A stretch of 64,000 nt of DNA from Hyaloraphidium curvatum SAG 235-1 (GCA_025558095.1 JAIVFI010000009.1:682001-746000), one strand, 5' to 3'; numbered from the stretch's first letter, positions 1-64,000 are shown. A program made the numbers and translations. The notes: a model not told the origin generated them from the letters alone.

Positions 1-1175
1 TGCGCCGCGTCTCGGCGCTGCTGAGCCACCTCTCTCCCGCCGCGGCGTCCCCGGCGCCAGCCTCGTTCGCGGACGCGCTCGCGCTGGTCGCCGACAACGT
101 CGCCAAGTTCGACATCCAGTACCGCCCGTCGCTCAACTCGAACCACCTCTCGCAGCACCTGTTGACGCTGTACCAGCTCGGTGCGTCGCGGGAGAGGCTG
201 GGGAAGGCGTTCGGCGTGCACGCCAAGAAGCTCGACCCGAGGCCGACGGAAGAACCTGCTGTGCACGTGCAGCTCGAAAGCCTGCCCGCTCTCTTGGGCA
301 AGCGCGAGCACTTTGCCCCCCTCGCCGCCTTCTTCCGTTCCGAGATCGCGCGCCTGGGCGGCATCGGGCCAGCCGTCGCCTTGCACTACCCGAAACTGTC
401 ATCGGGCTGCGCAGGCGCCGCCTTCCACGCGGTGATCCTGCTGGGCTTCGGCTGCGAGTTCAGTGACCCCGCGACCGCCGCCGACGGGCTTGCGTACCTC
501 GCCTACGCGCACGCCAACCTCGGCAAGGTGCCACGCCTTGACTGGCCGCCCGCGCCAGTCAGAGACTCCCTCCTGTCCCTCGCCCGCGCCGTTGATGCCG
601 ACCCCAAGCCCCTCACCCCCGCAAGGCCCGAGTTTATGCCAAAGGTGGCCTCCCTCCACGCCGCTCACGACGACAAGATCGCCCGCGCCGCCGCCTCCTT
701 CCTGCCCCCCGGCACCGAGGCCTCGCTCCCCGCACGCATCCGCGAGCTGCAGCTCTGCGCCGCGTCGCTGTTCGCCACCCCGGGCGCGCAGGAAAGACTG
801 GATTTCTTCCTGCTGCACGGGATGACCTCGCTCCACGCGCTGCGGCGCGTCATGCAGCACCTCCGCGCCGAAGATCGCGCCGAAGTGGCGAGGGACTACT
901 TCCGCGGGTTCTGCTGCCTCTTCCTCGCCCAGCGCCCAGCGGGCTTCCCGACGCCGGAGGAGCTGGCGTCGCGCGATCCCGGGCCGGACGTCTGGCGCAA
1001 CGCGCTGCAGGTCGCTCTGGAGACGGACGACGAGCACGTGGCCAAGGGGATCAGGACACTGCTCGCGTGGGAGCAGGACGGGGAGGGGGACGCGGAGCTG
1101 GGAGGGGTGTGCAGGGCGGCGGCGGGGGTGGTGGTGCGGTGGGTGCGGGAGACGGGCGGGGCGTGGATGTTTTGA
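1..1175 (+). CDS. Questin oxidase family (AflY/DUF4243-like) protein, 5' end outside the window
   Basis: Frame is open from the window start. It reads NSNHLSQHLLTLYQLGAS, GAAFHAVILLGF, DFFLLHGMTSLHAL and DEHVAK, the His-motif pattern typical of this family. Confidence 0.75.
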   Translation, partial: RRVSALLSHLSPAAASPAPASFADALALVADNVAKFDIQYRPSLNSNHLSQHLLTLYQLGASRERLGKAFGVHAKKLDPRPTEEPAVHVQLESLPALLGKREHFAPLAAFFRSEIARLGGIGPAVALHYPKLSSGCAGAAFHAVILLGFGCEFSDPATAADGLAYLAYAHANLGKVPRLDWPPAPVRDSLLSLARAVDADPKPLTPARPEFMPKVASLHAAHDDKIARAAASFLPPGTEASLPARIRELQLCAASLFATPGAQERLDFFLLHGMTSLHALRRVMQHLRAEDRAEVARDYFRGFCCLFLAQRPAGFPTPEELASRDPGPDVWRNALQVALETDDEHVAKGIRTLLAWEQDGEGDAELGGVCRAAAGVVVRWVRETGGAWMF

Positions 1176-1439
1176 GGGGCGTTCTTTCTTCCTTTGCAGG
1201 TCTTGGCGTTGCATAGCCGGATCGAGAACGGATCACCTGTAACCCTCGGGCTGCTCGTCCCAAACCATCTCCACATCCGTCCCCGCTATGCACCACCACC
1301 GCGCGAGCTTCCCGTCCGCCCGGCGGTGCTTCGCGCAAGTGGGTGAGGCCCAGCTGCGCGACCACTCCGCCGCGCACTTCAACCTGCTGTCGAGGAGCGC
1401 GTCGCAGGAGCGCGGATTGTAGAAGAGGGGGGATGAGGA

Positions 1440-2203
1440 AGGGGGGGGGGGGCGCCAACAGGACCTCAGCTTTCTGTTTGTTGTCGCCACCATAGAAGCT
1501 GTACCGTTCTTTGCGACAAATCTGCTGCATGAGCGCTGTAGATCCAGTTGCGTTCACGGCATTGACGTTGAGGCGGTGCGAGGAGTTGGGCCCGCTAGTC
1601 GTCGCAGCCAGCAGCAGCTTGATCACCTCCAGGTTCCCGTCAGCGGAGCAAGCAGTGTGCAGGGCCTTATATCGGTCACCCCCGACGTCGAATTGGTAGG
1701 ATCCGTCCGGCTTCTTGGCTGCGAGAAGGAGCTTGACCGCCTCCAGGTAGCCTCCATCAGGGCTGCGACCATAACGCTCGGTTGAGCACGCAGCACGAAG
1801 GGCAGTTTTAAGGGCAGATTTGTCCGAATCCCTGGCAGCAGTGAAACTCAGTTTGCCGCAATAATCCGCCCAGCAGCACGTGTAGGATGGGCAGCAGCTT
1901 TTTTTGGTGTGCCACAACCATGAGACCAGGCCAGCCTGTACTCTCGATATGGACCACGTTAGGGTCTACGCGTGGGTCGTCGAGCAGGGCGCGTACAACA
2001 TCAACGTGCCCACTTTCGCAGGCTCGGTAGAAGGCAGGGCCATCGAAGAACCCCACATTCGGGTCAAGTGTGAGAAAAGCAAGCAGGTTGCGAACGTCCA
2101 AAAGACGGCCTTCGGAGCATGCCTTGTGAAACTCGACAGCCAACCACTGACCTTCAGCCGCCGGTGACCGTAAAACCGGCTCGTGAACATAGTCAGGGCT
2201 CAT
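1440..2203 (-). pseudogene. Degraded ankyrin-repeat gene, copy 2
   Basis: Ankyrin-like FHKACSEGRLLDVRNLL, FYRACESGHVDVVRALLDDPRVDPN, ALHTACSADGNLEVIKLLL and NATGSTALM. The frame shifts near 1870 and the relic ends at a G12 run. Confidence 0.6.
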
Positions 2204-2246
2204 AGGGCCCGAGGATGCCCTCGTAAGCAGCATTGAGTGAATCTCA

Positions 2247-2889
2247 TCACGCATCAGGTGGTATTTCCAAGAATTGCTCTTCCCAAAGAGGTCGATTGCT
2301 GACTCTTTCGAATTGTGCACAAGGTCGCGGCTCCAACAAAGCCAGGACTATGTCGGTGCCCGTGTTGGAGCCATAAGATCTGTTCAGTGCCACCATCAGC
2401 GGGGTCATTCCGTCTTCGTTAAGACGTCTTGGGCGTCTTGGCTGCAACGAGCAACTTGACAGCCTTCGGATTCCCACTGGAGGAGCATGCAGCATGCAGT
2501 GCCGTCATCTCCGGGCTGTAATACAGGCTCGTGCCGTTGAAGTCTATCTTTCCTGGACTCTCAAGGAGGGTAAGGAGCACGGGCAACAAGTCCTCCCTCT
2601 GCGCGGCAACCATCAAAGCCGTCCACCCGTCCGGATCCCGGGTGCTGGGGTCCACTCTCGGATCATCGAGGAGCGCGCGGACAACTTCGACGTGACCGTT
2701 GACACATGCATTATAGAAGCCGGAACACGTTCCGTCCTCCCGATCGTTGCGGTTGAGCTCCGGGAGGGCGAGAAGCTCTTTGACCTTGGCGAGGTTGCCT
2801 TTGTAACACGCCTCTTTGAACCGTCAATCCACATCATCCAGGCTCAGGTCGCCGGAATCGCTCATCGCGGAAGTATACGAGTCGCTCAT
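2247..2889 (-). pseudogene. Degraded ankyrin-repeat gene, copy 1
   Basis: ATG at 2889, in-frame TGA at 2826-2824 (DVD*RFKEACYKG), then FYNACVNGHVEVVRALLDDPRVDPS and DGWTALM. Frameshift near 2425. Tandem paralogue of 1440-2203. Confidence 0.6.
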
Positions 2890-3162
2890 AGCGGAAGGCT
2901 AGGAGCGCAGACTCCGTGACTCCGTCCAAGATGTCCGGGGCCGGGGCCCATGCACTCCACGAAGTCGCCGCCACGGCCCAGAGGGAACCCGATTCCGGTC
3001 CACGGTATGGAGATCGGAAAGGCAGTTGAAGCGATGGCGTAGCAGTTGTTGAGCGGACGCTCGGGGATCTTTCGCGCGCGCGATGGGTGTTGACGGCGAG
3101 CAGCGCGCAGGGGGACAGTCGAAGAAGCTTCTCCCCCGCCCGCGAACCACTTGGCGCCCAAA

Positions 3163-4247
3163 ATGGCCGCGCCGCCGGCAGTTCAGAACGTCATCGTAGA
3201 GATTCCGCGGCCGCATGTTGCCCTCGCGCGGTTCAACCGGGCGGCGCAGCTCAACGCGTTCAACCTCGCGTTGCAGTGGGACCGTCTCCTTGGACTACCC
3301 GAACTCCGCTAATCTCTTCCTTCTCTCGGGTGAAACCTTTGCAAATGACACGTGCATAGCATGGACATGAAGGCGATCTACGACTGGTTCGCCACCAACG
3401 ACGACCTCCGCGTGCTGGTCCTGACCGGCGAAGGCCGCGCGTTCTGCGCCGGTTCGGACCTCGTCGAGCGGGCAACGAAGCCCGACGACGCGGCCAAGAA
3501 GGACCTAGACCCGAACGGCTACGCGAGCATCGTCATGCGGGATCTGAACAAGCCGATCATCGCTGCAGTCAATGGGATCGCGTTCGGCGGAGGGTGGATG
3601 TCTTTAGGGTTGCTTACCTTTGCTCCGGACCTGACCTCGAGTTGCCGTGGACAGGATGGAGATCTGCATGGCCTGCGACATCATCGTCGCCTCCGACAAA
3701 GCCACGTTCGGCCTCCCGGAGGCCAAGGTCGGCCTATTCGCCTCGGGCGGCGGCACGGCCAACCTCCACCGCCTCATCGGATACCACAACTCGATGAAGA
3801 TGCTCCTCACGGGCGACCCGGTCACGGCGCAGGAGGCTTACGTGGGTTTCGGTGTCATCTTGGTTCATCTGAGGACTGACTTTCACTTCCTCGTACAGCG
3901 CCTGAACCTCATCCAGGACGTCGTTCCCCACGCCGAGCTCATCCCCCGTGTCTTGGATCTCGCCTCTCGCATCGCCTCCAACTCTCCCGACTCGGCAAGT
4001 CCCACCTTCTCCCCCCTTTTCCGCGTGCTGACTTCCTTCCTACCGACAGCTCCGCGCCTCGAAAGCGCACGCTCGGTATGGCCGCGAGGTCGGGCACACG
4101 GCCAGCCAGACGGGGCAGAGGGCGCTGCCCGAGACCGAGGCGCTGTTCCGGGGGCCCAACTCCAAGGAGGGGCCCAAGGCGTTCGCGGCGAAGAGGAAGC
4201 CGGTGTGGGGCCCGGCCGAGCCGCTCGCTGGCACGAGCAGGATGTAG
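3163..4247 (+). CDS. Enoyl-CoA hydratase/crotonase family protein, spliced, C-terminal PTS1-like SRM
   Basis: LTGEGRAFCAGSDL, KPIIAAVNGIAFGGG and FGLPEAKVGL motifs. Four short introns, one of them GC-AG (3995-4049). Ends GTSRM*. Confidence 0.9.
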
Positions 4248-4253
4248 GGGAGA

Positions 4254-5123
4254 TCAAATCTTCGCGGGCTTCTGCCAGTCCACCCAGCCCGCGGCAATGA
4301 CCTTGTTCGTCTGCTTTGCGATGGCGAGCACTTTCTGCCCGGTCGAGTCCCAAACCTCGGAATGCCAATCCGTCCGTCCGCCCGTCGTAGGGCCCCTCCA
4401 GCTTCGCAACTGGAACGGGGCGTCGCCAGCGACCGGCACGGCGCGGATCTGGAGCTGCAAATCCAGCGTAACGTTGCGCTCGCCACCTCCGGTCCACAAA
4501 CTGGGGTCGCCCAGCATGTCGGTGACGGCGGCGAGGTCTTCGATGGGCATTGCCCCGGTGCTGGCATACTCGACCCACCCGCGGCCGGCGTAGCCGCGCT
4601 CCTGATCGTCGAGTGGCGGCCACCATGACGGGAAAGCGGGTATGCCGTCGTAGAGGACGCAAGCATCTTTGCTCGGGAGGGTGGGCGCCGGAAGGTGCGA
4701 CGGCAGGGAGGGGCCACCACGGCCCAGGTCCGCGAGAGTGGCCGTGCCGATAAAGATGCGTTCCTGTTTGCCGCTGCGCGCCTGCCGTAAGTCAATAGAG
4801 AGGACGAGCGACCCTCCTCCCTGGCGCAGCACGCCGACGGCGATTTCAGCCGTCCCGGGTAGCATTGGAGACAGAACAGAGCCAGACACCGTGACGACGT
4901 GTGGGAATCGAGCCGCCAGCCCGCGGCGGGCAGCCTCGTTCAGCGCAGCACGCACGAGCACCACGTTCATGTACCCGCCCCAGGCTGGGCCGCCGTAGGG
5001 GAAGTACGCGGCGAGGTCGCACTGCCAGACCGCAGGATCCTCCCCGTCGCCCCCGCGGAGGAATCGCGACGCGACAAACGCGCTCGGGGGATCCCGAGGA
5101 AGACCGGTTCCCACGGAGGTCAT
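4254..5123 (-). CDS. Thioesterase-like (double hotdog) protein, C-terminal PTS1-like AKI
   Basis: AWGGYM, VLRQGGG, VTLDLQLQIR and EVWDSTGQKVLAIAKQ fit the acyl-CoA thioesterase hotdog pattern. Confidence 0.7.
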   Translation of the reverse strand: MTSVGTGLPRDPPSAFVASRFLRGGDGEDPAVWQCDLAAYFPYGGPAWGGYMNVVLVRAALNEAARRGLAARFPHVVTVSGSVLSPMLPGTAEIAVGVLRQGGGSLVLSIDLRQARSGKQERIFIGTATLADLGRGGPSLPSHLPAPTLPSKDACVLYDGIPAFPSWWPPLDDQERGYAGRGWVEYASTGAMPIEDLAAVTDMLGDPSLWTGGGERNVTLDLQLQIRAVPVAGDAPFQLRSWRGPTTGGRTDWHSEVWDSTGQKVLAIAKQTNKVIAAGWVDWQKPAKI

Positions 5124-5499
5124 GGCTCGCACCGCGGAGGCCGGGATGCTGGGGTGCCCCGCGTTTAGGCTCCCGCGGAAAAGACGATGGAAGGCGGACG
5201 ATCAGCCAGGTATCTCCCGTTCCGCCCACTCCTTCACAGCTGTTCCAAGACATCGACGAGCTCCGACGTCACCGACGACTGCCAACGAGGGCGACATTAT
5301 TGACATCTTTTGCAGTCCGGGCAGCCGGCCAACCCTGTCGCCCCGAACCGCCTCGAAACGCCACGGGCCGTAGGGCACCAGTACGGCTCTGCGAGCACAT
5401 CCCAACCCCCCGCGCGCGGCAGCTACATAACACGACTTCCCGCCCGCGCTAGGTGAGTAATAGGAGATGGCGCTGGTGTCGGTCGCAATGCGGCAACGC

Positions 5500-6347
5500 T
5501 TATAGTCGTGCCGGATCCACCCCCCTAGGGAGAGATCGAAACCGCAGTATCGACCTGGTTGTAGAGGAGGTTATATGTGTTTCCAGACTCCAGCGCCGTC
5601 TTGAAGATGAGGGAGAGCGTCTGAAAAGACGGGAATCGTATGATGGAAGGTTGTGAATGGCACCGACGAGACCAACATGCTTCTTCGCGTCAAGCTTCAC
5701 TTTCGTGACCACGGGCCCTTTCGCTCCAGTCTCGGAATCCACGACAGTATAGGAGGCCGCCGTCGAAGACATTTTGATGAAGTTGCTGGCCAAAGTCCGG
5801 ATCACCACCTCCTTGCCATCCGCGTTCACCGTCACGTCCGACGTGAGCGCATCGGGCGTGATCTTCTTGATCGGCGCCTTGGCGTTGGCGTTCGTGTACG
5901 ACCCCTTGAGCGGGTTCGTCGAGTCCAGGAAGTAGACGTCGTCCAGCACCTCCTCGGCTTCGAAATCGTAGCTTGCCGCGCCGCAGAAGGAGTTGCCGTC
6001 CTCCAGAACGACCCAGGAATCGGTCTTGACCTTCTTGGGCTTGTCCAGGAGCTTCGCGAAGGTCGGATTCGCGGCCTCGAGCATTCCCGAGATGTAGTCT
6101 GGCGCGCCGGCCGTGTCTGTCATAGCCTGCCGCATCGAATGGGAAGGGACGCACCACTCGCATAGAACTTCCCAGCGTAGTAGAGGCCCGCGGGCTCCGC
6201 TGCCGCGGGCGCGATGGCAGCGGCGGCCTACACGAGCGCGACGGCAAAGAGCGCCGTGAGCGCCGCCCGGCCGCGCCGGGCACCCTCGCTGTGGACGGGA
6301 CGTGTCCTCCCGCAATGCTGGATCAGGAGCGGCGACGAGGCAGGCAT
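5500..6347 (-). pseudogene. Secreted/membrane-anchored hypothetical protein with an in-frame TAG in its hydrophobic leader
   Basis: AALTALFAVALV*AAAAIAPAAAEP (TAG at 6230-6228), intron at about 6157-6099, then a well codon-biased exon (YISGMLEAANPTF...). The 3' end loses codon bias. Confidence 0.5.
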
Positions 6348-6499
6348 GTTCGGTGTCCTTGGAGTCATCGGGGCGACCCAGGATTCTCGCGACCCTGAAT
6401 CACTTGCCACTCGACCCTCAGAGTCACCATTTGCCCGACGGACACCAGGGACGCCAGCGACATGGACTCGAAGCTACTGGAATCTTGATGATCTGCGCG

Positions 6500-8420
6500 G
6501 ACGGCGACTGTCGCCAGGGTCGCCAGCTTCTACCGTATCGCAACTGCGACAGGGAAGAGGTATACTACTGCGCCGCAAACGAGGACCTGCCTTCGCCCCA
6601 GCATACTCTTGCGTGCCAACGGGCCCAGGAAAGATCGCATCGACAAAAGAGTGCGCCGATCGGCTTGTCCCTGCGCCGCTCGCTCGTCTGCCGCTGCTGG
6701 TCAAGCTTGCTCGCGGGCCGGCGACCATCGAAAACAACAAAGCGGATCCATCGGATCCGGTTTCCCGTGCTCGAAGCGTCGCCGGCCTCGCTCGAGCCAA
6801 TTTCATGATTGATCGTCCCTTCAGTTCGTGCCGAAGCAGACGTGCCTTCGCAGCACACAGCATCTCCAACTGCGGTTGTACACACTCACGGTGAGCAGCG
6901 GGAGACCGCACCGGCCCTTCCTTGCACCACAAAGCTAGCGGCGATCAAGAAGCTGATGCTGCGCGGGATCCGTGGCGGGCCGGTGGCTCAGGAAGGGACA
7001 CATCGGGTCCATGCGCTCCGATCTGCTGCACCCGGAAGGCCGCCGGCCTAGCCTCGATCGAGGGCTGAAGGAAACGACGGCGCCGGGCAATGACCGACCA
7101 CCGCACAGAAACCATTCGGGCATCTGTCCGGCGTGGAGCTTCATCCCCGACTCCCTCGATTGCCGATCCGTGCGATGGTTGGATCGAGGCTCGCCGATCA
7201 TCGCTAGCTCCCCATTACACATCGCGCCGACTCTGGTCGCGGTACTCAAGAAACTCACGCCCGAAGGCATAGGCTTGGTGGTCCGGTGCCGGGCGCCTGC
7301 GCCAATGTTGCTCGCAGCCGGTCCGAAATAAGGGGGTGACGACTTGGGACGCTTCCAGGGGCGCGCCCCACGAGATGAGCGACGAACTGCGGATTTGAGC
7401 ATCCGCAGCGTCGACGCAGTCCGTGCGGCGCCAGCCCGTCCGCATGGTCAAGGAGTAGGGGGAAGGATTCTGTGCCGTCGACTAAACAACCACGGGGTTT
7501 CGCTGAGAAGGACCAAGTCCGAGAGTGCGATCGCCGGCGCCGAAGATCCACGCATCCATTTGTGTCACATATGTGTCCCTTCCGGCCCATTCTGCTATGG
7601 GGAAGCTGGTGACGAGGTCCGGCGATGTCCGTTGCATGCGGCTGTCCGCCCGGCGCGGCACAGGTCGATCGGTCGTCCGAGCCTTCCGATGAGCCGGGAC
7701 GGCCGAAGCCCATCCGCCGCGCCTGCCGATCCGCCCGTTCATGCACGATCTGTTCGCAGAGCCTCCGGGCCGAGGAGTTCGAGGTGCCGGTGGTCCGCGA
7801 TTCCCAGGGACCGGGCACCGCACCCGCATTTCGTTCCGTTCCGGTCACGGTGCGGAGTCTTCGGCGCCGGCACTGATTCGACGCTTCATGGCCGAACTCT
7901 GACCTGAGCTCGGCGAAAAGCGGACGCCCCGGTGCTGAGAAGCCACCGGCGGTTCTCGGTCCTTCCACGTCGAGCCCGCGCTCCTGTCATGCGACCGTAG
8001 TCAAAACAACGTAGCAGATGGTGCAGCCGATGGCGAGACCGCCCGAGCTGCGCGCCCCGTCCGCCCCGAAACGCCGGGGCGCTTCGGGGCAGATTCTCGC
8101 GCACTTTGCCGGGCTGTCCGACGCCGGTGCGCCCGCGTCGCAAGCCCCATCGAGGAATGGCACAAATTGAGCGCATTCTTGTCCCCCTTCCGGGGCGAGT
8201 GCCCTCCGGTGAAAGGGCGATGCGGTGACGTGGCCGCCGCCGCCGCAGGTCAGTGCGCTCCCGCGGCCCTGCGGAACGACTGAGCGACGCCAGCACGTGA
8301 TTGCGTCTGGCTCGCTCCTAGAGCCGCGGGTGCTCTACGGGTCGCTCGATGCGCAGCCACGGGCTAGCCGGGCGTGAGCTTTCTGAGTGATGGGAGACAG
8401 CCGCGAGCAATCACGGCTCC
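6500..8420 (-). mobile_element. Decayed TnpB/Fanzor-like element, copy C
   Basis: Colinear with 11.4-13.07 kb and 26.1-28.0 kb: LAAVSHH, CCCGCGG stem, CACGTCACCGCA (8232-8221), QLLDRR (6955-6938), LLTVSVYNRSWRCC (6898-6857), GALFCRCDLSW. Boundaries are approximate. Confidence 0.55.
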
Positions 8421-8991
8421 TCCAAACAATCGAACTACACTAGATGGAGAGCAGAAGTCATGCATTAGTGTAGGAAGATACAGATGAAGGATGGGGTTCC
8501 CACGATCCGACCTCGACGAATGGGGAGTGTTGGAGCAGGCAGCTCCAGCGTTTGGGCATGAGAGAGCCTCTGACAGCTCGACTTCAACGTGTATACGCGC
8601 GTTGCGCGCAAAGACCTGGTGCTTCCGAGGGCATTATATTTCAATGATATTAAAGCCACTGATGGGCTCTGGCCTTTGGATGGGCGCCATTGGTGAAGAA
8701 CAGTGCGCGAGCCCGTTTGTGACCGCGCCGCCCAACGGCGGCGGACTGCGTCTCTCGTCTTTCCATTGTTCTTTGGTTACTCTTTCGACATCTATCACTG
8801 CTTAGCGACTGTTACCAGCGCGCGCGCGCCCGCAGCGCGACCCCTGACGAGTGGGACCGGCGCCGGACATGCGGGTTCCACGGACCAACTCCGATATGCT
8901 CCCGCGCCAACCCGTCGGATCCGGACTCCGTCCCGATGATGGAGATTGATGCTGGCGGGAGGGGGGAACCAAAGCAGTCTGTCAACTCGAA

Positions 8992-9040
8992 AGTCAGTCA
9001 GGGAAAAAAGTCAGTCAAAAAAAAACGTCAGTCAGTCACG
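8992..9040. promoter_or_regulatory. Clustered GTCAGTCA motifs separated by A-tracts
   Basis: aaaGTCAGTCAgggaaaaaaGTCAGTCAaaaaaaaacGTCAGTCAGTCA, upstream of the gene at 9302. The same motif occurs near 48693 and 62296. Confidence 0.3.
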
Positions 9041-9301
9041 TACGGCACGACTGAAGAGCCGGTTCGTCCCGGAAGGACGGAACAGCAACCTGTGCTGACC
9101 GGGGAAGGCCTTGAGTCTTGTTGGCGGAGGCGCCGACACACAGACCGGCGAAGCGGCCGCAGACAGCCACCCACGGGGAGCCGTCGTTTCGTTTCCCCAA
9201 TCGGTCAGCGCCACCGGCACTTATTGACTGTAAGGTGCGTGGGCAACTGCTCTGCGGGCCCGGTAGTGCGGGATGGGTTCACCGACGCCCCACACCCGCA
9301 G

Positions 9302-10039
9302 ATGCTCCAACGCGCGGCCGTGCTCGTCCTCGCGGTCGTGGCGGCCCTGGCCTCCAGTGCCCTGGCCCAGGCCACGTGCGGCCCCTCCAACACGGTGTGC
9401 GACGTCAACGCCCACTGCGAGTACCACTACGGTTCCGAGTTCTGCGCGTGTGACTCCGGCTACACGGGCACCGGCGTCACCGGCGACTGCGTGGAGGAGG
9501 AGCCTGCGCGATACACAGATTGCGGCTTCGACATACAGTGCTGCGGCAGTTCCTTGGGAAGCTATCGCTCCCTTGGGTTCAGCGATTGCGAGAACACGTG
9601 CGACAACGACGACCGGTGCACGCACTTCAACTTCGACGGCGCGGGCTGCCAGCTCTTTTCATCCTGCACAGGCCGCAAGGCGGGGAGAGGTTGGGTCTTT
9701 TCCCGCAACGGCGACTGCCCCGCCAGCCGCGGCGGCTGCAAGGCCGACCTGCGCATCACCGTCACCCACGCTCCGGTGCGCCGCGGGGAGCTTGTCAGGC
9801 TCCGCGCCACCGTGCGCCGCGCCGACAACGGTCAGGCCGTGCGCAACGTCCGGATCGTCTTCACCGTACGCGGGGCTTCGGCGGGAAGCGCCACTACCAA
9901 CCACCAGGGGGTTGCGGAGGTGCCAAGGTACAGGTACCCGCGTCATTTTCCGCGGGGCAGGCAGAGTTACCGGGCGAGCCACCCGGGCTCGTCGACGTAC
10001 AACGCGGTGCATTCGGAGGGGACCCTGACCGTCAGTTGA
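9302..10039 (+). CDS. Secreted EGF + PAN/apple + bacterial Ig-like domain protein
   Basis: Signal peptide MLQRAAVLVLAVVAALASSALA. EGF: CDVNAHC...CACDSGYTG. PAN-like: CENTCDNDDRCTHFNF...CQLF. C-terminal beta-rich Big-like domain (VRLRATV...VFTV...TTNHQGVA...LTVS). Confidence 0.75.
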   Translation: MLQRAAVLVLAVVAALASSALAQATCGPSNTVCDVNAHCEYHYGSEFCACDSGYTGTGVTGDCVEEEPARYTDCGFDIQCCGSSLGSYRSLGFSDCENTCDNDDRCTHFNFDGAGCQLFSSCTGRKAGRGWVFSRNGDCPASRGGCKADLRITVTHAPVRRGELVRLRATVRRADNGQAVRNVRIVFTVRGASAGSATTNHQGVAEVPRYRYPRHFPRGRQSYRASHPGSSTYNAVHSEGTLTVS

Positions 10040-10507
10040 GGCGCACTTCGGGCAAGCTGGTGTTGAGCAGCGGGACCGGCCACTATCCTTCTTCGGACAT
10101 TCTTGCATATGAGAGATTTACGACGATACAGACCAGCCAAGATGGCTGCTTTCCTCTCTCTTTTCTGAACTCTGCATGGGTTGTTTTCGGTGGATTTGGA
10201 TCGGCAGACTTTCGGACATAAAAGTTATTCGGCAAGCCTTTCGCGGCGGGAGTGTAACCGAGATATAATTGCAACCTGAAAAGAGTTTCCCTCCATCCTT
10301 CATTCTCGAAGGCAATTCTCCCGGCCCATCGCTGGGAGGAGATGATATCCAATCACAAACGAAGAGAGCAGACCAGCATGGCGAGTTACCATCGCAGCGC
10401 TATTGGACCAAGCCCCGACAGTTCCAATCCCTTCCACCCATTTGACGCCACTTTCCGTGCTTGGGCCGCCCCGTTTCCCCTCCGCCTTCCCCTCCGCCAA
10501 CACCACG

Positions 10508-11333
10508 ATGTCCCGCGAGGTCGCGCAGTCGATCGTCGCGGCGATGGCGGCGTCCTTTGCCGCGGCGCCCCTCGACCGCGCGAAGCTAGTCACGCAGTCT
10601 GGCCAGTTCCCGGGCGAGCACGCTCTCAAGGTGCTGCGCCACCTCTTCGACGCCCAGGGCTTCGCGGGACTGTGGCGCGGCGCGTGGGCGTCGTCGCTCC
10701 GCGCGATCCCCGTCATCGCCGTCGGCTACGTGTTCGGCCTGCGCGCGGTGCCCAAGGAGGGATCGGAGGAGCCCCCAAGCCGCGCGCGCGCCGTCCTCCG
10801 CTCGCTCGCGCAGTCCCTCACCGCGCTGCTGCTCGCCACCCCGCTGGACGTGCTCCGCGCCCGCCTCGCCACGGACCTCACCGCCGGCCTCTCCTTCTCG
10901 GACTCTCTGTCCCGCGCGGCGCCGAAGGACCTCGCGGGGTGGTTCTCCGGGTTCCCGGCCGCCGCTGCCGGGATCCTCGCCTACACCGCGGCGTTCCACG
11001 GGCTGGTCGTGGCGGCGGAGCTCGCCGGGGTCCGGGGACCGGGAGGCGCCATCGCGGCGACGCTGGCGAGCGGGCTGGCTCAGTTCCCCTTCGACGTCGT
11101 CAGGACGTGGGTTGCCGTTCCCTCCCTTTCATTCACTTCCCCACTAATCGGTTCCCCCCTCGCCCTTCAGCCGAATGATGTCCGCCGCCTCCCCCACGCC
11201 CGCCTGGTCCGCCTTTTCCAAGGCCTGGGACAGGGGCACCCTCTTCCTCGGGTTCCCGGCGAGCCTGCTGCACGGCGCCGCGATGGCCATCGCCGCCGCG
11301 GGGGTGCACGCGGCGATGAGGAGCGCGAAGTGA
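10508..11333 (+). CDS. Divergent mitochondrial carrier (SLC25) family protein
   Basis: Three Px[DE]xx[KR] signatures (PLDRAK, PLDVLR, PFDVVR) and QGFAGLWRG. One intron at about 11108-11170. Confidence 0.8.
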
Positions 11334-11399
11334 GGCGTTTTCGGACGTGATGGGGATCAAAATGGCGAAGGCCGGGAGGAGGAAGTGGCTCGGGTTGGA

Positions 11400-13070
11400 T
11401 TGGATTCGGACTGCCGCTATAGTGCCGACGCACTCGTGAGAAAAAGAACTGTCGATGTTTGGCGAACATGAGGGGCCGGGCTCGATCGCAAAGCGTCGCG
11501 GGAGCGCGCAATCACTGCCCCCCCGAGACTGTTTCCCGCACGGGGCCCCGCGGCCCTGCTCCGGCACAATGGCTCCTTTCGGATCCATCGGATACGTCGT
11601 CCGTAAAGGCCGCGGGGCCCCGCCGACGCCCTCACGGGGAGTCCAAGCCGACACGTCACCGCACCACGAACCGGACGGGCAGGGGAAGACGGCATCCGCG
11701 CCCGGCGCCCTCTCCATCGCAGCCGAAGGTTGCGATTCCAGGGTGGTTCCGGTCGCGGGGCTGTCGGGCGTGCCCGGGGGGTACAAGTGTGACCGGGCTT
11801 CTTTCCGCGGGAGGGAGCGCCGCTGCGGTGCTCCGCAGATGGTTTAGACAGCTCTTGGCGCCACGGACAATACCTTGCGACTAGAAACGCCCGAACTGGA
11901 AGGGGAATGGAGGACGTGCCCGGCGCCGGGGGCCTTGCACCAGGTCGCGGCGATGAGCCTCGCCGCGGCGTGATTGATGCGAGGCCTCCGCCCCGGCGTG
12001 TCTTCCGGATCAGCCGGCCCTATATTCCCTCGAATCTATGGACGGATTGGGGACGCACCTGCGGCCGGAGTCGGACGGGAGCGCCCCGGGCGAGCCGGGG
12101 TGCTCTTGCCTTTGAAGACTGTGACCGCGGGGGCGTACCTTCAGCCCGAACTTGGCAGGCGCTGGGAAGGAGTCGGCGGCGAAAGGCACCGCCAAAGCTG
12201 CTGTTCGGAGCTCTGGCAGAGTACCTTGGGTGCCGCGGACGCCTCGTCCTCGCACCGGTCGGGAAGCAGACAACGAACGCGGGATTGGCGGGTCGCGTGC
12301 CCAGCTGTGATCGCGGCCTGCGCCGCAATCACACGTGTGGGAATCGACCCGTTTCTCCGGTCGGGAGACAACCCGGAACGAGCGTAGAGCTGGCAGGACG
12401 GATGCGTGCCGGACGGGATCGATCGGACGGCACTTCGCCAGGACCGGAACAGGAAGGGAAAGGCGGCACCTGCGCGGTCGAGCTCTTTTCGTCGCGGCCG
12501 TGGACCGCGATGAACTGGGCCCGATCGCTCGGGAGCTGTCTACTGCGGAGCATGCGGAGCGCCGGATCGGGCAGCCGGCGAGGCGCCGGGCTTCCGGCCG
12601 GCTCGGATGCGTGGTCTGGGAGCGGACCCTCCTCCGGCCTTCAGCAAATCAGTTAGCCCGGCGCCATGGAGCACTGATGAGATGACGCAGGCACCTTGCC
12701 TGATCGCCGGCCACGGCAACTGCTCGATCGTCGCACACTGGAAGGCACCCGCGCCCCGGATCTGACGCCAGGCACTCCTTGGAGAGTTAGATGTTTGATT
12801 CAGGACGCGGAGGCTGTGTTCAGCTTCATCAGCCCCCGATCGGACACTCGGGACGGGAGCCGCCGGAGTGTCGATGCGCCGCGGAACAGGAATGGAGCTC
12901 TGCGTCGTTCGGATACACTGGTGACGCCTTCGGATGCATCTGCATCGAAGCCGGTGGCGTGTGCCCCCACGGAGTTGCGGTTTGGAGCTCTGTAGAGGGA
13001 GCATTTTGCCGCCGACACCGACCTGCACTCGCGGGGTGGGCTGGACAGCGTCGTACTATACTTGGCTGAA
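11400..13070 (+). mobile_element. Decayed TnpB/Fanzor-like element, copy A
   Basis: In order: VAGARNH, SIAAEGCDS (11713-11739), RVGIDP (12334-12351), QLLDRR (12717-12734), FRTRRLCSA (12799-12825), PTELRFGAL (12966-12992). Interrupted by frameshifts and stops. Confidence 0.6.
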
Positions 13071-13102
13071 GCCGAGCTAGCGTTCCGCCCATTCCCACGA
13101 AA

Positions 13103-14606
13103 ATGCCGCTGTTCACTGCCGACGAGTACCTCGCGCTGCTGCCGCACAAGGTGCCGCCTCTGGACGCGCTCGCAGAGGACGGCCAGGCGGCCGCGGACCC
13201 CGCGGGCGCCGTGCGCGCGGCCGCTTTCGCGCGCGACGCGCTCACCCCCATTGCCAAGGCGCGCTTCCCGGCGCTGTGGGCGCTGTCGCGCCGGACGCCG
13301 CCCGGCAGCGCGACGAGCCTCGGTATCTCGGTCCAGGCGCTCGCCGCCGCCGCGGCCGTGGCTGCGTGCTCCGCGATCGCGGGCGTCGAGGGCGACGGCG
13401 CGTTGGGCGCCGCACAGCTCGGCGTCGGCATCGCCGCGCCGCTCGTGTTCTGCCTCCTGAGAGGCATCGGCCACGCGGTCCGTTACGGGCTGCTGCTCTT
13501 CCCCGCCGCGGAGGGATTCTGGGCCATGCGGGCGGGCTACGTCGCGGGGCTCTACACGTGGTGCCGCCTGGTCGGCGATGCGGCGTGGAACCAGCCCGAT
13601 AAAGGCGACCCGGACTCGGGGGAGCTACTCCGGCACCGCGCCGGGGATGACCTCTGCCCGTGCCCCCGCCCCTCGTGCGCCGGCGGGCTCCCCGGCCGTG
13701 CAACCGCTAGCCGAGCCGTGACGATGATATGGCACGTTTTCGTGCACGTCGTCGGCAACCTCGCAATGGTGTGGACGGCCCTCGTCTCCCTGGGCGCCCG
13801 GACCTGGTCGCAGCCGTGGTCGGCCACGGTAGCCGCTGTCTCCCTCGCCCTCTTGCTTCCCTCTGCTTGGGGTGTCCTGAGCTTTTACTCGAGCAACCCG
13901 GACCTCCTGCGCCTGACGTCCCGCCTGCGGAACCGCGCCGTGGCGATCGCGCTCCGCCGAGCCGTGCATGAATGCCGGTTGCTGCTGCTCCAGAGCGAAG
14001 GAAGTCCTCCGACCGCCGAAGGCGCCGACGGTTCGGAGTACGTCGACCTGAACCGCCGTCTGGAAGCACAGTGGCGCCACGGTCTCCGGGCCTACATGGT
14101 CAACCCGTTCTCGTTCCTCGTCTTTATTCCAGCATGCATCGTTGCGGCGGGCATCAACGCGGTGGGTGGTGACACCGCTACCTTTCCCGAGACCCCGTTC
14201 TGACGCGCACATGCAGGCCGTGGGGAGGTGCATCCCTGCCTGGACGCTCCTCTGGCTCCTCTGGTTCCTCACCCTTCTTGCCGAGGAGCTCGCCAACGTC
14301 GCGGTGCTCAACGCGGAGGTCACTGCCGCCGGGGACAGGTACGCCGCCGCCAGGCGGGAGGTCCGCGCGCTGCTCCTCGCCGCGGAGCCCGGCCCAACGG
14401 AGAACGCACGCAGGAAGGTGCTTGCGCACGCGGGGATGCTCGACGCGCTGGCGGCCGGCGGGCAGAAAGCGCTGTTCCTGGGGTTTCCCGTGGGGTTCGG
14501 GACCATCAGGACGCTGTACGTGACGATGGCTACGGTGGCGTTCGCGGTGTGGGGCGTGCTGCGGGGGCTGGGCGTCGTCGTGACGATGGACAATGTTTGC
14601 GGTTAG
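13103..14606 (+). CDS. Multi-TM protein of the CPCPxxxCAGG family (gustatory-receptor/7TMIC-like C-terminus)
   Basis: About 7 hydrophobic segments, CPCPRPSCAGG loop, intron at about 14162-14216, C-terminus FLGFPVGFGTIRTLYVTMATVAFAVW. Paralogue of 52005-53543 and 55634-57160. Confidence 0.7.
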
Positions 14607-14838
14607 GGCCTGGTGCGGCGGGGGGCTTTCAACGCCTGGAATATTCTTCGTTGGGTTGCCGGCGAACCTTTTGCGCACCGCGATGGCCGTAGCCTCGGGG
14701 GAGGGGATTCCAGTTGGAGTTGCTTTGGACTGCTGCTTGAAGACGAAGCTGCTTTGCCACGGATGACTACGAACGAGTCACCACTACTCACCCACAAAGT
14801 TCCAAAACTACACTTCCTGAAGACACCACGAAAGCACA

Positions 14839-17087
14839 ATGGCAGGGCATTCTGCTGTCCTTTTGACACTCATAACGGCGTTGGCCGGGGTTGCGCTTTC
14901 CGGCCGGCCTGGAGCCGCAGCGGCCTTGGCTCCGTTTTGGTGAGTCGCCATTGCAGTCCGTCCCCTCGGAAGGCCCCTGACGTTCAGACCCGCAGCAACT
15001 CTGGCGCTCGCTGCCCTGGCACCACGAGATGTTACTGCCCGCCGCCGCTGACCCGGACATCGACGCGGTGGCGCACGACGACGCGGAGGACGACGCGCAC
15101 GGTGCGGTCGACAACGTGGCGGACCGCAACGGTGTGGACCCGGCCGGCAGGGGATGCGGTCGCTGAGGCGAGCGGTCGTGCCGCGGACGCAGGGGAACCG
15201 GTTGCGGTTGCGATTCCCTCCGCGCCCGCCATCCCGTCGCACTCGGTCGCCGCCGCGCCCCGCGCCGTTGCAGCCGCGCCTGCGTCGGACGCCATCCCGG
15301 ACGCCGCCCCGGATACAGCCTTGAACATGCTGCAGGGGCGTTCAAGGTGCCCGCAGTGCCGCATCGGCCGCCTCGGCCCGTCGTGCTGCCCCCCTCGCCG
15401 GACAACCGTCCGCATCTGCAGCAGTACTTCCACCCGATACCGCACCCAGACGCTCACCCTCCGAGCCACCCGTACGACGACCGTTACCGCCGTGCACCCC
15501 TGCGCCCTGAACGTCGGCCACGCCGCCGACCTCCGGCACCGCTTCATCTTCGACCCCGCGGCCCCGGGCCACACGTTCGTCGACTGCATCGGAGGCGCCC
15601 CCGTGACCGTCGTCGACCGACTCGGGGTGAAGTTCCCAAGAACCGTGGTCGGAAACATCGCGAGGAACGTGCTCAGCGTCAACGGCACGGCTTCGGGGCT
15701 AACCGCGCCGGGCTCCGTCGTTTCGGGGCTGGGCAAATCCGAGTTCACCCTCACGCTGTGGGCGCGTATGTCCCCGTTGCGCCCCTTCTCCCAGGGCTGG
15801 GAACGGTGGGAGCTGGTATCGGACCGGGGCTACGCCGACTCCGGGCCGTACGTCGCCGTGCGCGTTCGCAACGTGGACGATTCGGTGACCTGGGAGCTCG
15901 GCGACGGCGGGAGCGGCTCGGGCGTGGTGGCGGTCAACTCAACGTCGGCGCCGGCGCTGGACGGGCGGTGGCATTTTCTTGCCTTTTCGCGCCGGGGCCG
16001 CAGGCACTCGATCTACGTCGACGGGGTACTCGAGGTGTGGAGCGAGGGCACGCAGGTGGCGGACGTCGCCGACACGGGGTATCCCCTGGGGATCGGGTAC
16101 TCGCCCGCGTGGCACGACCTGGACGACGGCCCGATGCGGTTCCGCGGACAGCTGGACGACGTCAGGCTGTACGGCGCTCAGCTCGACGGCGCGGCGATGC
16201 GGGAGATCATGGCCGCGTACCTCGGGTTTCCCGTTTGCTCCGCCGGCTGTCCCGGCAACGCGTCGTGCCGGGCCGACTCAGCCGGGGGTTTGACGTGCGC
16301 GTGCGATCCGGGGTATTCGGCGAAACTCGGCGCGGACGGCACGTTGGTCGCTTGCAGCGAGACCGCATGCAAGAAGCGTATCGGAATGGAGGACAACAAC
16401 ATGTTGCACCGCTGGGTCTACGACGAAGGGCTCGCTGCGGGCACGCTCTTCGACTGCTTGGGAACCGCGCAGCCTTCGGTGGTCAACCCCGCCGGACTCT
16501 CATTTCCGGACGACACCATCATCGCCGCGGCAAAGAAAGTCGCGCAAAGCGACGGCACCGCGGGTCTGCGCGTCCCCGGAACCGCGGCAGGGGTCGCGAC
16601 GAACGACCTCATCGTCACCATGTGGGTCAAAATGGGCCCACCGGCTCCGGGCCAAACCTGGGAGCTCTTCTCCAACCGCCCCCCCGCAACCGCACCCGGT
16701 CTGTACCCGTACGTGTCAATCGTGGCCCTCCACGACGCATCTCTGGGCTCGCCCGTGCTCTCGTTCACCGTCTCCGAGGAGCCCCTGCACGGGACCGGGA
16801 CCGCGCGCCTCGTCGCGTCCCCCACGCTGCCCGTGTTCGACTCGTCGTGGCACCTCCTCGGCTTTTCCCGGAACGGCACCACGCTGACGATCTCCGTCGA
16901 CCGCGCGTACGATCGCGGGGTCCAGGTTGCCTCGGGGTCGTGGACGGCGTGGCTGCAAGACAACGGGTGGCCGATGCGGATCGCCGACGGGATGGTGGGG
17001 AGGGTGGATGACGTGAGGCTATATGGGTTGCGCAGGCTCGACTCGGCGAGGTTGGACGCAATGATGGCGGCGTACGAGTCGCCGTGA
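14839..17087 (+). CDS. Secreted protein: Thr/Arg-rich linker, two LamG/concanavalin-like domains and one EGF
   Basis: Signal peptide MAGHSAVLLTLITALAGVAL, intron at about 14940-14995. LDGRWHFLAF...IYVDG...FRGQLDDVRLY motif set occurs twice. EGF CPGNASC...CACDPGY. Confidence 0.75.
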
Positions 17088-17329
17088 TCCATCATTCCGC
17101 CGAGTCAAGAAAGCTCGTGCCATTACGATTTGTGCACATGAGCGATGCAGCGTGTTCCATCGCATTCGCTCTAATTTGCACTTCGTTGAGTGGAAGGCGA
17201 CTTGGGAACTTGCTTGGGGGACTTCGAGGGGCGGGGCGCGAACGGTGGGGACGCTGCCCAGGGGACCCGAACCCCCACCGCGCCCCGCAACCTTGCACCC
17301 TCGCAGCCCCCGCCGAACCCCGCCGGCCG

Positions 17330-19848
17330 ATGACGGGCAGCGGCGCTTTCGTGGCGGCGGCGGCCGACGCCTCGCTGCCCGCGGTGCCGACGCTGCGCGC
17401 GCAGTTTGTCCGCGGGTTCGCGCGGCCGCGGCGCCGCCAGTTCGCGCGCGCCGCCCGCGTGCTCGTCGCCGCGTGGGCGCTGCTCGCAATCTCCGCGATG
17501 CGGCCGGAGCTGCTGGGCCTGGTGGTGGGTCGCCGCCGTCCCCGTCCCCATCCCCCGGCACCCTGACATCTCTGTTAAACCCCCAGTTCGCAATCATTTT
17601 CCCCCTGGCCTTCCCGCCCGTCGGCACCTCCCTGGCGGTGCTCGCGGCCGTCGTCGCCGGGGGCGTCCTGATCGCCTACGGCCTGGTCTTTGCGCTGCTC
17701 GGCATGCTGTGGATGGTGCTGTACAACCGCGCCGGCGGGACGAACCCCTACGCCCGGGCCGCCATCGTCGAGGTCTGGTTCGTCGCCGTCGCGTGGGCCG
17801 GCTCGGCGTTCCAGTACGATCACCCGGGCCCGCTCGGCATGCTCGGCTTCCTCGGCATCCCGCTGTCTTTCCTCGTGGTCATGCTGGCGCCGGTGGAAAT
17901 GCGTGCGACCGAGGTGCCGGCGGCGGAGCTGTACGCGTCCGTCCTGGTGCCCTTGGGGATCGTGGGCGCCGTCTCCGTCGCGTGCGCCGTCCTGGTGCTG
18001 CCCGAGTACGCGACCGACGCCGCGAGGGAGAGCTGCCTCTTCGTGCTCAAGGACCTCCTCGCCGTTTTCGGACCGCGCGGCAGCGGCGCCGAGGAGCGTG
18101 CGAGGCGGAACAAGCTCGGGGCGGACGTCCTGCAGCTGGGCTCCGACATCAAGGGCTGCCGCATGGACGTTGGCTTCCTGAGGGACCAGCCGACCGCCAT
18201 GGCCAAGGTCGGCGCAGCCCTGGTGAAGCTGGCGGGCAACGGAGGCCTGCGCTTCGAGAGCCCGGCCATCGTCGTCACGTGCGAGGCGGCCATCGCCGCC
18301 CTGGACATCCGCCGCCCCTGGTACGACACGTCGCTGTACGTCTACGAGGGCGCGGGCCCGCACCCCGAGACCTCGATCGCCTCGGCCAGGGAGGCCCTGG
18401 ATGCCCGCGCCGCCGAGGTGCGGGACCGCGCGGCCCCCGCCAAGCTCGGCCGCGACGACCTGGACGTTTTCGCGGAGAACGAGGCCATCGGCGACGCGCG
18501 CGCGCTCCTGGACGCCGTCGAAGCCCTCCTCGCGGTCCGGCGACTCCGCTTCTACTTCCTGGGGAGCCCCGGAAGGGAGCCCAAGAAGCCCAAGGTCAAG
18601 AAGGAGCCAACGGAGCGGGCAAAACGGGGGCCGTGGCACGTCGGCAAGCTCCTCGGCGAGGCCCTGTACCGCTTCCACGTCTGCTTCACCTCGCCGGCCT
18701 CGCGCTTCGGCTTCAAGCGCGCCCTCGCATACTTCCTGGCCTCGGTCTGGGCCTTCCTCCCCGGCACGGCGGACTACTACTACGAGAACAACCTGGCCTG
18801 GATCCTGATCACGGTCATCCTCGTGCTGAACCCCCAGCTGGGCTCGGGCGTGGTCAAGTCCGCAAACAGGCTCGCCGGCACCGCGATCGGGGCCCTGTGG
18901 ACCTACCTGGCGTACCTCGCCAGCCGGAACGCCCCCTCCGCCGACTACATGCGCGTGCAGATCCTCATGTACCTGCCCCTCTCGGTGCTCGCCGTCGGCG
19001 TCAACCAGCTCACCAAGTTTCCCTACGCGGGCTTCGTCATGTCGCTCACCTTTGCGATCGTCGCCACCGCCCCGAAGCTCTCCCTGGAACCGTCGTGGAG
19101 CTGGCAGCGCGCGCTCTGGGTCTTTGTCGGCGTCCTCGGCTGCCTCGTGCTGCAGATCATCGTGTTCCCGGAGCTGGCCGCCACCTCGGTCCGCCAGACG
19201 CTCTCGCGCGCGCTCGGCACCCTCGGTTCCGTGGTCTTCGCCGCGCACTCCCGCACCAAGTCCGCCGCGGAGATGGACGCCCTCCTGCAGGCCCTGCAGG
19301 CGGACCTGACGACGTGCCGGATCGGCCCGCTCGCGGGGTGCACCGACGAGCCCGAGCTCGACCGGCCGTGGGACCTGCGCGCCGTGCTCGCGCTGATGGA
19401 GCGCGCGCAGCGGCTGCGGGACGCCGTGGAGGTCGCGGTGGCCTTTGTTTCGCGGGGCGGGGAGCCGCAGCCGCACCTGGAAAGGGTGGTGGTGCTCGTG
19501 GCGTGGAAGCTGGACGCGCTGGCGGCCTCGCTGCAGGCGCGCAAGCCGCTGGGGAGGATGCCGCGGCTTGCGGACCGCGGGATCGGCGGGGCGGGGGTGC
19601 GCGGAGACGTCGGCGGGGGCGAGAGGCTGCTGTACGCCGGCGCGGGCGCGGCGCTGCTGGTCGTGCTGGAGGAGGCGGACGCCATCGAGGCGCTGGTGGC
19701 GAGGCTCTACGGGCGCGAGTGGGTCGCGGAGAAGGTGAGGGCGGAGCGGACGGGGGACATTGCCGCGCGGGCAGTGTGGCGGGACACGGTGCCGGTGCTT
19801 GAGGAGCGGGGCGTCAAGGGCGAGGACAGGGGCGGGCTTCCCGAATGA
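17330..19848 (+). CDS. FUSC/aromatic-acid-exporter (ArAE/ALMT-like) membrane protein
   Basis: RFGFKRALA, WILITVILVLNPQLG, NRLAGTAIGA and IIVFP motifs. Intron at about 17525-17587. Confidence 0.75.
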
Positions 19849-19931
19849 CGTACGTAGCCATCTTTTCAGTGACCAGGACAACATTTTCCCCGCCTATTGG
19901 CATGCTCCCCGGCTATAGACATCCTCCCCGA

Positions 19932-22424
19932 CTATTCCAGGTCCTGCTGGAGCGGTATCGTTCCCGTCCGGTCCGGCTGACGCGGCTCGAGCTGCTGCAT
20001 CGGCCCCGACCCCAAGAGCCAGTACCCCGCGTCGTCGTCCGAGCCCGCCGGCACGGCCTGCCTGCCAAACATGTTCCCCACGAGCACCTCCATGGCGTCG
20101 ACGTCCCCCAAGAGCACCGCCAGCGCCGCGCCGCCCCCCGCCGCCAGCACGGCCCGCGGACCCGACGCCGCCGGCGCCGGGGCGACCGCGCGCGCCGGCA
20201 GCGGGAACATCCTCGGCAGCGGCCTCTTTGCCACGAGCGCGACGGCCAGCGTGTGCAGCTTGGCGGCCGCCTCGTCGAGCAGCGGCGCGGTCCACGCGGG
20301 GGCTTCCCCGCCGCGGGCGGCGTAGTCGGCGAGGGAGGAGAGCGAGGCCAGCATGCGGTGCACGCACTCGCACGCCGCGGACGCCCAGCGGCGGTCCCAC
20401 GGCCGGTCCAGGAGCGGCTCGCCGCGCGCGGCCGCGAGGGAGGTCCGGGCGAGGACGGCGAGGCGGGACGAGAGGGCGTCGGTGCCCGTGCGGGCGGCGG
20501 GGTCGCCGGCCTCCGCGCGGCGAAGGAGCCGCGCGGCGCAGTAGAGGAGGTTGCCGAGGCCGACGCGGACGTCGGTGGCGGATAGCGTCGGGAACACGGC
20601 GATCTGGTAGAGCAGCAGGGCGAGGACCGAGAGGATCATCATGCCCGCGCGGAAGGCGCCGAAGGCGGGGTCCGCGAGGGCGTCGCCGCTGCCGAGGGTG
20701 ACGGCGATGTAGGTGACGGAGAACATGCGCCCCGCGTAGGGGTGCGGCAGCCAGTTCTGCATGCAGAAGCCGAGGATGCTGACGGGGACGAAGAAGGCCA
20801 GGGCAACGCCCGCGCGGCCCTGCTCGGTGCCGTACGGGAGCCAGGCGAGGTAGGCAAAGTAGCCCCACAGCACCGCCGCGCACGTGGCCAGCAGGCGGAG
20901 GCCGCTCCCGACCACCCCCGCGCCGATCGTGGGGGCCAGCAGAACGACGGCGCTCACGAGCAGCCAGTAGACGTGGTACCTGACAAAGGCCTCGCTCGTG
21001 CCGGGCAGGAAGGCCCACACCGATATGATCGCGAAGGCAAAGGCGCGTTTGAATCCGAACCTGCCCGCGTCGGACGAGATGGCCTGCTGCAACAGGTACA
21101 GCCCGTCGATGACCAGCCGACCGGGCTTCCACCCGCCGGAAGACGCGGGCCTGACGACGTCCGGATCGTCCGCCTTCTGCTGGGGCTGTTGCTGCGCCTG
21201 TGTGCGGCGCGCGCGGTCGAACGCGTAGAACCTGTGGCCCCCGTTGCGTGCCCCCACGAGATCCTGCGCCGCCTCGGCCACCCTGTCCGCGGATTCGAGC
21301 ACCGTGTACAGCGCAAGGGCGCGGGGATCGTCCGCGGCCCCGGCGCCCCCGCGCGCCGCCAGGACGGCCTCCCTGTCGTCCGCGATCCGCGCCCTGACGG
21401 CGTCGAGCTGCTCCGCGCCGCCGAGCCTGCGGGGGCGGGCGTAGTTCCAGAACGCGGGCAGGTACGGGGGCTGGTCGACGACCAGGGCGTCGTGCACGCT
21501 GTCGAGCAGCGCCGCGACGGTGGGGTTGGCCGCGCCGGGCCGCATGCGCCGGCCCAGCTCCGCGAGGGCGGCGGCGAGCAAGGCCATGCGCCGGGGTGCG
21601 TCGCGGAAGAAACCGATGTCCGTGGGGCAGCCACGGGCGTCGGCGAGCAGGTCGACGGCGTCGTCGCGGGCGGCGGAGGCGGCGGCGTGCTCGGGAGGCG
21701 AATCCGGCCCGATCCCGCCCGAGCCGATGGCCCGGAGGGAGCGCGTCAGCCTCACGGCCGACTCGCGGGCGGCCTCGGTGGCGCTCTCGGGCAGCACGAG
21801 GAGGCCGACGCCGAGGTAGAGCGCCACCCCGGTGAGCAGGACGACCATGATGCTGTCGAATTCGGCGCGCACGGGGACCGCGTCGAGCTCGAGCACGGCT
21901 ATTGTCGGCTCGACGGTGACGGCGAACATCATGGTGACGAAGAAGCCGAGCGCGCCGAGCGGGCCGTTGAGGCGCGCGTACTGCGCGCCCGAGCTGGCCC
22001 ACACGACGCAGCCGATCCACGCCGTGAGGACGGCGGCGCGGGCGTACGGTGAGGTGCCGCCGTTGTTGTTGTAGGCGACGACCCACAGCTGGCCGAGCAG
22101 GCTCAAGCAGAGGCCGCCGACCATGCCGAGCGCGGCGACGGCGGCGACGACCAAAACGCGGAACGGCGAGCCGGCGGGCAGCACGAACTGCGCAAACACG
22201 GCAAACTGGACGAGCGCGCCGGGCGACGGGCGGAACCACGCGATCAGCAGCTGCGCCCACACGAGCAGCAGTGCCTTCAGCACGCGCACGGCGTCGCGCC
22301 GCCGCGGGGGCCACCGCACGCCGCGCCGCCAGCCGGTCGACGCGGAATCGTGTGCCGCCGCCGCCGCGAGCAGCTCGGCCGCCGCCGCCTCGGCAGCCGC
22401 GGTCGGGCCCGCCTCGCCGCCCAT
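19932..22424 (-). CDS. FUSC/ArAE-like membrane protein, convergent paralogue of 17330-19848
   Basis: Shares GGTSPYARAA, RFGFKRAFAF...VWAFLPGT and EPLLDRPWD with its neighbour. Confidence 0.75.
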   Translation of the reverse strand: MGGEAGPTAAAEAAAAELLAAAAAHDSASTGWRRGVRWPPRRRDAVRVLKALLLVWAQLLIAWFRPSPGALVQFAVFAQFVLPAGSPFRVLVVAAVAALGMVGGLCLSLLGQLWVVAYNNNGGTSPYARAAVLTAWIGCVVWASSGAQYARLNGPLGALGFFVTMMFAVTVEPTIAVLELDAVPVRAEFDSIMVVLLTGVALYLGVGLLVLPESATEAARESAVRLTRSLRAIGSGGIGPDSPPEHAAASAARDDAVDLLADARGCPTDIGFFRDAPRRMALLAAALAELGRRMRPGAANPTVAALLDSVHDALVVDQPPYLPAFWNYARPRRLGGAEQLDAVRARIADDREAVLAARGGAGAADDPRALALYTVLESADRVAEAAQDLVGARNGGHRFYAFDRARRTQAQQQPQQKADDPDVVRPASSGGWKPGRLVIDGLYLLQQAISSDAGRFGFKRAFAFAIISVWAFLPGTSEAFVRYHVYWLLVSAVVLLAPTIGAGVVGSGLRLLATCAAVLWGYFAYLAWLPYGTEQGRAGVALAFFVPVSILGFCMQNWLPHPYAGRMFSVTYIAVTLGSGDALADPAFGAFRAGMMILSVLALLLYQIAVFPTLSATDVRVGLGNLLYCAARLLRRAEAGDPAARTGTDALSSRLAVLARTSLAAARGEPLLDRPWDRRWASAACECVHRMLASLSSLADYAARGGEAPAWTAPLLDEAAAKLHTLAVALVAKRPLPRMFPLPARAVAPAPAASGPRAVLAAGGGAALAVLLGDVDAMEVLVGNMFGRQAVPAGSDDDAGYWLLGSGPMQQLEPRQPDRTGTIPLQQDLE

Positions 22425-22544
22425 GGGGATCGGGTGGGGGATCGCAAGGGACTGGACCCATTTGAGGGACGCAACCGTAGCATCCAGAACGCAATTTATA
22501 ACCTCCGAACCACGACACCCTCCGCCACCCCGCGGCCGGTGGAA

Positions 22545-25500
22545 TCAATAGTGATCCACGCACGGCCTCATCCTCCTGTTCCTCATCCCCAGCCACCCGA
22601 ACGTCACGGGCGACGCCCTGTACGCCCCCGTGCCGTGTTTCGGCCAGTCGTTCATGTCCCACGCGCCGTTGCGGCGGTCGTAGAACGGCTGGCTCCAGTA
22701 CCCCTCCGAGAACTGCACGTACCCCAGATCGGCCCCCTCGGCCCCGCACACGATCCGGTTCTCCGGCGTCCGTGCGCCGGCGAGCACCTCGACCCTCCTG
22801 CACCCAGCACCCTCGAGCAGCGAGGTGAACCCTCCGTCGTCGGGCCCGCCGCTGCCCTTGGCGCCGCCGCAGGGCCAGTAGTACGACCTGACCACGGTGC
22901 CCGTCGTCTGCCCGTTGGCGTAGAGCCGCCAGTCGTCGGGCTTGGGCTCCCTGTACCGGTACCACGGCGCGCTGAAGGGCGGGAAGGTGCCGCCGAGGGG
23001 GTCCTCGTCGCCCCCGGACCAGGCCCAGGAGGGGTTGCCGGCGTACTCGAACGTCGAGCTGTCCTTGTCGCCGCACCTTGGACGGGGGCGGGGTCAGTCC
23101 GCCGCGGGACGGCACCCGCGGGGGCGGGACCCACCAATCGGGACAGACGCCGTACGCGCCGGCCTTGGACGTCGCGCACGACTGCGTGATGCCGTCGGTG
23201 GGCACCCACGAATCCCACTGGTCCACCGTGCACACGTCCCAGAACGAGGGTATGACCTGCCTGAGGTACCTGCGCCCCGCCGCGGCGGCCACGGCGCCGG
23301 CGACCTCGCCGGCCTTGCCGAGGGCGTAGTCGCCGCTGATGCCGATGCCCGAGGCCGCGTCCATGGCGTGGAAGTAGTACAGCCGCATGCGGTCCTTGTT
23401 GATGTCGTTCAGCAGCCTGTCGCGGAAGACCTTGAGGGTGGCGTCCAGCGAGCTCTTGAGGTAGGCCTTGAGCTTGTCCCCGCCCTGGTTGACCTCGGTC
23501 GCGGGCTTGAAGCTGAGCTCGCCCTCCTGCCAGAAGACGTAGTAGAACTCCTGCCTGCTCGGCGACGTGTTGTCCATGATGGGCACGATGCTGTCCAGCG
23601 AGGAACCCAGCAAGGCCAGCAGCGGTCCCCACAGCGGGCTGCCCGCCGCCCTGTCGCCGGCGCCCACGTCCACCCCGTTCCGCGCCCCGGCGTCGGCCAG
23701 CGCGGCGGTCGCCAGCGCGTCCAGGAACGCCCAGTGCACCATCCCGGCGAACCCGAACCCGAACCTGAACACGGTCCCGTCCGCCTTGCCCTGCCCCGCG
23801 AGCCGCTCCAGCGCCCCGAGCAGCGAAGCCTGCATCCCGTCGAACAGCGGCGCGACCAGGTTGTCCGCCGCCGCGAGCCACCCCTGCGAGCTCCCGAGCC
23901 AGGCGATCTCGCTGCGCACCTCGCACGCGGCCTCGCACCGCAGCGCGTCGCCCAGGGCCGCCTTGGCGTCGGCGGTGATCCCGCGGTCGCAGGTGCCGGA
24001 AACGAACTGCATGCAGCCCTGCGCGATGCCGGGGCACTGCTGCGGCGCCTGGCGCCCGACCTTTTCCGCGGATGGCGGCACCGCGCGGGCGGTCTTGCCG
24101 CCGCAGTCGCACGCCCCCGAAAACGCGCGGTCCCATGCGGCGGCCCACTCCACCAGCGCCCCGCTCTCCAACGTCTCCTTGGACCCGTACTCGGGCCTCA
24201 GGTCCGCGGTGCGCCCCTTTGTCGCCGCGCACGAGGCGTATGCGTAGGTCTTCAGCAGCGCGCCGTCCTCGGTGTAGGCCCTGTACCCGCTCAGGCCGCT
24301 GTCCTCGCGGAAGGGCACCCAGTCGGGGAACGAGTCCCGGTACTCGCCCGAGTTCTTGTCGCTCCCGAGGTTGACCTTCCACCCCTTGGGCACCTGCGCG
24401 ACGGCCGCGAGGAAGCCCGTCGGCGCCGGGCCGCAGGTCGAGGTGCGCGCGTCGATCCAGCAGCTAGCGCACTCGCCGGGGGAGGAGACCTTGGCCCCCG
24501 CGGGCTGCTTGCCGGAGCACGTGGCGGTGCCGTCCGCGTGGGCGTCGTATTCGGTGCGGACGACGGGCAGGCACAGGCCCGTCTCGAACACGGCGGCGTC
24601 GCAGGCGGTGCCGGCGGGGCACTCGGCCGTGAAGACGCCCTTGTCCAAGCAGGGGGTGCAGGTGCCCGGGGGCACCGCGAGCTTGGCGGTGTCGAAAAAG
24701 GGGCCGGGGACGGCGTTGTCCTTGTTGGCCGCCTGGCCGGCCGATGGCGTGCCGGCGCCCTTGGGGCACGCGAACTTGGGGTCGCGCAGGGGGGTCGGCT
24801 TGTCGACGCAGATGCCGAGGACCATGTCGCAGGTGTAGGGCGCGTCGCAGGGGTTGTAGGACACCTTGCCTGTGAGGGTGGAGGGGAAGATCAGAAGCTT
24901 GGCGAAAAAGGGAGCGCCGGTCCGCCCACCGTAGTACAGAGTATCGGTGTTGGTGACGACGCACGTCGAGCCCTTGCCCCCCAAGGAGCGCCGCTTGATG
25001 CCGCTGCCGCCGCCCGCGTCCGAGGCATTCCGCGGCGGCACGCGCGCGTTGCGCCACGCGGCGACGATCTCGGCCGCGCGGTCGCAGTTCCTGTTGAGCG
25101 GCGCAACGGCGGGCAGCAGCTCCGAGTTTGCCGGGATGCACTGCCCGCAGACAAAGACGTGGTCGCACTGGCAGACGATGCCGTGCGAGGCGAGGCCGGC
25201 GTAGTCGCGCGTGCAGCTGGCGTTGGAGCCGGGGAGGAGCTCGGCCAGGGGCAGCACGGCGGGGCCGCCCTTCTCGCCGAAGCACTCGACGACGGAGGCG
25301 CAGGTGCCGTTCGTGCAGCAGCCCGAGGCGCAGGCCGCCGGCGCGCTGCAGGCGGCGCCGTGTGGAGCGCCGAGCCCGGCGGGGAAGCACGCCGACGAGT
25401 GCGCACACGCGCCCGCGAGGCAGCAGCCTGAGTCGCACTGCTGCCACGTCGACGCGGAGCAGCCGGCGCCGCGGTTGGCGCCTCCCGGCCAGCACACGGC

Positions 25501-25704
25501 GTGCGGGGCGCAGGTGCCGCCGACGCAGCACCCCGTCGTGCACTCCGAGTACGTCGACGCCGCGCACGCCTCGCCGAGCCGCGACGCGGAGAGCGCGTCG
25601 GCCGCCGCGATGGCCGCCTGCGCGTCCGGCGCGCGGGGGACGGGCCCGCTGGCAACCGCGGCGACCAGCGCCGCGAGGAAAACGGCGATGGCGGGAAGAC
25701 GCAT
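22545..25704 (-). CDS. Large secreted Cys-rich protein of unknown function (about 1,030 aa)
   Basis: Signal peptide MRLPAIAVFLAALVAAVAS, three CS...C.xGCC..G.C repeats, dibasic KRR site. One intron at about 23136-23078 joins CPDW to CGDKDS. Confidence 0.7.
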
Positions 25705-26099
25705 TTCGCGGTGTGGCCCGTGGCTCCGCCGCCCGATATAAGCCGCCGCCTCGAGCCGCCCGGGGCGCGGGGGGAACTTTCCGAGTGGGGCGGAGGGGCG
25801 AGCAGGCGCTGGCGCAGCGCGGGCTGGGGGCCCCTGGCTGAACCAAAAGCCGATTATTCCCCCGACGGCCGACCCGTCTATATTGGCCAATCGCCGGGAT
25901 GGATTACGGCCATGTTGCTCCGGGTTCCACCGCGCCCTCGGCCGCCGGGCCTGGACGGGACATCGGTGCGGGAGACCGCCCGGGACCCCGGCATCAGAAG
26001 CGCCGCCCCACGCAACCAGGCACTTTCTTGTCCTTGGCGATCTTGGCCTCGAGGCGTGCATCGCAGCATGGAGCCGAGTCCATGCGGCCGCAGGGTCGG

Positions 26100-28013
26100 T
26101 GTGGGCGGGGTAGGTGGTTGCGGACGCATTCGCGTCTCATCGGGTCATCGGGCAGGCCGTCTTCCCAGCGCCCGCCATCGCCGCCGTCCAGAATCACCTC
26201 CGCGCGCGGCCCCGCGGCCCGGCACCATCGCGATGGCGCCAACGAGTGCCATGTCCATATGAGCCTCCGGCCGCGGGGCCCGCCGCACGCCTGCGCTGGC
26301 GCGCGATGCGCCACGTCACCGCACGGCCGGACGGGGAGGGAGGCACCCGCGCGCCGGACAGCCTCCATCGCAGCCGATGGTTGCGATTCGAGGCCCGAGA
26401 AGGCCGCGCGGGGGCATTCGGACCCGCGTGGGAGGGACACGGGACGGACGGGCCGGGGCGCCGGAGGCTTCTCCTGTCGACCTGGCGCCTCTGCGGGGCC
26501 CCGTAAAGGACGGGAAGTCCGGCGCCACGGAGGGACATGCTCGGACGGAACAGGAGCAACTGACGCGGCCGGCACCGGGCTTCCGCACCCGTCGCGGCTG
26601 GCCTTGTCGCGACATTGACCGCGTCGAAGCCGGGTGCCGGCCCGCCCGCCCGGACCATCGGCAACGATACCTGGGATGACTTACGCTTCGAGGTGGCACC
26701 CGTGGGCGTATGGATGCGACGGAGCACAACCGGCAGGTCGTGCTCGTCGATTGCCATGCCGTCCGCGGGGGCTCCCTACAATCCAAGTACTTGGTCGCTC
26801 GGGGTCGGAGTACCATCGGCGGACCGTGCACTCAGGAGCTCTTTCACCTTTCGGCGCTACTGCACCGCATCACGGAGCCCGTCGGACGCTCGGGCGTTCA
26901 CGGACGGGCGAAGGCGGCACCCGCGCCGGGGACCGCATTTCATCGCAGCCCAAGGTCGCGGTGGGAATGCGTGATCAAGTTCGCGGGGATTGCGTGGTGC
27001 TCCGGCGCAGGACGGATGGGCCATAGGAGGCCGAGGCGCCGGAGGCTTATGCGTCGGGGGCCGCCGTTGCGGAGGCCCCGTCGTCCGAGACCCGACAATT
27101 CTCCGGCGCCGCGGCCTATATCTTCGGACTAGGAAAGGCTCGATCATGCTGGTCTCCAAGGAAGTGGCCGGCGCGGAACGGCTCGACGGGTCGCGGCGAG
27201 GAACCGCGATCTGTCGCGAAAGACCGTGCCGGCAACTCCCGGCCCCGACCGGACCCGGACTTGTTCCGATCGTGGCGCCTCGAACTGCGGAGCGTCGGAG
27301 CGGCGCCCGCGGTCGGCATGGGACCGGCGCAGCCACACGCCGCCCTGGTTGCGCGTGATTCGATCCAGACGGCCGCAGGGGCAGTCACGTGTCCGCACCA
27401 ACTTCGCATGTTGGCAGAGGAGCCGGCTGCGGCAGCGACGTGGAGCTGCATATATTGCAGTTCCCTGATAGTCAGCTTGTCCTGCTGCCGGCTCCGAAGC
27501 ACGCGCATCGTACAGAGCCTTCACGGGTATCGATCGGGACAGAGGATTGAGAGAGCTGGTTGGATTTGCCCTCGACGGAGGCATCGGGACGCCACGATAT
27601 CGATCGGAAAGCGGACAAGGCGGCGGATGCCACGGATGGGATGGCACCCGCTCAGTCGGGCTCCCTTCGTCGCGGCCGCGGACCGCAACGAACGGGGCTT
27701 GATCTCCGAGGGGGCACGCCAGCTCGGACATGCACGGTGCGGACCGGAGAGGCATGTGTACGTAACTGGACAGCGATGCGCCGGGTTTCGCGGCTGGACC
27801 ACTAGCTCGGAGATCCAGATGAACACCCGTGTCTTCGAACGCATGGGCATCGGAGCCGGCGGCGTGCGGCCTACGGAGCTGCAGTTCGGAGCTCTGTACT
27901 TCACCGACTGCTGCCTGCACCGGCGAGCTCTGATTTGTTCGTGGGCGTTTCGATACAGGTCGGCGCCTCACGAGGGACCGCGCGCGATTCCGGCAAGAGC
28001 TGGCACTACGTGA
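26100..28013 (+). mobile_element. Decayed TnpB/Fanzor-like element, copy B
   Basis: IAAVQNHL, WRAMRHVTA, SIAADGCDS (26364-26390), VAVGMRD (26955), LISE...TC.RCG (27699-27743), PTELQFGALYFTDCC (27870-27914). Nucleotide similarity to copy A in colinear patches along its length. Confidence 0.6.
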
Positions 28014-28209
28014 GGGGGTCCTGAGCCGCCGTGTTCGTCACGGATTGCACAGTCCGGTGTATTCCAGACGACAAATGGATCTCTCCTTAAGATCATCCGT
28101 TCTAAAGCTCCGGCGAGGTAGTCCGAGGTTGGCACGTCGATCGAGTCTGCTCTGCTTTGCCACCGCCACCCACTCCTCTGTCCCCCGCGCGCCTAAACAC
28201 AGCGTCGCG

Positions 28210-29841
28210 ATGGCGGACGTTCGCGACATGGCGGAAGACCGCGGAGACACCGCAGTTGCCGTCGAGCCGGGGGAGCCGCACGCAGCGGACGCGGGCGCCG
28301 TCGTTTCCGAGGCCGCCGCCGCCGGGTCGCCGCGCTCTGAGGCCGAGACGGAAATGCCCGACGCGGAGCTCGCGTCGGTCGTCGTCGACGACGCCCCGCA
28401 GAAGGACGCCCCGCAGAAGGACGCCCTGCAGAAGGACGCCCCGCAGAAGGACGAGCCCGCGCCGGAGAGCGCGCCCGCGCCGCCGGACCCCCCGCCCGAC
28501 GGCGGCCGCACGGCGTGGTCGCAGGTCGTCGCAAACTTCTTCATCCAGTTCTTCGGCGTCGGCTTCTCGACCGCATTCGGCGTCCTCGTGCGCTTCTACA
28601 TCTCGACGGGCTTCTTCGGGCCGGGCATCAACCAGACCGCCGTCTCGCTCATCAACGGCGTGGGAGGCTGCGTCGGCTTCATCATCGCGCCGTTCGTCGG
28701 CACTTTTGCCGACCGCTACGGGTACCGCCTCATTTCCGTGATCGGCGCCGTCATCTTTGCCGCCTTCAACCTCGTCGCGGGCTTCTCGAACGGCAGCTAC
28801 GCGGTGGCCTTCCTGTTCCAGGGCCCGCTCTCCTCCATCGGCTTCATGATGAACTGGATCCCGTCGGTCGGCACCGTCGCGCAGTGGTTTACGACGCGCC
28901 GCGGGCTGGCCATCTCGATAGGCGGAGCCGGGTCGGGGTTGGGCGGCCTGGCCATGGCGTCGCTCACGCAGTACCTGCTCGACCGGCTCGGGTTCCAGTG
29001 GGCCATCGTGACCCTGAGCGGCATTCTGCTCGCGACCCTCTCCCCCTGCGCCCTGATCCTCCGCACCCGTCTGGCTCCCAAAAGGCGCAAGTTCTCCGTC
29101 GACTTTTCCTCTTTCAAAGACCCGACCTTTGTCCTCCTCTGGGCCGCGTGCTTTAGCTGTTATTTTGCATTCCCGCTTCCACTCGTCTTCCTCCCCAGCT
29201 ATGCCTCGCAATCCGGCATCGCCGCATCTACCGCCGCCCTCGTCCTCGGCGTCAACAACGCCACCTCGGCCCCGGCCCGCATCTCGTGGGGCTGGCTCAT
29301 GGACCGCATCGGTGCCGTCAACGTGTTTGCCCTCGCCTGCGCCGTAGCGGCCATCTCGTGCTTCGCCCTCGCGCCCTTCGCCAAGTCCGAGGGACTGCTG
29401 TTCCTCTTCGCCATCCTGTACGGCGGGTCGGGGGGCTGCTTCATGATCTTTCCCCCCACAACCACCGCGCACCTGTTCGGAGTTGCCGAGACGGCGAGCA
29501 AGCTCGGGCTGATCTACCTGTCGCTGGCCGTCGGCGCGCTGCTCGGGACATTTTCCGGTGCGCAGTCATGCAGCGCCGAAACCGGTTCCCCTGACGTTCT
29601 CGTTCGTGTTCGTTCGCAGGCGGCCAGATCCTCGCCTCCCACACGTACGGCGGCTCCACTGACTACACCGCCTTCTGTAAGTTCTCCCCCCTGCTGGACC
29701 CCAACCGGACTCCCTGACCTGACCGCCGTCTTCCCCGTTCCGCCAGGGATGTTTTGCGGCACCGCATGGGCGTGCGGGTGCGTGCTGCTGCTCGGGCTCA
29801 AGGTGCGGCTCAAGGGATGGAGGGTAGCGGAGAAGGTGTAG
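28210..29841 (+). CDS. MFS transporter, monocarboxylate porter (MCH/MCT) family
   Basis: PPDGGRTAW, GTFADRYGYR, QWFTTRRGLAISIGGAGSGLGG and GWLMDRIG. Two 3' introns. Confidence 0.9.
   Translation: MADVRDMAEDRGDTAVAVEPGEPHAADAGAVVSEAAAAGSPRSEAETEMPDAELASVVVDDAPQKDAPQKDALQKDAPQKDEPAPESAPAPPDPPPDGGRTAWSQVVANFFIQFFGVGFSTAFGVLVRFYISTGFFGPGINQTAVSLINGVGGCVGFIIAPFVGTFADRYGYRLISVIGAVIFAAFNLVAGFSNGSYAVAFLFQGPLSSIGFMMNWIPSVGTVAQWFTTRRGLAISIGGAGSGLGGLAMASLTQYLLDRLGFQWAIVTLSGILLATLSPCALILRTRLAPKRRKFSVDFSSFKDPTFVLLWAACFSCYFAFPLPLVFLPSYASQSGIAASTAALVLGVNNATSAPARISWGWLMDRIGAVNVFALACAVAAISCFALAPFAKSEGLLFLFAILYGGSGGCFMIFPPTTTAHLFGVAETASKLGLIYLSLAVGALLGTFSGAQSCSAETGSPDVLVRVRSQAARSSPPTRTAAPLTTPPSVSSPPCWTPTGLPDLTAVFPVPPGMFCGTAWACGCVLLLGLKVRLKGWRVAEKV
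28390..28452 (+). repeat. Coding 15-bp tandem repeat, 4 copies (DAPQK)
   Basis: GACGCCCCGCAGAAG repeated four times with one substitution. Confidence 0.9.
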
Positions 29842-29959
29842 CCGAAAATGACCCTCGGGAAAGACGGGTCTGCTCTGTCGCAAAGGACTCGAAGGAATAC
29901 CACGCTTTCTCACCCCGATTCCCACTTCGGACTTGAAGTCCGATTCGGATTCTCGACCA

Positions 29960-31348
29960 CTAGCGCCGGGTCAAGCAGCCCTCGGCTCGCTCCCTCACCC
30001 TCTTCAAATACTCCCGCCGCAGCTCGGCGAACTCGTCGCCAAGAAGATCCACGTGGGTCGATAGGAGAAGGATCGCGAGGCATTGATTGCGTTGCTCGGC
30101 CGGCCTTTGGAACGGCAGCATGGGGATGCCGGGCCACCCGTCTCCCAGCGCGACGGCGGCCTTCGTGAGCCCGCGCAGCCCTAGGGCAAACTCCGCGACG
30201 CTCTCGGGGCCGTCGGTGCCTTTCAGCTCCAGTCCGCGATCTGAGCTGTATCTACCGGCCCCACGCCCGATGCGGAGGGTCTGGAGCTCCGGCCAGGGGC
30301 GAAAGTCGCTGAGCTGGGGCAAGCTCAGCACGTTGAGCTTCAGGTGGTGCACTGTTCCGAGCCAGGCCATCAGCTGGAGGTCCGCGAGGCACACCTCGTC
30401 CTTCTTCTCGAAGCACTCCGCCTCCAGGTTGTCGATCACGGTCGGCTGGAAACCGCTCCGCCTGACCAGGGCGCGGAAAATCCGCCAGTCCTGCGGCGTG
30501 AAGCGGTCCCACGCCGCCACGACATGTGCGGGGATCTCCTCGGCAAACTCCAGGGCCGCACGGTTGTGCTCCGCGCGGGGACCGACAAACATCCACAGGT
30601 TGAGCTCTACGCCCGCCTGGGGACACGCGCTGAGGACGGCCGTGGCAATGGAGGTGTCGGCATGGCCCCACAGGGTGAGCTTACGGAGGGAGGGTGGCGG
30701 CCGGATGCGCGGGATGTCGCCTGGGAAAAAGAGCCTGCGGTCGTAGGGCAGGGTGATTCGAAGCTCCTCCAGGGCTGATAGCGGCAGGGAGAACAACGCG
30801 AGGAATTCGCCCGCGGTGTACGCGTCAATCCAGAGGTAGCGAATATTGGTGAACCTGCCCAGCACCGCAATGAGCAAGCTGGCATGGAGTTCGTCGTTGT
30901 CCATCACGGTCAGCTCCCGCACCGCGTGGGCATGCTGTCCGGTCGCCGTGCCCCACAGCTTCTCGAACAGCGCCCCAGGACGTCTCACCCGGTGCTCCGC
31001 ATCGACCTTGAGATCCGGCGTGGATTTGAGGCGCGGCGCAAGCAGGTGGTAGCACGCCCGCGACATCCTCGTCATCCGGACGAACGTGCTGTCGCACTTG
31101 CGCTCCACAAAGTCGGCGACCCGCACCAGGAGCTTGGCCGGAAGCCGGGGCCCGTATCCCGCCCCTTGGATCTCCCCATAGGAGCCCTCGTCGATGGGGA
31201 GCGGGATCCCGGCCCGGTCGAGGACGCCCTCGAGCAGTGCGACTCGGCGCTCCAACTGGGCTATGCGCCGACGGAACGTCTCCCGCTCGGCGTCGGCGAG
31301 CGGCCCCCCTTCCTGCACCGCCGGCGGTCGTTCTTGGCACGACAACAT
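29960..31348 (-). CDS. Coiled-coil + F-box-like + LRR-like protein
   Basis: RIAQLERRVALLE, LPAKLLVRVADFV and LEELRI/LRKLTL/LQTLRI repeats. Confidence 0.55.
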   Translation of the reverse strand: MLSCQERPPAVQEGGPLADAERETFRRRIAQLERRVALLEGVLDRAGIPLPIDEGSYGEIQGAGYGPRLPAKLLVRVADFVERKCDSTFVRMTRMSRACYHLLAPRLKSTPDLKVDAEHRVRRPGALFEKLWGTATGQHAHAVRELTVMDNDELHASLLIAVLGRFTNIRYLWIDAYTAGEFLALFSLPLSALEELRITLPYDRRLFFPGDIPRIRPPPSLRKLTLWGHADTSIATAVLSACPQAGVELNLWMFVGPRAEHNRAALEFAEEIPAHVVAAWDRFTPQDWRIFRALVRRSGFQPTVIDNLEAECFEKKDEVCLADLQLMAWLGTVHHLKLNVLSLPQLSDFRPWPELQTLRIGRGAGRYSSDRGLELKGTDGPESVAEFALGLRGLTKAAVALGDGWPGIPMLPFQRPAEQRNQCLAILLLSTHVDLLGDEFAELRREYLKRVRERAEGCLTRR

Positions 31349-31620
31349 ATCAAAGCATGCTACGGCGGAGTGGAAACGGCGCGGCTGGAGTCGGGGAGCT
31401 CGACCGAATTCGGCGCGGCGCGTTTGGAAGGCAGGTGACTCCGTGGCTGCCAAGACCTGGACCAGATTTCACGAGCCTTTCATCATTGCTTGCGCCTACC
31501 GCTCGCCGCCTAACCGCCGCAACAGTCTCTACAAACCATGTTCCAGAACTGCCCGATCCACTTGCATCACCAGGGGAGCTGGGCCGGCAAACCACCACCT
31601 TTCGCACACAGCATCCGCGG

Positions 31621-33562
31621 CTACCTCCCCATGCTCCCCTTGGCATCCGCGTTCCCCTCCCTCAACGCCGCCCAGTCCCCCACCGTCTCGGGATGCAGCT
31701 TCTCCGCCCTCACCCCACGCCGCAGGGACAGCGAACCGGCGCTGCCGGCCGCCCCCAAGCTCGCCAAGGTGCCCCCCGTCGGCGCGCGCGCGGGCTGCGG
31801 CGGCTCGGGCTCGGGTTCGGGCCGGGGGCTGGGCGGGCGGATCATGATGGGCGCGAGGACCTGCACGTGGAATGGGGTAAGCTGAGCCCAATGCCGTGAA
31901 ACACTGGGTCCGATGCGGCCCACCTTGCGCTTGAACTTTGCGTACTTCGACTCGGGGGGCTCCAACGCGTCGGTGGCACCCCGATCCACGGGTGCCTCTT
32001 CCTCGTCCTTCGGCGGGGTGCCGTCGTGGTCGAGGGATCCGTTCAGCTCCGCACCTGGACGGTGCTCGACTTCCAGGACTTGAAAGCGAGCGCAGATTAG
32101 GAGCTGACAGCCAGCAAAAGTTCCAGGCCACGCACCCTTCATCACTCTTTCGGTCCCTCCGCCGACAAACACGACCGAGATGAAGATGATGACGAGCTGC
32201 CAATAACGATCAGTTGCAGTCCACCCAGCACCCTTTGTGCGCGCTCACTGTCGTGCCCACGCAGAGCTGCCTGTACGCGAGCGGCAGATAAGCGTTCTCG
32301 CCGAGCTCGAGCGAGAGCACAAAGGCAATTCCGCCCCGCAGGCCGGCGTAAATGAGGAACAAGATCCCCCTCCACCCGAACCGATCCTCCTTGCGCACCT
32401 TGGTCAGGTTGCAGAGCGGTACCAAAAGTACGATCGACGCAATCCTTCCCACGAGGATGGCGCACACCGAGTAGGCGATGACGGCCGCGTCGTAGGTCCG
32501 ATCCTGATCCGACGTGCCCAGGATGCCGAAGCCGAGGTACACGAAGAGCATGTTCTCGAGGAACAGGCTGAGCACCCGAAGAACCTTCTCCACGGTGCGC
32601 TCGGCCTCGGGGCTGAGACTGGGCACCACGATCTCGGCGCAGAACATGCCCATGGCTAGTACCGTGATTATGCCCGAGAGGGCGAAGTAATCCGAAAAGA
32701 TGTAGGAGCAGTAGGCCAGCCCCAACACGAGGGCCGTCTCATTGACGCTGCCGCGCTGCCGGTACGGTATCCACCGCAGGGCGAGCGCGACCACCACGCC
32801 GAAGAGCAGTCCGACGCCGAGGGCGCCAAAGAAGATCGCCAGGGCCCGGCCGATAGCCCGGCCGACCGTCCCCGCGCCGATCTCCGACCCCGGTTCCAGC
32901 AGCTGCGAGGTGAGCTGGTACATGATGATGGCCACGGCGTCGTTGAGCGCGGCCTCGCCGAAAATCAGCGTGTCCAGGTCCGGGTGGCAGGGGACGGCCT
33001 GGAAGGTGGCCAGCACCGAGACGGGGTCCGTGGCGGCAAGTACCGAGGAGAAGGTGAGGGATTCGAGGAAGGATTCGAAGCCGCCCTGGTGGTATGCCAT
33101 CGAACAGGCGTACATGATGGCGGCGGCGACAAAGGAAGAAATGACGACGCCCAAAGACGCGGTGGTGAGGATGAAGACCAGGTTCTTGCGGAAGCGGGGC
33201 CGGTTCACAGAGTACCCGGCCTCGAACATGATCGGAGGGAGGATCACGTAGAAGAAAAAGGTCGAGTTGAGCACGACGGCGAACTCGAGGGCGCCCCCGG
33301 ATCCATAGTTGACGGCGGCGCCAACGGCCAGGCCGATGAGCACGCAAATCGTGGTGTCGGGGAGGAACAGCCAGCGTGCGCGCCACGTGAAGACCGAAAT
33401 CGACATCCCGACGACCGTGCAGGCGATGGCAATCATTCCGGCGAGGGCCATGCCGGCCTCGAAAGTCTCGACCTCGTCCGGCGTCGGCGCGGTGCCGTTC
33501 AGCGCGGCATCGTACCGCGCCCCGAGCTGGCTGCCGGGACCAAACGCCCGAAGCCGCGGCAT
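31621..33562 (-). CDS. Na+/H+ exchanger (CPA1, NHX1-like), spliced
   Basis: FFFYVILPPIMFEAGY, ATDPVSVLA, IFGEAALNDAVAI and AGLRGGIAF. Confidence 0.9.
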
Positions 33563-34018
33563 TGTTTGGTGGCGACAAGGAGGGTCCGCACGCGAGGCCG
33601 GAGAGGCACACTGAGGCGGGCCCTTGGTGTTCGCCCTCCCGGTACCGAAGAAAAGCACGCGGTGTACCGGTCCCCTGTGGTGCTCCCGGCCGTGCCTCGG
33701 AGAGAGGACAGAGCGGACGCGTCACGCGTCTCCCGCGGGATCCGGCGAGTTCACGCACGCCGGCCCGTCGGAAGCGGTGCCGGCGCCAAATATGCGCTCA
33801 TGGCTCGCGGAACCGGAACAGAGCCCCTCTTCCGGAAGCGGGGCTGGCCGGAAGTCCGCGATGTGGCTGGCTCACACATGCGAAGTGTGGCGCAGCGCCT
33901 GGGTCCGGGGTCGAAGTTCACGTCCACCGCAAATCCGCTCTTCTCTTGCAGTCCAGGAGAGCTACAGGGATGGGATGTGACGGATCAAGAGTCAGACAGC
34001 ACGTTGATGTTCAAGAGG

Positions 34019-37000
34019 TCAAGACACAAGAAGGCCCGCGCCGCGAAGCTTGTCCCTGACCGCTTCCGCCGCCGCCGCGCATTCGGACGCCTTTGCCGGC
34101 GCCTTTTCCCAGCCCCCACCGGCAGAGACTCGGTCCCCCAGCATCCTCATCAACAGGTCCAGCACGATCGGCGCGAACCACCTGAGCGCCGCGGTTTGCC
34201 GATCGCCCGCCGCTTGTCCGGCGGGGAGGTAGCCGCTCCTGATCCTCTTGACCACGACCGGCAGACCCTCCAGACCGCGCTCGAGCTCCCCGCCTTCCTG
34301 GCCCGTGAGTCGCTGGACCAGCGGCACGGCCAACTCGGCCTGCTCAGAAATGTCCTTGAACTGCTCCACGTTGTCGCCGATGATCCCCATGACCTGCTTC
34401 AGCGCCGTGAAGATCGTGTTGCCCCCCGCGTCTGCCTCCGAGTCCTGCCTTGCCCGCCGCAGCATCGCGACGCCCGATGCGATCTGCTCGTCCGTTTCTG
34501 CCTCGAGCAGCAGCGCACGACCCTGCTCCAGCAGGGCAGCCACGACCGGGTGGTGGGCGTCCTCGATCCAGATGGCGCCAAACATGCACCGCGTCATGAG
34601 CACAAGCCACGAGGTGATGCCGTCGCGCGCGCGCTCCATCTGCTCCTCGTCCATCTGCGCGCCCATCCTCAGCGACCGGAAGAGGCGAGGGTCGATGCCC
34701 GAGAAGGGCCTGTCGAGCACGCAGAGCAAGTCGAACTCGAGGCCGCGGCACTCGTCGAGCGAGAGATTCAGGAGGGGTCCATGCCCGGCTCGGGACAGGT
34801 CCGACGGCGCCTTGGATCCCGTGCGCAGCACGACAAAGTCGAGGCCCGAGGCGTCGATGAGCCGGCGCGCCGCATCCGCGTTGCGGCACTGAAGCACGGG
34901 CGGTGAGTCCCAGAGCGCGGAGCGGATCACGGCATCGACGGCGAAGTCGTCAAAATCCGACTTGTAGAAGGGCTTGAGCCAGGTCTGCAGGACGGCGTCG
35001 AGCACCTTTAGCACCCCGACGGGGCAGCGGAAGTTAATCGAGAGGGTGACCGAGTGGTGCTCGAGCTTGTCCCTGGTGACCGTGCACGCCTCGGCCAGGG
35101 CGGTGCGCACGCCCGTGCGGCGCGCCGCGGACTCCCTCCCGACACTCTGCTTGCTGTCCAGGCCGACGATCACCGATCCCGGCTTGCCGCTCGAGAGCGC
35201 CAGGATCTTGATCTGGAGCGGGGTCAGCGACTGCGCCTCGTCGATCAGCATGGGGCCGAAGAAGCGGGCCAGCCCCGCCGCGCCGCCGCCGGGCTGCGTC
35301 CACGTCTCCTTGAGGAACTCCCAGAGGTCGGCCTCGTCGCGCAAGCCGCGCTCGGTCTTCCAGGAGCCGTACCACGCGAGGTAGAAACGGTCGACCCAGA
35401 GACCCGCAATGCGGTCCGTGTCCGTCTCTCCGCGGGTCCGGGCAGCCGAGGCAAAGTCCGAGTACGTGACCCTCGGCCATCCCTGGGGCCAGAGCTGGTC
35501 TATCCGCTCGCGAACGGTCTGCACATTGATCTCGGGGTACGAGCGGAGCACTTGGTCTCGGAGGCGGGAGGTGGGGAGGAGGACGACGGCGCCAGGGATG
35601 GCCTTGGCGATCTCGGACAGAACTGCGGCGGACAACAGTCAGAGCGGGCCTAAACTGGAATTTAGTGCGAATGCGCCCACCTGTCGTCTTGCCGTTACCG
35701 GCCGAGCCTTTGATGAAGAGGGCAACGTTGCGGCGGCAACCAAGCTCGATAGCCGCGGCCTCCTGCCTCGTCAGGACCGCCGACGTGCGGCCCGTGTCCG
35801 GATCCGCCTCGATGAGCATGTCCAGGTTGCCGAGGAACCTCCGCGGGAGGAAGAAGTTGGCGCCCATGTCCGGGTTGGCCGCAATGTCCTGGCGGAAGGC
35901 AAGGACGATGTCGCGCACGCGTTCGGCGTGTCCACCGAGACGAGCATCCAGTTCCACTTCGCCCTCGGGGCTTCCAGCAGCCTCTGTGGAGATGACGACC
36001 CCGGCAAATTCTATCTGCTCCAGGATCCCGCCAGCGTGGGCGATCGTCTTGGAAAAGCCCTGAAAAAGGGTGCGCTGAGCATGGGAAGCTTTCTACGAAT
36101 GAGTTGGCTCACCTTGTGGTTCAAAACGATAGCCGTGATGAGGTAGGTGTTAGCGGCCAGCTCGACGTAGAAGATGCGCTCCTTCTTGTTCAGACGACCC
36201 TCAAAGACGCGGTCCGCGACCTTTTTCTGGTGCTGGTGGAGCGCACGACCTTCGAACATGGCCATGACCTTGTCCTTCGCGTCGATGGCCAGCAGCTCGC
36301 GGTACGTGTGCGCAGTCAGGAGCACTTGCAGGGCCGCCGCCTTGCCAGGTCCACGAGGCTTGGCAGTCTCGCCGGTGATGCTCCTCGACGGAGCAGGGGG
36401 CTGCGATGATTGTCCGCCGACGCGGCTCTGCTTCGCGTAAAGGCTGCCATTCTCCCGCACGAGCTCCTTGCCCTTGCCAGATCCACGTCCTGCAGGTCCG
36501 GAAGACGCAGGCCTCGCCGCGAAGATAGATCGCACCAGATCGTTCGAAATGCCCTTCGAGACCTCGCCAAGAAGTGCTCGGAACCAGGCGAGAAGGGTCG
36601 TGTACGCGGCTTCCGCTTCGCTGTTGCTGTCTGCCTTCTTGTCCGAACCAGTAGACGGAACCCGCGCCGACGGCGGCAGCCATCCTTTGGGGTGAACAAG
36701 ATCGCAGTCGTCGACGGTACAAGCTTGCCCGCGGGGACACGGCTTGGCAACGCGTGCACCGGTCGCTGGCCGGCTCTCGGCCGACTGAGCGAGTTGTCGC
36801 TCGCACTCCACGAGGTCTGCAGTGAGCCTCTTTTCCAAAGCCAAAGCCTGTTTGGTCCGTCCTCCAGGCATTGCGAGCAGCTCGGCAAGGTTCGTCTGTG
36901 CCGTGCTCAACAAGGTCAATGCCCTCTTCGGGAGCGGAGACGGAAGAGCGGCAAACTCGTCGCGCTGCAGCTCCGCGTATTCCAGCAAAGCGCGTTTCCG

Positions 37001-39766
37001 AAGATCCGGTTCCGAACTCTTGGTCCGCTCCAACACCGCTCGCAAATCCGTGGCGGCCTGCGCGAGTTGGCCAAGCCGTCGCCTGACCACGGCTCGTTCA
37101 AGGTAAAGAGCGATGTTCTGAGGCTGAATTCGAATGCTCTGTGAGGCAGACGCCAAGGCCTCCTCCAAACGACCATCTTTGGCGAGCTTTTGCACGAGCG
37201 CTGCAAGATCCTTTGTCTCCGACTCCTTGGACGACTCTTTGGACGAATCCTTCGACTTGCGATCTCGGTCCACCGCGTCGTGTTCCTTTCCGATCTCGAG
37301 CTCGACGCGGACCACGGTGAATCGTCGCCCGTCGGCCGTCTCGACAAAGAAGCCCAGACTCGGATCTCGCAAGGCCTCCGCCGTCCATTTCGGCATCGAA
37401 CGGAAGCCATAGTACTTTCCATCGGCCCAGACGTCGGCCGAGACGGGAAGGGTCCCCTCGAAAGGCACGTCCAAATCCTCGTAGGTGTCCGACTTCGTGC
37501 TGAGGAGCGAGAAATCAACGAGGTACGTCCGCTTGAACGTCTTCGGAACCCGAGGTGTCTGCTCCCCAGACAGGTCGTAGAACCCAATGAACATGCCCAG
37601 GTCATCTCCCGATTTCTGGAGCAGGAAGCGGAAGCTGAGCTTCGGCTCGCCTCGCCACTTCAGCGCGGGCCCGAGGTTCGACGCACTCCCATCGGCCAGC
37701 ACCTTCGCAACGTCAAAAGTGACATGGTGCACAAGTCGGTCGTTGCCGTTGAAGTCCTCCCCCACGAGCTTCGAACACGCGAGCCGGAGCTCAATGTCGG
37801 GCTTCTTCGCGACCTTGGCGAGCTCCTGCGCGGTCACGAGAAAGTCGCCCTTCTTCTTGATGTCCTTCTCCGTCGCCAACACCTTGTCCAGTTCCGCCCG
37901 GATCGTCCGCTCGTTGCGCTCCCGGTAGGCTCTCAGGCTCAGGAATTCGGTCCAGCTGGCCGGCAGATCAAGGTCAATCATGGTCAGCCTGAAGCGGATC
38001 ACGAGGCGGCCCCGTTTGGAGAACTCGGGATGAGCCAGGGGATCGGCCAACGACACCGGAATCATGACGGAAAAGAAGCGGCTCTGGCCAAGGGTGTGCC
38101 GGCCTTCCCGCTGGGGATGCTCCACGCCCCGCTTGTCGACCGCGGAGAAGGTCCACTTCATGGCCATCCGGAAACCCTGCGGCGGGATTCGGCGCAGGCC
38201 GCAATGAACTTGAGCGTGGAGACCGTAGCTGGTTTGGTCCCGAAGCACGTAGAGGGCGACGTCCTGCCAGTTGAACGGCAGCGAATCTGCAGGTCCCGAA
38301 ACCGGCATTTCGTAGTCCACCGAGATCTCGTCTCCGCTGACAGAGGGCTCTTGGAGCGGAGGCCAAGGCTCCTTCAAGATCCTGTACGCCCGCCGCACCT
38401 TGACGGCCTTCCAAAAGGACGCGAGGCGGCTGGCGGCATCATGTCGTCTTGCGCGCTCCTCAAGTGCCTTGCCGTATTCTGTCCGCGCCCGATACCCCTT
38501 CCAGGTCGCCGAAAGCCGAGTAGCAGAACGTTCTCGCAGGGCCCGGCGTGCTTCCACAGCCGCCCTCCGTCGTCGACGTTCGACGTGGCTCCTGTAGGCA
38601 CTGGCGATCTTTTCGGCCGCCACTTCCTCCGCAGCAATGCGCTCCAGCTCCGCAGCCTCGAACTCCTGCCTCGCCTCGGGAAGCAGGCCCGAGAAGCGAG
38701 TCCGGCGGTCACGTTCCTTGACGATCCGCATTGCATCCAAGTAATCGCGCAACCAGACACAACGAGGCTCGTTCGTTGTCCGTGTCCGGCGCAGAATGCG
38801 GTCCCATTCGACGTCCAGCAGTCTGGTATTCATTCTGTCCAGTATCGTCCGCACTTGGATACGTTGAACCAAGGCCGATTGTGGATACGCAGGACTGTTG
38901 AGAGTCGGCCAAAGTTGTTCGTCCAATTTGATGAAATTGTGCGCCAAGGTCACTGCAAGTTCACGCCGTTCGGCGCTCAGTACGTCGTAGAGATGCAGAA
39001 CGCAACGGGCGTCAGTCGCCAGCTTCGCAAGCTGCCCCTCTGTCCAGCCGTGCTCCTTGACGCGATCAGCCAGCTGAAATCTTTCACACAGGGTGTCATA
39101 GATGTCCAGAGCTATCGAACCGGAAGCCATGGAATGTCTCGGCCCCTTGGCATCCGCGAAAACTGCCAAGCGGAGACAAAGGTCCGAGCAAACAGCCGAA
39201 TGCAGTCCCGAGCGCACGTACGAAACCAGAGCCGGAAGGTCGTGGTCCAGCATCCCATAATGTGACCCATCCGGCCGCGCAGGCCCGTTCCCAATACAGA
39301 AACGGTCAATCGGAATCTCGGGAACTTCCTCAAAGGCACCATCCCGCGCCACCCTCTCCCGCACGGTTCGAACGATTGTGGCGTCATCGGCGACGACTCC
39401 AAACACCGCCTGGACCTTCGTGTCCAAGCAAAGCCCGGCGAGCGCGGCGAGGTCCTCTGCCTCGTCCGCCCACGCGTCCTCCAGGGCCTCGACCCAATCG
39501 CTCCCATCGGCCGGTGGGTTCGCGGGCGACGGCAGCGTCTCCGCATCTCTGCCCAGCTTCTTCAGCGCGCCGAGCAGGCGAGGCAGCGGGCGACACGCGG
39601 CCGCCCATTTCTTGCGCTCCGTGCCCGACGCGTTCGGCGGAGCCGGTGGCCACGCCTTGAGCGCGTTCAGGGCCGCGACTGCCTCGGCCGCGGGTGATTT
39701 CCGCTTCGCTTTCGGCAGCGATGTCGGAGAATTGCGCTCATCGGCGCCGTCGGCCGTGTCGTTCAT
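34019..39766 (-). CDS. IQ-MATH-TPR-CCCH ZnF-RelE-like-UvrD/SF1 helicase (TRANK1-like), about 1,878 aa
   Basis: Introns 36112-36060 and 35680-35623 join three ORFs in frame. Helicase motifs GSAGNGKTT, LIDEAQ, LDSKQSV, LSINFRC, CRGLEFD and VLMTRC. Confidence 0.8.
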
Positions 39767-39960
39767 GCCTCGCCACTGCCTTCACGACGCTCGGGCGCAC
39801 GGGCACCAACTCGCGTCGACGCTACCCCGATCATCACCTAAGTCGGCCTCATCGCCATGAAAAGACCATTCTTGAATTGTACCGTTACGTAAGTATCTTG
39901 ATTCACAGTACCTTGAAGTGGGGATGCTCCATTGCGCGTTTCTGCTCCCCACGATCTATG

Positions 39961-41113
39961 CTACTCCAACCTCCCGCGCTCAACCTCCTCCGTTGCCCAT
40001 TTCACCACGTGCAGATGATTGTACTTTCGAGCAACCTTGGCTATCAACCCGGCTGATCCCGTGGGGATGGCGTCGACAGAGTCGAGCGCCTCCATCATAG
40101 CCGCCAAGTTGCCCTTTTCGGCTGCCCCCAGCAGTCCCGCCACGGAGCAGTGAACTCCATAACCCTTCAGAAGCGCAACAATCCGCATCTGTCCTTCCTG
40201 CACGGCGAGGTCCATGGCATAGCTAAACACGGGCTGCGGTGCGTCCATCGCGGCCCTCGCGGAGACTTCGATCAGATCCATGGGAAGCTCCGACTGCTTC
40301 TCAAAGAGGAAGCGCATGAAAGTCTCGTGCCCGCGAACAGCAGCCGCCACGACGATGTGCCGCCATCCGGCCGGGGCAAGAACGGCCGAGCACCGCAAGT
40401 GCTCCAGCAGCAGCCTGAAGACGGCCACGTTGCCCGTGTTCGCCGCGAGATAGAGACATCGGTCATTAATGCGGCATCCCCAGCTCAGAAGAGTGGAGAC
40501 AACTTGGTCACAACAGAAGCTGTCGGCACGCACCGCACGCTCCAGGGCGTGCTCAGGGTCAAACGGCACGCCCAGCTTTTGCATCGAAGCAATCATGTCC
40601 ACGAAGCCGTACTCCATGCTGACATGGAAGGCAAAGCGGAGGTCCTGGGGCTGGAGGCGCCGTGCGGCCGTGGAAACGATCCAGTGCGCCAGAGCGCGGT
40701 AGTGCAAAGGAGGCTGGAATGCCGTACTCAAGTGGTTCAGCACCGATTGCAACTCTTCGGGGGACCGTCGAGCAAGGACGTTGCAAGCCGCTCCCTCGAG
40801 GTCCAGGGAGATGAGCACCGTTCGGTTGGAGCGCCTGAGCATCTCCGCCCGGGCACCTGCACCGCACAGGTAGAAGGGGTGTTGCGCCAGAAGGTGCGGC
40901 AGCATAAAGTTGCGGTTAAAGATTTCCTCCAGGATGCTGCAGGAGACCCGTCATGCCACGTCCCGCGCGGGAACCAGGGGTTGCGACCGACCGAGTGCGG
41001 AGTTCCGAAGGCAGGCCGCAGAAGCTCTGCAACGAGCACAAGGCACGGATCCGAAGGCATGTGATGGAGGCATTTGGAAGCGGTTTGCCGCGAGCGGCGT
41101 CGTTCCGCGCCAT
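39961..41113 (-). CDS. F-box-like + ankyrin-repeat protein
   Basis: Splicing out 40991-40937 gives SFCGLPSELRTRILEEIF. Ankyrin-like LYLAANTGNVAVFRLLL, AAAVRGHETFMRFL and LAVQEGQMRIVALL. Start codon uncertain. Confidence 0.6.
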
Positions 41114-41229
41114 CGAGCCAGGGTCGGGATGCGGCACGTCACCCCGCGCGTGCTTTGTTTGGACCGCGTCGGTCCACATCGCGGGACCCCGAAGGAGAAC
41201 AATCGCGCCGAGGCTGGCCGTCGACAGCC

Positions 41230-42898
41230 ATGTCTGCCTCGCGATTTCTTCGTCTCCGCAATTTGGCGGCGCCCCACCGGCTCCGCGCGGCGTCACTTCG
41301 GTCCACGCAAGTCGCGACGCGTGGACTGGCTCTCCGGGGGGCCACGTGTACGGACTTTGGCGCGCGCAGGCTCGCTTCTTCCGATTCGCGGACGGAGCCG
41401 ACGACCGCGCAGACGGAAGTCACGCAGGAAGCGGAGGACTTCGTGTCTTCCCGATTGATCCCGCGGTCGTTGCTGGGCAGCCTTGTCGACTTCACCGAGC
41501 CGGACTTTTCCTTCCTCAAAGGAGATCTTGTTCTCGTTCACGGCTTCGCGGGTGCCCAGCTCGCCGATACCCACGCCAAGATCCTCGCGTGGCCGCCGCA
41601 GGACATCGTGTCGACGCTGAGCCGCGTTGCCATCAACTGGCCGGGCGTCTCGGTTCCGCTGAGCGAAGCGACTGAAACGGACCTTACCGAAGACGGCGAG
41701 GGCGACGCCGAATCGGACTTGGTCAGCGACGAAGGCATCGGGAGGCTTGCGCTGCCCCTGGATTTCCCTTGGTCCGAGCCAGACGGATCCAACGATGAGG
41801 AGATCGAGTGGCACTACGCCAAGCTCCGATTCAAGAAGGCCGGGTTCGCTCACGTGTTTCCCCCTTACGAGATGTCCATCAAGCTGCGGGACGCCTTGCG
41901 AGCCGTGGAGGCCGGAACGGCGCAGTTGGCGCCGTCACAACGGTTCCGGCTTCACGAGTTTGACTATGATTTTCGCCTCGACAACCTCTACAATGCCAGG
42001 CGCTTCGCCAAGTTCTTGCGCCAGATTGCCGAGCGGAGTGGAGGATCCCAGATCAACATCGTCGCCCGTCAGTTCTCGTTGCTCCCTTTACTGCGATAGA
42101 TCCTGACTCCTTCCCATGTTTCCCAGACTCAATGGGCGGGCAGATTGCGCTGTCTGCCCTCAGTCCAGTTGTTTCACCCCAGACTCCTCTGGTCAACTCG
42201 ATCCTCTTCTGTGGCAGTCCTTTCCAAGAGGTGCCGACTATCCGTAAGGCTTCACATATCTGCGCCAGCTTCTGATGCCTGATCGAACACCGGTAGTCTA
42301 CATGTTTCTTCATCCCCATCCTTTCCTCCCGCTCTCCCCGCTGGACTCGCTCTCGTGGCGCTCCGGCTATGGCTTCTTGCCTGCGAAGCCAGCCCCTTCG
42401 AAGGCTCTCTTGACGGGTCCTTTCGGTTCCCGCTCGGACTTGGACCTCAACTACCAGGATCCCGATGTCTGGATCGGCACGAACCTTGCCAATCCGCTCA
42501 TCCGCGGATTCGATGGCGACGTTGACAAGGCCCGCGACTTTCTTGCCCGCGCGCTGGATGCCGCGGCCAAGTTCAGGTCGACCTTGCAGGCTATCGAACG
42601 CGAGCAGGATTCCTCGCCCGCCGCCGTCCCTCGAATGGCGACGCTCTTCTCGCGCTCGTATCGGACTCCCACGCGCGTTCTCGTCCGGTCGGAAGGGACC
42701 TCGCATGATCCCAAAGTGACCCACGTGATCAGACCGGCCTTCTTCGCTCCTGGGGACGGGATCGTCCCACTGAACGCCCTGAGGCTGTCGCGCGGGTGGG
42801 ACTACAAGCTGATTCCCTCATACGGACATCATGCGGGGATCATGGGCGACGTGGGAGGCGTGGCACGGGGCCTACGGTACTGCGTTCTGGGGGAATAA
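41230..42898 (+). CDS. LCAT/PGAP1-like alpha/beta hydrolase, spliced
   Basis: LVLVHGFAG, FDYDFRLD, VAHSMGG (spliced across about 42068-42127), GDGIVP and HAGIM. Arg-rich N-terminus resembling a mitochondrial presequence. Confidence 0.75.
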
Positions 42899-42949
42899 TC
42901 AATCTCATTGTCCAATGCTGATAGACAACCGTTTGCTGCACATCCGATC

Positions 42950-45900
42950 TCAAACCTTGTGACCTGGAACCTGCAGCGAGTTGGTGTTTGTGCCGTTGGT
43001 GGACGGAAGAGAATCGTTCGTGGGTTGCTTCGCCGGCACTGGCTGCAGCTCGTAGATGCTCTGGGAGATGTTGCTACCGGCCCTGTCCATCTTGGCAATC
43101 CCCGTTGCCTCCTCCAGCTTCGCAATGCTGGCATCCGTAGCGTTCCGCTTGAGTGAGTGGTGAATGCGCTGCCTGTTGCGGGGAAGAAGCGTCAACATCG
43201 GCCACGTATGAAGCGGGCCCGCATGAACGCACTCGTAGTGAACAAAGCCCTCGTCGGCGCCTTCGTGCTCGGGCTCGTCCCCTTCGCCGAGGTGGACCCC
43301 GGTCGGCGTGGCGGAGGGCGGGTTCCAGAACGACGAGCGCCGCTTGAAGAGCTTCCACAGCTCGGCCGCGATGAAGAAGATCACCAGGGCAGCGGCGATG
43401 ATGCCCCACTGCCAGGTGATGAGGTAGTGCAAGAAAACGCTGGGCGAATTGATGTCAGCACGCGCTATAGCTCTGCAACAACGACGAACGTACTTGACAT
43501 TGACCCAAGGGATGTAGACCGTCAAGATGGTGCCGATAGTAGCAGCAATGACGATGTACCAAAGCAGCTTGTTCTCGAAAAAGCGCATCTTGAACATTGA
43601 TCGACGGGCCTGCAGATGGGGAGACGTTGTAGCCCGGCACAGATTCAGGCTGTTTGAGGCACTCACGTCACGGCAGTTGTACCCGTGAAGACAGAGAAGC
43701 AAGCAAAGCATGGTATAGGCAGTCGCCCTCGCCTTGAAGATGGGGATGCAGCTGTCCTCGGTCATGCCGTGGTTGCAATCTCCCGTCGTGTTGGGGTCGA
43801 CCTCGGAGTACATGACGCCGATGAAGGCGCCGAGCGTCATCCCGCCCATCAGGATCCCGTCTGCCGCGAACGTTAGCAGAGCCAGCAGCAAAGTTGCGGA
43901 AGACCCACAAAAGAAGGTATCCCAGATGACTTCCTTCGAAAACAGACCCTCGCTCTTTTGCCGCGGCGGCCGGAGCATGATGTCCGGGTCCGCGTTCTCC
44001 TGCCCGAGGGCGAGCGCGATGGGCGATGAGGTCACCATGTTGATCCAAAGGACCTCGATCGGCGACATGGGGAAGATGGCGTGGCCGTAGCGGTCCTTGA
44101 AGGCCAGACCGCACACAAGAGCGATGACCTCGGCGACGTTGCCGGAGAGAAGGTGGACGACGAACTTGCTGTTGTTTGGTGGAGGGCTCGTCAGCAACCG
44201 GGTGATCGACCCGCAGATGGTAGCTACGCACCTGATGTTGATGAAGATCCTACGGCCCTCCGCGACGGCGTTGACGATCGTCTCGAAGTTGTCGTCTGTG
44301 AGCACGATCGAGGCGACCTGCTTGGTGACCTCGGACCCGCCGAGACCCATGGCGATCCCCACGTCCGACATCTTGATTGCTGGAGCGTCGTTGCTCCCGT
44401 CACCAGTCATGACGACGAACCTATCCCTGCGGTGCAGCGCCTCGACCATCTTGACCTTGGTCTGAGGCGAGCACCGCGCAAGCACGTTGGGCAACGACGG
44501 CAGGCCGTCGACCTGCTCAATCGTCATCTTGTCGAACGTGCTGGCGGGCAGGACGAGCGAGCGCTCCTCGGGCACGATGATGTCGACCTGCTTGGCGATG
44601 GCCTCGGCGGTCTTTGGGTGGTCGCCCGTGGCCATGTGGACAGTGATGCCGGCGTCGCGGCAGATGAGGACGGCGGGGCGTGTCTCCTGCCGCGGAGGGT
44701 CGTACATGCTGGGATCGGCGTCAGACTGGTGCGCGCGAACCGAGACCCGTGAGGCCTACCCAATGACGCCGAGGAAAATCATCTGCTGCTCGGCGTTCTC
44801 GCGGACCGACCATCCCATGTCGATGTTGAGCTGCTCCGGGTTCGAGATGTCCTTGTCGGCCGGGACCACCTCCGTGCGGTACCCAAAGCCGAGCACGCGC
44901 ATGGCGTCGCCGGCCATTTCGAGCATCTTGGCATCGGCGGTCGGGCCGATCGCTGAAGAAAGAGGTCTGAAACTGGTGAAACGTAATGTCCGGGACGCAC
45001 TCACATGCGTCCAGGGGGGTCTCGGCGCCTCCCGCGGCCAGGTAGCCCTTCGACACCTCGAGCACCCTTTCGAGCGCGCCCTTGGCGAGGAAGTAGACCG
45101 TGCGCGTGGGCTCGTGCAGGTACATGACCGTCATGCGCTTGATCGTGGGGTCGAACGGGTGCTCGCCGACGAACTTCATCTCCGACAGGAAGGGGTCGTC
45201 CGCGACGAGGCCCTTGCGGGCGAGCACCTCGAGCGCGACCTCGGTGGGATCACCCGTGGACTTCCAGGCCTTGTCCTCGTCGTCGAAGAAGAGGTCGCAG
45301 GTGACACACTTCTTGCAGACCAGCATCAGTTTGTCTGAAGGAGCAAGTCTTCAGTGACCCGAAATGAGTCGGCCCGATTCCTCCACTCACACTGCGCGGG
45401 GTCCTTCTTGATCTCCTCCTTGCTCACGACGGCCGTCGTAGCCTTGTCCGTGATCTCGCCCTCAGGAAGCAGCCCCTTGCCCGCCACCTCGTAGTCCCTG
45501 CCCGCGACCCAGTACCGCGTGACCACCATCTTGCCCTCCGTGAGCGTTCCCGTCTTGTCCGAGCAGATGTTGGTCACCTGCCCCAGCGCCTCGAGCGCGT
45601 TGAGCCGGCGCACGATTGCTTTCTGCTTGGCCATCCGCGCCACGCCGACGGACATGGTCACCGTGACGACGGCGGGGAGGCCCTCGGGGAGGATGGCCAC
45701 GCCGACCGAGACGGCGTACAGGAGCAGGGAGGAGGAAAAGGTCATGCCGTTGACGGCGAAGACGAGGAGGCCGAGGAGGATGGCGCAGACCAGGAGGACG
45801 TACATGAGCTGCCGACGCCGAATGAGTTATGTGCTGAGGACGCTTCCCGGAAACCGCCCACCTTGTCCATGGTGACCTGCAGCGGGGTCTTCTCGTGCCA

Positions 45901-46995
45901 CCCAAGCACGTCCTCGATCCACCAGAGGAACTTGTTCTTGCCCGGCGGCGGCCCCTTGTCCTTCTTGTCGTCGCTCAGCGACTCGGCGATCTTGCCGATC
46001 TCGGTGCACAGGCTCGTGGCGACCACCACGCCGTGCCCGCGGCCCTTGGTCACCACGGTGTTCATGAAACACATGTGTTTCCTGTCGCCCACGCCGATTT
46101 CGGGGTCCGAAATGGCTTCGTCCTTCTTGGAAACGGGGAGCGACTCGCCTGTCAGCAGCGCCTCGTCCATCTCCAGGTTCACCGCGTTGGCCACGCGCAG
46201 GTCCGCGGGGCAGATGTCGCCCTCCTCGAGGTAGACCACGTCCCCGGGCACCACCTCGCGCGTGGGGATCGATTCAATCTCGTGGTCGCGCATGACGCGC
46301 GCCGTTGGGGACGACATGTTCTTGAGCGCCTCCATGGTCTTTTCGCCCTGGTACTCTTGCCAGAAGCCGATGGCCGTGTTGATGATGATGACGATCACCA
46401 GCGAAACGGCGACGGGCTGCGGGGGACGGGGTTCAGCATTGGCGGCCGACGCGGTCCGGCTCCGGCGGTTCAACGTACGTAGTCGGCAACCACGAAAGAG
46501 AAGATCATGGCAATGGTCAGCACGAGGTTCATGGCATTGAACAGGTTCCCCTGTGGGTCGCCAGAATCGCCGTCGGGAGTTCGGGGAAGCGGGTTCGACG
46601 TGGGCGCGGAAACACGTCAGGGCGCCCTCTGGAACCCCCGAAGCCGGCAACGCACGAGAAGAATCTTGAAGGCCGAGGGGCCCGAGCTGCCAAAGAGCTC
46701 ATTGAACCCGAGCTCCTTGTGCCGTGCCTGAAGGACCCAAGGAGGCCGTCAGCACGCAACACATCCCGTCCCGAGGGCCACCAACCGCCGCCGTGGCAGG
46801 GTCCAATCCCGTCTTGAGGTCTGCGCCCGGAATCGGGGATTACTGCCGCCCCTAGGCCGCAAAATCGGCAGGAAACCGACCGGTCCCGTAGAACTTGGCC
46901 ACCTCCTCCGGCGCCGACGTCCACACCGGCTTCCCCGCCCGCCCCGCGAACGCGCGCTGCCGCTCGACGGCGGCCTGCAGGTCCTTGGTCGACAT
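42950..46995 (-). CDS. ENA1: P-type Na+/K+-efflux ATPase (type IID, ENA-like), many introns
   Basis: [49 protein letters not shown] and [10 protein letters not shown]. Confidence 0.88.
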
Positions 46996-47368
46996 CGCGC
47001 CCCTGAGCCCGCGTGGGGTTGGTGTGGACGAGTCCCTGACGACCAAGCCCTGGTGCGAGGGATCTGCTGCCTGCGGACGCGGGCGGAGACAGGAGACACC
47101 CCGCGATCGGGACCGATGCGGCGAGGAGGACGGGCGGGAGCGCTGCAGATGGCTTAAACGATGTGCCTCTGCCCCGATCGCACGCGATTCGCACGCGCTG
47201 CCCTGGTTTCGCGGCGGAGACGGGACGGACAGATAGGCGCGCGGCGCCCACGTGCCTCCTCCTTTGGACCCTGGCCTGCAACCCCCGACATCCACGCGGT
47301 CTGGCACCGGAAAGGATTCCAAACGGCTCTATTCGCCCGTCCGCTTGCCTCGGTGCCGCCGGCCGGCC

Positions 47369-48446
47369 TCACGGCTCGGAGATGCAAGCCGGCAGCGGCC
47401 TGGCGCCGAACATCCCCACCCACTCCGCGTTCCCGGCCCCGAACCACCTTTCACCATCCATCAGCACGATCCGCATCAACGCGACGGCGGACCCACCTGT
47501 CCCACTCGGCCTTGAACCACCCGTCCGCGATCATCGCCGTCAGCGCCCCGTCCACGGCGTCGACCAGGGCCTGCGGCGCCGGCCGCAGCTTCGAGAAGGA
47601 GAAGGCCCAGCGCTGCTGCGTCGGCTCCGTGTGCGCGATCCTATCCTCGCCATCAGCCCCCGTTTCCCGACCGGCCCCCACAGTGACCCACCGGTACTTG
47701 CCCCCGGCCTCGGGAACGAGGTACTTCGGGAACGCAATGTCGTCGTCGCACACCCCGTCCGTCCTGCCCTCGTCCGCGGCGGCGACCATGTCCCCCAGCA
47801 CGTCGCTCGTGGCGCCGTCGAAGGGCACGCATTCGAGGTACTCGGTGCCGACGCGTTTGGCGAGGAGCTCGACCAGCGCGGCGTTGGTCGACTTGTCGAT
47901 GGCGCCGATCCGCACGGGGCGGCCGAGGGCCTTGGAGACGGCGGGGATGGAGGCGAGGTCGGTGATGGGGGAGGAGGAGGGGACGAGGAAGCACTGTCGC
48001 GGCGCGGAATCGAGGTCAGCTGGCCCGAGCTGCGGCGGGAAGAGAGGGAGAAACCTCGTCCCAGGCGCCGTAGGGCCGCGAGTAGAGCAGGTACGCCTTG
48101 CGCTCCTCAGTGATGGCCTGCCCGCAGATAATGGCGTCGCTTTGGGCGTCCTTCCGCTCGATCGATTCGCGGAACGCGTTCCAATCTGCCGCCCCGCCAG
48201 CAATGAGCCGCAACACGCCGTCAGTGGCAGTCTTTCGTGGGTGGAACGCGGCAACCCACCAGTCGGGACGAACTCGACCTTCACACCCAGCCGCTTCGCG
48301 ACCTCCCTCGCCACCGCGCTCTCGTACCCCGTGCGGTCCTGCTGCGCCTGGGGGTCCTTCTCGTCCGCGATGATGAACATGGGGGGTACGGAGAAGCCGG
48401 CGCAGGTGAGGCGGAGGGTGCCGGGGACGATGGTCGGCGGGGCCAT
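47369..48446 (-). CDS. Bacterial-type amino-acid solute-binding protein (SBP family 3) with three introns
   Basis: TGYESAVAREVAKRLGVKVEFVPT|ADW, DAIICGQAITEERK...YSRPY and LVDAVDGALTAMIADG...WDR|WFG. Confidence 0.8.
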
Positions 48447-49014
48447 TTTGTGGGTTGTGGGGGCGGAAGGGCGGGACAAATGGGGGGTGCGGAACACGAG
48501 AGGGGAGATGGAGGCCGCGGCAAGGCTAGACGGCGCGATGCGGGGCCAGGAGGAGTGGAGACTGGTCCGTTCCGGGGCCGTCTAAGGAGGGCTGGTGGGG
48601 AGATCGGTGATCTCGATCGCCTTGAGCGCGGCGCGGCGCCCCGCCGAGCTGGATCTAGGTGCCGGCGAGCCAACGCTTGGATGTTGGACGCAGTCAGTCA
48701 GTGGTCTCTGCCTGTGCCTCCATATCCATATTCATTCGGGTTTCCCGCGTCATGATCTACGATTCTCAGGTGGCGTCACACTTCGCCTGTTCGAAGGGAA
48801 GCTCGGCCTTTCCCGGCCAGCACAAGGTCGGAACAATATGCTGACGATCCAGTTTGCTTGAAATCGTCTGATGATAGCGGGCAGAACGCCCTGTTCCGGG
48901 ATGCAAGGGGTCCAGCGGGAGGCCACTTGATGCGGGCCGAGGCCTCGATCCAAAGTCCGCGCGAAGTCGAGTCGACCCCCCGCGGCTTCCCACTCCCACC
49001 CCGCCGGGCGCGCC

Positions 49015-49659
49015 ATGGCCACGGCGTTCGCGTCCTTCCGCGCGCTCTTCCACGCGCTGCTCGACGCGTGCGGCGGCGCGGGGCTGGCGCCGGTGCTCTA
49101 CCCGTCGCTGGTCGTCCCCGCGCACTCGGGCGTCGGCGACCTGGCCGCGTCGGCGTTCCCGGGCGACCTGAGGGAGCTCGCAGAGCTGCGCGCCGTCGTC
49201 TCCGCCGTGAAGGAGTCGTCGGACGCCGTCGCGGCCGCGCTGAGGGCCGCGTCGGGCGGCGTCGCAGATGGCCTCAGGGACGCCGGCGCGTCCGTCGCCC
49301 GGCGGATCGACGCGATGGGCGCAACAACGGGGTCGCTGCTCGTGCTCGCAGCAGGCACATGGGCATCGTACGGTGGGCATTTACTGGCGCACCCGGGAGG
49401 CATCCGGGTCGAACGATCCCGTTCTGACCCCGATCCGTGTTCCCCTCCAGCGTACATCGACTACCTCCGGCACATGAACCCGCCCCGCCGGCGGCGCCGA
49501 TCCTCCGTCCGCCCTTCCTCCCCCGTTCCGGCACCCCCGTCGCCCGCGCCGCAGGAAACCGCGCCCCGGGTGCGGAAAGCGCGGGACCTCCCGCCGGACC
49601 TCGCCGACGTCCTGCACGCTTGGGGTCATCCGGCGCCGAGGGTGCGCAGGGAGCATTGA
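49015..49659 (+). CDS. Hypothetical protein
   Basis: ATG-started ORF with the host's GC3 bias. No recognisable motif; may be spliced. Confidence 0.4.
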   Translation: MATAFASFRALFHALLDACGGAGLAPVLYPSLVVPAHSGVGDLAASAFPGDLRELAELRAVVSAVKESSDAVAAALRAASGGVADGLRDAGASVARRIDAMGATTGSLLVLAAGTWASYGGHLLAHPGGIRVERSRSDPDPCSPPAYIDYLRHMNPPRRRRRSSVRPSSPVPAPPSPAPQETAPRVRKARDLPPDLADVLHAWGHPAPRVRREH

Positions 49660-50084
49660 GAGGCTCGGACTCTTCTTCGCCACGGCCGTTTCGGCCTCAC
49701 ATCTGCCATTTTGCCATGGACATTGGATCGATTGGGCGTGCTCGACACATTGCTGGACGCTAACCTGCCATGATTCTGCCTGCTGATGTACACTGCCATC
49801 GGATGTATCTCCCGATTGTTGATGAATTGATGTTGTTGCCTCATTACTGCGCCTTGGTCGCCCACGGAAGTGCCAGGTCTTCCCCGATGCCGCCTGCGCC
49901 CCTAGTCTCCGATGGTCTTCCTATGCACATTCCACCCCATCTTTGCTTCGCGCCTAAGGATGAGCGCTGGTTCGTGGATAGCCGCAATTCAGGAGTGGCT
50001 TGCGGTAGCAATACCGTCTATTCAGCGGCCCAGTCAAGAGCCTCGGCAAAGGAAAGAGCCTGTGCAATGGGATCCGGGGACTCG

Positions 50085-50290
50085 GGTTCCTCCACGTGCC
50101 CATAGTCCAAAATCCAACCACTCCAATCCGGGCCCGCCGCGCACGGTGCCCTCGACGAACCCCGCGACCTCGTCGTACGTCACCTCGCCGTGGTGTCTTC
50201 CCCCGCTCCAGGACATCTTTGGGTTCCTGGACGACTCGGTGCAGGGGCGGGACGGGGTGGTCTGGATGAATGGGCTCGACGACGGAGACG
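50085..50290 (-). pseudogene. Orphan C-terminal fragment of an F-box paralogue
   Basis: RHHGEVTYDEVAGFVEGTVRGGPGLEWLDF matches RAHFGVVTYAEIRGFADGTIQGEAGQAWLDY at the end of the adjacent gene. Confidence 0.6.
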
Positions 50291-50369
50291 GGGAGGACTA
50301 CAGTCCGTGATGGGCGAGTCACAGGAGGCTGCGGTTGGGCGCAAGAATACTGTATCAACGAAATTTAGT

Positions 50370-51482
50370 CTATTGCCATGCAACGTCGACACTACATCTG
50401 TAGTAGTCCAACCACGCCTGTCCTGCCTCGCCCTGGATGGTGCCGTCGGCGAAGCCGCGGATCTCGGCATACGTCACAACACCGAAGTGCGCTCGGCGGA
50501 CCGCCCTTCCCCAGCGGTATCCGTCAAAGGTGCAGTCATCTGGCCTCTGCTGCAGCATCGAGGTCCATTCCAGCGCCGGAAACCGGGCCATCGCATGCAT
50601 CAGCGCCTCGGAACAACGGCGGGCCGAACCGGAGAAGCCCTGGGCGTGCGCGACAAACCCGAGGTATCGCAGCCCGCCGCGGGCCGATTCCAGCTGAATT
50701 AGACACGCTTTGATGGCTTCGGGATTCCAGTGGGGTTCAGTGACGATTGCTTCCTCCAGGGTGGGAAAGCATGCAAGGGATGTGACGCAGAAGACGCCCA
50801 CGGCGCGCAGGCTGTGCAGCAGCGGGGCCGCGGTGACGATCGCCGCTTCCCACGCAACTTCCCCCACGGCGGGGCCGGATGCGAACAGTTCCACCTCGCT
50901 GATGGTTTCCGGAAGAAACAAGGGGATCTGGTGGAAGCCCGGGCAGCAGAAGCCGTCGCGCGCGGAAGCGAACACCCTGAGCTTCTCCAGCCTGGGGCAC
51001 ACGCTGGGAATGGCCCGCAGCAGGCCATCCCGTCCTAGAAGACACCTCCCGATGTCCAGCCCCAGTTCCCTGAGGAAGGGATAGGCGCAAGGCGACGGCC
51101 TGGGGCGGTAGCCGGCGCGGCGCGCGACCTCGGCCCAAAGCTGCCACGCCTGGGAAGAAGGGCGGCGCCCTGCAGCGTGCGAGGTGCTTTCTCCTGCGTA
51201 CAGCGTTCCACACCGGCCGTGGCGGGACTTGAGCCCGTCCGAATCTATGCGAAGCCGCATGCGCACTGTCGGAACGCGCAGCGCCGCCCCGGCGAGCAGC
51301 GCGGCGGTGCAGCCCCCCGCGTCCGAGGCATAAGTGCGCCACAGCTCCGGGGCGCTGGCGAGATCGCGGAGGAGGGAGCAGGTGCCCGCCAGCCGGCGGA
51401 GGTCCCGTGTCCCCAGGAAGGATGCGACACGGAGCCAGACGTCGGCGTCCATCGGGACGGTGTTTGTGGGTGTAGCCGGCAT
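50370..51482 (-). CDS. F-box + LRR-like protein
   Basis: MDADVWLRVASFLGTRDLRRLAGTCSLLRDLASAPELWR, followed by LRELGL and CPRLEKLRV. Confidence 0.75.
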   Translation of the reverse strand: MPATPTNTVPMDADVWLRVASFLGTRDLRRLAGTCSLLRDLASAPELWRTYASDAGGCTAALLAGAALRVPTVRMRLRIDSDGLKSRHGRCGTLYAGESTSHAAGRRPSSQAWQLWAEVARRAGYRPRPSPCAYPFLRELGLDIGRCLLGRDGLLRAIPSVCPRLEKLRVFASARDGFCCPGFHQIPLFLPETISEVELFASGPAVGEVAWEAAIVTAAPLLHSLRAVGVFCVTSLACFPTLEEAIVTEPHWNPEAIKACLIQLESARGGLRYLGFVAHAQGFSGSARRCSEALMHAMARFPALEWTSMLQQRPDDCTFDGYRWGRAVRRAHFGVVTYAEIRGFADGTIQGEAGQAWLDYYRCSVDVAWQ

Positions 51483-52004
51483 CGCGTAAGGATCCGTCGA
51501 GTTCCTCGTCGCGGAACGGTGCCACGCGCTGTCTGCGCGGCCCCTGCTGGGCTTCTGTGCCGCGGAGATTTGTCGGGGCTTGGGGGGCCGCTCCGCACCA
51601 GCCGCAGCCAAACCCCCGACGGTGACCCCATTGCTCCCGGAATCCCCGGCCGGCCACCGCAGCCATGCATTCTCGACCGATGTGCTCGACTCGATGACAA
51701 GGACACAGGAACTTCGTCTGATGAGGTGATGCCACCAAAGAGGAGATCGATGAGTGACAATCAATGCGACCGTCTCTCGAGCAACAGAATCCCCCAAAAC
51801 CCGTTCCTCATCGTTTCCAACCCCAGTGCACACCGGGATCAATTTACGCAAACACTGCACGACAATGCCGTAACAAAAAAAAGCCACGTCGAGCAAAAAT
51901 TCGTGCTCATGTCACGCGCTTCATCTAGCTGCCTTCGGGGACCGCCCCAGCTCGCGACCGCTTTCCCTCTTCCCGCCCCTACACCCCATCGACTCCTCCC
52001 CGCT

Positions 52005-53543
52005 TCACGCCGGGCAAACGCTCTCCACCGTGAACCCGATCCCCGCGGCCCTTCCTACGCTCCACAGGCCCAACATCACCGTGACGGCCGTCGCCACGAG
52101 GCCCCTCAGCGAACCGTAGCTGACCGCCGTCCCGAACGCGCGCAGGCGGTACCCATCCACCTCGAGGAACGAAGAAAGCACGGCGTCGTGCGCGGCCAGC
52201 TGGTGTCGCAGCTCCGGGGGCGGGGGCGGGCAAGCGGCGGAGAGGAGGCGCAGGGTGGTGCGCGCGGCGCGGTAGAGGTCCGTGACGGCGGTGATCTGGA
52301 GGTTGGATTCGGAAACGTAGACGAGCTCGAGGACGAGGTAGGCGATCTGCGTGAGCGCGGCGAGGAGCTGCCATAGGGAAATGCAGGAGCCGACGGCGAC
52401 CGTGATGATAGCCGAGGCGACGAGGGCGGACATGCCCGCGATGACGACGATCTGGGTCCTGCTAGTGTTGTTGTACCGGTTGAACCAGTTGCGCGAGAGG
52501 TGGTCGTGGATGGTCTGGTACTGGTATGCCGCGGCGGCCGCGCCTTCAACGGGCTTGGCGCCGCCGCCATCGGCGCCTTGCTGGTGAGGTTGGGCTTCAA
52601 GACGCCTCAACAGCTCACACAACCCGGCACCTACAGCCCGACGCTGCAACATCCCCTGGAAGCGGATTATGGGCAGGGAAACAGTGGTCCCAATGCGGCT
52701 CAGAACGCCAAAGGCGGTTGCGAATACGAGCCAAAGCAGCGCGAGCGCGCCCAGCGAAGCGCTCCACGGAGTCGTCCAGAACTGTCCTGCGAGCGACAAC
52801 ATGGGGGTCCAGAGCATCGCGAGCGGGGGTAGGAGGATGGCGCACGCCGACACGACGGCGTCGCCTATCCCAGCGGCAAACATGCCTCGCGGCAGGCGGC
52901 CCCCGGCACATGACGAGCGCGGGCAAGGGCAGCTGTGGTTGCCTTCATCGTGGAACAGCAGGGCAAGGCCGTCTGGGACCGCGGCGGGGAGGGCCTCGGG
53001 ATCCTCGGGATCTGCGTCCGCCTTGCTCCCGCCCGCCAGCGTCACCCATCGCGCGAGTCCGTTCGCGATCCTGACTACGTAGAGAATCCGATAATCGAAC
53101 TTTTTCTGAAGCCTCAGGTGGAAACCTCCTGTCTCCTTGGTAATCGCGGCAAAGGCAGTGGGCCGCGCCAGCAAGTACAGCACGGCGGCCGCGATGCCGG
53201 CGACGACCCTGTTTGTGACATAGTGCGGTTGCGTGGCGAAAAGGACCAGAGCGGCGAAAACCGGCACACAAAGCACGGCGATGCCGAGGTAGAAAACGAT
53301 GAGGGTCGGCACGGCAATCAGGCGATACCGGCGCACGGTGAACCGGGTCAGCCACGCGAACGGAGCCATGCCGGCACCGGCGAGCAGGGAGCAAATCCGC
53401 TCCAGCGGCAGGATTTCGGACTCGCGGAGCGCGGCCGCGGGGTCCACTTCCGGGCGCGACACGGCGTACGCCGACTTGTCGGGCGGGGACGGCGACGGGA
53501 AGAGCACGAGGAACTCCTCGGGAGTCAGGGCGAGGGGCGGCAT
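52005..53543 (-). CDS. Multi-TM CPCPxxxCAGG family protein (GR/7TMIC-like C-terminus)
   Basis: Intronless; close paralogue of 55634-57160; CPCPRSSCAGG loop. Confidence 0.75.
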   Translation of the reverse strand: MPPLALTPEEFLVLFPSPSPPDKSAYAVSRPEVDPAAALRESEILPLERICSLLAGAGMAPFAWLTRFTVRRYRLIAVPTLIVFYLGIAVLCVPVFAALVLFATQPHYVTNRVVAGIAAAVLYLLARPTAFAAITKETGGFHLRLQKKFDYRILYVVRIANGLARWVTLAGGSKADADPEDPEALPAAVPDGLALLFHDEGNHSCPCPRSSCAGGRLPRGMFAAGIGDAVVSACAILLPPLAMLWTPMLSLAGQFWTTPWSASLGALALLWLVFATAFGVLSRIGTTVSLPIIRFQGMLQRRAVGAGLCELLRRLEAQPHQQGADGGGAKPVEGAAAAAYQYQTIHDHLSRNWFNRYNNTSRTQIVVIAGMSALVASAIITVAVGSCISLWQLLAALTQIAYLVLELVYVSESNLQITAVTDLYRAARTTLRLLSAACPPPPPELRHQLAAHDAVLSSFLEVDGYRLRAFGTAVSYGSLRGLVATAVTVMLGLWSVGRAAGIGFTVESVCPA

Positions 53544-53768
53544 TCCGAGCAGCGGCCTAGAGCTTCGGCGGACTGTTCCGAAGAGAACTAGACGAGCCCA
53601 GATAACGGCGCGGGTGGCTGCGGCGAGCCGTCCCGCGCGCCGTCCTAGTGTGGTGTGTAATGAGGAGCTGTAGCAATCCCACCGCGCGCCTCCCCACAGA
53701 CCTCTCAGAGGCCCGGCGTCGAGTTTCTTCGTCTGCATATCCGGAATCGCGACATCGGCCGGAGAAAG

Positions 53769-55222
53769 ATGAAGGACAAAGTCGTCATCGTCACGGGAGG
53801 CACCGAAGGCGGGTCTCAACCGCTCCGGAGACCCCGCTGGACGTCGGCCCGCGCGTCCGTCAGCAACTTCTCTCGACCGGCCGTCTCCGGCCACATTCTG
53901 CGTCGAGCTGACGCTTTCCCGCCCCGCAGGCATCGGCCTGGCCATCGTCGAACGGCTGCTCGACATGGGCGCCAAAGTGATGGTCGGCAACCGCAATGTT
54001 GAGCTCGCGGAAAAAGGTCTCCCACGCCGGCGACGCGCCGCCGCGACGGGATCTGACCCCTCCACTCGTCGACTCTATCGTCGTTTCTTCTCGCAGTCAT
54101 CGCCGAGCTCAAGGACGGCCGCCCCGCCGCCGCGGAGAACCTCGCGTTCCAGAAGACCGACATCTGCTCCAACGACGACAACCGCGCGCTGTTCCGCGCG
54201 ACGGTGGAGAAGTTCGGGACCTGCGACGCAGTGGTGGCCAACGCGGGGTTCAGCGTCAAACCGTTCATGGCCGAGGTGGAGGAGGGCACGTGGGGTCGCC
54301 CTCCATGTCTGCGGGGCCGTACCTGGGCTGACCGGGCGCGTTTCGGTTAGGGACGACGACTGGCTCCGCGGCGTGCAGGGCAACCTAATCGGCACCATGG
54401 TCCTTGCGCGGACGGCGTGCACGTACTGGACTAAGGAGGGCAAGGAGGGCGCGATAGTGATTACGAGCTCGGTTGCGGGTTACTTTCCGTCTCGGGGCCA
54501 CCCGTGCATGAGCTACGCCGTCACCAAGGCCGCACAGAGTGAGTTTCAGTTTCGCTCGCGCGCGTCGGAGTCTTGGATTGCTTATCGTTGCCGCTTCAGA
54601 CCAGTTCGGTGGGAACCGCCCCGGCAACTGCGCCCCAAGGCCCACAGCTGAGCTCACATCCCGTGGCCGTCCCAGCTGCCAACTTGCAGGTCCTCCTCGA
54701 AGGCACGGCAAAGGCCAAGGGCCTCGATCCGGTGCAACACCGTGATGCCCGGCCTTGTGGTGGGTCGGGTCGCGTCCGATCGGATTACGGGGCTCACCAG
54801 CTGTTCCATCAGTGGACGAACATCTGGAAGAAGGGGCGGCATGCTGACGTGTGTTTGGCCCTCGGAACCGGAGATCGTTTGCCTCATCCCTGCCCGCGCC
54901 GCAGAAAAACTACCAGGACCCGAAAGACTTCGAGGACCGGAATCCGTGGGGCAAGGAAGCGTTCCATGCCAACGCCGGATGGTAGGCCAATCCCGCGTCT
55001 CCGTGCCGCCACCGCACCGCTGACGGACCCGCCCGCAGGACCCCCATGGACAAGCTCGTGGACGCGTACGTTAAATGCCTGCAGGACGATTCGATCCGCG
55101 GGCAGTGCTTCGTTGTCAACGGCGAGGGCGGGGAGATGTTGGAGTATCCTGCGCCGGGCGCGCTCGAGGAGGGTGGGTCGCTGGAGTGGGGGACCAACTA
55201 CGTCAGCAGGAAGAAGGAGTGA
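53769..55222 (+). pseudogene. Short-chain dehydrogenase/reductase, copy 1, probably frameshifted
   Basis: TGGTEGIG, VVANAG, NLIGT and YAVTK. Lacks 11 nt at about 54725 compared with the paralogue at 60720-62257. Confidence 0.65.
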
Positions 55223-55633
55223 TTGGATGGGATGGATGGCACATAGATGGCACGGAACTGATGGCACCATTGGCCAGCGGCGCGTCGAATGACGGGCCGG
55301 AAGGCGACGCTTCTGCGGAATAAGAACTCCGGGCCTCAGCCGACCAATGTCGACCGATGACGAAAGGTTGAGCCAGGTGCAAGTTGGCAGCCGCCACCGC
55401 CTCGCCGACCTGACAACTTCGACGGGACATTCGATGGGATGAAGGTGCCACAGCGAAAGACATAAATTCATGAAGATTGACACCGATTCATCTTCCTGCC
55501 GGAGCTGTCTTCAATGGTTCCATGGGAAGCTCCAGAAACGCGTAAACACGCCGCCGCGGCCGTGCAGCACGACCGGCGTCGAAACACGCCTGGCACGAGC
55601 AGGAAGTCCTGCCACGAGTGCCCGCCGCTCGCA

Positions 55634-57160
55634 ATGCCGCCCCTGTCGCTCACGCCGGAGGAATTCCTTGTGCTCTTCCCCTCGCCTTCCCCGCCGGACA
55701 AGTCGGCATATACCGTGGCGCGTCCGGAAGTGGACCCCGCGGCCGCGCTCCGCGACTCCGAGATCCTGCCGCTGCAGCGGATTTGCTCCCTGCTCGCCGG
55801 TGCCGGCATGGCCCCGCTCGCGTGGCTGACCCGGTTCACGGCTCGCCGGCCACGCCTGATCGCCCTTTCCACCGCCGCCGCATCGTACGCTGCGGCCGCC
55901 CTGCTCTGCGTGCCGGTCTTTGCCGCCCTGGTCCTCTTTTCAACGGGACCGCGCTACCTTCCGGGCAGGGTCGCCGCGGGCGTCGCCGCCGCCTTGTCGT
56001 ACTTGCTGGTGCGGCCCCTCTCGCTAGGTTTTCTGGCTTTCAAGCACCAAGACTACCTCATATACCGCCACACCAAGGAGCAGATATATGGGATGCTCCA
56101 GGCCGTTAGAATCTCGAACCGGCTGGCCCGCTGGGTCATGCTAGCGGTCGGCCGCAGAAAGGACGCGGATCCCGAGGATCCGGAGGTCCTCCCCGCCACG
56201 GACTCGGAGGGCCTTGCCCTGCTGTTCCACGATGAAGGCAACTGCAGCTGCCCTTGCCCGCGTTCCACGTGCGCCGGGGGCCGCCTGCCGCGGGGCATGT
56301 TTGCCGCTGGGATGGGCGACGCCCTCGTGACGCTGTGCGTCATCCTTCTGCCCCAGCTGGCGATGTTCTGGACGCCCATGGTGTCCCTCGCCGGGCAGTT
56401 CTGGACGACGCCGTGGAGCGCTTCGCTAGGCGCGCTCGCGCTCCTTAGCCTGGTCGGCGCGGCCGGGATCGGCGTCTTGAGCCGCTGCGGGACTATGGTC
56501 ACCATGCCCATGATCCGCTTCCAAGGATTGCTCCAGCGGCGCGCGGTCGGCACCGGGCTTTGCCAGCTGCTGATGCGACTGGAAGCGGAACGTCCCGAGG
56601 AGGGCGGCGGCGGCGGCAAAAAGCCCCCAGCCGGCGCGTTCCAGTACCAGATTATCCACGACCACCTGTCGCGCAACTGGTTCAACCGGTACAACCTCAC
56701 CGGCAAGACCCAGGTCATCGTCGTCGCCGGCCTCTCCGTCCTCGTTGCCTCGGTAGTCATCACGGTCGCTGTCGGATCCTGCATCACTCTGTGGCAGCTC
56801 GTTGCCGCCCTAACGCAGGTCGCCTATCTCGTCCTCGAGCTCATCTACGTCGCCGAATCCAACCTCCAAATCACAGCCGTCACGGATCTCTACCGCGCCG
56901 CGCGCACCTCTCTTCGCCTCCTCTCTTCCACATCCCCGCCCCCGCCTCCCGAGCTGCGCCACCAGCTGGCCGCGCACGACGCCGTGCTTTCGTCGTTCCT
57001 CGAGGTGGACGGGTACCGCCTGCGCGCGTTCGGGATCGCGGTCAGCTACGGTTCGCTGAGGGGCCTCGTTGCGACCGCCGTCACGGTGATGCTGGGCCTG
57101 TGGAGCGTGGGGAGGGCGGTGGGGATCGGGTTCACGGTGGAGAGCGTGTGCCCGGCGTGA
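55634..57160 (+). CDS. Multi-TM CPCPxxxCAGG family protein (GR/7TMIC-like C-terminus)
   Basis: Intronless; CPCPRSTCAGG loop; C-terminus YRLRAFGIAVSYGSLRGLVATAVTVMLGLW. Confidence 0.75.
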   Translation: MPPLSLTPEEFLVLFPSPSPPDKSAYTVARPEVDPAAALRDSEILPLQRICSLLAGAGMAPLAWLTRFTARRPRLIALSTAAASYAAAALLCVPVFAALVLFSTGPRYLPGRVAAGVAAALSYLLVRPLSLGFLAFKHQDYLIYRHTKEQIYGMLQAVRISNRLARWVMLAVGRRKDADPEDPEVLPATDSEGLALLFHDEGNCSCPCPRSTCAGGRLPRGMFAAGMGDALVTLCVILLPQLAMFWTPMVSLAGQFWTTPWSASLGALALLSLVGAAGIGVLSRCGTMVTMPMIRFQGLLQRRAVGTGLCQLLMRLEAERPEEGGGGGKKPPAGAFQYQIIHDHLSRNWFNRYNLTGKTQVIVVAGLSVLVASVVITVAVGSCITLWQLVAALTQVAYLVLELIYVAESNLQITAVTDLYRAARTSLRLLSSTSPPPPPELRHQLAAHDAVLSSFLEVDGYRLRAFGIAVSYGSLRGLVATAVTVMLGLWSVGRAVGIGFTVESVCPA

Positions 57161-57243
57161 ACCGGGAGGAACGTCGTGCGTGGCGTTGGGGATGGTTGAT
57201 CGGGCCGGAGATGGTGGCGAACGGGGACCATGTCGAAAGAGAC

Positions 57244-57295
57244 AGCTGAGCTGAGCTGAGGTGGCCTGAGCTCGGCTGAGCTGAGCCGGAGCTGG
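57244..57295. repeat. GCTGA/GAGCT pentamer repeat tract
   Basis: agctgagctgagctgaggtggcctgagctcggctgagctgagccggagctgg. Confidence 0.7.
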
Positions 57296-57608
57296 ATGCT
57301 GGGGCTGCATCGCTTTTGCGCCTGTCACGGATGGAAATACAGAGTTGTCTGCCTTAACATGCCCTCCCGCAGATGATCCCGTGCGATGGGGCGTGATCAA
57401 AGAAGGCGAAACTGGCCCAGTTGCCGTCTCAATCCGACCATCCAGCAGGATGTCGTGCGAAAAGGGTGATCTCGGAAGCGCCAGAAGGTGTTCAATCATT
57501 GAGTTCGCTCCGGCCTGACCCTCACCAGCCGCTCTGCGGAGTTCGCTCCGACGCCATCCCAACTCAAACTGCAGCTGCCCCGGGCGGATCCACCGGCGCG
57601 CCCCGAAC

Positions 57609-60095
57609 ATGGCGCCCCGCAGGCCGGCCCGCAACGACGACCTGATCCGGGCCGCGCGGGCGCGCGAGCTCGACTCGCAGCGCCGGCGGCGGGCCGACCA
57701 GTTCGCGTGGAAGGACGCGGCCCGCCGGCTGGAGGAATTCCGCGAGCAGATCACGGGCGTCGACCAGCTGGCCCGCGTCGGGCTGCGGCCGGCGCAGCTG
57801 CGCGAGCTCACGAACGTGCTGCTCGGCCTGGCCGACGTCGGCGTGCCCGGGCCGACCGCCGAGGAGCTGCGCAGGGCCGCCGCCCGGAAGCAGCCCGAGG
57901 AGTACACGCCGCTGCACCGCTCGGGCCCGTACGCGATCCTGCTGGTCCTGGCGGACGGGGCCACCCTCACCAAGGAGGAGATCATCGCAAGGGCGCAGCC
58001 GCTGTGCTCCAGCTCCTTCCAGGCCACGCGGAACGACCGGTGGCGGTCCGCCTGGGACGGCAACCAGACCCTCGCCGAGCACGGGTACATCAAGATCACG
58101 AAGCAGGGGCCGGGCGTCGCTTACGAGTACCGGATCACGGACGCAGGGAGGGCCGCGGTGGCCCGGATCCGGCGGCGGGACCAGCGCGTCCCAGGAGCGC
58201 CGCCAACCCCCGACAGGTCCCCTCCGCCGATGCCGAAGTCAAAGGGCGCTGCAAAAGCCAAGAGGGCTGCTGAGGACTCCGGGACGCGTTCGCCGACGCC
58301 GCAGAAGCGCGCTAAGCAGGAGCATTCGGCTCCAGAGTACGTCGCTGCCGACCGGGACGCGGTGCGGGACTCCTGGGCCCGCAGGACGGATTTGCAATCC
58401 GCTGCTGGCCCGTCGCACCGTGATCATCCCGTGGTCCGGGACGACGACGTTTCCGACGATCCGGCCGGCCTGGAGCCGTGCCCAAACTGCGGTGCGAGTT
58501 TCCGCAGCGCCGTCGAAGCCGTCTACCACATCGACAGCTGCCCCGGCCGCGCTGGGCCCTCGGAGTTTCCCGTGCGCGTCATTGCTCCTGCTGCGGACCG
58601 GGCTCCGCGGCCGATGGAGAGCGACCTGTTCTGCCCCATCTGCGGCGCGACCTTTGCCCACGAGGAGGCCCTCTTTGCCCATGCCGAGGGGTGCGCGGCC
58701 GAGGACGGAGTGGTCGGCCGGTGCCACAGGTGCAGCCGGCCCTTCCGCGATCAGGCGGCGCTGCTGAGGCACTCCAGGGACTGCAGGTCCGCTGAAAGCG
58801 GCGGGCCGCAAGCGGCACCAACCCGGGCCGGCGCTGCCGCTGCAAGGCCCGCAGCGCAGCCCCTGACCATCTCGGTGCTCGTCGACAAGAAGGAGCGGAC
58901 CACTAACGACGTCTACCTCCGGATCTACCACAACGTGGAGCAGAGGCTGCGGGAGGCCGAGCCCCAGCTCCCGCCCGCGACCTTCTTCGCCGCCGAGAAC
59001 CTCAAGGCGCACATCGGGGACTATCTTTTCCTGCGGAACGACCTGCCCGGCAGCGAGAGGCCCGACGACGAGGTCTTCCAGCAGCAGTCGTTCGTGCTCC
59101 CGCTCGCGATCGAGCGCAAGACGCAGTCGGACCTCGTCGGGCGGAGCCACCCGCGGCACCACATCACGCAGCTGGAGAAGCTCAACCGCCCCGACATCAG
59201 GCACATCCTGCCCCGCCATTTCTGGCTCATCGAGGGGCTGAACCTCAAGGGCCTGAACAGGCACACGGCGTACCACAACGGCGACCGCGACCGACCGGTC
59301 GAGCTCCGCCGCGGGGAAAAGCTCGACTCGGCCGACGAGTGGTTCGCCCTCGTCTGCGAGCTTCTCCTCCGCCCCGACGTCCACACCAAGGTCGTCAACG
59401 TGCAGGACGAGATCTGGACCGCGGCCCTCTGCACGCAGGCCGCCAAGTACTTTGCCGAGGTGTGCCGGGACCCGGCGCGGAAGCCGGCGGACGTGGCCTT
59501 CAAAGAGCTGGCCAAAGCGTGCAACAAGAAGAAGGACCTGCCGGCGGCGCCGGACCTGTCCGGGGTGGGCAGGCTTTCTTGCGACACGCTGGTTCACGAC
59601 CTGGCCGGGGCCTTCACGATCTCGAGGCCGCGTGTGGGCGCGGCGAGGCCGACCGTGTACGCATCCAAGCGGGACCTGCCGGGCTCCGCGCTGCGCTTCC
59701 GCGTCCCGAGGTTCACGGCGCTCGAGTTCCTTTCCGCGGTCCTGGACCAGGCTGGAACCGACCGCATCGCCACCTTTGCCGCCCTCTCGGCCGCATGCAC
59801 CGCCGTCCTCGCGGCCGCCATCCCCGACGCCCCCGTGGCGGGGGAGCGCCGGATCCTCCTCCTTGAAGGCGCCGCCGACGCGGTGCGGCGGCTGCCCAAC
59901 ACCCAGCCCCTGGATCCCGGGTCGCCCGTCGCCGCGACCCCGCTGGACCTGCTCCTCGCGTGCGTGCTCCTGGTCACGGAGGCCGAGGGGTGGCACGTGC
60001 AGATGACCTCGGGGGGGCCGATGGCGGAGATGTTCCTGCAGACGCTGGCGTGGTTCCTGCGGCCTCCGACGACGGAGGTGGTGGTTATTGACTGA
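57609..60095 (+). CDS. MUS81-like structure-specific endonuclease: winged helix, three C2HC Zn fingers, ERCC4 domain and a second degenerate ERCC4-like domain
   Basis: Winged helix YTPLHRSGPYAILLVL...SAW...TL...GYI. Nuclease motifs VLVDKKER, IGDYLF, IERKTQSDL, QLEKL and LIEG. Confidence 0.8.
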   Translation: MAPRRPARNDDLIRAARARELDSQRRRRADQFAWKDAARRLEEFREQITGVDQLARVGLRPAQLRELTNVLLGLADVGVPGPTAEELRRAAARKQPEEYTPLHRSGPYAILLVLADGATLTKEEIIARAQPLCSSSFQATRNDRWRSAWDGNQTLAEHGYIKITKQGPGVAYEYRITDAGRAAVARIRRRDQRVPGAPPTPDRSPPPMPKSKGAAKAKRAAEDSGTRSPTPQKRAKQEHSAPEYVAADRDAVRDSWARRTDLQSAAGPSHRDHPVVRDDDVSDDPAGLEPCPNCGASFRSAVEAVYHIDSCPGRAGPSEFPVRVIAPAADRAPRPMESDLFCPICGATFAHEEALFAHAEGCAAEDGVVGRCHRCSRPFRDQAALLRHSRDCRSAESGGPQAAPTRAGAAAARPAAQPLTISVLVDKKERTTNDVYLRIYHNVEQRLREAEPQLPPATFFAAENLKAHIGDYLFLRNDLPGSERPDDEVFQQQSFVLPLAIERKTQSDLVGRSHPRHHITQLEKLNRPDIRHILPRHFWLIEGLNLKGLNRHTAYHNGDRDRPVELRRGEKLDSADEWFALVCELLLRPDVHTKVVNVQDEIWTAALCTQAAKYFAEVCRDPARKPADVAFKELAKACNKKKDLPAAPDLSGVGRLSCDTLVHDLAGAFTISRPRVGAARPTVYASKRDLPGSALRFRVPRFTALEFLSAVLDQAGTDRIATFAALSAACTAVLAAAIPDAPVAGERRILLLEGAADAVRRLPNTQPLDPGSPVAATPLDLLLACVLLVTEAEGWHVQMTSGGPMAEMFLQTLAWFLRPPTTEVVVID

Positions 60096-60189
60096 CGACC
60101 GAATGGCTTTCATGGGGCGGTTGGAGGGCGGAGATGATTCCGGATTTTGGATAGCCGGATCACGTGGGACGAGTCGCAGCAACGAACGA

Positions 60190-60496
60190 GATGGCAAATA
60201 TTTGGCGATGGGACTTCGGGGTCCAGGTTGAGAGGCACAGCACCCTGCACAGCGGCGAGGCCAACCGCGTGCAGGTGACCGACAAAACCAACCGCAAGAC
60301 CTACGTCGACGGGGTGCTCCCCGGGACTGACGCTGCCGCGGGCTACAACCTCTCAAATGGCCCGCAGTACATTGGCTGCACCGTCGATCTCGAGACGCTG
60401 GATGGGGAGCTCTACGCGATCGCGTTCTACGGCGAGGCGCTCAGGCGGATGGACGACGTGCCCAAGGCACAGGAGGCGCTGGTCATGGTGGGGTGA
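60190..60496 (+). pseudogene. Isolated LamG/concanavalin-like C-terminal fragment
   Basis: RKTYVDGV...QYIGC...LDGELYAIAFYGEAL, with no signal peptide or N-terminal half. Confidence 0.45.
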
Positions 60497-60719
60497 GCGG
60501 GTCGAACCCCGGCGAGTGATGGTCTGGCACTCGTGTGTGTATTACCCGGGCTGCGTTCCTCGGCGGAAATTTAGGACCGGGAGTGGAGATTTTCGGTGGA
60601 CTACGGGACAAGGTGAAGACTTGAATTTGGACGGAGCGAGGAAGCCTCCTCAGGACGTCGACTACACAATCGATCAATCTGCCGCGCACCTCGCGCAGCG
60701 TCGTCGCAAAGTATCACTT

Positions 60720-62257
60720 CTACTTCCTGCTGACGTAGTTTTCCATCCAGTTCAGCGGCCCTCCCTCCTCGAGTGCCCCCGGGACGGGGTACTCGACCAT
60801 GGCACCACCTTCTCCGTTCACAACGAAGCACTTGCCGCGAACCGACTCGTCCTGCAGGCACCGGATGTACGCATCCACGAGCTTGTCCATCGGCGTCCTG
60901 CGGGCGGATGCGGTGTGGGTTTGGCTGAGACACCCGGGAATGACGGGGGGGCGTTGCCTACCATCTGCCGTTGGCTTCGAACAGGGCCTTGCCGAACGGA
61001 TTCCGTTCCTCGAAGTCCTTCTGATCCTGGTAGTGCTTCTGCATCGGGAGCAGCAGGGGAAAGGGCGTGTTCAGAAATAGCAATTCCGACAGGGATACGC
61101 ACATCCGCATGTCGGCTCTTCTTCCAAATGTTCGTCCACTGGTAGATAATTAACGGCATCCGGAAGCCCAAGCGGCTCTTGCGGTAAGCTTACCACCATG
61201 CCCGGCATCACGGAGTTGCAGCGGATGGAGGCCCGTTCGAGACCCTTGGCCTTTGCCCTCCCTTCGAGGAGGACCTGCAAGTTTTTCACTGCCCGAGGGC
61301 GCGACCTGTGAGAACGGCGGTGGGCCGTCGAAGGCAGGAGCAGCTCCCCACCAAACTGGTCTGAACCGGGCCCGAACACGAGGGGGACGAGAATCATATA
61401 TCCCAGCGGCCGCGGCCCGACAATGCGCACAACCCACTCTCCGCGGCCTTTGTGACGGAGTAGCTCATGCATGGCTGCCCCAGCGAGGGAAAGAACCCGG
61501 CGATGCTGGAGGTGATCACGATGGCGCCCGTCTTGTCCTCCTTGGTCCAGTAGGTCAAAGCCGTCCTCGCGAGGACCATGGTGCCGATGAGGTTGCCCTG
61601 GATGCCGCGGATCCATTCGTCGTCTCTGCCCGAGACGTGGAGTCAGCCGTTCGGTGGGTGCTCTGGGTTGCGTTCCCGCAAGGAGGTGATGCCCACGATC
61701 CTTCCTCCACCTCCTCGAAGAACGGCTTCACGCTGAAACCGGCGTTCGCGACCACGGCGTCGCAGGTCCCAAAGGCCTGGACCGCCGCCCTGAAGAGTGC
61801 GCGGTTGTCGTCGACGGAGCAGATGTCGGTTCTTTGGAACGCAATGCTCGATGCGGCGGCGGGCCTGCCGGCCTTGAGCTCTGAAATGACTGCATCGTTG
61901 GAGCAAACAAATGGAGGCCGCACAGGCACATGGGAGGTTTCAGCCCCCTTCCGTTGGTGAATCGCGCGCCGCGGCCTGGGACACCTTTCTCCGCGAGCTC
62001 CACGTTCCGGTTGCCAACCATGACTTTCGCGCCCATGTCGAGGAGCCGCTCGACGATGGCACGACCAATGCCTGGGGAATACAGTGCGGTCAGGCCCGCG
62101 CAGGCCGTGGCCTAGAAGGTGCCGGGACCGCGGGCGGTTGCCGACGGACGCAGTAGTGCGCTCCGACGGGGACGCCGCGGGGTCGTCGAAACTCGCCTTC
62201 GGTCCCTCCCGTGACGATGACGACCTTGTCCTTCATTCCGTTAGGCTGTGCAGACAT
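60720..62257 (-). CDS. Short-chain dehydrogenase/reductase, copy 2, multi-intron
   Basis: KVVIVTGGTEGIG, VVANAG, NLIGT, SSIAG, YSVTK and IRCNSVMPG. Confidence 0.85.
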
Positions 62258-62698
62258 CGGATTCCTGCCAATATGTCGAACGTGAGTCAGGCGGGAGTCA
62301 GTCAGGTGAGGGAGGACCTTGGGATGAGACGATTCACTGGACCCCACCGCATTCTTGCTGACTATCAAGTGTGAGGCCAAGCTCCTGATCTAGACGGTCA
62401 TTGTAGTCGTGTGATACTCCCTCTCACTTACTCTGCGGCCGACCCGCTCGGCGCTGAGCTGCAACAGATCCCCATACGGAGACATTCCGCGGACGAATGA
62501 TCATCAATTGGGCATTCACTTGAATCCTTGAGATCCACTCCACTTCGACTGATGCGGGTGTTCGATGTCGGCATCGTGGAACCTCCGCTTGCCTTCCGAT
62601 CAACAAGCAACGCGGCGCCGCGATCTTGCCGCCCTCTGCGCGGTGGTCTCTCCGACTAGCGGCCCCCTTTATATTTCCTTTGCTTCTCCTGTTCCGCG

Positions 62699-63464
62699 AT
62701 GCCCAACGCCATCCCCTCCGCGGCCGCGAAAACGGCGCACGAGGCCGCGCACGAGGGCGACCTCCCCGCGCTCCGGTCCCTCGTCGCCTCGGACCCCGCT
62801 GTCGTCGCGTCCAAGGACGGCGACGGCCGCGTGCCGCTGCACTGGGCCGTGTCGGGACGGCATGCTGACGCGGCGGCGTTCCTCCTGGGTGCGGACAAGG
62901 AGGGCAAGACGGCGGACGCGCCGGACGAGAGCGGGTGGACGCCGCTGATGATCGCGTGTTCGGTGGGGGAGGAGGACATCGTGAAGAAGCTGCTGGAGGC
63001 CGACGTGGACCCGACGAAGAAGACGGATATGGGGACGACCGCGTTGGTGGGTTCTCTTGCACGTTCCCGTTCGACGAGGATCGTCTAACGCGTTCCCGAC
63101 GCGTTCCCAGCACTACGCGGCATCGAAGAACCGCCTCGAAGCGGCCGCCGCCCTCCTCGCCGCCCCGAAAAAGGCCAACGTGAACGCCCGGGACAACCTG
63201 AAGCAGACGCCGCTGCACCGCGCCGCGGGCCGCGGCAACGAGAAGATGATCCTCCTGCTCGCCGAGAACGGGGCCGACCTGGACGCCGAGGACGGCGAGG
63301 GGCGGACGCCGCTCCATCTGGCGTGCGACGAGGGCCACGGGGGGGCGGCCAAGGCGCTGCTCGAGGCGGGGGCGGACAGGGACATTGAGGACAAGGAGGG
63401 CAAGAAGCCCTTCGACCTGGCGGAAAAGAACGTTCGGGGGTACCTGGAGAAGGTCATTGTTTGA
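62699..63464 (+). CDS. NAS6: Ankyrin-repeat protein, Nas6/gankyrin (PSMD10)-like
   Basis: DGDGRVPLHWAVS, DESGWTPLMIACSVG, TTAL|HYAASKN and QTPLHRAA. Intron at about 63047-63110. Confidence 0.7.
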
Positions 63465-63718
63465 TCCGGATGCGGATGTGGGGCCGACCCCGATGAAGCG
63501 AGTGGGCAGAGACGGCCTCCCCGGCCGAATCACTTGGAGGTAGCTAGCTTAGCATGCCTACCTTTGTCCATTCTCTGTACAGATCGATGGATACAATCGA
63601 GCCTGCGAAGCGACCTGTGCCTCTATAGGAGCGTGGCCGCCCGCACGCGCTCTAATCTCCCTCCTTTTCCCGAGCCCTCATCTCCGCAGCCGAGTGGGTC
63701 TCGGCGCGCCTCCGTCCC

Positions 63719-64000
63719 ATGGCGTCGCCGGCCGGGCTCTCTTCCACGCCGCCGGTCGTCGGCTCGCCCTCCTACGCGACGTCGCCGCCCTCCGCGTCCC
63801 TCCTCCCGGGCGCCTCGGTCCGCCAGCGGCGCATCGCGTGGTGCCCGCAGGGCGCGCTGTTCCCCGGCGCCGCAAAGGACGACAATGCGGACGACGGCGG
63901 GGAGCGGCCGCGGGGGGGCAGGGCCGCGCCGTACTTCGTCCTCGGGCTGCCGGAGTTGAAGCTGTACGAGTACCTCGGCAACGTGGGTCGATCGCGGTCC
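63719..64000 (+). CDS. First exon of a probable WD40 protein (possibly MIOS/Sea4-like), runs off the window
   Basis: RRIAWCP...FVLGLPELKLYEY followed by a gtgggt donor. Family assignment is tentative. Confidence 0.35.
   Translation, partial: MASPAGLSSTPPVVGSPSYATSPPSASLLPGASVRQRRIAWCPQGALFPGAAKDDNADDGGERPRGGRAAPYFVLGLPELKLYEYLGNVGRSRS

Follow-up and report, generated by a model that had tools for sequence, protein, structure and literature searches.

A spliced Hyaloraphidium curvatum gene joins a predicted RelE/ParE-fold domain to a UvrD-like SF1 helicase and MATH, TPR, IQ and CCCH modules

Gene structure and transcription

The window analyzed here is a 64,000-nucleotide stretch of the Hyaloraphidium curvatum SAG 235-1 genome (GCA_025558095.1, JAIVFI010000009.1:682001-746000). 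This chytrid-like fungus encodes a protein of 1,878 amino acids in one minus-strand gene (Table 1). The gene covers three minus-strand ORFs (36011-39766, 35034-35957, and 34019-35635), which the first-pass annotation had proposed to join into about 1,878 amino acids by removal of two introns. An RNA-derived 12.8-kb contig from public run X1 bears this out: it matches the stretch with exactly two joints, at which the two introns are omitted, and both skipped segments are CT..AC on the plus strand, that is, GT..AG on the gene strand. The frames fit, with 1218 residues from exon 1, 126 and a split Val codon from exon 2, and 533 from exon 3. We confirm that the 1,878-residue gene is real, spliced, and transcribed. 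The spliced contig joins all three exons, so the helicase belongs to the same gene, as had been claimed, and a separate helicase gene is rejected.

The NCBI entry for the gene is hypothetical protein DFJ74DRAFT_532297. The NCBI/JGI model (P0001, 1816 amino acids) is 100% identical to the exon 1 translation and includes both X1-supported introns, and it carries an additional third intron (34393-34447). We reject this third intron. It is absent from the X1 contig, where coverage is continuous over exon 3, and it changes the reading frame of the last 80 residues; family members P0002, P0003, and P0007 share the tail as read without this splice.

All motifs quoted in the first-pass annotation were found where it had placed them. 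The IQ-like motifs are at residues 387, 418, and 448, DDLGMFIG at 721, YYGFRSM at 785, the CCCH finger at 1010, LQVLLTAHTYREL at 1146, LITAIVLNHK at 1209, and Walker A at 1336.

Table 1. Features of the H. curvatum gene, in window coordinates
Feature	Position	Strand	Basis or remark
Whole coding region, 3 exons, 1,878 aa + stop	34019..39766	-	ORFs, spliced contig, P0001
Exon 1, aa 1-1218	36113..39766	-	ORF, translation, X1 contig
Intron 1, 53 nt, GT..AG, phase 0 after ...LNHK	36060..36112	-	X1 joint
Exon 2, aa 1219-1344 + first base of codon 1345	35681..36059	-	Translation, X1 contig
Intron 2, 58 nt, GT..AG, phase 1, right after Walker A (GSAGNGKTT)	35623..35680	-	X1 joint, sequence
Exon 3, aa 1345-1878 + stop (34019-34021)	34019..35622	-	Translation, X1 contig
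N-terminal region, aa 1-380	38627..39766	-	No Pfam match
Three IQ-like motifs, aa 383-465	38372..38620	-	Pfam IQ at aa 412-431
MATH/TRAF-like domain 1, aa 477-599	37970..38338	-	
Long helical (coiled-coil-like) linker, aa 603-664, pLDDT ~90	37775..37960	-	AF2 helices 138-174, 181-188, 190-199
MATH/TRAF-like domain 2, aa 672-833	37268..37753	-	
TPR repeats, aa 862-934	36965..37183	-	Pfam TPR_9, E 5.2e-7, and 11 further TPR families
CCCH finger, C-x5-C-x4-C-x3-H, aa 1010-1026	36689..36739	-	Ligand conservation
Predicted RelE/ParE-fold core, aa 1144-1218, beta-alpha-alpha-beta-beta-beta-beta	36113..36337	-	
Predicted C-terminal helix of RelE-like fold, aa 1219-1237, from exon 2	36003..36059	-	Model helix 93-110
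Compact UvrD-like SF1 helicase core, aa 1314-1700, split by intron 2	34556..35774	-	Sequence, Pfam, Atlas
C-terminal tail, aa 1701-1878	34022..34555	-	Conserved in P0002, P0003, P0007 (alignment, translation)

Adaptor modules upstream of the core

The three IQ-like motifs are all present at their proposed sites; only one exceeds the Pfam cut-off (PF00612, 20.6 bits versus 20.3), a single, marginal match. The third motif is kept in P0002, P0003, and P0024. One clear and one probable MATH domain had been proposed, and AlphaFold models and fold searches support both as eight-stranded antiparallel beta-sandwiches of the TRAF-C type. Neither MATH (PF00917) nor any other Pfam family matches residues 470-660 or 660-850 at E<=10. 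The proposed TPRs are backed by matches of twelve Pfam TPR families to the same stretch (E 5e-7 to 8), the best of which, TPR_9, lies just under its cut-off (30.0 bits, cut-off 35). The four ligands of the CCCH finger are conserved in P0001, P0002, P0003, and P0024 in the family alignment, in agreement with the original assignment; Pfam zf-CCCH has no match to this finger. We take its spacing to be that of Nab2/ZC3H14-type RNA-binding fingers.

A compact SF1 helicase

The compact SF1 helicase that had been recognized from the sequence is upheld. Motifs I, Ia, II (DExQ), III, IV, V, and VI are all intact, in order, and conserved in the family (GSAGNGKTT, LLPTSRL, MLIDEAQS, GLDSKQS, INFRCP, CRGLEFD, and LMTRCMF), and LTRQE resembles a Q motif. 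The Pfam UvrD-helicase family (PF00580) scores 21.5 bits here versus a cut-off of 23, 34.1 in the paralog P0002, and 23.1 in P0007. ESM Atlas features give 0.95 to UvrD clusters. A PDB sequence search with exon 3 gave no match. In Pfam and PADLOC, it matches DNA helicases of the UvrD, GajB, Nhi, and AbiO types.

A domain with a predicted RelE/ParE fold

Directly ahead of the helicase, a 75 amino acid domain is predicted to have the RelE/ParE (BECR) fold, an assignment supported by structure modeling. The first-pass annotation had made this fold at 36113-36331 the point on which its proposal turned, and the AF2 model adopts it: beta1-alpha1-alpha2, then an antiparallel sheet of three to four strands, and a C-terminal helix as in HigB types. 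The model was built from only 10 sequences, with a mean pLDDT of 61.6 (72-85 in the domain). The best structural matches of the domain model are HigB1 (on the ribosome) and Cami1, which are active mRNA interferases, not ParE. The alignments to HigB1 and HigB take in model helix 93-110.

By sequence methods the domain could not be assigned to any RelE family. Pfam gives no match to the domain at E<=10 in any of 10 family members, and scans of the segment with Pfam, NCBIfam, and PADLOC returned no toxin family. PF06769 matches nowhere in the H. curvatum genome. A PDB profile search with the module found only ribosomal protein L27 (E 0.5), and a word search with the domain profile matched only a 39 amino acid fragment of the same family. 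Comparisons by hhalign with the E. coli toxins were non-significant (YoeB E 0.022, RelE 0.14, HigB 0.32), as was that with a 23-member YoeB family (P 0.026). Against 401 Pseudomonadota genomes the domain profile gave 9 matches at E<=0.05, where ~20 are expected by chance.

The domain is constrained within its family: 13 of the ~75 positions are invariant across all eight aligned sequences, including the charged or polar residues K1181, K1182, E1189, R1197, H1217, and K1218. Members of the fold that are RNases use K52, K54, R61, R81, and Y87 (RelE) or E46, R65, H83, and Y84 (YoeB) in their active sites; ParE-type proteins share the fold and are not RNases. In a MAFFT alignment with the E. coli toxins (12-20% identity), K1181 corresponds to RelE K52 and YoeB K49, and R1197 to RelE R61 and YoeB R65. 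H1217-K1218 close the last strand, resembling YoeB H83/Y84 and the HigB 'THKEY'. The general base of YoeB, E46, aligns with Q1178, which is non-acidic and variable in the family, and this counts against RNase activity. We infer possible catalytic competence solely from the invariant K1181, R1197, and H1217 at RelE/YoeB-like positions.

A small family with a conserved core

This combination of modules is seen almost nowhere else. Exhaustive phmmer searching of 1.84 billion representatives recovered 21 proteins, and at E<=0.001 nothing outside this small family except three weak helicase-only matches. Only family members, and no bacterial relatives, came up in a word search with the profile of the core module. 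Exactly four loci in the H. curvatum genome carry the RelE-fold domain, each time immediately upstream of the helicase. Identity to P0002 and P0003 is 57-64% in the RelE-fold/helicase core, 20-36% in the N-terminal adaptor modules, and 21-24% in the poorly conserved residues 1-380. P0003 has the same architecture within one uninterrupted ORF. The site of intron 1 is common to paralogs and metagenomic homologs, with read-through as 'HK/VS..' in P0013 and P0024 and 'DHK/VG..' in L009 (slash, intron site).

Comparison with known systems

The predicted fold resembles that of the ribosome-dependent mRNA interferases HigB, YoeB, and RelE, although membership in their sequence families is undetectable here. 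Unlike these toxins, the H. curvatum domain lies inside a eukaryotic protein of 1,878 amino acids and does not retain YoeB E46, and there is no antitoxin partner: no cognate antitoxin is adjacent to this eukaryotic single-gene fusion, whose neighbors encode an ankyrin-repeat protein and a Na+/H+ exchanger. A 2025 survey of RelE/ParE proteins counts no more than 13 genes with a BECR fold in eukaryotes, every one a toxin-antitoxin fusion, and the word 'helicase' never occurs in it (PMC11980606).

Prokaryotic RelE-SF1 helicase fusions had also been invoked, and they are backed by a preprint describing such a fusion in a helicase adjoining Tiamat type I-K (10.64898/2026.09.30.754977) and by fold matches in the ESM Atlas, where the model of the RelE-like domain plus linker aligns with bacterial UvrD helicases (TM by query 0.42-0.49, 121-146 residues). 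As in H. curvatum, a RelE-like N-terminus directly precedes a UvrD-type helicase in the Tiamat-adjacent protein and the Atlas clusters; however, these proteins have 338-959 amino acids, lack MATH, TPR, IQ, and CCCH modules, and have no demonstrable sequence similarity to the H. curvatum protein. PF06296 (RelE) in the 401 Pseudomonadota genomes marks mostly stand-alone ORFs of ~100-200 amino acids, with no helicase fusion evident. In prokaryotic Cami1 (CARF-RelE, a type III CRISPR accessory), the regulator is a cA4-binding CARF domain rather than an ATP-driven helicase.

Among eukaryotic proteins, group III Schlafens (SLFN11/13/14) follow a like logic, with an N-terminal RNase and a C-terminal SF1 helicase. 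The nuclease there is the Schlafen core, whereas a RelE/BECR fold is predicted here, and a Schlafen core (AlbA_2-type) has no match in the H. curvatum protein. P0007 exceeds the Pfam SLFN-g3_helicase cut-off (29.8 bits versus 24); the protein studied here scores 15.8. Compared with the MATH adaptors TRAF, SPOP, and USP7, it lacks RING, BTB, or USP partner domains as well as a Pfam MATH match. TRANK1 is a large animal protein with TPR/ankyrin repeats and a C-terminal UvrD-like helicase. Its large size, its TPRs, and the position and type of its helicase are shared with the H. curvatum protein, and the first-pass annotation had suggested that a module similar to the RelE-like one may also precede the helicase in TRANK1. 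None of the 21 phmmer proteins is TRANK1-sized. Our literature search found TRANK1 named among virus-induced genes, no paper naming both TRANK1 and RelE, and nothing on TRANK1 domain structure.

Proposed function

We tentatively propose that the protein is an RNA-cutting and unwinding effector in which the RelE-type domain would cleave RNA, coupled to the helicase; judging from sequence and models, we give this a probability of about 0.45. It would act as one cytoplasmic multidomain protein. In its constrained core, a HigB/YoeB/RelE-type fold would sit directly on the N-terminus of a UvrD-like SF1 ATPase/helicase whose tail is conserved. Ahead of the core, a fast-diverging adaptor region (N-terminal region, IQ, MATH-long helix-MATH, TPR, CCCH, and a disordered linker) may recruit partners or oligomerize, much as MATH and coiled coil do together in TRAF-like proteins. 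The CCCH finger and helicase would bind nucleic acid, the likeliest target being RNA at or close to ribosomes, and the ATP-driven helicase may position or unlock the RelE-like domain. Cleavage of mRNA or rRNA by this domain would then shut off translation, possibly in a stress, surveillance, or anti-parasite response.

We favor this reading because of the spliced contig, the invariant active-site-like residues, the strict coupling of RelE fold and helicase, the constraint on the core, and the intact SF1 motifs. UvrD-like SF1A helicases are typically DNA motors, which counts against an RNA effector, as do the neighboring genes, which are housekeeping genes with nothing linking this gene to infection or stress. 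The Atlas matches to bacterial UvrD helicases also favor an RNA effector, as does the cleavage of mRNA by E. coli RelE in the A site of eukaryotic ribosomes, cited in PMC11980606.

The RelE-fold domain could instead be catalytically dead and serve as an accessory that binds RNA, ribosomes, or proteins and so loads or controls the helicase. In that case the protein would be a scaffold or a factor in RNA metabolism or quality control, not a nuclease effector. We consider this somewhat unlikely given the 13 invariant positions, the alignment of K1181 and R1197 with RelE and YoeB residues that act in catalysis or substrate binding, and top structural matches that are active interferases.

The UvrD, GajB, Nhi, and AbiO-type matches and motifs, together with a fold shared with ParE toxins, would also suit a DNA-directed machine for repair, recombination, or control of replication conflicts, with the RelE/ParE fold acting on a topoisomerase as ParE does or serving as an adaptor to DNA ends or proteins. 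This is quite unlikely: the top fold matches are RNases that depend on the ribosome, the CCCH spacing is presumably of an RNA-binding type, and the family is restricted in lineage, paralogous, and fast-evolving at its N-termini, unlike core repair factors.

That the helicase is a gene apart from the MATH-TPR-RelE-fold part is highly improbable: the X1 contig overruns the gene on both sides, and so is no single clean transcript, and run X1 is only guessed to be RNA, but both introns are excised precisely with frames preserved, the genome has no intron-less copy, P0003 is a single ORF, and neither half is viable as a stand-alone gene, since intron 2 lies within the helicase, right behind Walker A, and intron 1 parts the RelE fold from its last helix.

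Beyond the RNA-cutting effector that we favor, the protein may be an innate-immunity or ribosome-surveillance effector, an active ribosome-dependent RelE-type endonuclease gated by the helicase and receiving inputs through TRAF-like coiled-coil and MATH modules, TPRs, and calmodulin-binding motifs. We regard this as unlikely.

Significance

Toxins of the RelE type are a characteristic feature of toxin-antitoxin and defence systems in prokaryotes. The tiny size of the family and the predicted nature of the activity temper what can be concluded. A constrained, expressed RelE fold joined to a helicase and to MATH/TRAF, TPR, IQ, and CCCH modules would be a new eukaryotic coupling of nucleic-acid sensing to translation shut-off, in parallel with Schlafens and Cami1. 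The gene offers a tractable test of RelE-type chemistry on eukaryotic ribosomes in vivo. If it did prove to be an innate-immunity or surveillance effector, it would form a direct bridge from bacterial toxin and defence modules to animal-type TRAF signaling, kept in an early-diverging fungus.

Domain architecture

The window spans C9:682001-746000 in the assembly of Hyaloraphidium curvatum, a fungus belonging to the Monoblepharomycota. The minus-strand gene at 34019-39766 encodes a large protein with regulatory and adaptor-like domains ahead of a RelE-like domain and a UvrD-like superfamily 1 (SF1) helicase. The first-pass annotation read this architecture as IQ, MATH, TPR, CCCH, RelE-like and helicase modules, a reading supported by a marginal IQ pass, TPR matches, conserved CCCH ligands, a predicted RelE-like fold and complete SF1 motifs. 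Residues 1-380 have no family match in Pfam. One IQ motif scores 20.6 bits against the Pfam cut-off of 20.3; conservation across the family is highest for the third IQ-like motif. The TPR region matches twelve Pfam TPR families (the top one, TPR_9, at E 5e-7, slightly below cut-off), and all four ligands of the CCCH finger are retained in four family members.

Exons and protein features of the gene
Feature	Position	Strand	Length or basis
Exon 1	39766-36113	minus	1218 aa
Exon 2	36059-35681	minus	X1 contig joints, sequence
Exon 3	35622-34019	minus	X1 contig joints, sequence
IQ motif	aa 412-431		Pfam
TPR region	aa 862-934		Pfam
CCCH finger	aa 1010-1026		C-x5-C-x4-C-x3-H
Low-complexity linker	C-terminal to CCCH finger
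SF1 motifs	aa 1314 onward

RelE-like domain

The segment aa 1128-1335 was modeled with AF2 from 10 input sequences; model residues 20-110 are predicted to fold as beta-alpha-alpha-beta-beta-beta-beta and a helix (pLDDT 72-85). The last helix of this fold comes from exon 2. A PF06296 RelE cluster of the ESM Atlas aligns to the model of the domain plus linker with a TM of 0.68, and bacterial UvrD-type helicases (338-959 aa) from the same atlas align to it over 121-146 residues, with TM by query of 0.42-0.49. Pfam, PDB, word and profile searches did not find the domain in any toxin family, an hhalign comparison with a 23-member YoeB family gave a P of only 0.026, and a profile of the domain found nothing exceeding chance in 401 bacterial genomes. 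Membership in toxin families at the sequence level is not supported.

Within the family, thirteen of about 75 positions in the domain are invariant. In a joint alignment with the E. coli toxins, at 12-20% identity, K1181 lies opposite RelE K52 and YoeB K49, and R1197 lies opposite RelE R61 and YoeB R65. The last strand ends in H1217-K1218; at this point YoeB carries H83/Y84 and HigB THKEY. These residue equivalences make an active RNase plausible. The same alignment places YoeB E46 opposite a variable Gln. It had been proposed that the protein is a nucleic-acid-sensing helicase coupled to a ribonuclease; the gene behind that proposal is confirmed, its reading of the architecture is supported, and its functional part remains inference. 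We put the probability that the protein is an effector with an active RNase at about 45%. That the RelE-fold domain is a non-catalytic accessory seems to us somewhat less likely.

Helicase and C-terminal tail

The full set of SF1 motifs is present and conserved. At about 390 aa the helicase core is short, and the 178 aa after it form a conserved tail. The Pfam UvrD-helicase model scores 21.5 bits in this copy (cut-off 23) compared with 34.1 bits in P0002, the paralog on contig C11, and ESM Atlas features give 0.95 to UvrD clusters. PADLOC matches of the helicase are weak and are to GajB, Nhi and AbiO. We regard a DNA-directed role for the protein as improbable. The segment that connects the RelE-like fold to the Q-motif of the helicase (35745-35990, aa about 1242-1323) carries a strongly conserved FLPRxxLGNLDMLxE and is modeled with low confidence.

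Family and paralogs

Searched exhaustively with phmmer, using the RelE-like domain plus helicase as query, 1.84 billion representatives yielded 21 proteins in total, three of them weak matches restricted to the helicase part. The family includes the H. curvatum paralogs P0002, P0009 and P0006 and a few sequences from metagenomes and Logan, among them full-length ones such as P0003 (1859 aa). H. curvatum has exactly four loci with the RelE-like domain, and in each of them the helicase is directly downstream. Identity to P0002 and P0003 is 60% in the RelE-like domain, 57-64% in the helicase, and 20-36% in the N-terminal region, MATH domains and TPRs; N-termini differ between copies. An intron after ...(N/D)HK is common to paralogs and metagenomic homologs, which argues for resident eukaryotic genes, not contamination.

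In P0009 (contig C12, 555909-557938, 860 aa model), a MYND zinc finger at the N-terminus (Pfam E 1.1e-8) takes the place of the IQ/MATH/TPR region. The subfamily of P0009 has metagenomic relatives that are richer in AT (P0007, P0027, P0028 and P0029). In the paralog at C12:584663-588066 (L003/L009), the inspected ORFs show IQ-like motifs and a single MATH-like domain, and neither TPR nor CCCH was seen in them. An additional intron interrupts the RelE-like domain of this paralog after ...GRQKL, and its intron after DHK is open in frame.

Gene structure and deposited model

A 12.8-kb contig from a public sequencing run (X1) covers 33950-39850 with exactly two joints and otherwise no difference from the genome. 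The joints omit 35623-35680 (58 nt) and 36060-36112 (53 nt); by sequence inspection both introns are GT..AG, with compatible frames across three minus-strand ORFs. There is no intron-less copy of the gene in the H. curvatum genome, so the contig derives from spliced RNA. The joints and frames bear out the earlier estimate of about 1,878 aa and make that figure exact. The gene-model artefact explanation is thus hardly credible, even though the contig overshoots the gene at both ends and therefore does not prove a single clean transcript.

The deposited NCBI protein P0001 (hypothetical protein DFJ74DRAFT_532297, 1816 aa) shares both introns and is identical to the spliced model over residues 1-1736. 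Cross-junction analyses were based on P0001, and the true C-terminal tail was analyzed as exon 3. A third intron in P0001 (34393-34447, 55 nt, minus) is not skipped in the RNA-derived contig. Removing it shifts the reading frame of the final 80 residues, which become low-complexity sequence. P0001 probably has the wrong C-terminus, because the contig retains this segment and the unspliced tail is kept in alignments of P0002, P0003 and P0007.

Directly upstream on the same strand is an ankyrin-repeat ORF (39961-40905, minus; Ank_2 E 7e-7). The X1 contig runs about 5.1 kb beyond 39850 on that side, so adjacent transcripts are probably merged in it. Elsewhere, a 2,055-aa ORF (19894-26061, minus) lies where the GC content of the window peaks (72-75%) and matches no Pfam family at E<=0.001.

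Relation to known systems

A 2025 survey describes eukaryotic RelE/ParE toxins as toxin-antitoxin fusions only, does not mention helicases, and cites work in which E. coli RelE cleaves on eukaryotic ribosomes (PMC11980606). A similar module had been suggested for the animal helicase protein TRANK1; our literature search found nothing on one there. A metagenome contig from ENA (L018, 7,797 nt, locus at 2513-4613; AT-rich, eukaryote-like) encodes a different UvrD-like helicase (P0025). Just upstream is an apparent RelE-like remnant (KILISHH...; ILETKLDKGQRILY...FVAKHD), with a likely intron between. From this lead, the RelE-fold-plus-UvrD module may be wider and occur in other eukaryotic lineages. 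RelE-fold/SF1-helicase fusions and RNase-helicase effectors are already known; here the RelE-fold/SF1-helicase pairing sits within an undescribed eukaryotic multidomain protein.
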